Below the pieces are notes generated by a model. The model was not told where the DNA came from. It worked only from the letters and a program-made list of their open reading frames with translations, and did no database searches. Positions 1-64,000 of a DNA stretch of 64,000 bases are shown here, in pieces. Origin of the DNA: Eledone cirrhosa. Its lineage: Eukaryota. Both the position numbers and the translations under genes were made by a program. Position 1 is the stretch's first letter. Each line of letters opens with the position of its first letter. The stretch is from the NCBI GenBank assembly GCA_964016885.1, contig OZ024745.1:29512001-29576000 (forward strand). The letters are read 5' to 3'.

Positions 1-210
1 ACATCTCACCAAGCCACAAACCCACTAAACCAACAAACCTCTAAACTACAAAGCCCCAAAACAGCCAAACCACTAAACCACAAACTACTGAGCCACCAAT
101 TCATTAAACTGCTCAAGTCATTAAATCAGAAACTCACTAAACCACCCTAAACTAACAGCCCTCTAAAATAGCAGCCCACTAAACCAAAAACTCACTAAAC
201 CACCAACCCA
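1..210. repeat. Degenerate AC-rich minisatellite (aaaccactaaacc-like units)
   Basis: Recurring 'ccactaaacc/cactaaacca' motifs at irregular spacing. Confidence 0.55.
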
Positions 211-356
211 ACTGTATTTTCCCCATAAACGATTAATACATTGAGCTCTCTCACATTTGGTAATGAATGAGTGATATACCCACACCTATTCATGTCCTAC
301 TATATATATATCTATATTAAGGTACGCTACTGTCAGATGTGTGCTAGCTGGGATAT

Positions 357-471
357 CTATGACCTCAGAGATGGAGCTGAAGGATTGTCAGTTGGTTTAG
401 GTGAGGGGGCTTCATCCACAATCCAGACCAGTTCTCTACCCTCATTCTCTTGGATGCTGGTTTGATCCTGT
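357..471 (-). CDS. Candidate terminal coding exon of an unidentified host gene (QDQTSIQENEGRELVWIVDEAPSPKPTDNPSAPSLRS*)
   Basis: Minus strand: ctacag acceptor, open frame of balanced composition, TAG stop; phase 2 start matches the phase 2 end of candidate exon 16322-16435. Confidence 0.3.
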
Positions 472-806
472 CTGTAGTGACAGCCGTTATAAATCAAAGA
501 AAGGTGAAGTGAATGATGAACAAAAGGAGAGAAAGCAGATGAAATCTTTATGGGAGCCATATTTTTAGTTGAAAGAAGAAATTGTTTGCAGTAATTTTTG
601 CCCCTAAAGGCAGAAATGAATAAAGCTGACCCACCCCTTAAAAATGGGGTAGTTTCCTTAAATATTTAGGAGGGTAAAGAAGGTATTAAGTCCTAAACAT
701 AATGGAGGACAAAGCAGACCCTTTGAATTATTGTGTAAGTGGCAGAGCATTCCACAGACACATGTACCCTTAAAATACCCAAGCTGAAACAATATGACAC
801 GATATA

Positions 807-1003
807 TGAGGTCAGCTGAAAAGTTCTTAGGCTGACCAAGATACTCTCATGGAATGACCAAATGAGGTTTATTTTTCCACATAGTCCTTGGAAAGAAACA
901 ATGCGCTTATGAATAAGAAGAGTTGAAAACAATGTATGCAAGATTTCACAGTACTAGCATCACTCCTTCATAGTTAGCCTATGAACTTTTCAGCTGACTC
1001 TCA
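807..1003. mobile_element. Tc1/mariner-type MITE
   Basis: TIRs gaggtcagctgaaaagttcttaggctgac / gttagcctatgaacttttcagctgactctc, flanked by TA; second copy at 44571-44764. Confidence 0.7.
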
Positions 1004-1029
1004 TATATATATAACTGACATTCCCTTGG

Positions 1030-1430
1030 TTATGTCGACAAGTGTTCCGGTGGATATGATCAACAGAACAGCCTGCTCTTAAAATTAACATAGCGGTGGC
1101 TGAGCATTCCACAGACATGCATACCCTTAATGTAGTTCTCAGGGAGCTTCAGTGTGACACAGAATATGACAAGGTTGGCCCTTTGAATTACAGGTGTAAC
1201 TCACAGAACCCCCCCCACCTCTTGTATGACAGAGTTGGTTCTTTGAATTATAGGTACAATCTATCAAACAGGTTTCCACACAGTTTTTGCCTATCCAAAT
1301 TCATTCACAAGGTTTGGGTTGACCCAAGGCAGCCATGTTAAAATATATTTACCCAAGTTGCCATGCAGTCTGATTGAATCAGAAATATAAGGATTGCAAA
1401 GTGAAATTGTTGACCATTCCACCACAGTCG
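1030..1430. mobile_element. SINE-like interspersed repeat (ggctgagcattccacagac...ctcagggag family)
   Basis: Same core recurs near 740, 44050-44560, 44780-45010 and 46100-46420. Confidence 0.55.
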
Positions 1431-1459
1431 CCATTATCTGGCACTAATATAATACAATA

Positions 1460-1810
1460 GTCATACACACATACAGGCAAACAGACACTTACAAACACAC
1501 AAGCATACACTAACACTGACATACACACAAACAAAAAGTGACACATACACACACACACACATACAGAGACACATACACGCACACATGCATACGCAAATAC
1601 GTATAGAAGCTCATACAGACACAAACACATACAGAAACACATATGCAGACAAACACATGCAGAAACACATACACACTCACACTTGCAAACACAAACATAT
1701 ACAGAGACACATGCGCACACACAAACACATACATGCACACAGATGCACACACAAACACATACAGAGAGAGCCATACATACACACATGTAGACTCACACAC
1801 ACAAACACAC
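1460..1810. repeat. Degenerate (CA)n microsatellite
   Basis: Direct inspection. Confidence 0.9.
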
Positions 1811-1976
1811 AAACTCTTATGTTTGCCATGTTTTAACAGTGGCACTGTTGAAAAGGTCTGGTAATGGAACATGGAATGGAACAGATCTTTTATTTGATTG
1901 GCAATATCATAAACATATATGTCTTTCTCTCTCTTCTCATTCTCTCCCTCTCTTTCCATACACACATATATCCATA

Positions 1977-2011
<35 letters not shown>

Positions 2012-2187
2012 ATATATATATACACCACTCACTGTAAATGAGGTTGGTGTTAGGAAGGGCATCCAGCTGTAGAAATCAAGCCAGAATCAGTTCCCGTCCC
2101 ACCCTTGCAAGCAGGGAAAAGCGGACGTAAAATGAAATGATGATGATGATGATATACATATATATATACATATATATACATATATAC

Positions 2188-2240
<53 letters not shown>

Positions 2241-2447
2241 AAAAACCACAGACCCTCCATCTCAACTCACCTTTTGAAAAGCAGAAGAACTGCGAAACCG
2301 GTAAAGGAACCAAATAAATATATATATTTAAAAAAAAAATAAGACTCCAGTTGCATTTTCGATTTCATCTCTTTTTCTTTATACTTTCACTCGTGTAGGA
2401 CACCTCGGTTATTTTTCATTTTGTAAAAAAAAAAACCTCACTTTCTA

Positions 2448-2503
<56 letters not shown>

Positions 2504-2504
2504 C

Positions 2505-5265
2505 ATCATCACCGTTTTACGTCCGTTCTTTCATGCTACCATGGGTTAGACGGGTTGTCCTGTTGTGGGCAGTGTCTGGTCGGCTGACCATGCCTTGCTC
2601 ACACAGGAACTGATTTGGCTTGATTTCTACAGCTGGATGCCCTTCCTAACACTAACCTCATTTACAGTGAGTGCTGGGTGCTTTTTCGTGGCGCCTACAC
2701 GTCCACTTTACAGTGTGGGCTGGGTGCTTTTTTGCCGTGGCACCTCCACGACCACCTTGCAGTGGGGGTCGTGGGGGCATATTGTCTATATGCTTCAGCT
2801 TGTACCCATGGGAGGTCGGGTACTCTGTATTACTGCGTGACGCCAGAGGTCACGGTCATGTGTCATCGCCTTTGAGAGGTGTAATTGGGTAAGGTCGGCT
2901 TTTATCACCTCATCCCAGGTCATCTTGAATCTCCCCACTCCGCGGTTTCCATCGACTTCTAGTTCTTTGCACCTTTTTATGCAGCTGTCATCCTTCATAC
3001 GCATCACATGTCCATACCAACGCAACCGCCTCTCCTGCACACAGCATTTGATTCCTCTTATGCTCAGTCTCTCTCTCAATTCATTTATGCTTTGTCGGTC
3101 GCGTATATTACTATTACACATCCATCGGAACATGCAGGCTTCGTTTCTCTCTAATCTACGTAAGTCTTCCATCTTCAGCGCCCAGGTCTCACTACCATGC
3201 AACATCGCTGTTCGGATACACGCATCATACAGTCTGCCTTTCATTTTGAGGGAGAAGCCTTTTGCAGCTAGCAGTGGTAGTAGTTCCCTAAACTTCTTCC
3301 ATCCCGTTCTTACCCTAGTTATTGTACTTTCTGAACACCCACCTCCGCTGCTAATTCGCTCACCTAGGTAGCAGAAGCTGTCTACTGTTTCTACGGAGCC
3401 CTCTCAGAGATTGGTGGTACTTGTTTCCTGTGGCTGTTTGCTGCTTGCTGTCCCAGCACAGCTGCTGCATGTGAAGCCTACATTCTTAATTAAGCTTCCT
3501 GAGATCCCGCTACATCTCTTGTGTACCCATTGTTTGCATTTGGGGCAGAGAATGGAGTTCCTACCTACACCTTTCCTACATACTGAGCAAGGCCATTTCC
3601 CTGAAGGGATCTGGGTTCTGTCTTCTCGTCTACTTACAAGGACCTTAGTCTTTGTTATGTTGACTTTGAGACCCTTTCTTTCTAGTCCCTGCTTCCAAGT
3701 TTGGAATTTCTTCTCTAGTTCTACCATAGATTCAGCTATGAGTGTGAGGTCATCAGCATACAGGAGTTCCCATGGGCATCCGGTCTTAAACTCCTCCATT
3801 ATTGCCTGCAGGACTATGATGAACAGGAGGGGGCTAAGAACAGAGCCCTGGTGGACCCCAACCTGTACACTAAATTCCTCGCTATACTCATTGCTAATCC
3901 CAACTTTGCTGACTGCTCCCCTATACATGGCTTGTACAGCTTTCACAAGCCATTCATCTACTCCTAGTTTTCTAAGAGCCCATCAGATTACAGCACGTGG
4001 AACTCTGTCAAAGGCTTTCTCAAGATCGATGAATGCCAGGTAGAGTGGCTTACTTTTAGCTAGGTACTTTTCCTGTAACTGCCTCACAAGGAAGAGGGTA
4101 TCAGTGGTGCCTCTTCCTGGTACAAACCCAAATTGCATCTCATCTAGTTTCACCCGGTCCCTAATCAACTGTGCTATAACTCTTTCTGTTACTTTCATGA
4201 CCTGGTCGATCAGCTTTATACATCTATAGTTTCCTCTATCGAGTGCATCACCTTTACCTTTGTAGCAGTTGACAATGATGCTACTGTACCAATCTTTTGG
4301 TATGACACCTTCTAGTATTACCTGGTTAACAATACGTGTGGTTATAGTGTGACCTACAGACCCAGATGCCTTCAGCATCTCGGCAGCTATACCCGATGGA
4401 CCGGTGCCTTCCCCATCTTCATATCTTTGATTGCCTTACTTACTACGCTGCTGCTGACTTGTACTGCTGGCCCCTCTATAGGGTCTGCTTGGGGTAGGGT
4501 CTCTTCTTCCCATGCATTCTCCTCATTTAGTAATCTATCATAATGACTCTTCCATGCATCTTTCTTCTCAGCACTTGTGAGGGCAAGCTCACCTTTATCA
4601 TTCCGGATACACTTCTCTCCAATGACATCACAATTCTCTCTGACACACTGCCTCGCAATCTTGAACACCTCCTGTTTCTGGTCCTCACGTTGCAAAACAT
4701 GCTTGAATTTTCTATCCTCTGCTTCCCTCCTAGCTAAGTATACTTGTTGCCTAGCTTCCCTCTTGGTCTCTATATAATGTACCGTGCTCCCCCCGTACTT
4801 CCATTCTTTCCATGCCTGTCTCTTGGCCTTAACTGCCTCATCTACCTTGTTGTTCCACCACCAAGTCACTCTTCTCCTGCTTGTGGTCTTACTCCAGCCA
4901 CAGACCTCATCCGTCACCTCTAGTAAGTTATTTTTTAGGAACTCCCAGTGCTCTTCGACATTGAATGTCTCTATCTGTTCTTCTTTACTGTCGTAGGTGT
5001 TGAGTAAAATATCTCTAAATCTGTTACTGGTTGAGGGGTCTTTCAGCTTCCAGATCTTTCTTCTCCAGGTTGGCCTCTGTTTTCAGGTTCGTCTAGTTCT
5101 GACTGTGAGGTCGCTGACAACTAAGCTATGTTGGGATGTACATTCCTCACTAGGGAAGGCTTTTGTGTTTACGACCGTCCATCTGTCACGTCCTCTGATG
5201 AGGATAAAATCTATCTGACTAGAATGCTCCCCTGATCTATAGGTGATCAGGTGGTTGTCGGGATT
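2505..5265 (-). mobile_element. RTE-clade LINE, 5'-truncated and frameshifted (end of APE domain, RT, PHD-type finger, 3' UTR, (GAT)n tail)
   Basis: ORF pieces with NYR.IKL, QFGFVPGRGTTD, FIDLEKAFDRV, GVHQGSVLSPLLF, LLYADDL, CSVC..CPKC..HKRC..CSSC and RRLRWYGHVMRM. Confidence 0.95.
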
Positions 5266-5358
5266 TTGATGACATCACCATATATATATATGGTGATGTC
5301 ATCATCATCGTTTTAATGTCTGCTTTCTTTTATACACACACACACACACACAGACACA

Positions 5359-5398
<40 letters not shown>

Positions 5399-5417
5399 AG
5401 CACACACATAACCACTA

Positions 5418-5720
5418 AGTATGGCTTAGTGGTTAGAATATTGAGCATGCAACTGAGAGGTCGTGAGTTCAATTCTCGGACCAGGTGATGCATTGTATTG
5501 TTGAATAAGACACTTTATTTCATGAGTTGCGATGTCACTGGTGCCAATCTGTATTGGCCCTTGCCTTTCCCTTGGACAACATGGATGGCACGGAGAGGAG
5601 AGAATGTTTTGCATGGGCGACTGCTGGTTTTCCACAAACAAACCTTGCCCAGACTTGTGCCTCGGAGGAGAACTTTCTAGGTGCAAAAACCATGGTCATT
5701 AGTGACTGATAGGGGCCTTA
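5418..5720 (+). mobile_element. tRNA-derived SINE, variant body
   Basis: A box tggcttagtgg, B box gagttcaattc; related copies at about 14290-14620 (+) and 37290-37580 (-). Confidence 0.7.
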
Positions 5721-6142
5721 TATATATATGTCATCATCATCTTTTAATGTCTGTGTTGGGGAGAGCCAGAACATATACATACACATATACAAACACACAT
5801 CTTATTCAGTAATTCCCCTCACGTTTCAATACTGGCCTCATTAACACATCCCTAGTGGACATTAATTGAACAAAAAGAATAATTTGCAGAAATTTATTTT
5901 CAAATTCATTTAAATAAGAAACAATACTATAATACAATAATTATAGCTAACAGCAAATATTTTTCAAACAGTCAATCAAAATTACAATCGTAATTTATGC
6001 TGGGAAAATACAGTTATTCAAACAAACAATTTTCCAAATTATTTTGAACAATTTAAGAGGAACGATCAAACACTTTGGCTCCATTACAAGGCACAATGGT
6101 TTCTGAGTGGTGCCCATTAAAAAAAAAATTCAGTACATTTAA

Positions 6143-6370
6143 CACCACCACCATCATCATCATCAGCATCATCACCATTATCATCAGTGTCATCATCATC
6201 ATCATCGACGCCATCATCAGCATCATTATCATCATCGTTGTTGACACCATCATCATAACCATCAGCGACATCATCATCATCATCACTGTCATAATCATTG
6301 TCATCATCATCATCATCATCACTGTCATCATCATTATCATCATCATCATCAACCTCATCGTTATCATTAC
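6143..6370. repeat. Degenerate (CAT)n microsatellite
   Basis: Direct inspection; explains the poly-M and poly-I ORFs. Confidence 0.9.
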
Positions 6371-6461
6371 TGTTTTATGTGTGTTTTTATCATGTAGAAT
6401 GTTGCTATGACGGTTCACAACATCCAACAAAACAACATATATATATCATCATCATCATCAT

Positions 6462-6772
6462 CATTTCATTTTACGTCCGCTTTTCCCTGCTTGCAAGGGT
6501 GGGACGGGAACTGATTCTGGCTTGATTTCTACAGCTGGATGCCCTTCCTAACACCAACCTCATTTTCAGTGAGTGCTGGGTGCCTCTTTACCGTGGCACC
6601 TCCACGACCACTTTGCAGTGGAATGATAGGGACCCCAGTCCTATCATCTCAGTTCTACAGCTGAGTAAACTGGAGCAATGTGAAATAAAGTGTCTTGCTC
6701 AAGGAAACAACACATCACCCAGTCTGAGAATTGAACTCACAACCTTTCGATTGCAAGGCCAATGCTCTAACC
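6462..6772 (-). mobile_element. tRNA-derived SINE with RTE-type 3' tail
   Basis: Same family as 8800-9135 (-), 14856-15195 (+), 34327-34660 (+) and 58262-58603 (-). Confidence 0.85.
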
Positions 6773-6791
6773 ATATATATATATATATATA

Positions 6792-7453
6792 TTGGGATTT
6801 GGCCGGAGTATCGCTATTAGCTTTCTCCGATAATGTATTTATATATTTACTCTTTGTTTATTTTTATATATGAATATTGATTGTTTCTTGTATCTCATTC
6901 TGTTATTTTGCCCGAGAAAATATCTGTGTCATCAAACGATGTACACATATGGATATTTTTTCAAATTCCAATTGAGTTCTAGCACGTGGCTTGAATTCCT
7001 TTTAGAATTCCTTGTCCTCGGCATGTATTGTTTTTTGGCGGTAATTCTCCTTCCTCTTTTTTGAGACAGTATGAGAATTTCTTTAGAACTGCTGGGCTAG
7101 CAATCTAGCAGCTACCTCAAGCACTGATGGTGATTATTGCTAAATATTGATGTTGATTTGATTTTCAATATTAATATTATTGGGTACCCACTGAAGAATT
7201 ATAAAAGCTTCTACATAAATTAGTATAATTTCACCCAACTTGTAGGAATCTTATAATGAAACGAGACGTCCGTCTGGGAAAAGATATATTTGATATATCT
7301 TATATGAAATGATGCAGCCAATTTTCCACACAATACAATTAGTTAGCACCCCGAACGTTTAATTAGAAATATACTCACTTATTTCCTAATGTTTGTTGAG
7401 TGAGTTGGGATTTGGCCGGAGTATCGCTATTAGCTTTCTCTGATAATGTATTT

Positions 7454-7455
<2 letters not shown>
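6792..7455 (+). mobile_element. Retrozyme-like or solo PLE pseudo-LTR unit: 613-bp monomer plus 51-bp terminal direct repeat, one HHR
   Basis: 6792-6842 repeated at 7405-7455 with one mismatch; flanked by (TA)n and (CAT)n. Confidence 0.7.
7187..7278 (+). ncRNA. Type I hammerhead ribozyme with long stem II
   Basis: ccca-CTGAAGA-attataa...ttataat-GAAA-cg(agacgtc)c-GTC/tggg; predicted cleavage after 7274. Confidence 0.8.
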
Positions 7456-7514
<59 letters not shown>

Positions 7515-7715
7515 CCGTTTTACATCCGTTCTTCCATGCTAGCATGATATATATATATATATATATATAATTTCAAGTTATCAATAATGTAGTGATAATA
7601 TATCGTCACGTTAGAGATGAACAGCGTACGTGTAGGTTTGCTCAACGAGTATAAATTATATTCCGGAGAAAATGTAGAAAAGATGAATATAAAATGAAAG
7701 TGCTTTTATAAAGGA

Positions 7716-7854
7716 ATTTATTCGGTATTGACATATGTTTCTGTAACAGACGGAATACCTATGTATCGCTGCTTGCGTAATCATATAATGTTAGCAAGTA
7801 TTCGATAGCAAATGTATAATCAGTTGTCACTTCTTCAGAGATATTGGATAAATT
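7716..7854 (-). ncRNA. Degenerate hammerhead-like motif
   Basis: Minus strand CTGAAGA-a-gtgaca...tgttac-a-GAAA-catat-GTC with palindromic stem III; stem I pairs poorly on this strand. Confidence 0.45.
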
Positions 7855-8799
7855 GGAAAAAATCAGAAAAATCAAAGTATTTATATTAGTTGTAAGAAAG
7901 GAAGAAGAGAAGGGATAGTATATGACAGATGGCAATTCAATTTGCTGGTAAACAAGTATATAGAAGGTTTTTAATGAGAATACAATGAGTATATGGCTTA
8001 TTTTATCTAAATAAGAATTTTTGGGAGTGCCTATTTTAATCTATATTTGACCAGTTGAACAATGGACAGGGCTGGTCGTTTGGTGTAGTAGTATTAATAC
8101 AGATATAAAGTATCAAGTATATATCTGTATGATGATGATGGTGATGATGATGGTGGTGGTGGTGGTGGTGGTGGTGGTGGTGATGATGATGATGATGACA
8201 CATCAGACTTCTGCATAACCCTTGATTATGGGATATTTCCATTATGTAGCATTGTTCAACCCAGAGCCACAGTAGAAGGGTAAAAGACATTTGCGCAAGC
8301 ACAAGATACCATAGAACCCTAACCACATGTGCTCAATAAACCACTTAACCACAGAGCCATGCCTGTGCCATGTAGATTTGACAGCTGAGAGAAGAGATTA
8401 TCTCCAGAACTAAATCACAACATAAAGTTTCATCGATCGATCACAAATTGTGATCAATAACTAAAATATTTTATTGGCATCTTTAATGATACTAATTATT
8501 GGATATTTTTCTTTAAATTTTGCACAATAATTCTTCAAACGATGCTTTTTTTTATCCAATCAAATAAATCCTTAATACAGAACTGGAATAGAAAGAGTTA
8601 CACAAGACGATTTGTAATGTCCAAAATTAAGAGTTCATCTGTAATGGAGCAATACTAGCCTGCTACCGATTTGGGGTTCATAAAATACCAGTTAAGATAT
8701 GGTGGAGTCATGAAGTTTGAAACTTGGGTTTAGGAACTGTGTTGTTCAAACGAACTACCCCAGCATATATATATATATATATATATCATTTCATTTTTT

Positions 8800-9135
8800 T
8801 CATCATTTCATTTTACATCCGCTTTTCCCTGCTTGCAAGGGTGGGACGGGAATTGATTCTGGCTTGATTTCTACAGCTGGATGCCCTTCCTAACACCACC
8901 CTCATTTACAGTGAGTGCTGGGTGCCTTTTTTGCAATGGCACCTACATGACCACTTTGCAGTGGACTGATAAGGAACCCAGTCCCTATCATCTCATTTCT
9001 ACAGCTGAGTAAACTGGAGTAATGTGAAATAAAGTGTCTTGCTCAAGGAAACAACACATCACCCGGTCTGAGAATTGAACTCACAACCTTTCGATTGCAA
9101 GGCCAATGCTCTAACCACTAAGCCATGTGCCTCCA
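8800..9135 (-). mobile_element. tRNA-derived SINE with RTE-type 3' tail
   Basis: Head ggaggcacatggcttagtggttagag, tail ...gtaaaatgaaatgatg. Confidence 0.85.
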
Positions 9136-9169
9136 TATATATATACATACATACATACATACATACATA

Positions 9170-9378
9170 GTGGCTGCCAACTCGTTTTCGAGTACGACCA
9201 CTACTTTATATCCATGTAGGAGAACCCTTACCGATGCGCTGAACGAGTGACTTTTTAGTCCAGCCAGCGACTTGAAAACTCTGGTACAAATACTACACTT
9301 GTGACAATTATTGACACATAGTGCTGGGCCCATGGTACAATGTGACGACAAGTGCAGAGAAATCTCCATGTGCTGGGA
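9170..9378 (-). mobile_element. Probable LINE 3' remnant with C2H-type finger (CSICTRVFKSLAGLKSH)
   Basis: Zinc-finger-like motif of the kind found at some RTE C-termini, followed by a (TATG)n tail. Confidence 0.45.
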
Positions 9379-9382
9379 TACA

Positions 9383-9435
<53 letters not shown>

Positions 9436-9467
9436 CACATATTTGGAAACTCTGCTTCATATAATCG

Positions 9468-9564
9468 AGACATATCTGAGGATCTTGTGATTTCAGAGTC
9501 AGGTTTGATCATTGCATCAATCATGCCTCGAGCTGGTCGGCAGAGAAACGATTCTAATATGTCT
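9468..9564 (+). ncRNA. Type I hammerhead ribozyme, minimal stem III
   Basis: agacatat-CTGAGGA-tct...aga-GAAA-cgattc-TA/atatgtct (8-bp stem I), immediately followed by AATAAA. Confidence 0.75.
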
Positions 9565-9671
9565 AATAAATTTTATTACTCCGTTTCTTATGTGATATCA
9601 TACTCTGCTCTGTAAGAGCATCGAGTGCTCAAACGGCCTACCACTTACGGACGCTTTAAGCATCCCATACC

Positions 9672-9724
<53 letters not shown>

Positions 9725-9865
9725 CATACACACACATATATATATATAAAATATATATATCTCTACAAGGTAAACTGTCTCTAGTATAGCTTTTTTCATA
9801 TACATACATGTACTTAGCCAACTTGATTTGTATTCCACCCCAAAGTGTGATTTGGACTTAAATTT

Positions 9866-9907
<42 letters not shown>

Positions 9908-9911
<4 letters not shown>

Positions 9912-10392
9912 AATTGAGAGAGAGACTGAGCATAAGAGGAATCAAATGCTGTGTGCAGGAGAGGCGGTTGCATTGGTATGGACATGTGATGCGTATGAAG
10001 GATGACAGCTGCATAAAAAGGTGCAGAGCACTAGAAGTCGATGGAAACCGCGGAGTGGGGAGACCCAAGATGACCTGGGATGAGGTGATAAAAGCCGACC
10101 TTACCCAATTACACCTCTCAAAGGCAATGACACACGACCGTGACCTCTGGCGTCACGCAGTAATACAGAGTACCCGACCTCCCATGGGTACAAGCTGAAG
10201 CATATAGACAATATGCCCCCACACTCCCCACTGCAAGGTGTACGTGGAGGTGCCATGGCAAAAAAGCACCCAGCCCACACTGTAAAGTGGACGTGTAGGC
10301 GCCACGAAAAAGCACTCAGCACTCACTGTAAATGAGGTTGGTGTTAGGAAGGGCATCCAGCTGTAGAAATCAAGCCAAATCAGTTCCTGTGT
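9908..10392 (+). mobile_element. RTE LINE 3' fragment, near-identical to 2600-3080
   Basis: ERRLHWYGHVMRMKDD...QSTRPPMGTS plus the shared 3' UTR. Confidence 0.92.
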
Positions 10393-11531
10393 GGTAGTTT
10401 TGATGAAAAGATTAATGCCATGATTGAGTTGTTAACAATGTTTATTTTACAATAACAATATTCGATTTGAACATCGAGTAATAAAATTTATGACATGAAA
10501 ATATCCGTACATTAAATTGTTAGCTCTACGAGCTACGTGAATGCATATATCAGAGAAGACTATATAGTATGAGTTGTGTTGTGTCTTGCAGATACAATAT
10601 TACAGGTAGAATAGGATGAAAGTATAATATAACAATATGAACTTACTATGCGTGTGTTTTTTGCCTATTCTTAGAAGATCTTATTGTCATAGTAGTATTG
10701 GTCAATCTGTCAGGCAGGCATGGCTGGCTGTCTGGCTGGCTGTCTGGCTGAGAAGGTAAGCCAGTAAGGGCCAGGAGAAAGATAGAGTGAAAGGTCTACT
10801 GATGCAACATCGTTATCTTCTTGACTGCTGCTTCGATTCTCCTGTTTTGGTTCCCTAAGTCCTTGTATTTATAATGAGTGCTAAAGTTAGAAGGATGGAT
10901 ATATGAGGTTGATTTATGGTCTGACCTGTGGTTAGCATCTCCCAAGAGATTGGGGTCACATCTCAAATGGCATGTACATTTATCATCGTTGACAGGACAA
11001 AGGCGAGAACTTCCAACGATAGATTGTCCCAGAGGCGTGAGAGCTCAGATTCAGTTTCGAATCTTCACCGGTAAAATATAGGAGTATTCCGTTATATATA
11101 TATGCTGAATTTGGAAAGTGAGTACAGTTTGGTTTGGCAGAAGTCATGAGTACAGGTTGGTGTTCAGTTTTGGGTGTTTGTGGACTGAGTGGAGCAATAA
11201 CAGTCTTATTAATATATATATGTATCATCATCATCATCATCGTTTAACGTCCATCTTCCGCACTAGCATGGGTTAGACGGGAGTTGTCCCAATTTGAGGC
11301 AAGGTTGGTCGGGTGACCGTGTCTTGCTGATATAGGACTATCTGGCAGGTTCTACAGCTGGATGCCCTTCCTAACACCAATGTATATATATATATTGTTA
11401 TACTTGGGGAGGGTCATATTGCTATAATATTGCCAGAAATACAGCGTATATATATATATTAATGTCCACTTTCCTTGTTAACGGAATTAAAATTTACAAC
11501 ATATCTCCCAGTACGGCCTTCTGTTGTCGTT

Positions 11532-11563
<32 letters not shown>

Positions 11564-12618
11564 TTATATTTTTGGTTATTAATGTATTTTTTAGGTATTT
11601 TATCTCAAAATAAAGCAGAAGAGATATTATAGAGCAATTTGAATGGAGAAAGAAAAGTAATATATTTTCGTTTTTTTTTCACCACTTTCAACTAAAATTA
11701 GATTAAAATATACATTATACTTTCTGTTCAGATATAGAGCCAAGTATAGCTGAATACAACAGATGACAATAATTGCTATGATTCAGATTAGAGAACTTTT
11801 ATTTATACTAATAGCATACTAGATATCTTAAAGATATCTCAAGAAAGTGATTTTTGGTTATATAATTTTTTTTAGTGTAAAAGCTGCTGTATTCTGTCAT
11901 AATAGCTGGCTTTCTAAACATTAGCTTAGAATGGCAAGATGTAGTTTTGGTAGTTTTAAAAAAAATTTATGAAGAAGTATTTCATCATCATCATCATCAT
12001 TGTTTTATGTCAATTTTCTATGCTGGAATAAATTGGATGGCTTGTCACATTTTGAGATTATACACATCAGATGACTACACGGCATAGTTTCTCTGGCTGG
12101 ATGCCTTCCTAACTCCAACCACTTTTCAGAGTGTACATGGGGCATTTTATCGTAGAACCAGTGCTGCCACTTTACAATGTACTGGATACATTTTATCATG
12201 ACATCAGCACTACTATTTTACACAGTGGGCTGGGTATATTGTATAATGGTATCAGTACTACCACTTTACAGAGTCAGCAGGGTGCATTTTATAAAAGCAC
12301 CAGAAATACCACTTTGCAGATTATATTAAATATATATTAAAGAATAAACTATAGATATAGGTAGAATTATATAATTTTATTAGCCTATATCATATATATA
12401 TACATGTGTGTGTGTGTGTGTGTGTGTATTAATAGGGGTGTGTATGAAAGCATATACTATATGTTTATATACAAAAAACATATGAGAGTTTTACTATCAA
12501 AGAAAATTATTTTTTTTGTTATGAAAAAAATATTTTTCTCTCTTTTGCTCTGTGAATATGTCACAGATATCTCAGAAGCCGTTGAGAATGCCAGACAGCT
12601 GTTTTAAGATACACTTAC

Positions 12619-12648
12619 CTCTCACCAATGATATTGATTCAACTGGTA
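12619..12648 (-). CDS. Candidate 30-nt symmetric microexon (xPVESISLVR)
   Basis: ttttcatctcag acceptor and gtaagt donor; open in phase 1 only. Confidence 0.25.
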
Positions 12649-14150
12649 CTGAGATGAAAATAGACTAAATCCTATATAGATTTTGCATATTGAATATTTG
12701 CTGGGGTGTTCATCATCATCATTGTCATTATCATTACCATCATCAGCATCATCATTACCATCATCATCATAACGACCACCATATGTACCAACCAATCCAC
12801 CCACCTATGCCTTTCTATACAGTTTTCATCCACTCAGTATCATATGCATGGCTGTGTATGGGAAGGTCAACCTTTTAAATCAAATATACTGACCAGCCTA
12901 TGGCTAATTACGCAGTTTTCCATCCTCTCAATATCACATGCCAGGTTGGATTTGACCTGAGGGTATGTTGGAAGACAATTAATGGAAGATGGAATTTAAT
13001 AAACCACATGGTCATGAGCCTCTTATCTTAACTAGTTGATTTGGCAACCATATTCTCTCTCTCTTTCTCACACACTCTCTCTCTCTCTCTCTCTCTACAC
13101 ACACCACCCACTCAGAACAACAACAATAACAACAACAACAAAAGTAACATCAACAACAACAGCAATAATAACAATAACAACAATACCACTACCACCAACA
13201 CAATGATGATGGTGGTAGTGGTGATGTTGAAGATGGTGATAGTGATGATGATGATAATGATGGTGGTGGAGGTGATAATGAAAGACACTACCTATGATTT
13301 TCAAATAATTTTGAAAATAATCAAGAATACGTAGGGATTTCTCATTATTAAATTGGTGTTTCTTATATAAAATTAAGATGGAAAGTTTCTAGATAAATAT
13401 TATAAACACATTCAAGCAAACAGTTTTGAATTGTAGAACTCAAGGTGGCTTCAGGCACTTTGGTATCAAAGGTGTTAACAAATATTTAGATAGAAGACAT
13501 GGTAAAGACTATGAAAGCTGAAAGATTTAGCTCAAATGTGGAGAAGGAGAAAGAGGAAGAAAGTGTTTATCTTTGCTTGACAAGAACAATGAATTTGAAG
13601 AAATCATTGATAAAACAACAATTATGAACAAAATACAATGAGAAGAGATAGGAAATATTGGACATGAACCAAAATAGATGTTACAATCAGACATTTTAAA
13701 GTGTGTGAATTTATCCAACTGTCAGTCATCTATATGTGAATGGAAGAAGTTGGCACGCAGATAGACAAACAGACAGACATGAATAAACCATTTACATACA
13801 AGATCATCTACAAGAAAAACAATTGTTATTTACTGTTAACATATTATTAACATTTTCATTGCCATATTTCTAATGAAAGATACTTTCTATGATTTTAAAA
13901 TAATTTTGAAAATAATTGGCAACTTGGAGGATTTTAGTAATATAACTAACTTTCTCATGATTAAGTTAGGATTTGGGACATAAAGGTTCTTATATGAAAT
14001 TATGATGGTAGGTTTTCAAATGTATAGAAACACTTTAACTCTCTGTTTCCATATGCTAAATGAAACACTGATTTCCAAATAATTTTGAAAGTATTCTGAA
14101 ATTTGGAAAGATTTAGTAATATAACTTTCTCATTATATATATATACAGAT

Positions 14151-14185
<35 letters not shown>

Positions 14186-14647
14186 CACACATACACACAC
14201 ACAACTCTCTCTTTGATCAACCTGATTAATTCTTTCCATAAGTGCAAAATTATTGAGGAACTGGGTTGAAGTTCTGCCATGGCTAACATCAACTTCGTGT
14301 TCAGAGTGTTGGGCTCTCAATCGTGATGTTGTGAGTTCAATTCCTGTACCTGGCAGTGCATTGTGTCCTTGAGCAAGACACTTTATTTTCACATTGCTCC
14401 AGTTCACTCAGCTGTAGAAATGAGTTGTAACATCCCTTGTGCCAAACTCTATCAGATTTTGCCTTTCCATTAGATAACATTGGTGGCATGGAGAGGAGAG
14501 ATTGGTATGCATTAGCAATTACTGGTCTTCCATCAAAAAATACCTTGCCCAGGCTTGTACCTCAGAAGGGAACTTTTTAGGTGCAAATCCCATGGTTATT
14601 CATGATTGAAGAAGGGGGGGGCCTACGATTTTATTTCACTTTCATTG

Positions 14648-14836
14648 GGTGGTGGATTGGCAGTATCGGTAGAGCGTCAGACACCATCGTTTGCAGCATA
14701 GAGTTATGGCCCTTTGCGTTCTGATTTCAAATCCTGCCGAGGTTAATTTTACCTTTCATCCTTATGGGGCCGATAAAATAAAGCACCACTAATGCACTGG
14801 GATAATTGCTGGCCTTGTACCAAAAGTAGAAACAGT
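14648..14836 (+). mobile_element. Second tRNA-derived SINE family (CORE/MIR-like body)
   Basis: gggtggtggattggcagtatcggtagag...cctttcatcc...gataaaataaag; copies at 19465-19670, 28790-28985, 28995-29100, 34900-35090, 35645-35850, 44145-44325 and 59690-60075. Confidence 0.75.
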
Positions 14837-14855
14837 TATATATATATATTGACAG

Positions 14856-15196
14856 GTGGCACATGGCTTAGTGGTTAGAGCATTGGCCTTGCAATCGAAA
14901 GGTTGTGAGTTCAATTCTCAGACCAGGTGATGTGTTGTGTCCTTGAGCAAGACACTTTATTTCACATTGCTCCAGTTTACTCAGCTGTAGAAATGAGATG
15001 ATAGGGACTGGGGTCCATATCATTCCACTATAAAGTGGACGTAGAGGTGCCACGGCAAAAAAAAGCACCCAGCACTCACTGTAAATGAGGTTGGTGTTAG
15101 GAAGGGCATCCAGCTGTAGAAATCAAGCCAGAATCAGTTCCCGTCCCACCCTTGCAAGCAGGGAAAGGCGGACGTAAAATGATGATGATGATGATG
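14856..15196 (+). mobile_element. tRNA-derived SINE with RTE-type 3' tail
   Basis: A and B boxes; 3' end matches the RTE 3' terminus; (GAT)n tail. Confidence 0.85.
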
Positions 15197-15509
15197 ACAG
15201 GTAAGTATATTTTGAGACAGCGAGCGAGTTTGAAATTAGAAATAGAAGCTTTCGCTGTATTTTTGACTAAAGAAATTTTGGCCTGATAGTGGGGTTTAGA
15301 ATCCGCAAAGAAATGGAAAAAGATGAGTATTGGCGTACATGGGAGTTGAATCCATGTTGTGTTGTGTTGCGTTGCGTCATGTCGCATTGTGTTGCACGTT
15401 GCATTGCGCGGTGCAGTGCAGTACCGGGCTGTGTCATGTCGCATCACGGTGGGATCGGGTCACGTTGCGTTAGTGACATCTCAATAAGCAAGAGTCAGAA
15501 TGAGACACA

Positions 15510-15930
15510 CACGCAACTCAAAGTTCTTATGCGACAACCTACTGCACGCAACTGAAGAGACTTGTGGCTGGAGCAAAGCTCCAACCAGACAGAGGGTGAC
15601 TTGGTGGTGGAACAGCATGGTAGATAGAGCCATTAAAGATAAAAGACAAGCATGGATGGATTGGAAAAATGGGGGAGTAGAGACCAATACTCAGCCACTA
15701 AAAGTGTACATAGCACACAGGGAACCTGGGGGTAGAGATTTACCAATGTTTTGTGATGAGAGGATCAGAGACGTGAGGTATTTCACATTGCAAGGCAGTG
15801 TGTCAGTGTAAATCAGGTTGTTGTTGGAGATAACTGTGTTTGAAATGATGCCAGTGCACTTAGCATCACTGATGCTGAGAAAAAGGAGGTCTGGAAATGT
15901 CACTATGAAAGACTGATGAATGTTGAGAAT
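15510..15930 (+). mobile_element. Decayed RTE internal fragment
   Basis: ETCGWSKAPTRQRVTWWWN matches the ORF at 21844-22560. Confidence 0.85.
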
Positions 15931-16321
15931 ACACATGTTACAATACATACAATACAGGAGGAGAAACATGATAATAGTACCACTGATGATGTTGCAGATG
16001 TGCAACGAAAGAACTTTGTTAGACTATATATCATCATCATATATATTTATATCTGTATTTTTGACTGTTGGTCAGTCAGTTTTAAACATTGATGGCCAAA
16101 TGAATTAACTATGGAGATATAAAAGATGCAGAAGCGAAAACCAACCAAACAGTGAGTGTGTTCTGTTATTATTTCTGGCAATATTATTACAACAATATGA
16201 CCCTCCCCAAGTATAACAATATTTGTTTTGACACACGATTTCATATAAAAAACCTAGCAAAACAAATTCATTGCCATCATATATATATATATATATAGTA
16301 TATGTGTGTGTATATATTTAC

Positions 16322-16435
16322 TTTGGCATGGGAAGTTCTTTACAAGTCAACAGTGGGTCAATAAGCTCCACATCATGTGTGTTGGCACTAGCAGATGACA
16401 TATGCCTCGAGTGACTGGCTTCTGATAAGCTAGAC
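16322..16435 (-). CDS. Candidate 114-nt internal exon (SSLSEASHSRHMSSASANTHDVELIDPLLTCKELPMPK)
   Basis: ttattgtag acceptor, gtaaat donor, phase 2-2, open frame in non-repetitive sequence. Confidence 0.35.
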
Positions 16436-17171
16436 CTACAATAACAACAACAACAATGATTAATTGAACAGACAAAGAATAAAACATTTATTTTAACTAA
16501 CAACAACAACATTTTTACGCCCACCTTTCCTGTACATGTGTTTCTTTCATCAGCACCTCTATGAAATCCAGCATTCTGAGATCAGTTCTCACCATTTCTG
16601 CCCAGGTTTCCCTTGGTCTTTTTTGCATTGAAATCTGTTGGTAATTTTTCACCCAACAATCATACATACAAACACATCATGTGTCCATACAAGGGCAGTC
16701 TTCTATTCCTCTTATTCCCAGTTATTCTCTCACCTCATCCATGCTTCATCATTTCATGCACACTATCATTACACATCTAGCAGAATACACTAACCCCTGT
16801 CTTTTCAAACCTCAAATATTTTGTATTCAATATAAATGTTTCACTACGATGTAACTCTGTTTTTCATATGAAGAAGAGAGAGGGGAGGGGGGGATTTGTC
16901 TATGAAATATAAAGTTGAAATGTAATAGAGTAAATGTATGTGAATTATAAGATAAACAATGTAAATCTTTTTGTGAAATAGAAGTTAATGTAAACCTGTT
17001 TCTTATGAACTATTATCGAGTGAGATCGAAAGAACAAGTTATGAAAACAAACTGAACCAAGTTTGATAAATATATCTTAAAAAATAAAACTACTGTGTTA
17101 TTTTTTCCTAGACAGTAATCTTGCGAACAAATATCGTCCGTACCCTGTGTATATATATATATATATATATA

Positions 17172-18050
17172 TTAGAGAAGTCCCAAACCTGGAACTATGG
17201 CCTAGATTCAGAAGGTCTTAAAGTTAACTTTTCAATGACTAAAGTGCTAATTTGTAGAAAGGAAAATGACCCAGATTCCCTCAGGGAAATGGCCTTGCTT
17301 AGTGTGCAGGAAAAGAGTTGGTAGAAATTCCATCCTATGTCCCAAATGGAAGCCATGGGTACATAAAACATATTGTGGGATCACAGGATGTAGATTTTAT
17401 AATGATCCACAGGTGTAGTAAGTAGAAAGCGCTTACAGGATACTAGCTCCTTCAAATGCCCAAATGGCTCTGTAGAAATAGTCAACAGTTTCCATTGCCT
17501 GGGTGACCAAATCAGCAGTGAAGGAGGGCGTTCCAAAAGAACAGTAGCCAGAGTAAGAACGGGATGGAGAAAGTTAGGGAGCTACTACCGCTGATGGCTA
17601 CAAAAAGTTTTTCTTTCAAAATAAAGAGCAGATTGTACAATGCATGTATACAAACAGCAATGTTGCATGGTACTATGTGCAGGGTATCTGCAAAGATTGG
17701 AAAGAAATGAAGCATGCATGCTCTGATGGATGTGTAATGAACAGCAAAGCGTAAATGAGAAATTAGGCATAAGAGGGATCAGATGCAGTGTGCAAGAGAG
17801 GAGATTGGTTGGTATGGCCATGTGATGTATATGAAGCATGACATCTATATAAAAAGGTGTAGGACAATCAAAGTTGTTGGAAGCTATGGAATAGGAAGAC
17901 TCAGGAAGACTTGGGACAAGGTGATAAAAACTGACATTGCACAATTGCACTTCTCAAAGATAATAACACAGGATGGAAATCTGTGGCATTATGCAGTAAT
18001 ACAGAAGACCTGCCTTCCCATGCACATGGATTAAAGCGTACATATGTCTA
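17172..18050 (+). mobile_element. Decayed RTE 3' half
   Basis: GLKVNFSMTKVL and IGWYGHVMYMK remnants with stops and frameshifts. Confidence 0.85.
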
Positions 18051-18179
18051 GTATGCACCTCTTAACCACTATCCTCCCTTCCTCCTTCCATAGACCTCCC
18101 ACACCCTAGCACCCCATCCATATCTGTTCTCATCACCCTTCACCCATACCTTTAAATCTCCTGCCCCAGTAGATCTTTC

Positions 18180-19045
18180 CTGTAATCAGGCCTGGACACA
18201 ATGCAGCAAAGGATTATGGACTGGCAACTCAAGCAGGCTGTGGACAAGTGTACCACCATGCAATTTGGGAGGAAAAACCCAGCATCCACATATTCCCTCC
18301 ACCAACTCTAATCTCAAGAAGTCTTCTTGTGAATGCATTCTGGGCATTACTGTCAGCAGTGATTTGCATTGGATAAAGCTCATCTCTAAAATTGTCAAGA
18401 AGGCCAAGGGTGCCTTAGCATCACTCAGTAAGACCTTTGTCAGCCGCTCTCCAGCTATCTATTTAAAGCAGGATATAGCTATAGTGTGGCCACACTTAGA
18501 ATTTACATCACCAGTCTGAACCCCTATCTTGCTCAGAATATTGACCTCTGGGAAACTGTTCAGAGACGTGCAACTAAGCGAATACCCTCCATAAAGCATC
18601 TACCATACTCTGAACGCCTTGCTTCTCTGGGCTGATGGATACATTGAAACTCCAACATCTGGCAATGGACTTGGTAAACACCCACAAAATTATTAACCAT
18701 CTTGCCAACAACAACCCTGAGCACCTTTTTGAATTCCATGTGTCTAACACCCATGGACATGTGTACAAAATCAGAAAACAGTACAGCTCCCATGAATTTC
18801 AGAAACATTTTTTCACGCTTAGAGTTGCTGAAGCATGGAACAAACTACCTGCATGAGTTGTTAGCTGCTGGGACACTGTATCCTTCAAAACTTCCATGCT
18901 TCCCAAAATTCGCCAAAACTACAGCTGATGTTCCCCCTCTATACACACTGTTCACTTTCCTGACTTTTGTACGTTATTCTATGTACTATACCTTTGATGA
19001 GTTGTAGTGCACCTGAGCATTGTACATACTAATTTCATTATCATT
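18180..19045 (+). mobile_element. CR1/L2-like LINE 3' fragment
   Basis: LGITVSSDL.W, PHLEF.SPV, FFTLRVAEAWNKLP; same family as 56570-57432. Confidence 0.85.
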
Positions 19046-19268
19046 AATAAAGTAAGCAGCTATCAAAGTTAACAAAATTGATTGAAAACAGACAACATTT
19101 GCTGGTGAAGAAATAAACACAATCACACGCATATTTATGTGCCTGTGTGTATGTGTGTTTTTTGCATAAATATGTGATATGTGTGTATATGTATACTTTT
19201 TAATCTCCCTTTCTGTAAAGTGTGAAACTAATAAGACATTTTGTATCTATGTTTTGTCATTTCCTTGG

Positions 19269-19301
<33 letters not shown>

Positions 19302-19308
19302 TTACATG

Positions 19309-19386
19309 CAGAGTGTCCCCTCAAAAATATACACACACTTCAACAGCAGTCTAATCAAAGTGTGTATACATTTTTGGGGCACCCAG
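19309..19386. mobile_element. Tiny Tc1-like MITE
   Basis: cagagtgtcccctcaaaaatatacacac / gtgtgtatacatttttggggcacccag imperfect TIRs. Confidence 0.5.
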
Positions 19387-20337
19387 TACATGTGTGTATA
19401 TATATGTGTATACATACATACATATACACACATATATATATGCACACATATAACTGTTTTTTACTTTAGGCACAAAGCCATCAGTTTTTTTAGGGGGAGG
19501 GGGGATGTTGATTAAATCGACCCCAGTGCATTACTGGGGCTTTATTATATAGACTTCGTAGAGAAATAAGGCAAAGCTAACTTCGGTGGGATTTGAACTC
19601 ACAATATAAAGGGCCGTAACTCTATGCCGTGAAGCATGGTGTCCGACTCTCTACTGACACTGCCAATCCATCATAACGTTTGTTTGAAAGTAAACTGAAA
19701 TATATTTTTCTTTGTTCATCATTAAAATAAATTAAAAAAAGATTTGGATTCTCTTTCTATCATTCAAAAATATAATACGATGTATGATGTGAAAGAGATT
19801 TGGCTGTTGTGCTTAGCATTTTCTTTTGTATAAGTTTCAATGTACGGCTGCCGTTTCTAGCATTTCTGTTAACCATTTATATGTCAACAAGCAGTGACAA
19901 AAGTCTCATATTTACCTCCCTTTGACCGTGATATTTACCTGAGTTTTATAAACTAGTAACATCACTAATTTTGTTTATAACTTTCATAATAATTCATATT
20001 TTTCATTGCAATTTTATAGAGATATTTATTAAAGTGTGTAGATTACAGGACTGGAAAGTAATATATAAATTTAAAATAGATTTGACCAAGACTAGTATAT
20101 GTGATTAACAGTATATTTCTATGCTATTCCTCTCGATTACTGACACATTAAATGTATCAACGGTTTGAGCGAGATTTCGTGGCTACTACTAGCATTGCCT
20201 AAGACACCAGAAAAAATTATTTCACTGGTGTTCCCATAATTTTACAAAACTGGTTTGATGGAGATTTGAGGTTATTTTCAATGGGTGTTATGTCATATTT
20301 ATATATGTGTTTATATATATATATATGTGTTTATATA

Positions 20338-23300
20338 TCATCATCATCATCATCATTTTACGTCCGCTCTTCCCTGCTTGCAAGGGTGGGACGGGTCTTA
20401 TTCAGCACAGCATCTCTCCACTCGTCACGTCACTACCACGTCTTCCTTCAACTGGCATTTCCTGGCACTTCTTCACCCATCGGTCATCCTCCATGCGCAT
20501 CACATGTCCATACCACCCCAGTCTCCTCTCCAGTACACTACATTCTATCTCTCTCAACACATTCATGCTGGGTCGTTCATGCACATTGACACTGCACATC
20601 CAATGGAGCATGCTTGCCTCATTTCTCTCCAGCCGTCGCATATCCTCTGCAGTTGCTGCCCATGTCTCACTACCATGCAGCAATGTGCTCCTCACATAGG
20701 CATCATATAACCGGCCATTCGTACGCAGGGAGAAACCCTTCTTCGCCAGCAGAGGAAGCAGCTCCCTAAACTTCTTCCAACCCGTCCTTATTCTAGATAC
20801 TATGGCCTTGGACCCCCCCCCCCCCCCCCCCCCTCCCATGCTAATCTGATCTCCTAGGTACCGGAAGCTATCCACCACTTCTATAGCACCCGCCTGCATT
20901 TGAAAAATGTGTCTATCAATGCGACTTCTACTGTCTAATTTCCCTGTACATCTACTGCATACATATTTCTCCCATCCTGTTAGTTTGCCTGCTATCCCGC
21001 TACATCTCTTGTGTACCCAGGACCTGCATTGTGTGCATTTTATAGAATCTATGGCAGTTACTTTTCTGCATATCGAACATGGCCATTTCCCTGCCGGAAT
21101 CAGATTTTTGTCCTCTTTTCTACTCATCAACACTTTTGTCTTAGCTATGTTCACTCTCAGTCCTCTTGCTTCCAGCTGCTGTTTCCATAGCCAGAATTTA
21201 TTCTCTAGCTCCTCTACTGATTCTGCTATAAGAACCAGATCGTCAGCATAGAGAAGTTCCCATGGACAGTCAGTCTTAAACTCCCCTGTTATGGCTTGGA
21301 GGACTATAATGAACAAGAGCGGGCTGAGGACCGAACCTTGATGTACTCCTACTTGTATCTGGAATTCCTCACTAAACTCCATTCCTACCCTAACTTTACT
21401 GACAGTACCTCTGTACAAAGTTTGCACTGTTCTCACAAGCCATTCCTCAACACCTAGTTTCCTTAGGGACCACCAGATGACAGATCGGGGTACCCTATCA
21501 AAGGTCTTCTCTAGGTCAACAAAGGCTAAGTATAGAGGCTTATTTTTCTCTAAGAACCTCTCTTGCAATTGTCTCACCAAGAAGAGGGCATCTGTTGTAC
21601 TCTTCCCAGGCACAAAACCAAACTGCATCTCATCTATTTTGACCCTTTCTCTAATTAGTTGTGCTAATATCCTTTCTGCCACTTTCATAACCTGATCCAT
21701 CAGTTTTATACCCCTAAAATTGCTCCTCTCCAGAAAATTCCCTTTACCTTTGTAGCAATTTATGAGAATACTGCTGTACCAGTCTTTGGGTATGACACCA
21801 CCATATATAGCCTGATTGATGATGCGTGCAACCAGTTTAGTGCCTACGTCCCTGATGCCTTCAGCATCTCAGTAACTATTCCCGATGGTCCAGCAGCCTT
21901 ACCATTTGTCATTTCCTTAATCGCCTCTTGGACCCTATATTCGTCAATCTCAATAGCTGGTCCCTCTGTCGGATCTACCGAGGGTAATTTCTCTCTCTCC
22001 CATTCGTTCTCCACATTCATCAGTCTCTCATAATGACATTTGCAGGCCTCCTTTTTCTGATCATTCGTGACACTAAGTACACCGGCATCATTCCGGACAC
22101 ATTTATCTCCAACAACATCCTGATTTGCATTGACACACTGCCTTGCAATGTGGAACACCGCACGCCTCTGATCTTCCCGTCGCAGAACATTGGCAAACCT
22201 CCTACTCTCAGCCTCCCTGCGTGCTAAGTACACCTGACGTCTAGCTTCTCTCTTAGCGGCTGTATATTCTTCCCTACTCCCACCCTTTTTCCAAGCCTTC
22301 CATGCTAGTCTTTTGTCTCTAATGGCCTTATCTACTGTGCTGTTCCACCACCAGGTCACTCTCTGTCTGGTTGGAGCTCTGTTCCAGCCACAAGTTTCAT
22401 CAGTAGCCTGCAGTAAGTTGTCACGTAAGAAATTCCAGTTATTATCTATGTCATACGTCTCTAAATCGTCTTCTTTTTCGTCATACACATCTTGAAGGGC
22501 TTTCCTAAATTTGTATTTTAGTGAAAGGTCTTTTAGCTTCCAGACCTTTCTTCTCCACACTTTCCTGTATGTCTCATTCCATCTCTTGCTTACTGAGATA
22601 TCACTAACGACTAACCTATGTTGTGGGGGTACATTCTTCCCCAGGGTATGTCTTGGTATTAGACACTATCTGCCTGTCCCGCTGCCTAACTAGTAAAAAG
22701 TCAATCTGGCTTATGTGCTCGCCAGATTTGTAAGTTATTAGGTGATTGGCAGGTTTCTGGAAGTTTGTGTTGCAAATAGTCAGTGTACTTGCATCACAAA
22801 ATTCAAGAAGTCACACTCCTTCATTTCTTGAGCCGTAACCGTGCCCACCATAAACTCCAGTGTAACCATCCTGGAGCTGTCCAACATGACCATTGAAGTC
22901 CCCTGCTAGCATAACGATGTCTCCGTCCTCTGTAATTGCGGTTGTTTGTAAAAGTTGCTCGTAAAAGCAGTCTTTCTTATCTTTGCCTAGGCCTGTTTGG
23001 GGAGCATAAGCAGAGATGATTGTCAGTATTCTCCTGCCTACAACTAATCTAAGCTTAATTATTCGATTACTAACTCGAACTACCTCTATTGTCTTATTGA
23101 TCCATCTCTCAGCCAGGAAAATGCCTATTCCCCCTAACCCATCATCCTTACCTACCCAGAAAAGCTTATAGCTAAGATGTTTGCCTACGACTAGTCTCGC
23201 AGAGGCACCTCTCCATCTCACCTCTTGCACGCAGCGCACATCCACATGCCTTCTCTCCAGCATCTCCGCTATTTCAGCAGATCTACCTCTGAGAGCGCCA

Positions 23301-23340
23301 ACATTAAGTGTTGCAACTCTGAGATGCGACGTCTTCATAT
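20338..23340 (-). mobile_element. Near full-length RTE LINE ORF (APE, RT, PHD-type finger), disabled by a few frameshifts and stops
   Basis: APE motifs VATLNVG, CVQEVRW, ISAYAPQ, AGDFNGHVG; RT motifs FVDLEKTFDRV, QGSVLSP, YADD; (GAT)n tail. Confidence 0.95.
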
Positions 23341-23544
23341 TTTGTTGTTGTTCCTATCTATTTGTTGCTGTGCTGCTAAGCGTTTTGGCATTGATATATA
23401 TATATATGTGTGTGTGTGTGTCTGATGGTAGCTAAGATGCTTCCATAGGCGGTATGCCGGTTGAGCACTCTATGCTCTTACAGAGCAGAGTATGGTATAA
23501 TATAAAACGAAAAATCAGTGATGCATCTGAAATCAATTTATTGT

Positions 23545-23633
23545 GTGTTACAATTGTTTCGCCGGCGGACAGCTCGAGACACGATCATTGCATGGATCTT
23601 GTCTGATTCTGGGCCTGCGGGCTCGTCGGACAC
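23545..23633 (-). ncRNA. Type I hammerhead (core variant CCGACGA)
   Basis: gtgt-CCGACGA-gcc...ggc-GAAA-caattg-TA/acac. Confidence 0.65.
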
Positions 23634-23934
23634 GTCAAATGCTTTCGGAGCAAATTCTTTCACTGGGGTGTTGGCGTCAAAACTTTCACTGGGGTGTTGG
23701 CGTCAAAAAACATCCTCTTCGCGCGTCCCGTTATTAGCTGCTGCTTTTCTACATCATCGTAAATCTGACCCAGTAGTAGCTCATCAAAGTGTGGCAGAAT
23801 GGTCAGCCGAATTGGCACCTGTTGGTCAGATTTACGATGACTTAGAAAAGCAGCAGCCAATAACGGGACGCACGAAGAGGATGTTTTTTGACGCCAACAC
23901 CCCAGTGAAAGAATTTGCTCCGAAAGTATTTGAC

Positions 23935-24023
23935 GTATCCGACGAGCCCGCAGGTCCAGAGTCAGACAAGATCCATGCAATGATCGTGTCTCGAGCTGTC
24001 CGCCGGCGAAACAATTGTAACAC
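23935..24023 (+). ncRNA. Type I hammerhead (core variant CCGACGA), mirror copy
   Basis: gtat-CCGACGA-gcc...ggc-GAAA-caattg-TA/acac, then AATAAA. Confidence 0.6.
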
Positions 24024-24074
24024 ACAATAAACTGATTTCAGATGCATCACTGATTTTTCGTTTTATATTATATA

Positions 24075-24488
24075 TCTATATATATAAAAGCAAGTCGGTC
24101 TGTGTGTGTGTGTGTGTCTGTCTGTGTACAAATACTAGGCTCCTTTTAACTTTTGAAGTACTAGGCCGATTTCAACCAAATTTGGCACACATGTTGCTTA
24201 TATGCCAGAGCAGGTTTTGGACAAAAAAAAAAAATAAAAAAAGAAATCTATATTGGGGCCGAAAAATCGATTTTGTGTGTGTATCTGTCTGTGTACAAAT
24301 ACTAGGCTCCTTTTATCTTTTGAAGTACTAGGCCGATTTGGCACGTGCTATTGAGGCGACCTCTCATTGGCTAGCCAATTAGCTGACATAAGCTGACATG
24401 CACTCAGAAATTGCTAGCTAAGCCATAAACGACCTTGAACAATTCAGGCTGTCATTCATTTCCCGAGCAACGCCGGGTACATCTGCTA

Positions 24489-24489
<1 letters not shown>
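24075..24489 (+). mobile_element. Non-autonomous Helitron
   Basis: A|TC start (tctatatatataaaa), 3' hairpin cccgagcaacgccggg, CTAG|T end, no TSD. Confidence 0.85.
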
Positions 24490-24527
<38 letters not shown>

Positions 24528-24535
<8 letters not shown>

Positions 24536-25108
24536 TATAGAGAAAAATACTGCAGGTAGCACATGGATAACATGTAATAAAATAAGTCCCTCATCAGTGA
24601 TTTGCCGAAGATCATAGATATTTCATTGCATTAAAAATCATATATCTCACGTCGGTGCAATAATAACCAAAATAAGTTATTAGGACAATTAAAACGCGTA
24701 AAGCGAGTGAGACAGGAGAACAACAAAGAGTATGGCTAACCGTAGGGGACAGAAACAAGCTTCAAAAATTATTCTGTTTAACATAAGCTAGGTGAATATA
24801 TGAGCGCTTAGAGAATAGATCCTACACGAGCGAGGGCTATGAGCAGAGAGAGAAAAATAGCGTTCGTGGTGTGCAGGATGAAATGAAGAGAAGAGAGAGA
24901 AAAACAGTGAGTGAGTGAAAGTGTGAGGAAGAGTTAACGGACATGACAGAGGGGGAGAAACAGAGAGAATGGGGGAACAGTAAGAGAGAGAGAAAAAAAC
25001 ACAGAATCGCAGTGGTAAATATATGTATTAAAATATAGAGAAAAATACTGCAGGTAGCACATGGATAACATGTAATAAAATAAGTCCCTCATCAGTGATT
25101 TGCCGAAG

Positions 25109-25114
<6 letters not shown>
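24528..25114 (-). mobile_element. 498-bp unit plus 89-bp terminal direct repeat between (TA)n tracts; carries an atypical CTGATGA motif
   Basis: 24528-24616 repeated at 25026-25114; relatives at 29410-29580 (+) and 30250-30400 (+). Confidence 0.65.
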
Positions 25115-25147
<33 letters not shown>

Positions 25148-25149
<2 letters not shown>

Positions 25150-26262
25150 CGAACCCAGTCACTGGAGACTGTTCATAGATTCATCAAAAGCTAGTCTGAA
25201 AGGTGTCTTGCTGCATAATGGCAATAGTGAACCATCAGTTCCTGTGAGCTATGCATCACACATGAAAGAAACTTATGAGAATATAAAACATATGGTGCAA
25301 TGCATAAAATATGGTGAACACCAATGGAAGCTCTGTGGTGACTTAAAGGTTGTTGCTCTTGTGATGGACTTGCAGGACAGATACACCAAGTACTGCTGCT
25401 TTCTGTGTGAGTGGGACAGTCATGCAAGAGGTGTCCTCTATATCAGGTGAGACTGGCCACCTCATCAATCATTGGAACCTGGAATGAAAAAATGTTCAAC
25501 AGCCACCTCTCCCTGAACCAAACAAAATATTACTACCACAAATACACATAAAACTGGGGCTCATGAAAAACTTTGTAAAACCTATAGACAAATCTGGCCA
25601 GGGATTCAAGTATTTAACATCAAAATTCCCCTCACTGAGCAACGCTATGATAAAAGTGGGAGTCGTCATTGGTCCTGAGATTCGAGAGTTTCTTAAAGAT
25701 ATTGACTTTAAATCAGCCTTTATGGGGAGGAGAAAGCTGCTCGTTAAGCGTTCAAGTTAGTGGCAAAGGGATTTCTCGGAAACAGAAGGGAAGGAAACTA
25801 TGAAGAATTGGTGGAAAACCTCATCAAGGCTTACAAGAATATGGGATGTTGCATGCCACTTAATATCTACTTTTTGGACTCCCATTTAGACTTTTTCCAG
25901 TGAACTGTGGGGCAGTTAGGGACAAACATGATAGGTTTCACTAAGATATTTCAACCATGGAAAAGCAGTACCAGGGCGAATGGAAGACTACAATGCTTGC
26001 AGACTATTGCTGGACATGGGCATGAGATGATTTTTTAACCCACTATATGTGTCAATCAAAAAGGCTGAGAACAGAGCTTAAAACATAATGACACATATTG
26101 TATGTTATAATAAAATAATCAAATATTACATGTTGTGTATCTGTAAGCCTGTAACTAATAACAATTTATCAAGATGATATTTGGATTCATGATATGAAAA
26201 TACATAAGAATTAAATAATCTCTTTTAAGAAGCACACAACTTTTCAAAAATTGTTGACCAGA
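25148..26262 (+). mobile_element. Chapaev(3)-like DNA transposase relic with 3' terminal region
   Basis: WRLFIDSSKASLKGVLLHNGN, CGDLKVVAL, YTKYCCFLCEWDS, HIKLGLMKNFVK, SHLDFF, MLADYCW; ends ...aaaattgttgaccag; family assignment is from recalled motifs. Confidence 0.7.
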
Positions 26263-26520
26263 GATACAGGAAGAATCATCTCCAAATTTAGAAATTCATA
26301 TTTTCCTAAATTAGTTATTTACATAAGAGAAACCCTATAGTTTATGTTGATTATTGACACATAGAAATGATTAAAGGTGAAAATGATATTTTAATAATAT
26401 ATTTCTAGAATATAATTACATAAATCTTCAGCATATATGGACAGATGACATACAGGGAAAAATGTATGAGTAACTTAGGAAAATAACTTTTTACAGGGAC
26501 AAATGTCAGATTAGGACTGA
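26263..26520. repeat. Unclassified interspersed repeat, second copy at 32741-32995
   Basis: gatacagg..gaatca.ctcca.atttagaaattcatattt... shared over about 250 bp. Confidence 0.7.
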
Positions 26521-26840
26521 GGACATTGTGATTGGAAAATAATACATATGTATTTGTGTGTATAAACATACATTATAAATATACATTTCTCAACAAAGTT
26601 TGTCATTTTTAACTGGTTTCATATAAACACAGCCAATTGCAAGCAGCTTGGAAGTCAGATTTGGGTGGAAAGCACACACAGAGAAAAAAAAAAACGAGGA
26701 AGAAAATTTTTCACACAGATCAATAGCACGGTGTGATGTAGTATGATGTAGCTTGGTATAGTGTGGTTTAGGTTGGTGTAGTTGGGTATCGTGTGGTTTG
26801 GTTTGATGAAGTTATGACATGGAAACCAATCGTAAATGAT

Positions 26841-26996
26841 ACGTGACATTAAACGTGGGTGCTCGCAAATGACTATTTTTTGCACATATCAATGAATACG
26901 ACATGGAAACCAATCGTAAATTATAGGTTTCCATGTCATATTCATTGATATGTGCAAATAATAGTCATTTGCGAGCATCCACTTTTAATGTCACGT
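26841..26996. repeat. Fold-back inverted repeat (about 70-bp arms)
   Basis: acgtgacattaaa...ggaaacc / ggtttcc...tttaatgtcacgt. Confidence 0.85.
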
Positions 26997-27513
26997 GATT
27001 TTGTTTTTATTTGTTGGCTGGTTGGGCGGTTGGTGAGGGACTAGCTGGCAGGTTGGGCTGTAGGTGTAATGGCGGCTGGCTGGTTGGCTGGGCGGTCGGT
27101 GAGTGTCTAGCTAACAGGTTGGACGGTTGGCGTCATGATAACTGTGACCGGTTAGGAGGTTGGTAAAATAGTTGTCAAAGGTAAATAATTGTTTCTACTT
27201 TAGGCACAAGGCCAGCAATTACCCAGTGCATTACTGGTACTTTATTTTATCGACCCCGTAAGGACGAAAGGCAAGTAAATAATTAAATCATATATTTTTT
27301 TTAAGTCACTCCCAAAAGTAAGTGTAAAATTACACACACATGTACACAAGATCCCAAAACAGGGGGAACCATACTCCCACTGTCATCGCCTCCGTTTCTC
27401 CTGCCCTCTCACTATGTTATTTACTCATTTGTAATGTTATTTATACAACAGAGAATTATTCGTTACATGTAATCAAAATATTCTAACATATTTCTATGGG
27501 TTGATCTCCCTTG

Positions 27514-27908
27514 ACCAATATATATATATATTCCACAATATATATATATATTCCACAATATATATATATATTCCACAATATATATATATATATATTCCAC
27601 AATATATATATATATATATTCCACAATATATATATATTCCACAATATATATATATATATATTCCACAATATATATATATATTCCACAATATATATATATA
27701 TTCCACAATATATATATATATTCCACAATATATATATATATTCCACAATATATATATATATATATATTCCACAATATATATATATATTCCACAATATATA
27801 TATATATATATATATTCCACAATATATATATATATTCCACAATATATATATATATATATATTCCACAATATATATATATATTCCACAATATATATATATA
27901 TATTCCAC
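27514..27908. repeat. Compound satellite [ttccacaa(ta)n] of about 17 units
   Basis: Constant ttccacaa core with variable TA spacer. Confidence 0.95.
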
Positions 27909-28252
27909 GGACTTTGTCGTTCTTTACGTTGTTGGTTGCTTTATATTGGTATATAATCTATGTTCTTTGATAATCGTGGTTTTCTTGGTTTCGGATATAT
28001 TTTTCCTGTACATCTTTTGTTGCTGACTGTGCTTTTTCATCGAAAACGGATTATCTAAATCACATTCTTTCTTAAATTCTACCTTGTACTTGAAAAAAAA
28101 AAACCGTTTTCATGTTACTTCCATTGAACTCTTTACAGAACAAAGAAATTGAGATGTTTTTATTTCGATTTATTTTTGCTTGTATATCCCGGGTTCAATC
28201 GGTACTCAATACAAAGTAAGGTACTCAATACAAAGCAGAGTATAAATATTTA

Positions 28253-28339
28253 ATATAGTAATGGCTTCTACAGGACTAGAACTGTTTCAGGAAGCCGATG
28301 ATTTCTCCCGAATGAAACAGTTCTAGTCCTGTAGAAGTC

Positions 28340-28348
<9 letters not shown>
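28253..28348. repeat. Short fold-back containing a decayed hammerhead
   Basis: Arms ttctacaggactagaactgtttca / tgaaacagttctagtcctgtagaa; homologous to the HHR-like motif at 58681-58725. Confidence 0.7.
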
Positions 28349-28398
<50 letters not shown>

Positions 28399-28439
28399 CG
28401 AAAAATAAGTCAATTGCATGAACTCATAATCTTTTATTT

Positions 28440-28495
28440 ACTGCTATATATATTTCGATGATAGCCATTGAATAGCTATGACCTCATCAGGCAGT
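28440..28495 (-). ncRNA. Canonical minimal type I hammerhead ribozyme
   Basis: actgc-CTGATGA-ggt c atagcta ttcaa tggctat c atc-GAAA-tatata-TA/gcagt. Confidence 0.88.
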
Positions 28496-28537
28496 TAGTC
28501 AGTTCTGTGTTTATAGTGTTGATGATATCAGAGCCTT

Positions 28538-28580
<43 letters not shown>

Positions 28581-28585
<5 letters not shown>

Positions 28586-28703
28586 AAAAGGTTCAGGACC
28601 CCAACGGCAGAGCTCAAGCCGTTTCGACGGCTATTTCTGGAGTTCAGAAATATCCGTCGAAACGGCTTGAGCTCTGCCGTCGGGGTCCTGAACCTTTTCC
28701 TAT
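28581..28703. repeat. Near-perfect 123-bp hairpin built from the 3' half of a hammerhead
   Basis: gacgg...ccgtc-GAAA-cggc...gcc-GTC/gggg present, CTGANGA side replaced by an inverted copy. Confidence 0.8.
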
Positions 28704-29591
28704 TACCCACTCTACTACCCAAAGTATCGAGTACTCTGGTGCGTTATGGTCCACCTGGTTCCTTACCACACTTCCTTACTATATAGTAATAATTGTTTCT
28801 ACTTTAGGCACAAGGCCAGCAATTACCCAGTGCATTACTGGTACTTTATTTTATCGACCCCCGTAAGGATGAAAGGCAAAGTTAACCTCGGCAGGATTTG
28901 AACTCAGAATGGCAAGGGCCGTAACTCTATGCGTCAAAGCATGGCGACCGACCCTCTACCAATACTGCCAATCCACCGCCCTCTATATATATAGTAATAA
29001 TTGTTTCTACTTTTGGCACAAGGCCAGCAATTACCCAGTGTATTACTGGTACTTTATTTTATCGACCCCGTAAGGATGAAAGGCAAAGTTAACCTCGGCG
29101 GGATATATAGTAATAATAAATACAAGATAGACCAAAATCCGAAGAGGGCTCGATAAGGATTGTATATCTATTATATATAAAAGTATATATAAACTCGTAG
29201 AGCAAATATTTATTATTAGTACAGATTAAGGTTTAAGCAAAGAATTTCTGCTTTCACTCTACACAGGATCTTCTGAGAGTGAGAAAAACCAATCTGTGAC
29301 GCACAGTTTTAGAAGACCCTTAGAAGGGTGAAAGTAGAAATGCCATGCTTAAACATTAATATATATATATATCTATATCTACGGTTAGCTTTCCTCTTTG
29401 TTGTTTACTTGTCTCACTCGCTTTACGCGTTTTAATTGTCCTAATAACTTAATTTAGTTATTATTGCACCAACGTGAGGTATATGATTTTTAATGTAATG
29501 AAATATCTATGATCGTTGGCAAATCACTGATGAGGGACTCATTTTATAACATGTTATCCATGTGCAGCCTGCAGTATTCTTCTCCCCATTT

Positions 29592-29625
<34 letters not shown>

Positions 29626-29633
<8 letters not shown>

Positions 29634-29716
29634 ATACTTTGGGAGGGTCATGTTGCCAATATGAAACACACGCACGTTCTTATTGGCAACATGACCCTCC
29701 CAAAGTATAACAATAT
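29626..29716. repeat. Fold-back of an interspersed repeat end (ttgttatactt.gggagggtcat)
   Basis: About 34-bp arms; single-arm relatives at about 11395-11440 and 16170-16270. Confidence 0.75.
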
Positions 29717-30422
29717 CGGTTTCAACACACGTTTTCAGATAAAGAATCTTGCTAAACAAATTCAGAAACGAAATATATATATATATATATTAGCAGTCTC
29801 TCTCTCTGTTAGCCTCCTCCTCAACTTTCACTCACTCATTCTCTGTCACTACCTCTCCTCCTCCTCTTTCCTCCTCCTCCTTCAAGTTTGACCTGTGTGT
29901 AATTCTTTTCTCGCGCGTCCTGGTCAAGCTGGTATGGAATTTTTTTTCTCTCTCTCTTTCGTCTGCGACTTCACAAAACTTATGTTTACCGAATTCGTAG
30001 ACCAGACCCCTTCTTCTTCTTCTTCTTCTTCTTCTTCTTCTTCTTCTTCTTCTTCTTCTTCTTCTTCTTCTTTTTCTCCCCCCCCCCCGTTAGACTTGTG
30101 CGAAATTCCTTCCTTGCTCACATTTCAACCAGGTTTGATGGTCTTTTGTCTCTTGTTCACGATTTCACCGAGTTTATATTCATAGAGATCTGGGACTTGT
30201 CTATTTCTTCTCACTTTCCGTTGCTTAAACCATTTTGTTTGTTACCCTAACGTCCCCTTTATTTACGTGTCCCAACGACTTTTTTTAGCCGTTGTTCGCA
30301 CCAACCTGAGGCATATGGCCCTTAAAGCGATGAAATGCCTGGGACGGTTGGAGGGTCACTGATGAAGGACTCACTTTTTCATATGCACCACCATTTGCAA
30401 CGCGCAGCCATCATTATTATCA

Positions 30423-30482
<60 letters not shown>

Positions 30483-30614
30483 AATTAAAATACTAGAGTG
30501 TGTTGGAGTTAATCACCCTCTTCGTATTATAGAAATGACAGTAAAGGTATAGCTCAATGTAATTAAACAGAGCCGAAGAATTATTGGCCGATAGTGCTTC
30601 TTATAGCTTTAATT

Positions 30615-30652
30615 GCCCTGATGAGTCCTTAGTAGGACGAAGCATTGTTGGC
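30615..30652 (+). ncRNA. Minimal hammerhead with A15.1>G change
   Basis: gcc-CTGATGA-gtcct tagt aggac-GAAG-cattg-TT/ggc, then AATAAA; module lies between (TA)n tracts. Confidence 0.6.
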
Positions 30653-30697
30653 TAATAAAGACTTTTGATGTATTGAAGGCTTCTTTAGTTTATTTTC

Positions 30698-30754
<57 letters not shown>

Positions 30755-31022
30755 TTTTTAAGACTATACAGAGAATTTGTAGTTTTTCCAAATTGAAGGA
30801 TGAGTATTTTAAACTTTATTTTATTCTGAGTTAAGGGTCTATTGATTTTCCCCTGGATTTCACTAAATTCTGTGGATGAATCTATATCCTGATTCTATTT
30901 GAATTGAGTTTGAATTATCTTCCCACATCTTACGTTAACTATTTTTCCATTTTGACGCTATAGTCACTTATATATTATGGAATACTGTTTGCTTCTTGCT
31001 CACAATAATTTCTAGACTTTTC

Positions 31023-31096
<74 letters not shown>

Positions 31097-31413
31097 TGTT
31101 AATTAGTATTGCGTGTGTGATTATTTTTTCTTTAGATAGACGTTAAACGATGATGATGACACAAACACATAAACACATATATATACAAACACACATATAT
31201 ATATACATTCAGACACACATATATATATACACACATATACACACCCACACATATATATATATTAAGAAATCCATACAATTGCGTGTGTATCGTAACTTTC
31301 ATTGTAACAAAAAAAAAAACAAAAAAAAAATTCTCTGTTGTCAAATAATTTACTTTCACTTTCCCAGACACTCGTCTTAACGTATGCCTATATATATATA
31401 TGTATATATATAT

Positions 31414-31830
31414 TACTTAGCTCTTAATTTAGCTTGTTCTGTTGGGAACATAAGTCACCGAAATTGTCTCCAATGCTGTCGGTCGGCGGCAGCTCGTTGA
31501 CATCTATGCCAGGTGATGTTGACGGTTTGTATGTCTGCCGCTAGGTCATCTTCGGCCCATCCTCTTTTCAGCTTGCCTTCGAGGAAAAGTCCATGTCATC
31601 ACCGTTTTGAACAGGCGATGTGGGAAGCGCAGAATGTGACCCGCCAATCGGAACCGGCGCGCAGTGCATGCGACCCTGATCTCTGCAGGAGCTCATCGTT
31701 CCTTATCCGATCTCGTCAGGTGACCTTACGCAGGCACCTTTGATGGAAAGTGTTTAGACGCTTATCCGTTTTGGCTGTGTTTACACGTTTCGCAGATGGC
31801 CGTGGGAATGCAATGCTCGTGTAAAACAGC
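31414..31830 (-). mobile_element. Decayed RTE-like 3' end of a different subfamily
   Basis: Minus strand encodes RRFRLAGHILR and AADRQHWR remnants. Confidence 0.6.
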
Positions 31831-31939
31831 ATGTTTACAGATTTACTTCCCTTTGACCAATTTTATTCCCGTGACCAGAGCAACAGTGCCATCAATATTG
31901 ACAGCAATAGTATTGAATGTATTTCATTTTTAGAGACTA

Positions 31940-32708
31940 CTAGCAGTAAAGCCCGGCGTTGCTCGGGGTCGCTCAGTAGCTGTGTTAAAGTTACAATGTT
32001 AAGTTTCTTTTTTGGCTTAAAAACTGTAGTGTCTACTGTGCAGACTTGCATGTGGTGTTTTTGATTAATATTCCCTCAACCAACAATATGCCTTATGAAG
32101 TTAAGAAAACATAACGATAACCCGAATGTTATAACAAAAGAGGATGCTGGGGATAGAAACTGCACTGGTTATTTATTAACAAAGATCGAAAATGTAAACA
32201 CTGCAACGCAGAGAAAAACATTAGCGTAACCAAATTATCAGTTATGTCTGTCTGCACGCCTATATCACCTCTCTGCACGACTGTCTGTCTGCACGCCTGA
32301 AATATTTGCTTGTTTTACGTAGTCTTTAAATAGACTTGTTTTCAAGTAAAAATATTGTTTTAAAATGCTTTTAAATGGAAATGAAGCAAAACGGAAGCTT
32401 AGTGTTCGAACGTATTGTGTTAATGTCATTTTAAACGCTGAGAAAGCCAGCGTAATTTTTTACGTAAGACGCTCAATGTAAACAGAACAAAGGGAAATAA
32501 CTGATCACTTACGCTCAAAAATCGATACATTATATTCGATTTCGTCACATAGGGTGGGTCAATTTGAAATTTTTTTTTTTCCGATGTCTTCGCTAGGGCT
32601 GAATGTACAAGTCTAGCAATTTCGGTGCAATTCCGTGAGAGATTCTAAGAGGAGATGTGTGCCAAAAATCGATAGACAGACAGACAACCACAGTTTTATA
32701 TATATAGA
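31940..32708 (-). mobile_element. Non-autonomous Helitron
   Basis: Minus strand A|TCtatatatataaaa start, cccgagcaacgccggg hairpin, CTAG|T end; same termini as 24075-24489. Confidence 0.85.
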
Positions 32709-33049
32709 TTTACGATATGTAGAATTTACCAGGATTACTGGATACAGGCGGAATCACCTCCACATTTAGAAATTCATATTTCCATAAATTAGTTATCTAC
32801 ATAAGAGAAATCCTATCGTTTATGTTGATTACTGATATATAGAAATGATTAAAGGTGAAAATGATATTTTAATAATATATTTCTAGAATATAATTGCAGA
32901 AATGTTCAGCTATATGGACAGATGACATACAGGTATAAATATATGAGTAGCTTAGGAGAAATAACTTTTTACAGAGCAAATGTAGGATTAGAACCCCGGA
33001 CTCTATTGAATAACGTTACTCCAAAAAACCTTCAGGGGAAACCCATTTC

Positions 33050-33350
33050 GGCCACTTGTATTCGTAATCGTATTCTTTTGGCCATTACCCGAGATTCATA
33101 ACCATAGGTAAGGGTTAGCACTAATTCCGAATTGAAGATAGTGAGTTTGGATTTTACACCTGCCTCACTTCTTCTGATTATTGAATGCTGTAGCGAGTGC
33201 ATTACTGCACCAGCTCCTGCAGTTCTTGAACTTAATTCACTTTACTGCCTTCCATCACTTGTGAACATGGCCCGGAGATACTTGAACTTCTCCACCTGCT
33301 TCAGTGGAACTCCATTCACATGTAGAGCGCACTAAGCAGGCTTCCTTGAG
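33050..33350 (-). mobile_element. Decayed RTE-like RT fragment
   Basis: Minus strand ALHVNGVPLKQVEKFKYL. Confidence 0.55.
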
Positions 33351-33525
33351 ATAATATGTGTTTATATACACTCATGTATTCATTACACTATAATATATAT
33401 TTATACACATAAATACATACGTATTACTTTCCAATCACAAGGTCCTGTCAAACTTTCTTCCCCCTTTTCTTTATAACGTGTGAAACTAATAAAACTTTTT
33501 GTATCTTTCTTTATCATTTCCTTGG

Positions 33526-33600
<75 letters not shown>

Positions 33601-33631
33601 AGATCAAAAGATGGTTAAAGGAGTTCCATAT

Positions 33632-33700
33632 ATTTTATTATGCGCATTTCAAAAACAAACATCATCAAGCAATAATATTTGTGTTTTCATCAGATAAAAC
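33632..33700 (-). ncRNA. Type I hammerhead, mirror copy
   Basis: Reverse complement of 33825-33893. Confidence 0.8.
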
Positions 33701-33824
33701 AGGAGAACATGATATGAAGGCTAAAAAACACTTGTGGATAGTGCAGTTTTAAATCAACATATATATGTTGATTTAAAACTGCACTATCCACAAGTGTTTT
33801 TTAGCCTTCATATCATGTTCTCCT

Positions 33825-33893
33825 GTTTTATCTGATGAAAACACAAATATTATTGCTTGATGATGTTTGTTTTTGAAATGCGCATAATAAAAT
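33825..33893 (+). ncRNA. Type I hammerhead ribozyme
   Basis: gttttat-CTGATGA-aaacacaaatattatt gctt gatgatgtttgttttt-GAAA-tgcgca-TA/ataaaat; G-U pairs fall on this strand. Confidence 0.85.
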
Positions 33894-34024
33894 ATATGGA
33901 ACTCCTTTAACCATCTTTTGATCTTATATTATGCATACTCCAGTCCCACAAACTGTAGAGTGCTTCTTATCCGATATCTGCATTGCTTTATTGTACTACA
34001 ATAAAACTCACCTCCTACACATAC

Positions 34025-34079
<55 letters not shown>

Positions 34080-34102
34080 CATATACATATATATACATAT
34101 AC

Positions 34103-34660
<558 letters not shown>

Positions 34661-35183
34661 GTTTGTGTGTGTGTAACATAGAGTTTATTTCTCCTTTAAA
34701 GAGGTCAATGAAATAAGCCGCTATCATAGTTAACAAAATTGGTTGAAAACAGACGACAGTTGCTACTGAAGAAATAAACACACTCACGCACATATTTACG
34801 TATGTGTGTGTGTGTGCGTGGCTTGGATGCTGCAGGCTTCCCATCCTAGCTCAAGCTGGACCGAGTGGATGGCAAAAGTACTTAACATGTTCCTACTGAG
34901 GGCGGTGGATTGGCAGTATCAGTAGAGAGTTGGACGCCATGCTTTGCAGCATAGGGTTACGGCCAAGGTTAATTTTGCCTTTCATCCTCACGGGGTCGAT
35001 TAAATAAAGCACCAGTCATGCACTGGGGTCGATTTAATCGACTTTCCTCTCCCCCAAAATTGCGCGCCTTGTGCCTATATAAGAAATTATTATTTAGTAT
35101 GAACCTTACTTATGCATGCACAAATTCTCCAAAGTCCTTAAAAATTACATCAACATCATCTATTAACAAAAAAAAAAAAAAAT

Positions 35184-35265
35184 TGGCGGCGGTTGGATTC
35201 GAATCCACGCCTCCACAGAGACTAATACCTTAAAGCAGCACTTTAGACTACTCGGCCATGCTACC
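35184..35265 (-). pseudogene. tRNA-Leu(AAG) pseudogene
   Basis: 82-nt paralogue of 37687-37768 with disrupted anticodon and acceptor stems; poly-T downstream. Confidence 0.8.
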
Positions 35266-35379
35266 ACATGGTAACTCCAGCATTTAGTTATAGTATTTCT
35301 ATATTAGATTGTCATAGATAATGACAGATGTGGTATTACTTCACCTCTTAATAAAAATGTAATTCGTTGTAGAGCCTGT

Positions 35380-35590
35380 AACAGTGGAGACTTTTGGCAT
35401 TCTTGGCCCCCGGGTCAGAACCCTACTCACTGTTATTGGACTGGAGTTGACCGTGCACAGGTGCAAGCCCCTCGAGGTTGAGTGGCTGTTTCATCACGTC
35501 TCCCTCGCTGTCCTCCGGGGAAATGTATTCTCCATCCTGTTGGCTGGGACCCAGAGGCTGAGGGTAAGTTAGTTGGAGGTGGGGGATACT
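35380..35590 (+). mobile_element. CRE-like non-LTR 3' remnant, second copy at 38240-38445
   Basis: ETFGILGP...WLFHHVSLAVLRGN resembles REL-endonuclease C-termini. Confidence 0.5.
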
Positions 35591-35892
35591 AGTTCTGACG
35601 TCACACATTTCCTCTTCTCACCCCACTTTCTCGTACTCTATGTATTGTGGATTGACAGTATCGGTAGAGCGTCGGACAACATGCTTGCAGCGCAGAGTCA
35701 TGGTCCTTTGCTTTCTTAGTTGAAATTATGCCGATGCTAACATTGCCTTTCATCCTTACAGGAACGATAAAATAAAGCACCTGTAATGGACTGGGGTCAC
35801 TTAAATCGACTTTCCCCTCCCCCAAATTGTTGGCCTTGTGCCAGTAGAAATCATTATGAGGGCGATATGAAAAAAAAGAAAGAAAAAACCAA

Positions 35893-35974
35893 TGGCAGTG
35901 GTGGGATTCGAACCCACGCCTCCAAAGAGACTGGTGCCTAAAACCAGCGCCTTAGACCACTCGGCCACACTACC
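35893..35974 (-). tRNA. tRNA-Leu(UAG)
   Basis: GGTAGTGTGGCCGAGTGGTCTAAGGCG-CTGGT TT TAG GC ACCAG-long variable arm-GTGGGTTCGAATCCCAC-CACTGCCA; T-run terminator follows. Confidence 0.93.
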
Positions 35975-36209
35975 AACTGTTGAAAACAATACTCGGTTAT
36001 CATATTTGTATATTAGTTAGTAATAGAGAGTCACTGAAACTGATACAAGATTCTCTATTCCATATCTGTTATTTTTACATTGTTTTGTTCCAGGTTACTC
36101 GAGATTAAAAGATAACTTTATTCAGATAATATTACGTTTTAAGTCCACAAATAACGGCCAAATATCACACACACAGACACACATAAATACATATCTATGC
36201 TACCGTGGA

Positions 36210-36765
36210 GCTCTACCAGTACGCGATTAGATCTACAGGCACAGGCGCCCCGGCAGAGATCCTTCAAAGAAGACGTGTCCAAGATGCGAGCGGGACGTTG
36301 AAACCGTCCTGCACGCAATTGTACACTGTCTGGGCGTAACAGACCTGTGGAAATACGCAGAACAACTGCTGTCGCGTGTGGGACAAATCCAATTGACTGC
36401 CGACTCCATAGTAAGGATCAAACCGCCACCTTCATTTAAAAACGAAACAGAGGCGGTTTTCCTCTGTATAGTGGCTATGGTGAAAGAGGTTATATGGTGG
36501 ACGAGATTGAGAGGACTGAGGACAGATGCCTTTCTCTCCGGACAACAACTCATTCCCTTCTTTAGGTACCACTTTAGAAGGAGAATCAGAATGTTCTATC
36601 TACGGGGTATAAAACAACCCATTTGTAACGCCTCCCCCCTATTGGGGATTTCGATTGTTGAATTTGTATGTTAAAGTTTTTTACACGATTGCATGTAAAA
36701 TCCCCGTCAAATGTCTTTGTATTGTCCCCTTTTCTTGTGCTCCCTTGTGGCAAATAAAGAAATAT
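36210..36765 (+). mobile_element. Tx1/L1-like LINE 3' fragment
   Basis: CPRC...ETVLHAIVHC zinc knuckle, AATAAA at the end; related to 38740-39712. Confidence 0.65.
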
Positions 36766-36916
36766 ATCTATCTATCTATCTCTATAGATATGTGTGTGTG
36801 TGTTTGTGTGTGTATATAATTATTAGGGCCAGTTATTACAATGGCGCCATGCCAAGTACATACATTTTGTTAGCCCTGAAGACCAATTTGTTCAACCAGG
36901 GCCGATGAAAATGTAA

Positions 36917-37067
<151 letters not shown>

Positions 37068-37190
37068 TGATGGTAGCTATGATGCTTCCATAGGCGGTAT
37101 GGCGGTTGAGCACTCTATGTTCTTACAGAGCAGTGTGTGATATAATATAAAACGAAAAATCAGTGATGCATCTGAACTCAAATTTATTGT

Positions 37191-37278
37191 GTGTTACAAT
37201 TGTTTCGCCGGCAGACAGCTCGAGACACGATCATTGTGTGGATCTGTCTGATTCTGGATCTGCAGGTTCGTCAGACAC
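37191..37278 (-). ncRNA. Type I hammerhead, same family as 23545-23633
   Basis: gtgt-CTGACGA-acc...ggc-GAAA-caattg-TA/acac; canonical core, first stem II pair mismatched. Confidence 0.7.
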
Positions 37279-37576
37279 TTATATATATGACCATGGTTTT
37301 GCACCTAGAAGGTTTCCCTCCTAGACAAAAGCCTGGGCAAGGTTTGTTAATAGAAGAGCAGCATACATATAAGTCTTCCCTCACCACACCACCAATGTTG
37401 TCCAAAGGAAAGGCAATGGCCGATACAGCTTGGCCCCAGTCACGTCGCAACTCACTTCTACAGCTGCTTAAACTGAAGCATCGTGATATAAAGTGACTTG
37501 CTCAAGGAAACAACGAGAATCAAACTCATGACTTCCCAATTGCAAGTCCAACGCTGTAACCACTAAGCCATGTGCC

Positions 37577-37633
<57 letters not shown>

Positions 37634-37686
37634 ATCTATATATAAAGTTATATCGACTTCGTCTATTTAAAAAAAAAAAAAAACTT

Positions 37687-37768
37687 TGGCAGCGGTGGGA
37701 CTCGAACCCACGCCTCCGAAGAGACTGGTGCCTTAAACCAGCGCCTTAGACCGCTCGGCCACGCTACC
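37687..37768 (-). tRNA. tRNA-Leu(AAG)
   Basis: GGTAGCGTGGCCGAGCGGTCTAAGGCG-CTGGT TT AAG GC ACCAG-...GGTTCGAGTCCCACCGCTGCCA; long T-run terminator. Confidence 0.93.
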
Positions 37769-37883
37769 ACACGATAACTACGACATTTAGTTTTAGTTAT
37801 AGTATTTCTATATTAGATTGTCATAGATAATGACAGATGTGGTATTACTTCATCTCTTAATAAAAATGTAATTCGTTGTAGAG

Positions 37884-38231
37884 CAGGGTTTCTCAAAGTG
37901 GGCGCTAACACGCCCAGGAGGCGCTGCAGCCTAAGGGGGCGTCGAGAAGGTCCAGGGGTGCTGGTACCAGGGGGGGGGGGTTGGCTGTAGAGATGATATA
38001 ATAGTATATTAAATATCAAATGATATATATTATATTTAAATATAATAAAATAAAAAATATACATTTATTTATACATAATATATATTATATTAATTATTAT
38101 ATATAAATTAACGATTTTATTTATTATATATCATTTACAATTTGCAGGTCTCTCTGGAAATAGGGGTGGGGCGCTGAGGGTATTAATAAGCTGTGATGGG
38201 GTGCGGTGACCCAAACAGATTAAGAACTCTC
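37884..38231. mobile_element. hAT-type MITE with 8-bp TSD ttgtagag
   Basis: Starts cagggtttctcaa; TSD at 37876-37883 and 38232-38239; empty site in the paralogous copy near 35370. Confidence 0.8.
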
Positions 38232-38459
38232 TTGTAGAGTCTGTTGTGATGGAGACTTTCAGCGTTGTTGGCCCTGGGCCACAACCCTACTCATTGTTAT
38301 TGAAGCGGAGTTGGCCGTCCGCATATGCAAGCCCCGCCAGGTGGAGTGGCTGTTCCAGCATGTCACCCTCACTGTCCTCTGGGGCAATGTATTTTTCCTC
38401 CTGTCGGCCGGGACCCAGAGATGGAGGGTAAGATAGTTGGAGGTAGAGGATACTAAATA

Positions 38460-38730
38460 TAATAAGGAGCAGGAACAAAGTATTAATATAACAACATGGT
38501 GTTTATTCATGCGCATTTCGCGTTTGATCAGCTCAAGGTACAATTGGTATCGATCGGCCACGACTCTGAAATCGATAGGTCATCATACTTGTAATGTGAT
38601 TCCTTCTATAAGTGGAAGCTATCGATTCTAGAGTCAGGCCCGATTGATACGGATTGTACCTTGAGCTGATCGAATGCGTGAATAAACATCATGGTGCTAT
38701 ATTGACACCTTGTGCCTTCTCCTTGTTATT
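38460..38730. mobile_element. Fold-back MITE with about 115-bp imperfect arms
   Basis: gatcagctcaaggtacaat / attgtaccttgagctgatc plus flanking arm matches. Confidence 0.7.
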
Positions 38731-38739
38731 ATTGCAGTC

Positions 38740-39712
38740 CTGGGTCAAGCGAAGACCAAGAGGGAGCACTTGGTGACTGGAATGTCTTCAAGTGCTCACA
38801 GCCCTCAGTCAATCGAGCAATACTATTGGTGGAAATGCCACTTTGACGTTCTATAGAAGTTTAGTGGCAAAAAAACCCCCCAAAAACCCACAACGTTCTT
38901 GGGGAGACTCTGGGATTGACGAAAATCAACTAGTCACTCTTTTCCAGAGGACTTTAGATCCAGGGCCCATGGATAACTGCTAGACATCCCTGGCCTGGCA
39001 GTGCTACAAGGGAGCTTTGTCAGTATGAGATAAACTCTACAGGCATCGATGTGCCATCAACCGGGCCAGTCTAAGGTGCACACAGGGCAACAAAATCGAG
39101 TGTCTGAATGTTTCTGACCTGTGGGTTTATGTCGAGCACCAGCTGTCATGTGTAGAACGGATTTGACAATCAACTGAGTTCATTGGGAAGGTCGCCCTGC
39201 TGCTCTCCTTTGGAGGGGAAGGATAGGCAGTTTTTATCTGTCTGGTGGCCATGGTGAAAGAGGTCGTGTTGTGGAGGTGTTTGAAAGGTTTGAAGACAAC
39301 CACTTTCCTCTTCAGCAAAGCCCTGATTAACTTTTTCAGGTTTCACTTGAAGAGGAAAATCAGGGTGGAGAGGGAAGTGCTGCCTTCCAACCAGTCTGTT
39401 GAAAGGTGGGTGAAAGTGGCAAGCATGCCCCGTGTGAATGGGCCTGCCTTGAGCATATGCCTGTAGATTGGAGTAGAAAGACTGGGAGAGGGCACTTTGC
39501 CTTGGTGGACTAGGTGACCGTGGCTTTTTGTTAGCTTCGAGTGACACTTGGAGTCTCCCCACCTTTGGGGAATTTGTTATGTTGTTTTTTTTAAATGTTT
39601 ATTTTTCTTAGTCACTTATAAATTTTATTTTACACAAAAAACCCCACACTGTATCGCCCTGTACCGTCTTTAATGTTTCCTTAATGTGAACCCTGTGTGA
39701 CTAGTAAAGAAG
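38740..39712 (+). mobile_element. Tx1/L1-like LINE 3' fragment, decayed
   Basis: AMVKEVVLW.CLKGL..FFRFHLKRKIRVERE homologous to the ORF at 36378-36674. Confidence 0.65.
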
Positions 39713-39715
39713 TCA

Positions 39716-42010
39716 TTATTATTATTACTTTCATATCTCAGTTATTGTTGCTATTTAACAAGAAAATTTGCCCTAATGATCATCAAGCCGCTACCTGCAG
39801 CCTCAGATATTCAGGACATATCAGAGGGTCCTTGCTGTTCCCAGTAGGCATGCCTTCTGGAGTGTTCCAAAAAAGGGGCTAATGTTCTTCAACCAACCTT
39901 GGAATCTTTTTGAGATAGTACCTAGTGCTGCTATGATGATGGGGATGACCTTGATCTCATGACAGTCCCAAATCCTTTCAAGTTCCCACTTTAAATCCTG
40001 GTACCAATTAATTTTCTTCTCCTTTTCTTGTACTCTTGTGTCAAGGGGACAGGCTACATCTATAATCAAGCAAGATCTTTTTTCCTTGTCAAAAACTACC
40101 AGGTCAGGCCTATTATGTTCTAATTTCTTGTCTGTCTGTATCCTGAAATCCCACAACACCTTCACTCAATCGTTTTCAATCACTGACTCTGGTTTATGCT
40201 CATACCATTTCTCAGAATGTGGTAAATTATTTAGTTTGCATAAATGCCAGTGAATCACCTTCCCTATTATATCGTGTCTCCATCTTTTATGTTTACACTC
40301 GGATATGATGTGAGCCACAGTTTCCTCCCTCTCTCTCTCTACAGATCCTACAAAGTGGGCTAGTTTCCTCCTTGTCACTATGGCGTTTTGGTCCACTACA
40401 TTCCAAGGGCTTGCTCCAGTGCAGCCAATAGCATTCCTTCTGTGGCTTTCTTAAGGTCCTCTTTCTTTAACCAGCTAACAATTCCATGTCTGTGGATCTC
40501 TGAATTCTATTTTCTTTAAAAAGATGCTATGAATGACATTTTCATCCAGGTTATTCTTCCTCTTTGTTGTTACTTCTTTCTTGTTTCCCCCTTCACTACA
40601 GACTTAAGCATTGGCTCGTTACTCTCAGATACACATTTATGTAGACAGTTCTTCTCCATCTGAACACAGTCCTCCACACTGATTAGACTTCTTACACCTC
40701 TCCTTAAGTACATTCTAGGAACATCACCCATCTTATGAAACATACTGCAGGTGGTCATTAATTTCCTTGTCTTTCTATCCAGTTCTTTTTGTTTGTTTAC
40801 ATTCCATTTAAGAATTCCCGCACTGTACCTAATAATAGACACAGCTTGGGAATTTACTGCACTTATGGCATTTTTACTATTCAGATGTGATTTTAGTATG
40901 TTCCTTACTCTCCTTATGTATTTCATCACCTTTTATGTCTTTGATATTATCTACCTCCAGAATACCCAAATACCTATATTCCTCTTCAGTGTCAATCTCC
41001 TTTATCATCTCACCTATTTGTACCTTGATTCCTTTGCTTCTCTTCAATTTACCCCTCTTCATCACTAGGACTCCACACTTATTAACACTAAATTCCATGC
41101 ATATATAATTGCTGAAAATACAGACAGTGTTAACAAGTACACTCAACTTCTTAATGCTCTTCCCAAATAGATTTAGGTCGTCCATGAAGAGGAGGTGGTT
41201 GATGGTAAGCTCTCCTCTTCCCAGTGTGTATCCTCCTTGTAATCTACCCATCCCATGGCAAGACTAGTATGCCTCCTCTTGCAGTTCCTTATTATCATCT
41301 TGTCAATAAGTAACTAGTCTTTTGTACCATGGAACTTCATTTGGCAGCCTTTCTGTTCCTCCAGCAATAAGTTGTTTATGTCGAGGTAGTGGTAGATTTC
41401 CTCAGACACAATTGTTAGTCATTTCCACATCAAGGACAGTCATGTGATAGGTCTATAGTTGGTAACATCATTTCCTTTGGCTTCGTCTTTCAATATTAGG
41501 ACCATTGAACCTTTTGTCAACCACTGCGATACTTCACCCAACACCAAGCAGTCACTGAACATGGCCGTCTGTATCAGGTGGAGAGGTTATATTTTTAGTC
41601 CAATATCCTTGCATGCCATCCGGGCCTGATGATTTCCAGTTGGTTAATTTATTGGCCTGCTTTTTAAGGGTTTCGACCAACACACTTAAATCAGGTTGTT
41701 GGTGTACTTGTTCATTAACCTGCTTTTTAACACTCACAATCCACTCTGTCCAACTATTATACTCAACATCCTGTTCCTAAATCCCTCTCCAAAATGTGTT
41801 GCTTTGCAACCTCAGGAATAGCATCGTTACCTCTTTCTTTCCCTTCAATCTGTTCAAATAACATCTTCTGGTTGTCAAACATACGGATTTGCCTACACTG
41901 GCTAACTCTGATCACATAACTTTTAATTTTTGCATTTTTGGTTAGGACACGTTGTTTTAGTTCCTCTATTTTAACATTTAGCCCTTTTCCCTTTGTGTTG
42001 TATTTCCTTG
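39716..42010 (-). mobile_element. R4/Dong-like non-LTR retrotransposon relic (RT, zinc knuckle remnant, REL endonuclease), (TAA)n tail
   Basis: NWKSSGPDG, HLLFMDDL, YRYLGI, ETVAHIISEC..RHD, LWDFRIQTD..NRPDLV..IIDVACP. Confidence 0.88.
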
Positions 42011-42417
42011 TCAATCTATCCTTAGGACCTATGTTTTGTAATATCTGTTTTAATTTTTGGCAAATGGATGCAAATATCAAACGAAAAAAATTCAATATCG
42101 ATTGACACTTTGGTTCTATATATATTCATATAAATATATGCACTTAAATAAACATGTAAAAATATGTATAATACATATGTATGACTTGTTAGTGAGATTT
42201 TCTTTGTTTTTTAATTGGGAAAAAGTGTGTTGGGGGGGGGGGGGCGGACAACAACAAACGATGGTTTGTCCCCCGTTCCTGAAAAAGGCTCTTATATATA
42301 TATATATTTTTTTTTAGTATATGTTGGTTGTTTACCGACCCCTCAGTATGCAGATTGGAGCACTCAACCTAGTACACAGGTTGGTTTGTTTACTCCGGGG
42401 TAATGTAAAATAATTAA

Positions 42418-42701
42418 GTCAAATATGTAAAATTTGGCTTCATTTATTATAAATTATAAATTCCTCTGAGGAACTGGAATCATATGATTCCAGTTCCTCA
42501 GAGGAATACCAACACACCCAGGAGCTGGACATATTGATGTATTGACGGAGTAAAACACACTTCAACAACAAGTGTACCTGTCTTTTCCGCACCAATTCGG
42601 ACTGCCTGAAGAGGTCACAGCCAATGATGGCTGTCACCAAAATATATATAGCAGTAAATTTATAATTTATAATAAACGAAGCCAAATTTTACATATTTGA
42701 C
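42418..42701. repeat. Nested inverted repeats: 45-bp outer arms and a 48-bp inner perfect palindrome (42460-42507)
   Basis: Direct inspection. Confidence 0.85.
42601..42655 (+). ncRNA. Type I hammerhead with G12>A change (family of 28440-28495)
   Basis: actgc-CTGAAGA-ggt c acagcc aatgat ggctgt c acc-AAAA-tatata-TA/gcagt. Confidence 0.7.
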
Positions 42702-42724
42702 ATTATTTTATATCATCATCATTG

Positions 42725-43112
42725 TCATCATCATCGTCGTTTAACGTCTATCTTCCAAGCTAGCATGAGTTTAGACGGGAATTGTCCCACTGAGGCAAGA
42801 TTGGTTGTTTTGCTCGTATAGGACTGTCTGGCGGGTTTTCTAAGGCTGGATGCCCTTCCTAACACCAACCACGTTTACAGTCTGGACTGGGAGGTTTTTA
42901 CCGTGTTACCTACACGGCCACATTACAGCGTGGACTGTGTGTTTTTTTGTTGTGACACCTACACGACCTCATTTATTTAGGACTGGATGTTGTGGCACCA
43001 ACATAACTTTAGGTGTAGATGGGGGTGGGGGTAAGGGTAGTGGGGTGGGGGTGTATTTTTTGGTTAGGAGGAGCCTACTGACTGTAGGTTTCGCTTTGTA
43101 CTTAGGCAGGTA
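42725..43112 (-). mobile_element. RTE 3' UTR-only insertion
   Basis: Matches 51130-51505 and 60990-61365. Confidence 0.85.
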
Positions 43113-43165
43113 TTTTATATATATATATATATATATTTTACATTATTTTATATATATATATATAA

Positions 43166-43198
<33 letters not shown>

Positions 43199-44570
43199 TT
43201 AACATATCTTACTGACAATTTTTGTTTCAATAAATGATGGTTTTTTGCTTTATATGGAGTAGATGACATGTGTTTGAAGTTCTACTGAAACCATTTGGCT
43301 GTGAAACAAATTCCTTAACCATACATCCATGCCTGCATGGATCTCATTCATAAAATAGTCATTATTTTAAAGGTAAATATGCTTTTTTTCTCTTTGATTC
43401 TATTTTTTTGTGTTTGGTTATTTTCCCCCACTTCTAAGAGGCATAATAATATTCTCATATGCATCTCTTAGTATTAATGTATTGAGTTAGATTGAACACC
43501 TGCTGAGCTGCTAGCTATAAAGAATCTATTTGATTGCCTGGAAAAAACAACCTATAGCGACCAAATCTAATGTGTTCTGATATTCATCATAATATTGCTA
43601 TAAAAACACGTCTGAAAATGGAGACATTTTAACATTCTAGTCTGTTAGAAACAAAACAATGTGTTTCTGAACTGAATAAATTGTGAACATTAACAGGTAC
43701 TTTTATATTAACTCAAAATTGGCTGAAAAAACATTTGATATGAAGTCGCCTAAAACCACCTTTACTTTTATGATATAAAACTCTTTTGAAGTGTTTATAT
43801 TTATCTAAAAACCTTCCATCATAATTTTATGTAAGAATCTTTGTTAAGTTATTTTCCAGATACGAGCTTAATAATGATTTCTAACAAAGGTACAAGGCCG
43901 GAAATGTTGCTGAAGGAAATATCTATTATATAAACCCAGTATTTGCATAAATCTTTGCATAAATTCATAGTAAGATGTAGTGCTTAATGATGTAAAGTTG
44001 TATAGTTGTTATATCTTTAAGTAACATGTAACAGTGGCCTTCAGGATTATGATAGGCATGTGTACCCTTAGCATAGTTCTTAGGGAGATTCAGCATGACA
44101 GTATAGGACAAGGCTGGCTCTTTGAAATACAGGTACAGTCCACCTTGGCAGTATCGGTAGAGGGTCGGACGCCATGCTTTGACGCAAAGAGTTACGGCCC
44201 TTTCCATTCTGAGTTCAAAACCCGCCGAGGTTAACTTTGCCTTTCATCCTTACGGGGTCGATAAAATAAAGTACCAGTAATGCACTGGGTAATTGCTGGC
44301 CTTGTGCCAAAAAGTAGAAACAATTATAGGTTAAACAATAAAAAATTCCACAGATAGGTACCCATAACATTATTCTCAGGGAGATTCAGCATGATACAAT
44401 ATGTGACAAGGCTGGCCTTTTGAATTACAGATGCATTCCATCTTGTATTCTTGTGTAAGTGGTCAAGGATTGTACAGACACTTGTACTCTTAATGTAATT
44501 ATCAGGGAAATTCAGCATGTGTGTGACAAGTCTGCCATTTTGAATCACATGTATTGTCAACCTTGAATTA

Positions 44571-44764
44571 TGAGTTGGCTGAAAAAGTTCATAGGCTGAC
44601 CAAGATACTCTCATGGAATGACCAAATGAGGTTTATTTTTCAACATAGTCTTTGTAAAGAAACAATGCAGTTATTAATAAGAGTTGAAATTAATATATGC
44701 TAGATTTCACACCTCTAGCATCACTCCTTCATAGTTGGCCTATGAACTTTACCTCCGGCCCATG
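44571..44764. mobile_element. Tc1/mariner-type MITE, copy 2
   Basis: Homologous to 807-1003. Confidence 0.7.
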
Positions 44765-45234
44765 TATAGTGTAAATGGCTGAGCATTCCACAGACATGAT
44801 TCTCATGGAGATTTGGGACAATACAGTGTGTGACAAGGCTGGTCATTTGAATTACAGGTTCAGTCAATTCAATAGGCTTCTAATCAGTTTCACTCACAAG
44901 GCATAAGTTGACCCGCAGCTATGGTAAATAACACTTGCTCAAGATGCTAAGCTCTGGGATCAAATTCATGACCTAATGATTGAGAATCAAACCTCTTAAC
45001 TATTCAGCCATGATACATGCATAAATATTGAGAATACTCATTTCTATATTCTGTGGTAAAGAGATAAGAAAAGATTACTGTCAATTAATAATCAACATTT
45101 ATAGAGTTCAGTTAATGTTGATAATAATAACATTTGAAGATTTACAGATGAAATAATCTGATTACAAGAACTAAGGTGAGCCATAATATATTTATATATT
45201 CCAAAGAATTTCAACAGAAACAACAAATTATTAG

Positions 45235-45287
<53 letters not shown>

Positions 45288-45637
45288 GTTTAACGTCCAT
45301 CTTCCACGCTTGCATAGATGTTCTAAACCAGCTTTATATCCAATTATTATGCTAGCAGGAATAGAATTAATATCTGTAATTCTGTGTAAATTCTAAAGAA
45401 TATACAGACAATGTAAGAAATGGTAGGAAGTATGTAATTAAACACGTTTACAATACAGTGTACAAGAGGAGGTACTTGGAAAAGATTGTCAGAGAAATTG
45501 TTTTGGGTTTCTATAGACACAAGAGACATAATAGGAATTGGCAATACAGACACACAGACAGTGTGTGTGTGTATGTGTGTGTGAAAGAGAGAGAGAGAGA
45601 TGTATGTATAGATAGACAGAATAAAAGAGAGAGACAG

Positions 45638-45716
<79 letters not shown>

Positions 45717-45818
45717 CAAACACAGAGAATGAGAGAGAATATATATATATATAGAGAGAGAGATAGACAGAGAAAGAGAGTGAGAGAGAGAAAGAAAGAG
45801 AAAGAGAAACAATTACAG

Positions 45819-45853
<35 letters not shown>

Positions 45854-46399
45854 AAAAAAGAGAAAAAAAAAGAGACAAACTAAATATAAAAAAAAGGAGT
45901 TAGGTGAATAGGAATCTTAACAGGCTCGTTACTACCATTATCACCTCCACAACAACACCAATAATAACATCAAGAACAACAACAGCAACTCCACCACCAC
46001 CAACAACAACAACACCACAACCAACAACAATAGCAAACTGTAGTGCACCTGAGCACTGTACACAATAATTTCATTATTATTATTATTAAAGTGCTCAAAT
46101 ATTCTATAGACATGGACACTCAATGCAATTCTCAGGGAGAGTCAGCATTACACAGTAAATGACAAGGCTAGACCTTTGATATACAGGTACAGTGCATCTT
46201 GTATTAAAGTGTAAGTGGCTGAGCATTCCACAGACATGTGTATCCATGATGTAATTCTCAAGGAGATTCAGTGTGACAAGACAGGCCCCTTGAAATACAT
46301 GTACAATTAATTTTTTCAGCAGTGTGGAGAGAAGCAGTGTGAAATAAAGTGTCTTGCTTAAGGATATAAGATGGTGGTAGGTTTGCGAATCAAACTCAC

Positions 46400-46510
46400 C
46401 ACCTTGCAATAGTGAGCCAAACACCCAAATTCACAGAAGAGAACAAAACTTCTAAAAATATACCCCAAGGAAGCAACACAGTTAAATCTTCAGGATTCAA
46501 ACAAACAAAC
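46400..46510 (-). other. Candidate exon
   Basis: (ct)n-ctag acceptor and gtgagt donor, open frame; the donor end overlaps SINE-like sequence. Confidence 0.2.
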
Positions 46511-46511
46511 C

Positions 46512-46599
<88 letters not shown>

Positions 46600-46787
46600 A
46601 GTGTAGGAGGGGGATAGATGGATAGATAGAGAGAAAGAACGAAAGGGAATAGATGGAGAGAGAGACAGAGAGAAAGAGAGAGAAGGAGAGAAATAGATGG
46701 CGAGAAAGAGAGAGAGTAAGTGAGAGTGAGAAGAAATAGATGCAAACAATATACAATATAAAATAACTAATTTATGTAAACACTTAC

Positions 46788-46938
46788 GTTGATGTTGGAA
46801 AACAGGCAGGAAATAATAATGATATAAAAACAATATGGCAACATGGAAAGTCTGTGATATTATTAAGAGAAAATCCAAGATCAACATTGGTAAATGAATG
46901 GGAGGTAGAGGTAATGAATAACAAACATAAATATATTT
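46788..46938 (-). other. Candidate exon
   Basis: tttcttttattttattttctgtctag acceptor and gtaagt donor; two frames are open. Confidence 0.3.
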
Positions 46939-47118
46939 CTAGACAGAAAATAAAATAAAAGAAAACTTCTAACAACTAATTATCATTAAAGCTCAGAACA
47001 TCAAATGGTTAGAAGAGAAACACAAACTGTTTATTTAAGTAGAATAAATAAATAAATAAATGTGTAGGGAAAGCAGAAAATACAAAGATATGTTCTGCAT
47101 GAAGTTAATATATATATA

Positions 47119-47171
<53 letters not shown>

Positions 47172-47340
47172 TGTATAGGCACTCATAAGCCCCACAAGGC
47201 ACACACTGATTTGTCTATTCAAGGCTTGGAGCTATAGAAATCAAATAGAATATAGTAACACTGTATTTAGATATGTTAACTCATTGTTCTATTGTATTAT
47301 AACATGATACACTCTCTCTCCCTCTTTCTCTCTCTCTCTT

Positions 47341-47401
<61 letters not shown>

Positions 47402-47441
47402 GATATTAAATAAATGGAAACTATATTTATAAAACCATATT

Positions 47442-47507
47442 TATTTCATTATATATATTTCAGGGATATCATATTAAAAATATGGTATGCCTTCTTCAGA
47501 CAAAATA
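47442..47507 (-). ncRNA. Type I hammerhead in the inverted arm
   Basis: Reverse complement of 50863-50928. Confidence 0.75.
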
Positions 47508-47760
47508 CAATATAAACAGTCTTATAAATAGATAGATTTGACATACCTTACAGCTTCAACTTCCATTTAAAAAGTTGATTTGGTAGTGAAAAATGTTAGG
47601 GACAGTTATAAAAAGAAAGAAAAAAGCGAAGAAAAAGAAGAAATGCATGCAACTAAATAGAGAGAGATAGATATAGAGAGATAGATAGAGAGAAGAAATT
47701 CATGTAAAGAAACAGAGAGAGATAGATAGAGAGAGAAAAAACACAGAGGGAGATAGATAG

Positions 47761-47792
<32 letters not shown>

Positions 47793-48494
47793 AAAATAGA
47801 GAGAGATAGATATAGATAGAGATAGAGAGAAAGAAAATAGGTAGTTGGGCACCAGTTGAATGACGTATCAATGATATATTTATTTATTTATTTATTTATT
47901 TAGTTCTAGTATTAAGGTAGAGAGATATATATGTGGTTAGGAGAGAAAACAGCCGTTACATAGAGAGAAAAGAAAAATATCCAGATATAAACGAGGCAGA
48001 TTTAAAACATTATGTTTCATCAATGTAAAAATATCAATTCGTATGAATTAGGTATTATAATGTAAATATCAGTATTCATGAATGAGACACGTATCAATAA
48101 TGTGTGAAAAATAATGATCATATGTCTAGTTTAAAATTCCTAGGTTTATATCAGAGTTGAGATAAAAAACTGAGATAAAAAAACTGAGATAAAAAAATGA
48201 GATAAAAAAACTGAGATAAAAAACTTCAAAAAAAATTGAAATACATAAGTATATATGCACTTTCATGAAAAAAGAAAAAAAGAAAAAGAAAAAGAAAATA
48301 GAAGGTTATCCCAGATTCGATACTATAGACTTCCATGTGAATTTACGTGATCAACTCAGCAAATTCCTATTTCACATGAAAACATTCTCATTGTGCTATA
48401 AAAATTCTAGTATACATATATGTGTACATACACACAAATATATATAGAATCTACATTAATTTTAACAATACTATTCTTGTCTTTATATTCTTGC

Positions 48495-49452
48495 CTATTT
48501 ATAATCAATTCGCTGTATAGGAAAATACCCGGTGCCACCGGAGGTTTATATAGAGATGACATGCTTTTACTTATTGAAAATAATAACTCTGAACTAAATA
48601 GAAAAAGAAAACAAATTACACAATTTTTTAATTACTTTAATCTAAAAATAGAAATTGAGAATAACCATAGAATAGTCAATTTCCTAGATGTAACATTAAA
48701 TCTCAACACATGTCTTCACTATCCATTTCACAAGTTGAATGAAAACTTAAACTATGTCAGTTTTAACTCTAACCACCCCAGATCTGTTAAAAATACTATA
48801 GTGAACTCTGTTCAAAAACGTATCTCTAGAATCTCATCTAATAAAAAGATTTTCGACGAAAAAGCCCAGTATTACAATGAAGCGTTAGCTAGAGCAGGAT
48901 ATAGTGATAAAATTATGTACAACAATTTTAATTACGGTAACAACTTTAACAACTATAATAGAAAGCATTACAATAATTCCAAAAGCCAAAAAAGAAATAG
49001 AACTAGGAATATAATATGGTTTGCCCCCCCCTTTCTCACTAAACATTAAAACCCACATCGCTAAACTATTTTTTAATGCTCTTGATAATCGCTTCCCTAG
49101 AACACATAGATATCACTCAATTTTCAATAGACATACTATAAAATTAACTTACTCATCCACCAAAAATTTAGCACAAAATATTAATAGAATAAATAATAGG
49201 AATTTAAAACCTAGCCAAAATACCGATAATAGCATAAATAATATCCAAGTAAACAAATGTAACTGTAGAGATAGATCTAAATGTCCGTTAAATAACAATT
49301 GCTTAGTTAAAAATATAATATACAACTGTAATGAGGAGATATTCTTTATACTAAAATCTAAAAATTCCCTTAATTTACGGACAAATTTATTCAGTTGCTG
49401 CAGACATAGATTGAACTCAACTTTTAAATATAAATATAAATTTAAAATGTAG
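48495..49452 (+). pseudogene. PLE RT C-terminal half, linker and internally deleted GIY-YIG endonuclease
   Basis: GLYRDD, VNFLDVTLNL, SNHP, RNIIWF.PPFS, CNCRDRSKCPL, terminal CCRH; one frameshift near 49030. Confidence 0.85.
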
Positions 49453-50579
49453 TATATTTACTTTGATTTATAATTATTTATGAAACTCGCCGATAAATCT
49501 TTCGATTTCTTTTTTTTAAACATTCTTCATGAATAATTAAACTACCCTAAAAGCTGATGCACCAAATATATCGAATAAATTTTACACTAGATAAACTTCT
49601 ATAATAAATATAAGACCATCTGTAGATCAAATGGGTATCCTAAACTTTTGGAATGATTTCTGCTAGACAGGATTTGGTAAATAATTTTGGTTTTGTTTGC
49701 TTTTGATTCTGATGCTTATAATGAACTTGGCAATATATTGTCAATTAATTTTGAAGGGTTGATCTCTGTGGTTGATTTGCGGGGCATACTGTGTTTTATT
49801 TTTAATATTTTATTTTTTATTTTTAATATTTTTTAATTTTTGATGTTTTTATTGATATATTGATGTCTGTTGTCTATTTATGCTTGAACGATAATCATGT
49901 AGAGTAAAGACAAGAATAGTATTGTTAAAATTAATGTAGATTATATATATATATGTATACTAGAATTTTTATAGCACAATGAGAATGTTTTCATGTGAAA
50001 TAGGAATTTGCTGAGTTGATCACGTAAATTCACATGGAAGTCTATAGTATCGAATCTGGGATAACCTTCTATTTTCTTTTTCTTTTTCTTTTTTTCTTTT
50101 TTCATGAAAGTGCATATATACTTATGTATTTCAATTTTTTTTGAAGTTTTTTATCTCAGTTTTTTTATCTAATTTTTTTATCTCAGTTTTTTTATCTCAG
50201 TTTTTTATCTCAACTCTGATATAAACCTAGGAATTTTAAACTAGACATATGATCATTATTTTTCACACATTATTGATACGTGTCTCATTCATGAATACTG
50301 ATATTTACATTATAATACCTAATTCATACGAATTGATATTTTTACATTGATGAAACATAATGTTTTAAATCTGCCTCGTTTATATCTGGATATTTTTCTT
50401 TTCTCTCTATGTAACGGCTGTTTTCTCTCCTAACCACATATATATCTCTCTACCTTCATACTAGAACTAAATAAATAAATAAATAAATAAATATATCATT
50501 GATACGTCATTCAACTGGTGCCCAACTACCTATTTTCTTTCTCTCTATCTCTATCTATATCTATCTCTCTCTATTTTTG

Positions 50580-50611
<32 letters not shown>

Positions 50612-50862
50612 ATCTATCTCCCTCTGTGTTTTTTCTCTCTCTATCTATCTCTCTCTGTTTCTTTACATGAATTTCTTCTCTCTATCTATCTCTCTATATC
50701 TATCTCTCTCTATTTAGTTGCATGCATTTCTTCTTTTTCTTCGCTTTTTTCTTTCTTTTTATAACTGTCCCTAACATTTTTCACTACCAAATCAACTTTT
50801 TAAATGGAAGTTGAAGCTGTAAGGTATGTCAAATCTATCTATTTATAAGACTGTTTATATTG

Positions 50863-50928
50863 TATTTTGTCTGAAGAAGGCATACCATATTTTTAATATG
50901 ATATCCCTGAAATATATATAATGAAATA
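50863..50928 (+). ncRNA. Type I hammerhead, sense to the PLE ORF
   Basis: tattttgt-CTGAAGA-agg...cct-GAAA-tatata-TA/atgaaata, overlapping AATAAA. Confidence 0.8.
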
Positions 50929-51054
50929 AATATGGTTTTATAAATATAGTTTCCATTTATTTAATATCGTAAATATACTCCAAATACTTGTTGAGTGCTT
51001 TTATATCAGTTATAAATATTTACTCGTTGTAACCCAACAATTTAAATAAAACTT

Positions 51055-51103
<49 letters not shown>

Positions 51104-51104
51104 T

Positions 51105-51952
51105 CATCATCATCATCATCATCATCAACGTTTAACGTCCGTGTTCCACGCTTGCATGGGTTTGGACGGGGGTATTTCCCACTTGAGGCAAGAGTGATTG
51201 TCTTGCTCGCATAGGACTGTCTGGCGGGTTTTCTACAGCTGGATGCCCTTCCTAACACCAACCACATTTACAGTGTGGGGCTGGGAAGTTTTTACCGTGT
51301 TGCCTACACGGCCACATTACAGCGTGGACTGTGTTTTTTTGTCATGACACCTACACGATCTCATTTGTTTCGGCCTGGATGTTGTGGCACCAACATAACT
51401 TTACATTGAAAGGGGCGGTGTGGATGAGGTGGGGCTGGTGGGACGGGGTGTATTTTGTTAGAGATGCCTACTGACTGTAGTAGGTTTTACTTTGTATTTA
51501 GGTAAGGCGGGTCTTCTCTATTACTGAGTACCGCCAAAGGTCTCGGTCCAGTGACATTGTCTTGGAGAGGTGTAAGTGTGTGAGGTCGGAATTTATCAGC
51601 TCGTCCCAGGTTTTTCTGGGTCTGCCTACTCCGTGGCTACCGTCTATCTTTACTGCCCTGCACTTTGTTATACAGCTGTCGTCTTTCATGCGCATCACGT
51701 GACCGTACCAACGTAGCCTTCTCTCGAGTAAACAACATCTGATCCCTCTTATTTCTAATTTTTTCCTTAGTTCGTTTATGCTTTGCCGTTCACGTATATT
51801 ACTATTACACATCCAGCGGAGCATGCAAGCTTCGTTCCTCTCTAGTCTGCGTATATCCTCTGCACACAATGCCCAAGTCTCACTGCCATGCAACATTGCT
51901 GTTCGTATGCAGGCATCATACAACCTGCCTTTCATTTTTAGGGAGAACCCTT
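51105..51952 (-). mobile_element. RTE LINE 3' fragment
   Basis: KGRLYDACIRTAMLHGSETW...RRLRWYGHV plus 3' UTR and (GAT)n tail. Confidence 0.92.
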
Positions 51953-52064
51953 TATATATATATATGCCTATATAAATATATACATATGCCAATATACAAA
52001 TATATATATTTGTATGATGTTGATGGACATGAGTATGAGTACTCAACACCGAAGTAGAGTTTAG

Positions 52065-52178
52065 ATATTCTTCATTATGGTGAAATGGTGAGTTTTGTTA
52101 CTTTAGAGTTTCACCTGTGAGTACATACCTGAAACTCCAGAGTAACAAAACTCACTACTCAGCTATAATAAAGAATAT
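52065..52178. repeat. Imperfect fold-back containing GAAAC-tccaga-GTA
   Basis: gtgagttttgttact..agagtttca / tgaaactc.agagtaacaaaactcac. Confidence 0.65.
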
Positions 52179-52771
52179 ATATAGATGTGGGTGTGTGTGT
52201 TTTGAACAAATCTTATTTGTTTCTGGAGAAGATGATGAGATGTAACTAGGATATCGAAACTAATAATATGTGGTGGAATAACCACTAACAATTAGTCAAT
52301 ATATCGATTTATCACGATCAATCAATCCTCTGAAACAATCGTAAAACAATGAACTAATTACGAACCTAACTTCACCTTTTGTTATATTTTCATTGTTCAA
52401 AACATGTATATGACTCTGTAGATTGTTTAGAATCTACAATGGAATTTTAAGTGGTGAGAACCTACTAGAAAAACAATAGCTCTCACTGCACTATCTCGGA
52501 ATTATCTCTTCAATCTTCAAGACTGCATGCAGCTATCACTTATTTTTTATCATTTATTTTGTTTTGACCTGTTTAGCTTGATTTGGTTTTTGGCTTGGGT
52601 GGTTAATGCTTTCTTGACCACCTTTTCAGTTTTGTATGGTTTCTTAACGCATTGTTTAGCTCTGGTTTTTAACTATTGAGCACTTTGCCAGTATCATTTC
52701 TGATTTTTGTGTTTCGCTTCACTTTTCCTGCCCGCCGAAAATGCGATTCTCGCTGAATCTTTATTTGTATG

Positions 52772-53107
<336 letters not shown>

Positions 53108-53615
53108 TATATATATATAATATATAATATATATATGTATATATTATATACATATATATATATAATATATATATGTATATATACATATATATATATTATA
53201 TATATATAATTGAGTTCTTTACACGAGAAATTAATATTGGTTTTGAAATAACTAATTAACCCGCGTGTGTTTTATATTTTACTCTTAATAATTCGGCCGG
53301 AGAATTATATTCCCATTTGCCCTTTATAGCATAACTTTCTGCATTTACTGCGGTTATGAGAAGCGGTTCTTATTCGGGTACAACTTCTGATTTAGCCTAA
53401 GAAAATATCTATATGCGTGTGTAATGTATACAAACATATATTTATTTTTTTATTGAGTTCTTAAACACGTTGGATTGGTAATGTTTTCAAAAAAAACTAA
53501 TTAACCCGCGTGTATATTATTTTTTTTCCTCATTTCGTGAGTTGTCTCCCCTTCCCGCTTCGTGTCGCTATGATACTTCCTCAGTCAAAAACTGCTGGAA
53601 TTTCAAATTTGGCGG

Positions 53616-55824
53616 TCATTCGAGATATATTGAGATATATGATAGAATATTGGACGTACCTTGAATTTGTTTCTGTTTCCGTAATTCATCAATGCCTATT
53701 GCTTTAGCCCTTTCTATTCCATTATTTATTAGTAATAGTGGGTACTCTCTCTCGAGTAGAATTTCCTTTAATTCTTGAAGTCTTTTATTTCGCGTTTCAT
53801 AATTGGAGACAATTGTGCAAATTCTTCTTGCTAGGTTAAAAGGAATATTCGTCTTCGTGTGCTTTGGATGGTTGGAGGTGAATAGCAGATATTGTTTGGA
53901 ATCTGTTGGTTTGTAGTGTATGTCAGTTTCGATATTTGTGTCTTTTTTTATGATTAAGATGTCCAGAAATGGGAGTTGATCTTGACTGTATTCCATTGTG
54001 AATTGGATGTGGTTATTGATGCCGTTTATTAAGTTTTTGAAATCCTTCAGTTGGTCGAGTGTGTGGGACCAAAGAATGAGGCAATTATCCAAGTAGCGTT
54101 TCCAATTCTCTGATAAATATTTGTGGAAGTTCAATCCGTATTTTGATTTGGACTGTTCATATATCTGGACTTCTAAGTATGCCATGACTAAGTTGGCATA
54201 AGTTGGAGCGGCTTTTGTACCCATCGCAGTCCCCGATATTTGCTTGTAAGTATTGCCATCGAAATAAAAAAAGTTGTTCTGTAGGATGAATTTTAATCCC
54301 TCGGTGATGAAGCTTTTTTCTATTCTGTCAGGTATCTCATTGGGATATTTCTCTAGCCAGAATCCTATTGCTTCTAGTCCGTATTGGTGTGGGATCGTTG
54401 TGTAGAGATTCACTACATCGAAAGACACAATAATAGTGTCGTTGTTGACATGTTTGGGGAGGTGGTTTAAGAGGTCCAGATCGTCTCTTACAAGGCTTGG
54501 TATGTGTTTCAGTATTGGTTTCAGTAGTATGTCTATAAGGTTGCTCAATCTGTGTGTTTCACATTGTGGGCCCGCTACAATTGGTCTTAATTTAAGATCT
54601 GTGGGGTATTGTGTGTTCACGCAGGCTGAGGTGGATTGTTTACAGGCATCGTTGATTATTTTACATTTGTGGATCTTCGGAAGTCCGTAAAGGTTGCTGG
54701 TTTTGTATTCAAAATTTTTAAAATAATCGCGTTCCTTTTTAGTTAGGTCTTCCTGGTATCGATAAATCAGTGTGTTTAATTTGGTCATTATTTTTGATTG
54801 CTGGTAGTTTTTTTACTCTTTCATAGTAATAATTAGTATTTTGTAAGAGAGAGAACAGAATTTTTATATTTTTCAGCCTCCATAATGACAACAGTACTTC
54901 CCTTGTCCGCTTCCTTAATTACAATGTCCGTATTGTTTTTTAGTTCATGGATAATCTCCCATTCCCTTCGACTTGTGTTGGGTTTGGGTTTAGGTTGCGG
55001 TAGTTCATGGTATGAGAAGGTAGCTATGTGGTCACAAAATTTGTCCAGAACTCTGTTTCTACCTTTTGTTGGGTTGTAGCTGCTTTTATTCCGTACAATT
55101 GATTCGTCGTTATTCTCCTTGTCAAAGAATTCCTCTGTGAGACGTAATTTTCTACAGAAGTGTGAGATATCGTCATTTATCTCGTTGGGGTTAGGGTATT
55201 GTGGTGTTGGTGTGAATTTCAGACCTTTGGAGAGAATTTTTACTTGTTGGGCTGAGAGGTTTGTATTTGAAATGTTAATTATTTTCAGTTTTTCAAAATC
55301 GGTTTGTGCCACCGGGTGTCGTGAGTCCTGTAGCCTTGGTCTAAAAAATGATTTTTCTGGAATGTTTTTTCATTGGTATTATTATATCTAATGGTATTTC
55401 CTCTGTTGTTGTGTGGTCTTGTATAGAAGTTTCTGACGTATTGAGGTTCGGTTTGTTGATAGTCCGGGTTGTAGATTTGGTTCCTTTGTGTGGGTTGGGA
55501 TCTACGGTTTTGGAACAGGCTCTGTGTGGGCAGGGGTCTACGGTTTTGGAATATGTTTTGTGTGGGTTGTGATCTGCGGATCAGGTCCTGCCTTGTGTTC
55601 GGGGATCTTTGGTTTTTGTTAGTAGGGTTATAGTTTTGTCTACGGTTTCTGGGATTATCGTTATAGTTTTGCTGGGGGTATGTTGGACGTTTTGTTACTT
55701 TTTTTGTTATTTGTTGTGCATGTGGTGTGTGAGTTTTAGTTTGTTTTAAAAATGGGTTACCTGTATGTTGTTCATTTTTGAAGTCCATTTCGTAGTTGTT
55801 GAACCAGGTGGCGTTTTTTCCCAT
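53616..55824 (-). mobile_element. Penelope-like element RT ORF, frameshifted and truncated before GIY-YIG
   Basis: LSKGLKFTPTP, IKEADKGSTVVIM, LYGLPKIHK, LRPIV, SFDVVNLYTTIP, GTAMGTKAAP.YANL, RYLDN (YxDD mutated), LPFLDI, SNHP. Confidence 0.92.
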
Positions 55825-55863
55825 CGCTGGAGGGATGTTAGTTCTTCATCCTCACAGTTTTAA

Positions 55864-55980
<117 letters not shown>

Positions 55981-56005
55981 TATATGTATATATGTATATA
56001 TATAT

Positions 56006-56460
56006 AAATTTCGTTTCATTTTTTCCATTTATCGTTTTCGGTGCACCCGGCCGATTAACCCACTCGATATGCAAATTGGGCTACTCAGCCGTTAATATGC
56101 ATAAGGAAAGTATATACTTTCAGACGTTCAACAATCTGGCAGGAAGGTATACGTTGCTGACGATAGCTAATAAGCTTGAAACTAGTACATCGTTCCTTTG
56201 TCAGTGTTGAACAAACGAGCAACGATGGTTGCTAGACACTATGGCTTAATACGGGATGTTTGTTTACAAACACACCGAGCATTATAATAAATGTTCGGTG
56301 AATCCATACGTACATATATATATGTGTGCATGTATGTATATATATATACATACTACTGTACGTCTGTATACATATATGTATGTACGTGTACATACTTATA
56401 TTTAAGTAACAGCCGTACTAAGAGTGGGAAATCAAATTTCGTTTCATTTTTTCCGTTTAT
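56006..56460 (+). mobile_element. Retrozyme-like unit: 428-bp monomer plus 27-bp terminal direct repeat, one HHR
   Basis: 56006-56032 repeated at 56434-56460 with one mismatch; (TA)n on both sides. Confidence 0.7.
56151..56193 (+). ncRNA. Type I hammerhead ribozyme
   Basis: acgttg-CTGACGA-t agct aata agct t-GAAA-ctag-TA/catcgt; stem I extends via aagg/cctt past an internal loop. Confidence 0.75.
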
Positions 56461-56471
56461 ATATATATATA

Positions 56472-57432
<961 letters not shown>

Positions 57433-57457
57433 TGGACGACATATATTTATATATATC

Positions 57458-57514
<57 letters not shown>

Positions 57515-57938
57515 ATAATAATAAATTTGAAGACTAAAATCCAAAGAGAGCTCGATAAGGATAAATATATATCAAATATATAAGAACCCTAGAGCAAATA
57601 TTTATTAAAATAACAGATTAAAGTTTAAGAAAAAGAATCGCTGCTTTCCCATTAATAAATATATATATGTGTGTGTGTGTGCATATCATCAGCATATCAT
57701 CATCATTAACATATATGATGATGATATGCTTTAATATATATATATATATTAAAGTTAAGCCAAAATCTCAATTTAGAGAGATATAAGATAGACAGACTAA
57801 AATAAATGAATTACACTCATAAAATGTCCCTAACCATGGTTTCTGGAATCAAGATATTAATTATTTGAAAACATTGAAACAACCAATATTAGAATAATTA
57901 ATTCTGTCTTCAGGGGAAGAGTCGTTTGGAACTAGAGG

Positions 57939-57971
<33 letters not shown>

Positions 57972-57978
<7 letters not shown>

Positions 57979-58240
57979 TTCTCCCTACCTGTTAGTTTGC
58001 TTGCTATCCCGCTACATCTCTTGTGTACCCAGGATCTGCATTGTGTGCATTTCATAGAATTTATGCCAGTTCCTTTTCTGCATATTGAACATGGCCATTT
58101 CCCTGACGGAATCAGAGTTTTGTCCTCTTTTCTACTCATCAACACTTTTGTCTTAGCTAGGTTCACTCTCAGTCCTCTTGCTTCCAACTGCTGTTTCCAT
58201 AGCCAGAATTTATTCTCTAGCTCCTCTACTGATTCTGCTA
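57972..58240 (-). mobile_element. RTE internal fragment (PHD-finger region)
   Basis: Near-identical to 20960-21228. Confidence 0.88.
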
Positions 58241-58261
58241 ATATTCACCCATAATTCATCA

Positions 58262-58603
58262 TCATCATCATCATTTCATTTTACGTCCACTTTTCCCTGC
58301 TTGCAAGGGTGGGACGGGAACTGATTCTGGCTTGATTTCTACAGCTGGATGCCCTTCCTAACACCAACCACATTTACAGTGAGTGCTGGGTGCTTTTTTT
58401 GCCGTGGCACCTCCACGACCACTTTGCAGTGGAATGATAGGGACCCCAGTCCTTATCATCTCATTTCTACAGCTGAGTAAACTGGAGCAATGTGAAATAA
58501 AGTGTCTTGCTCAAGGAAACAACACATCACCCGGTTTGAGAATGGAACTCACAACCTTTCGATTGCAAGGCCAATGCTCTAACCACTAAGCCATGTGCCT
58601 CCA
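58262..58603 (-). mobile_element. tRNA-derived SINE with RTE-type 3' tail
   Basis: Full-length copy of the family. Confidence 0.85.
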
Positions 58604-58680
58604 TATGGGTGGATATTAGAAACAGGTAGAGGCATGTTGGTAGAGTATAGGCATCTATATTTTTTAAAAATAGAAATGAC

Positions 58681-58725
58681 TTCTACAGGACTAGAACTGT
58701 TTCATTCGTTTGAAATCATCAGGAA
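58681..58725 (-). ncRNA. Hammerhead-like motif with short stem I
   Basis: ttc-CTGATGA-t ttc aaac gaa t-GAAA-cag ttctagtc ct-GTA/gaa. Confidence 0.55.
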
Positions 58726-60964
58726 TACCAAATAATTTTGGTGCCTTTAATTATCACTTGCCAGGTATGGATGTCTACCAATTTTTATGCATGTGTTTGT
58801 GCATATGCATGTGTTTGTGCATATGCATGCGTGTGTATATACATAGATATATATATATCCTTACACTCACTCTCACATGCATACAAACACACATAATATA
58901 TATATTCCATCTATCTATCCATGTGTGAATGTGTGCATGTGTACCTGTATACACACATACACACACACATATATATATATAAACAGTGATGATGATGATA
59001 TATTTATATATGGTTTAACAATGAAAACAAATAAGACAAGGTTTAATACTTAATCCATTTTTTACAATTGTTTCAAGGGACCGACCAAATAAACTAAGAT
59101 TTTATCAATGTACTGTCTAATTGATAGCAGTTATGTAACATCATGATATTAGCCTCGATAAAATACAACCATTCTGCCTGTATGTATGTATATATGTATA
59201 TACATATGTGAGCATGCATGCATGTGCGTGCGTGCTGCATGTATGTATATATGTATGTGCATGTATGTATGTATGTATGTATGTATGTATGTATGTATGT
59301 ATGTATGTATGTATGTATGTATGTGTATGCTTGTATGTATATGTGCATGTAATCACTGCAAATATGTACAATTCCACTTCATTTAACAATACTTTACAAA
59401 CCAAAGAAGGAAGTATGTCTTGTGGGACTTTACAGAAATAGAATTCTGTTCTTACTAGATCCCTTATGTTTGATATATCCAGATCCATATACCTGTATAT
59501 TGATTAATTCAAATATCTTTAACACAATAACCATTCGAAAAATTGTTCACTGTTGTGTCGCCATATTGAATGAATAAGAGAGAATGTTTGTATCTTTATT
59601 ATCACTGTTTAACAAGTGAAACCACTGGTAATATAAGTGCATCAATCTTTGAGATAATGATATTAATGATAATAATAAGGAATACTAATTTAGGCACACA
59701 GCTAGCAATTTTGGGGGGAAGAGTAAAGTACTTGATGGGTACTTTATTTTATCAACTCTGGCAGGATGAAAGGCTAAGTTGACCTTGGTGGGGGTTTGAA
59801 TATAGAATGTAGGGAGTCAGAATATATACTGTAATGGCATTTTAACAAATGCTCAACCTATTCTGCCAATCCACCATCCTAATAATAATTGTTTCTACTT
59901 TTGGAACAAGGCCAGCAATTTGAAAGGAAAGAGAAAGATGATTCAATCGACCCCCAGTGCATTACTGGTACTTTATTTTATTGACCCAGAAAGGATGAAA
60001 GGCAAAGCTAACCTCAGTGGGATTTAAACTCAGAACATAAAGGAGCATAACTCTATGCTGTGAAGCATGTTCAACACTTTACAGATTCTTTCTTTATAGG
60101 CTACTTAGTGTGAAAACATTGAGGACAATAATATAGAGACATGTAAACAGAGAACAAAATAAAAAGTAACAAATAACAAATTTATAACAACAGAATACCC
60201 CAATATGGGAGAGTACCAGCCAAGAGTAATTTAGGAACTTCACATTAGGCAAGTGTTCTTCTCCACTCTATTCACTCCAGCCCACAGGTACATGCTGTAT
60301 AATGAAGTGATCCAGCCTCTGATGACAGAGCTTCACCAATGCCAAGTTTACTCCCAGTGGTGTGTTTTGGTGGGGTGCAGCTGCAACCCACCAAAACATT
60401 GTTGGAAAAATTAGTCATTTTTGTCAGAAAATTATGAAAATTATGATAAGAGCAATACGCTTATGGTTGTTATACTGTCTGATGTATTGCATGAGGTGAA
60501 AGTTGTGTATAGACCTGGTCTGTACTACGCATGTCTGTACTTTCCTGACCAGACTCTTGAATGACAAGCGCCAACTTCATTGCTAGCACCTAAAATCTTA
60601 AACTCTATGTTCAGCAGAGTTATCGAGTGGAAATTTCCAGTTACTCGTATATCCTTGTTCATGTCCCCAAAACAGATATGTATGTGCAAGACGTGGTCAC
60701 CTGACCTGTCGATCTACTTGTAGATAGCAGAGCACTCTAGCCACTCGGAGATCTTCTGGTTAGGACAATGAAAGGACATTTAATCACACACTCATTAAAT
60801 ATCATTACAATACCTCCCAGACATTTTTACATCAACTGACACATTAAAAAAACAGATAGAGTGCTCAAGTGTATGAAATGGGAAGAAAGTATATTTATTT
60901 CTTCAATAGGGACACACCTGTTTCTCATAAATATATCCTCCTCCTCCTCCTCCTCCTCATCATC

Positions 60965-63325
60965 ATTATCATCATCATCATCATCATCGTTTAACGTCCA
61001 TCTTCCACGCTTGCATAGGTTTGGACGGGAGTTTTCCCACTTGAGGCAAGAGTGGTTGTCTTGCTCGTATAGGACTGTCTGGCGGGTTTTCTACGGCTGG
61101 ATGCCCTTCCTAACACCAACCACATTTACAGTGTGGGGCTGGGAGGTTTTTACCGTGTTGCCTACACGGCCACATTACAGCGTGGACTGTGTTTTTTTTG
61201 TCGTGACACCTACACGATCTCATTTGTTTCGGCCTGGATGTTGTGGTACCAACATAACTTCACATTTAAGGGGCTGGTGTGGATGGGGTGGGGGTAGTGG
61301 GACAGGGGTGTATTTTTGTTAGAGGTACCTGCTGACTGTAGGTTTCGCTTTGTACTTAGGTAAGGCGGGTCTTCTCTATTACTGCGTAGTGCCAAAGATC
61401 TCGGTCCAGTGACATTATCTTGGAGAGGTGTAAGTGTGTGAGGTCGGAATTTATCAAGTCGTCCCAGGTTTTTCTGGGTCTGCCTATTCCGTGGCTACCG
61501 TCTATCTTTATCGCCCTGCACTTTTTTATACAGCTGCCGTCTTTCATGCGCATCACGTGACCATACCAACGTAGTCTTCTCTCGAGTAAACAACATCTGA
61601 TCCTTCTTATTCCTAATTTCTCCCTTGGTTCGTTTATGCTTTGCCGTTCACGTATATTACTATTACACATCCAGCGGAGCATGCAAGCTTCGTTCCTCTC
61701 TAGTCTGCGTATATCCTCTGCACACAATGCCCAAGTCACACTGCCATGTAACATTGCTGTTCGTATGCAGGCATCGTACAGCCTGCCTTTCATTTTTAGA
61801 GAGAAACCTTTAGCGGCCAATAGTGGTATAAGCTCACTGAACTTTTTCCATCCCATTCTGACTCTAGCTACTGTACTTTCAGAGCACCCTCCCCCACTGC
61901 TGATTTTGTCACCCAGGTAACGGAAGGTGTTCACTATTTCTATAGAACCATCTGTGCAATGGAATGAGCTAGTATTCTGTGGGCACTTGCTGCTACTTAT
62001 TGCACCAGAGCACCGGCCGCATATAAAATCTATATTCTTAGTTACCTTACCTTTGATCCCACTACATCTTTTATGCACCCATACTTTGCATTTGGGACAT
62101 AAAATGGAGTTTCTGCCTACTCCTTTCCTACACACTGAGCATGGCCATTTCCAAGATGGGACCGGTGCCCTATTTTCCTTCCTACAAACTAGAACTTTAG
62201 TCTTAGACAAGTTAACTTTAAGGCCTTTTGATTCTAGGCCATGCTTCCATGTTTAGAATTTCTTCTCTAGTTCAGCCATTGATTCAGCTATGAGCGTTAG
62301 ATCATCTGCATATAGGAGTTCCCATGGGCAGCCAGTCTTGAACTCCTCTGTTATAGCCTGAAGGGCAATAATAAATAGTAGGGGGCTAAGAACAGAGCCC
62401 TGATGAACACCAACTTTTATGCTAAACTCTTCACTATATTCGTTGTTAATTCTAACCTTGCTGACTGTTTCTTTATACATGGCTTGTATAGCTCTCACAA
62501 GCCATTCATCAACACCTAGTTTTCTAAGAGCCCACCAAATAATGGAGCGGGGGACTCTGTCAAAGGCTTTCTCCAAGTCAACAAAAGCTAAGTATAGGGG
62601 TTTACTTTTAGCTAGGTACTTCTCCTGTAGTTGTCGTACAATGAAGAGAGCATCTGTGGTACTTTTACCTGACACAAACCCGAACTGCATTTCATCTAGA
62701 TCAATTCGCTCACTGATTAGTTAGTTGCACTATTACTTTTTCTGTGACCTTCATGACCTGGTCGATTAATTTAATGCCTCTATAGTTACCCCTATCTAGG
62801 GCATCTCCTTTACCCTTGAAGTAGTTAATGATGATGCTGCTACGCCAGTCCTTCGAAACGACCCCAGGTTAGCTTTCAGGAATTCCCACTGTTCCTCTAT
62901 ATTGTACGATTCTAATTGCTCTTCCTTACTGTCAAAAGCATCAAGTAATATGCTTTGAAATTTATTACTGGCAGGGGGGTCCTTTAGCTTCCATATTTTT
63001 CTCCTGAGGATAGTCCTCCTCTGTTGTCGAGTACGTTTTGTCCTGACTACGAGGTCGCTGACTATGAGTCTATGTTGGGAGGTGTATTCTTCATGAGGGA
63101 GGGATTTAGTGTTTACGACAGACACTCTATCACGTCTTCTGGTAAGGATATAATCTATCTGACTGGCGTGTTCCCCTGATCAAGTGATTGTTTCGTTTTT
63201 TGAAGTTAGTGTTACAGACAGTTAGGTTATTTGCGTCACAGAATTCCAGGATTCTGGAGCCTTCCTCATTTCTAGTACCAAACCCATAGCCTCCATGGTT
63301 TCTGTCATAGCTTCCATCATGATTC
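60965..63325 (-). mobile_element. RTE LINE, internally deleted and 5'-truncated
   Basis: APE end (GFGTRNEEG..LEFCD), RT (QFGF, YADD), PHD finger, 3' UTR. Confidence 0.93.
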
Positions 63326-63610
63326 ATCATTGCTTAATGTCCATTTTCCATGCTTGCATGGTTTAGATGGGTTGTCACATTATGAGACAAGTCAGGTTCA
63401 GAGACCACGTCTTGCTCATATGGATCCATATTTTGGCTTGGTTTCTATGGCTGGAGACCTTTCCTAACACCAACCATGTTACAGTGTGGACTGGGGGCTT
63501 TTTTGACAGCATGATCACCCTACAGTGTGGACTTTGTGCTTTTTGTCATGACACAGCATTGCGGGAGGTCAGATGTTTAGCTTTCATGGGCTGGGCAGGT
63601 GAGATGTCTC

Positions 63611-63665
<55 letters not shown>

Positions 63666-63804
63666 TATAACTTAAAGGTTTTTACATACAATAAAGATGG
63701 AACATTTCTAGGTAAAAAAAAAAAAAAATAAAAAATAAACGCAACCATGCCTCTCCTGGTCTTGATGGTGTTACGTACCTGCTTCTTAAACGTGGTGGGT
63801 ATTT

Positions 63805-64000
63805 CCTTTTGCACCAGTTATCACGCTTCTTCCAATTCTGCCAGAACAGTGGAAAACTGCCAATGTCATTCCTCTGTTCAAAAAGGTTGATGGCACATCA
63901 CCTGTGAACTATCGTCCAGTCAGTCTTACTAGTTGCATTGCCAAACTGATGGAATCCTGTGTCAGAGAAACACTTTGGAACTTCTGGAACTCTCACAGTC
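63805..64000 (+). mobile_element. CR1/L2-like RT N-terminal fragment running off the window
   Basis: WKTANVIPLFKK...NYRPVSLTSCIAKLME. Confidence 0.8.

What the first reader, a model, noticed from the sequence alone, without database searches (positions are those of the whole stretch)
6792..7455. 613-nt monomer plus 51-bp terminal direct repeat with one intact hammerhead: footprint of a circular RNA template?
The unit ends by re-copying its first 51 nt. The HHR is internal (7187-7278), so the insert looks like a permutation of a cleavage-to-cleavage monomer. That is expected when an RT travels slightly more than once round a circular RNA, or for a solo PLE pseudo-LTR with tail. A long TSD is less likely at 51 bp. 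The unit is longer than the roughly 170-400-nt metazoan retrozyme monomers I recall.
Basis: partly seen in the sequence, partly recalled or inferred. Interest (0 to 1): 0.8.

Follow-up and report, generated by a model that had tools for sequence, protein, structure and literature searches.

The report
Hammerhead retrozyme recording its own cleavage
This stretch is one of more than a thousand scattered copies of a protein-free ~700-base mobile element that carries a self-cutting (hammerhead) RNA motif and is likely pasted into TA repeats by Penelope-like retrotransposon enzymes; many copies begin exactly at the predicted cutting site, which likely records the ribozyme cutting in living cells.

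Summary
Observation confirmed: a 51-nt direct repeat (period 613) around an intact type I hammerhead (cut site 7274|7275). It is not a TSD and not a one-off. It is one 5'-truncated, 1.08-unit copy of a dispersed, ORF-less family (monomer 693-707 nt; at least 1,469 motif copies). The 613 length comes from two private deletions. Copies share one fixed 3' end in (TA)n (213 of 228 pieces), have variable 5' ends, run head-to-tail past one monomer, and sometimes carry inverted 5' pieces. This is the Penelope-like (PLE) pattern, i.e. a non-LTR retrozyme or non-autonomous PLE, a known kind. Start points are not freely permuted.

New: 5' junctions pile up at the cut site. 25 copies join (TA)n exactly there, against 1 and 2 at control offsets. 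Stops within 13 nt occur in 26 of 137 first passes and 9 of 29 second passes. So cleaved, open-ended RNA likely served as template in vivo. A closed circle is not required, and is disfavoured for three copies in this copy's lineage, but it is not excluded. No RNA run was on record and no homologous autonomous partner was found.

The parts
6792..7455 (+). Whole insertion: a 5'-truncated, 1.08-unit copy of a ~700-nt ORF-less hammerhead retroelement (subfamily A, lineage A1)
   Evidence: 14 substitutions in 612 positions against the commonest letters of its 15 nearest copies
6792..6842 (+). Upstream copy of the 51-mer = partial second unit (pseudo-LTR); its start is this copy's variable 5' truncation point
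   Evidence: other copies start anywhere along the monomer
7405..7455 (+). Downstream copy of the 51-mer, ending at the family's fixed 3' end (inferred RT start), which runs into the TA-type target
   Evidence: 213 of 228 pieces end at monomer position 43-63, and 203 of those 213 have a TA run there
7187..7278 (+). Type I hammerhead ribozyme with a long stem II insert and a palindromic stem III loop; predicted cut 7274|7275
   Evidence: covariation; 25 genomic junctions exactly at the equivalent site
6854..6855 (+). Junction of a private 44-nt deletion (monomer 64-107), flanked by ~5-nt microhomology
7204..7205 (+). Junction of a private 35-nt deletion (monomer 459-493) in the stem II insert; leaves 7 bp of stem II and the core intact
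6804..6829 (+). Predicted hairpin just upstream of the fixed end; its outer stem differs on both sides in family C (inferred RT-start signal)
   Evidence: folds; family C sequence; not counted formally
6773..6791 (.). (TA)n target on the 5' side, at the end of a SINE-like host repeat
   Evidence: families D6/D7 show the same host repeat at 8779-9117
7454..7514 (.). (CAT)n run on the 3' side. A (TA)n followed by CAT-like repeats also occurs without the element at 8766-8800, so the insert likely split a TA/CAT tract; no TSD is discernible

Best explanation
The insert is a 5'-truncated copy of a protein-free hammerhead element (a non-LTR retrozyme, i.e. a non-autonomous Penelope-like element) that is likely copied into (TA)n by a PLE reverse transcriptase/GIY-YIG protein in trans, from a fixed internal start, on more-than-unit RNA that is likely linear and only partly self-cleaved. 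Shown: fixed 3' end, TA target, variable 5' ends, head-to-tail extension past one unit, inverted 5' pieces, no ORF, a conserved hammerhead, and 5' junctions exactly at the cut site. Inferred: the RT starts about 180 nt downstream of a hammerhead and meets its site. In roughly 1 of 5 first passes and 1 of 3 second passes the RNA ends there (cleaved 5' end) and the cDNA is joined to the target at +1 or at the TA-like bases at +10. Otherwise it reads on through an uncleaved site or jumps the nick to the adjoining 3' end, which stem I would hold in place. The window copy passed one hammerhead and stopped 51 nt into the next unit. Long arrays then grow by DNA-level duplication and supply new multi-hammerhead masters.
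For: Copy number: 828 exact hammerhead-core matches and 1,469 end-motif matches, both with 0 in the reversed control. Fixed end: 213 of 228 pieces; 20 further hits among the 248 were self-matches of an internal hairpin and were set aside. Of 81 inserts picked only by the end motif, 56 pass the cut site, 17 exceed one monomer and 6 pass two sites. (TA)n joined exactly at +1: 25 genome-wide, against 1 at offset -5 and 2 at a downstream control. All 20 of the 25 fetched are true copies, 19 first-pass and 1 second-pass; two more were already held (L269, L274). Stops at +1..+13: 26 of 137 (3.9 expected) and 9 of 29 (0.8 expected), with no drop on the second pass. TA-junctions make up 8 of the first 100 listed matches at +10, against 0 of 100 at a longer internal TA-like run. 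Internal deletions in L251, L255 and L308 end at +1, and L355 re-copies the first bases after +1. Site A600: upstream A and terminal G in 3 of 3 two-unit copies of this lineage that have terminal G, against G,G in 11 of 11 in a sister lineage. Arrays of 2.4-4.7 units share private variants among subsets of units. Inverted partner pieces occur at 6 distinct sites. Young PLE families in the genome show the same end geometry. Internal RT initiation and AT-rich nicking were shown for a PLE in vitro (PMC11167929).
Against: Adjacent units agree at diagnostic sites in 316 of 322 cases in B (0.60 expected at random) and 97 of 108 in A, which a monomer circle predicts directly. Linkage across the cut site is as tight as on one side of it (47 of 51 vs 45 of 51), so jumps between different RNAs are rare. 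Recurrent unit-specific differences in B were few (10 of 329 differences recurred). The A600 argument rests on three copies, and G>A is a common change (0.019 per site). Most of the pile-up sits at +10, a TA-like microhomology. Sequence just downstream of the fixed end is conserved in A, B and C; if the RT needs it, a purely linear cycle would lose a unit each generation. No PLE with sequence similarity to the element was found, so the partner is unnamed.
Confidence: 0.55

Rival explanations
1. Same element and same PLE machinery, but the main template is a covalently closed monomer circle (cleavage-to-cleavage, ligated). The RT starts at the fixed internal site and rolls 0.05-1.9 times. The +1 junctions come from a minority of unligated or re-cleaved RNA, or from pausing at the ligated junction.
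For: Units within an insert are concordant (316 of 322) and less diverged (3.2%) than units of different inserts (4.8%). Several sub-lineages are each internally uniform. The length distribution runs past one monomer with no other fixed 5' limit. The monomer is strongly structured (z -6.5; window copy z -3.5; 20 shuffles each). Circles are documented for coral, mussel and axolotl retrozymes (PMC7229834) and were proposed for PLEs (PMC4209133).
Against: Stops at the cut site do not fall on the second pass (9 of 29 vs 26 of 137). Three copies carry different letters at A600 in the order a circle cannot give. No insert needs more than two passes of the site, because the longer arrays show DNA-level duplication, which also homogenises units.
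Confidence: 0.3
2. The unit is the pseudo-LTR region of an autonomous PLE not yet found; the copies are its 5'-truncated ends and solo pLTRs.
For: The end geometry matches PLEs in this genome. Intron-like signals are conserved in A, B and C, as in PLE 5' regions. Own-genome searches score only the best candidates, so rare long copies could be missed.
Against: Copies longer than one unit continue into the monomer itself, never into an ORF. tblastn with a PLE ORF finds only neighbouring, non-colinear PLE pieces. Shared 5' flanks join at different monomer positions and are other repeats.
Confidence: 0.1
3. The 51-mer is a long target-site duplication or a local DNA duplication of host sequence.
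For: Direct flank matches of 16 nt or more occur at 5 of 212 inserts.
Against: The 51-mer is the family's own end; part of it matches exactly 1,469 times, and it continues into the monomer in tandem copies.
Confidence: 0.01

Closest known systems
Metazoan non-LTR retrozymes (PMC7229834; bioRxiv 10.64898/2026.07.22.740005)
   Same: ORF-less, AT-rich, type I hammerhead, head-to-tail units, strongly folded monomer, co-occurs with PLEs; length within the reported 51-972 bp.
   Different: Mostly dispersed sub-monomer to 1.9-unit inserts with one fixed 3' end in (TA)n rather than satellite arrays. Hammerhead has a 4-bp stem I and a ~95-nt stem II domain instead of the canonical loop-loop form. Circular RNA is not shown here. 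Junctions at the cut site were not described in the text I read.
Penelope-like elements and their pLTR/tail structure (PMC8557442; Poseidon PAc, PMC11167929; PLE hammerheads, PMC4209133)
   Same: Fixed internal RT start, 5' truncation, partial tandems, inverted 5' pieces, (TA)n targets, hammerhead with a palindromic helix III suited to dimer folding.
   Different: No RT/GIY-YIG ORF. No two-ended 30-40-nt tail was seen: one end class only. For PAc, hammerhead cleavage was dispensable in vitro and no RNA-seq reads ended at the site, whereas here genomic junctions mark it.
Non-autonomous Chlamys PLEs such as MRC1 (PMC8557442, passage)
   Same: Non-autonomous, pLTR-forming, multicopy head-to-tail insertions.
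   Different: Those resemble their autonomous family at the 3' end and belong to a clade lacking canonical hammerheads. Here there is a hammerhead and no detectable similarity to the PLEs tested.
Plant LTR retrozymes (as described in PMC7229834 and the 2026 preprint)
   Same: Similar ~700-nt unit; ribozyme-processed non-autonomous retroelement.
   Different: They have type III hammerheads in LTRs, PBS/PPT and 4-bp TSDs. Here the hammerhead is type I, there is one per unit, and the target is (TA)n.

Membership tests
Non-LTR retrozyme | Type I hammerhead in each unit | tested here: met
   (158 cores tabulated)
Non-LTR retrozyme | Head-to-tail tandem copies with two or more hammerheads | tested here: met
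   (up to 4.7 units, L181); the window copy itself has only one
Non-LTR retrozyme | No protein coding capacity | tested here: met
   No stop-to-stop frame of 100 aa or more lies inside 6792-7455; one 115-aa frame ends at 6873 and lies mostly in the flank. No PLE ORF colinear with copies
Non-LTR retrozyme | Self-cleavage activity | tested here: inconclusive
   No assay possible; strong indirect support from 25 junctions at +1 vs 1 and 2 at controls
Non-LTR retrozyme | Accumulates as monomeric circular RNA | not testable with these tools
   No RNA holder listed; only contigs of runs of unrecorded kind were available
Non-autonomous PLE | Fixed 3' end, variable 5' truncation, partial tandem (pLTR) | tested here: met
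Non-autonomous PLE | Inverted 5' pieces and microsatellite targeting | tested here: met
   Inverted partners at 6 distinct sites; TA run at the 3' end in 203 of 213 and at the 5' end in 150 of 213
Non-autonomous PLE | Sequence similarity to the end of an autonomous PLE in the same genome | tested here: inconclusive
   None to the three PLE ends tested (best: 8 of 200 shuffles reached the score) or to loci; most PLE families were not sampled
Non-autonomous PLE | Optional 30-40-nt tail giving two 3' end classes | tested here: not met
   Single end class at monomer position 43-63; the feature is optional in the cited description
Autonomous PLE | RT + GIY-YIG ORF between pLTRs | tested here: not met
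LTR retrozyme | Type III hammerhead in two LTRs, 4-bp TSD | tested here: not met
   Type I, absent from the terminal repeat; no TSD at this locus

The most novel reading that the evidence does not exclude
This family is a genome-scale fossil record of hammerhead cleavage during Penelope-type retrotransposition. A PLE RT copies self-cleaved RNA and, at the cut, either falls off or jumps the nick (a 'nicked circle' held by stem I) with a measurable 20-30% stop rate per pass. More-than-unit PLE and retrozyme insertions would then arise without a covalently closed circle, and the circle-versus-linear question could be read from junction statistics in any assembled genome.
Probability: 0.35. Interest if true: 0.72.

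Novelty: new member of a known kind. Interest (0 to 1): 0.52.

Why it matters
The role of the hammerhead in PLE and retrozyme mobility is open. Circles were proposed as templates (PMC4209133, PMC7229834). The one reconstituted PLE did not need cleavage and showed no RNA ends at the site (PMC11167929). A 2026 preprint found cleavage in only 1 of 9 frog retrozyme dimers. Here, at least 25 insertions begin exactly at the scissile bond and stops recur on the second pass, which is likely in vivo evidence that cleaved RNA is used as template. It also ties a retrozyme to PLE-type target-primed insertion by its junctions rather than by co-occurrence. The family gives a young, high-copy substrate, and the same junction count can be run on other genomes. 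The element class itself is known.

Tried and rejected
Expression: no RNA holder listed. Contigs of X1 and X4 (kind not on record, one study) cover most of the monomer but cannot show strand, ends or circles; not used as evidence.

Partner search: the young RT/GIY-YIG family found from the window fragment, a Hydra-like family (one search was aimed at the wrong coordinates and retrieved it by accident), four neighbouring PLE stretches (L193-L196) and the PLE at 47401-51060 show no significant similarity to the monomer.

Multi-pass RT as the source of 3-5-unit arrays: rejected, since private variants are shared among subsets of units. A-to-I editing as the source of A600G: no sense-strand A>G excess (ratios 1.21 and 1.07). 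Frequent jumps between lineages at the cut: not supported. Spliced copies: none among 254 pieces. Rfam: no hammerhead hit. Single-sequence folding of the hammerhead alone was not significant (z 0.48 and -0.55). A formal count of the terminal hairpin failed because the pattern matched nothing. Earlier scan notes: nothing found.

Full report
Observation. The 51-nt repeat is at 6792-6842 and 7405-7455, 98% identical, period 613. The hammerhead reads directly: stem I CCCA/TGGG, CTGAAGA, a 7-bp stem II, GAAA, a 3-pair stem III whose loop holds the palindrome GACGTC, and GTC with the cut at 7274|7275. Rfam misses it, and folding it alone is not significant. Across 31 copies from three subfamilies the fold holds in 97.5% of 485 cells, with both-side changes at one stem I pair and two stem II pairs. 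The stem III loop can pair with a second copy, the dimer arrangement described for PLE hammerheads (PMC4209133, passages). The insert sits between (TA)n and (CAT)n.

Family. The window lies at G000:C5:29512001-29576000 in a 3.0-Gb assembly. I take the host for an octopod cephalopod from recalled repeat types; no call names it. The stretch drew 2,943 candidates, 40 scored. A 25-nt hammerhead motif matches exactly 828 times and a 20-nt end motif 1,469 times, both with 0 in the reversed control. The monomer is 693 nt (A) or 707 nt (B), about 87% alike. A third family C is 71-78% alike, with the same end and layout. The window copy is subfamily A, 2.8-4% from its nearest copies, and lacks 44 and 35 nt that no other of 254 pieces lacks. 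So 613 nt is private to it.

Ends. Of 248 aligned pieces away from locus edges, 20 were self-matches of an internal hairpin. Of the other 228, 213 end at monomer position 43-63, and 203 of these run into (TA)n. The 5' ends vary. Among 81 inserts chosen only by an exact terminal motif on C1 (96 of the 100 listed places were held), lengths run from 33 to 1,155 nt; 56 pass the cut site, 17 exceed a monomer and 6 pass two sites. Longer copies always continue into the monomer itself. Inverted partner pieces occur at 6 distinct sites, and inverted or direct flank matches at 5 of 212 each. This is the PLE pattern of 5' truncation, partial tandems, inverted pieces and microsatellite targets (PMC8557442, passages), and it fits the internal RT start shown for an anole PLE (PMC11167929, parts 1-3 of 4). 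The 51-mer is therefore a pseudo-LTR produced by where this cDNA stopped.

The cut site is recorded in the junctions. (TA)n joins the first base after the predicted cut 25 times genome-wide, against 1 at offset -5 and 2 at a downstream site with the same one-base overlap. Most stops are at +10, a TA-like stretch. However, TA junctions make up 8 of the first 100 matches there and 0 of 100 at a longer TA-like run inside stem II, although three imperfect junctions at that run appear. Three internal deletions end at +1 and one copy repeats the first bases after +1, as expected when an RT reaches an RNA end and jumps. I infer that cleaved RNA was template in about a fifth to a third of passes.

Circle or linear. 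For a single monomer template: adjacent units agree at 316 of 322 diagnostic positions in B (0.60 expected) and 97 of 108 in A; within-insert divergence is 3.2% against 4.8% between inserts in B; linkage across the cut is undiminished; the monomer folds strongly. Against a closed circle as the whole story: stops do not thin out on the second pass. Arrays of 2.4-4.7 units show DNA-level duplication, so no insert needs more than two passes and homogeneity has another source. At A600, the three two-unit copies of this lineage with terminal G all have A upstream, while 11 of 11 in a sister lineage are G,G. That order cannot come from one circle, and editing is not indicated, but it rests on three copies. 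DNA cannot separate read-through of an uncleaved site, a precise jump across a nick, and a religated circle. I put partly cleaved linear or nicked templates at 0.55 and closed circles as main template at 0.3. The window locus itself, with one hammerhead, cannot release a monomer.

Partner. The genome holds young PLEs with the same geometry. One RT/GIY-YIG family (775-aa frame, 97-98% identical hits, 34,333 candidates) has a U3-A8 hammerhead variant about 90 nt before a fixed end in (TA)n. A Hydra-like family has a long-stem-II hammerhead with the same stem III palindrome as family C. Clade names are my reading of motifs from memory. None resembles the monomer in sequence, so mobilisation in trans is inferred from junction anatomy only.

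Known and new. Non-LTR retrozymes and their proposed PLE dependence are published (PMC7229834, passages and Discussion; bioRxiv 10.64898/2026.07.22.740005, parts 1-3 of 5, consensus lengths 51-972 bp, no mollusc named among its sampled groups). An Octopus vulgaris repeat annotation lists active Penelope families but never mentions ribozymes (PMC13282606, passages). Eight searches showed no cephalopod retrozyme and no report of genomic junctions at a PLE or retrozyme hammerhead cut site. The library lacks most subscription papers, and I opened no supplements, so family lists there could already hold this element. Verdict: a new member of a known kind, with one result a specialist would value, the single-nucleotide footprint of ribozyme cleavage in insertion junctions.

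Noticed in passing
window 53616-55870 (-): Fragment of a young, high-copy Penelope-like element (RT; full copies such as L121:2523-7438 have RT + GIY-YIG, an inverted 5' copy, a U3-A8 minimal hammerhead and a fixed end in (TA)n).
   Followed up: partly
window 47401-51060: Hydra-like PLE piece (RT motif GLYRDD) between ~1-kb inverted repeats, with a hammerhead-like core near 50874 and an end in (TA)n; weak, non-significant likeness to the retrozyme's 3' region.
   Followed up: partly
window 53210-53600 (+): Distant relative of the retrozyme (72% over 89 nt to subfamily B, E 9e-4) joined tail-to-tail to the PLE fragment; a possible lead to the autonomous ancestor.
   Followed up: no
L002:1590-1825 (monomer ~93 and ~322); window ~7070: Intron-like signals conserved in A, B and C: AAG|GT(A/T)(T/A)GA and a pyrimidine tract ending in CAG. 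No spliced copy among 254 pieces. The window copy's first deletion removes the donor-like site.
   Followed up: partly
L311-L340: Family C, 90-96% identical copies, ~730-nt unit, same fixed end, stem III palindromes CGATCG/CGGCCG; part of an A lineage has CGAGTCG. The loop changes but stays self-complementary.
   Followed up: partly
L181:1934-5289; L130:2678-5179: 4.7- and 3.5-unit arrays whose units fall into sub-groups by private variants: satellite birth by unequal crossover from a retrozyme insert.
   Followed up: partly
L002:350-560; L121:8750-9270; L129:2100-2720; L195:2570: Several other unrelated short repeats with type I hammerhead cores, often in inverted pairs around (TA)n; the genome appears rich in such families.
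   Followed up: no
run X4 laid on L002:2114-2193: A 434-nt contig of depth 384 shares only the conserved 80-nt 3' domain and is unlike the rest: possibly another family using the same end signal (run kind not on record).
   Followed up: no
window 2800-5080, 20400-23350, 40570-42100, 61350-62720 (-): LINE fragments with RT, PHD finger and endonuclease domains.
   Followed up: no
window 35893-35974, 37687-37768, 37505-37577 (-): Two tRNA-Leu-like genes (anticodons TAG and AAG as read from the alignments) and a weak tRNA-like match, perhaps a SINE head.
   Followed up: no
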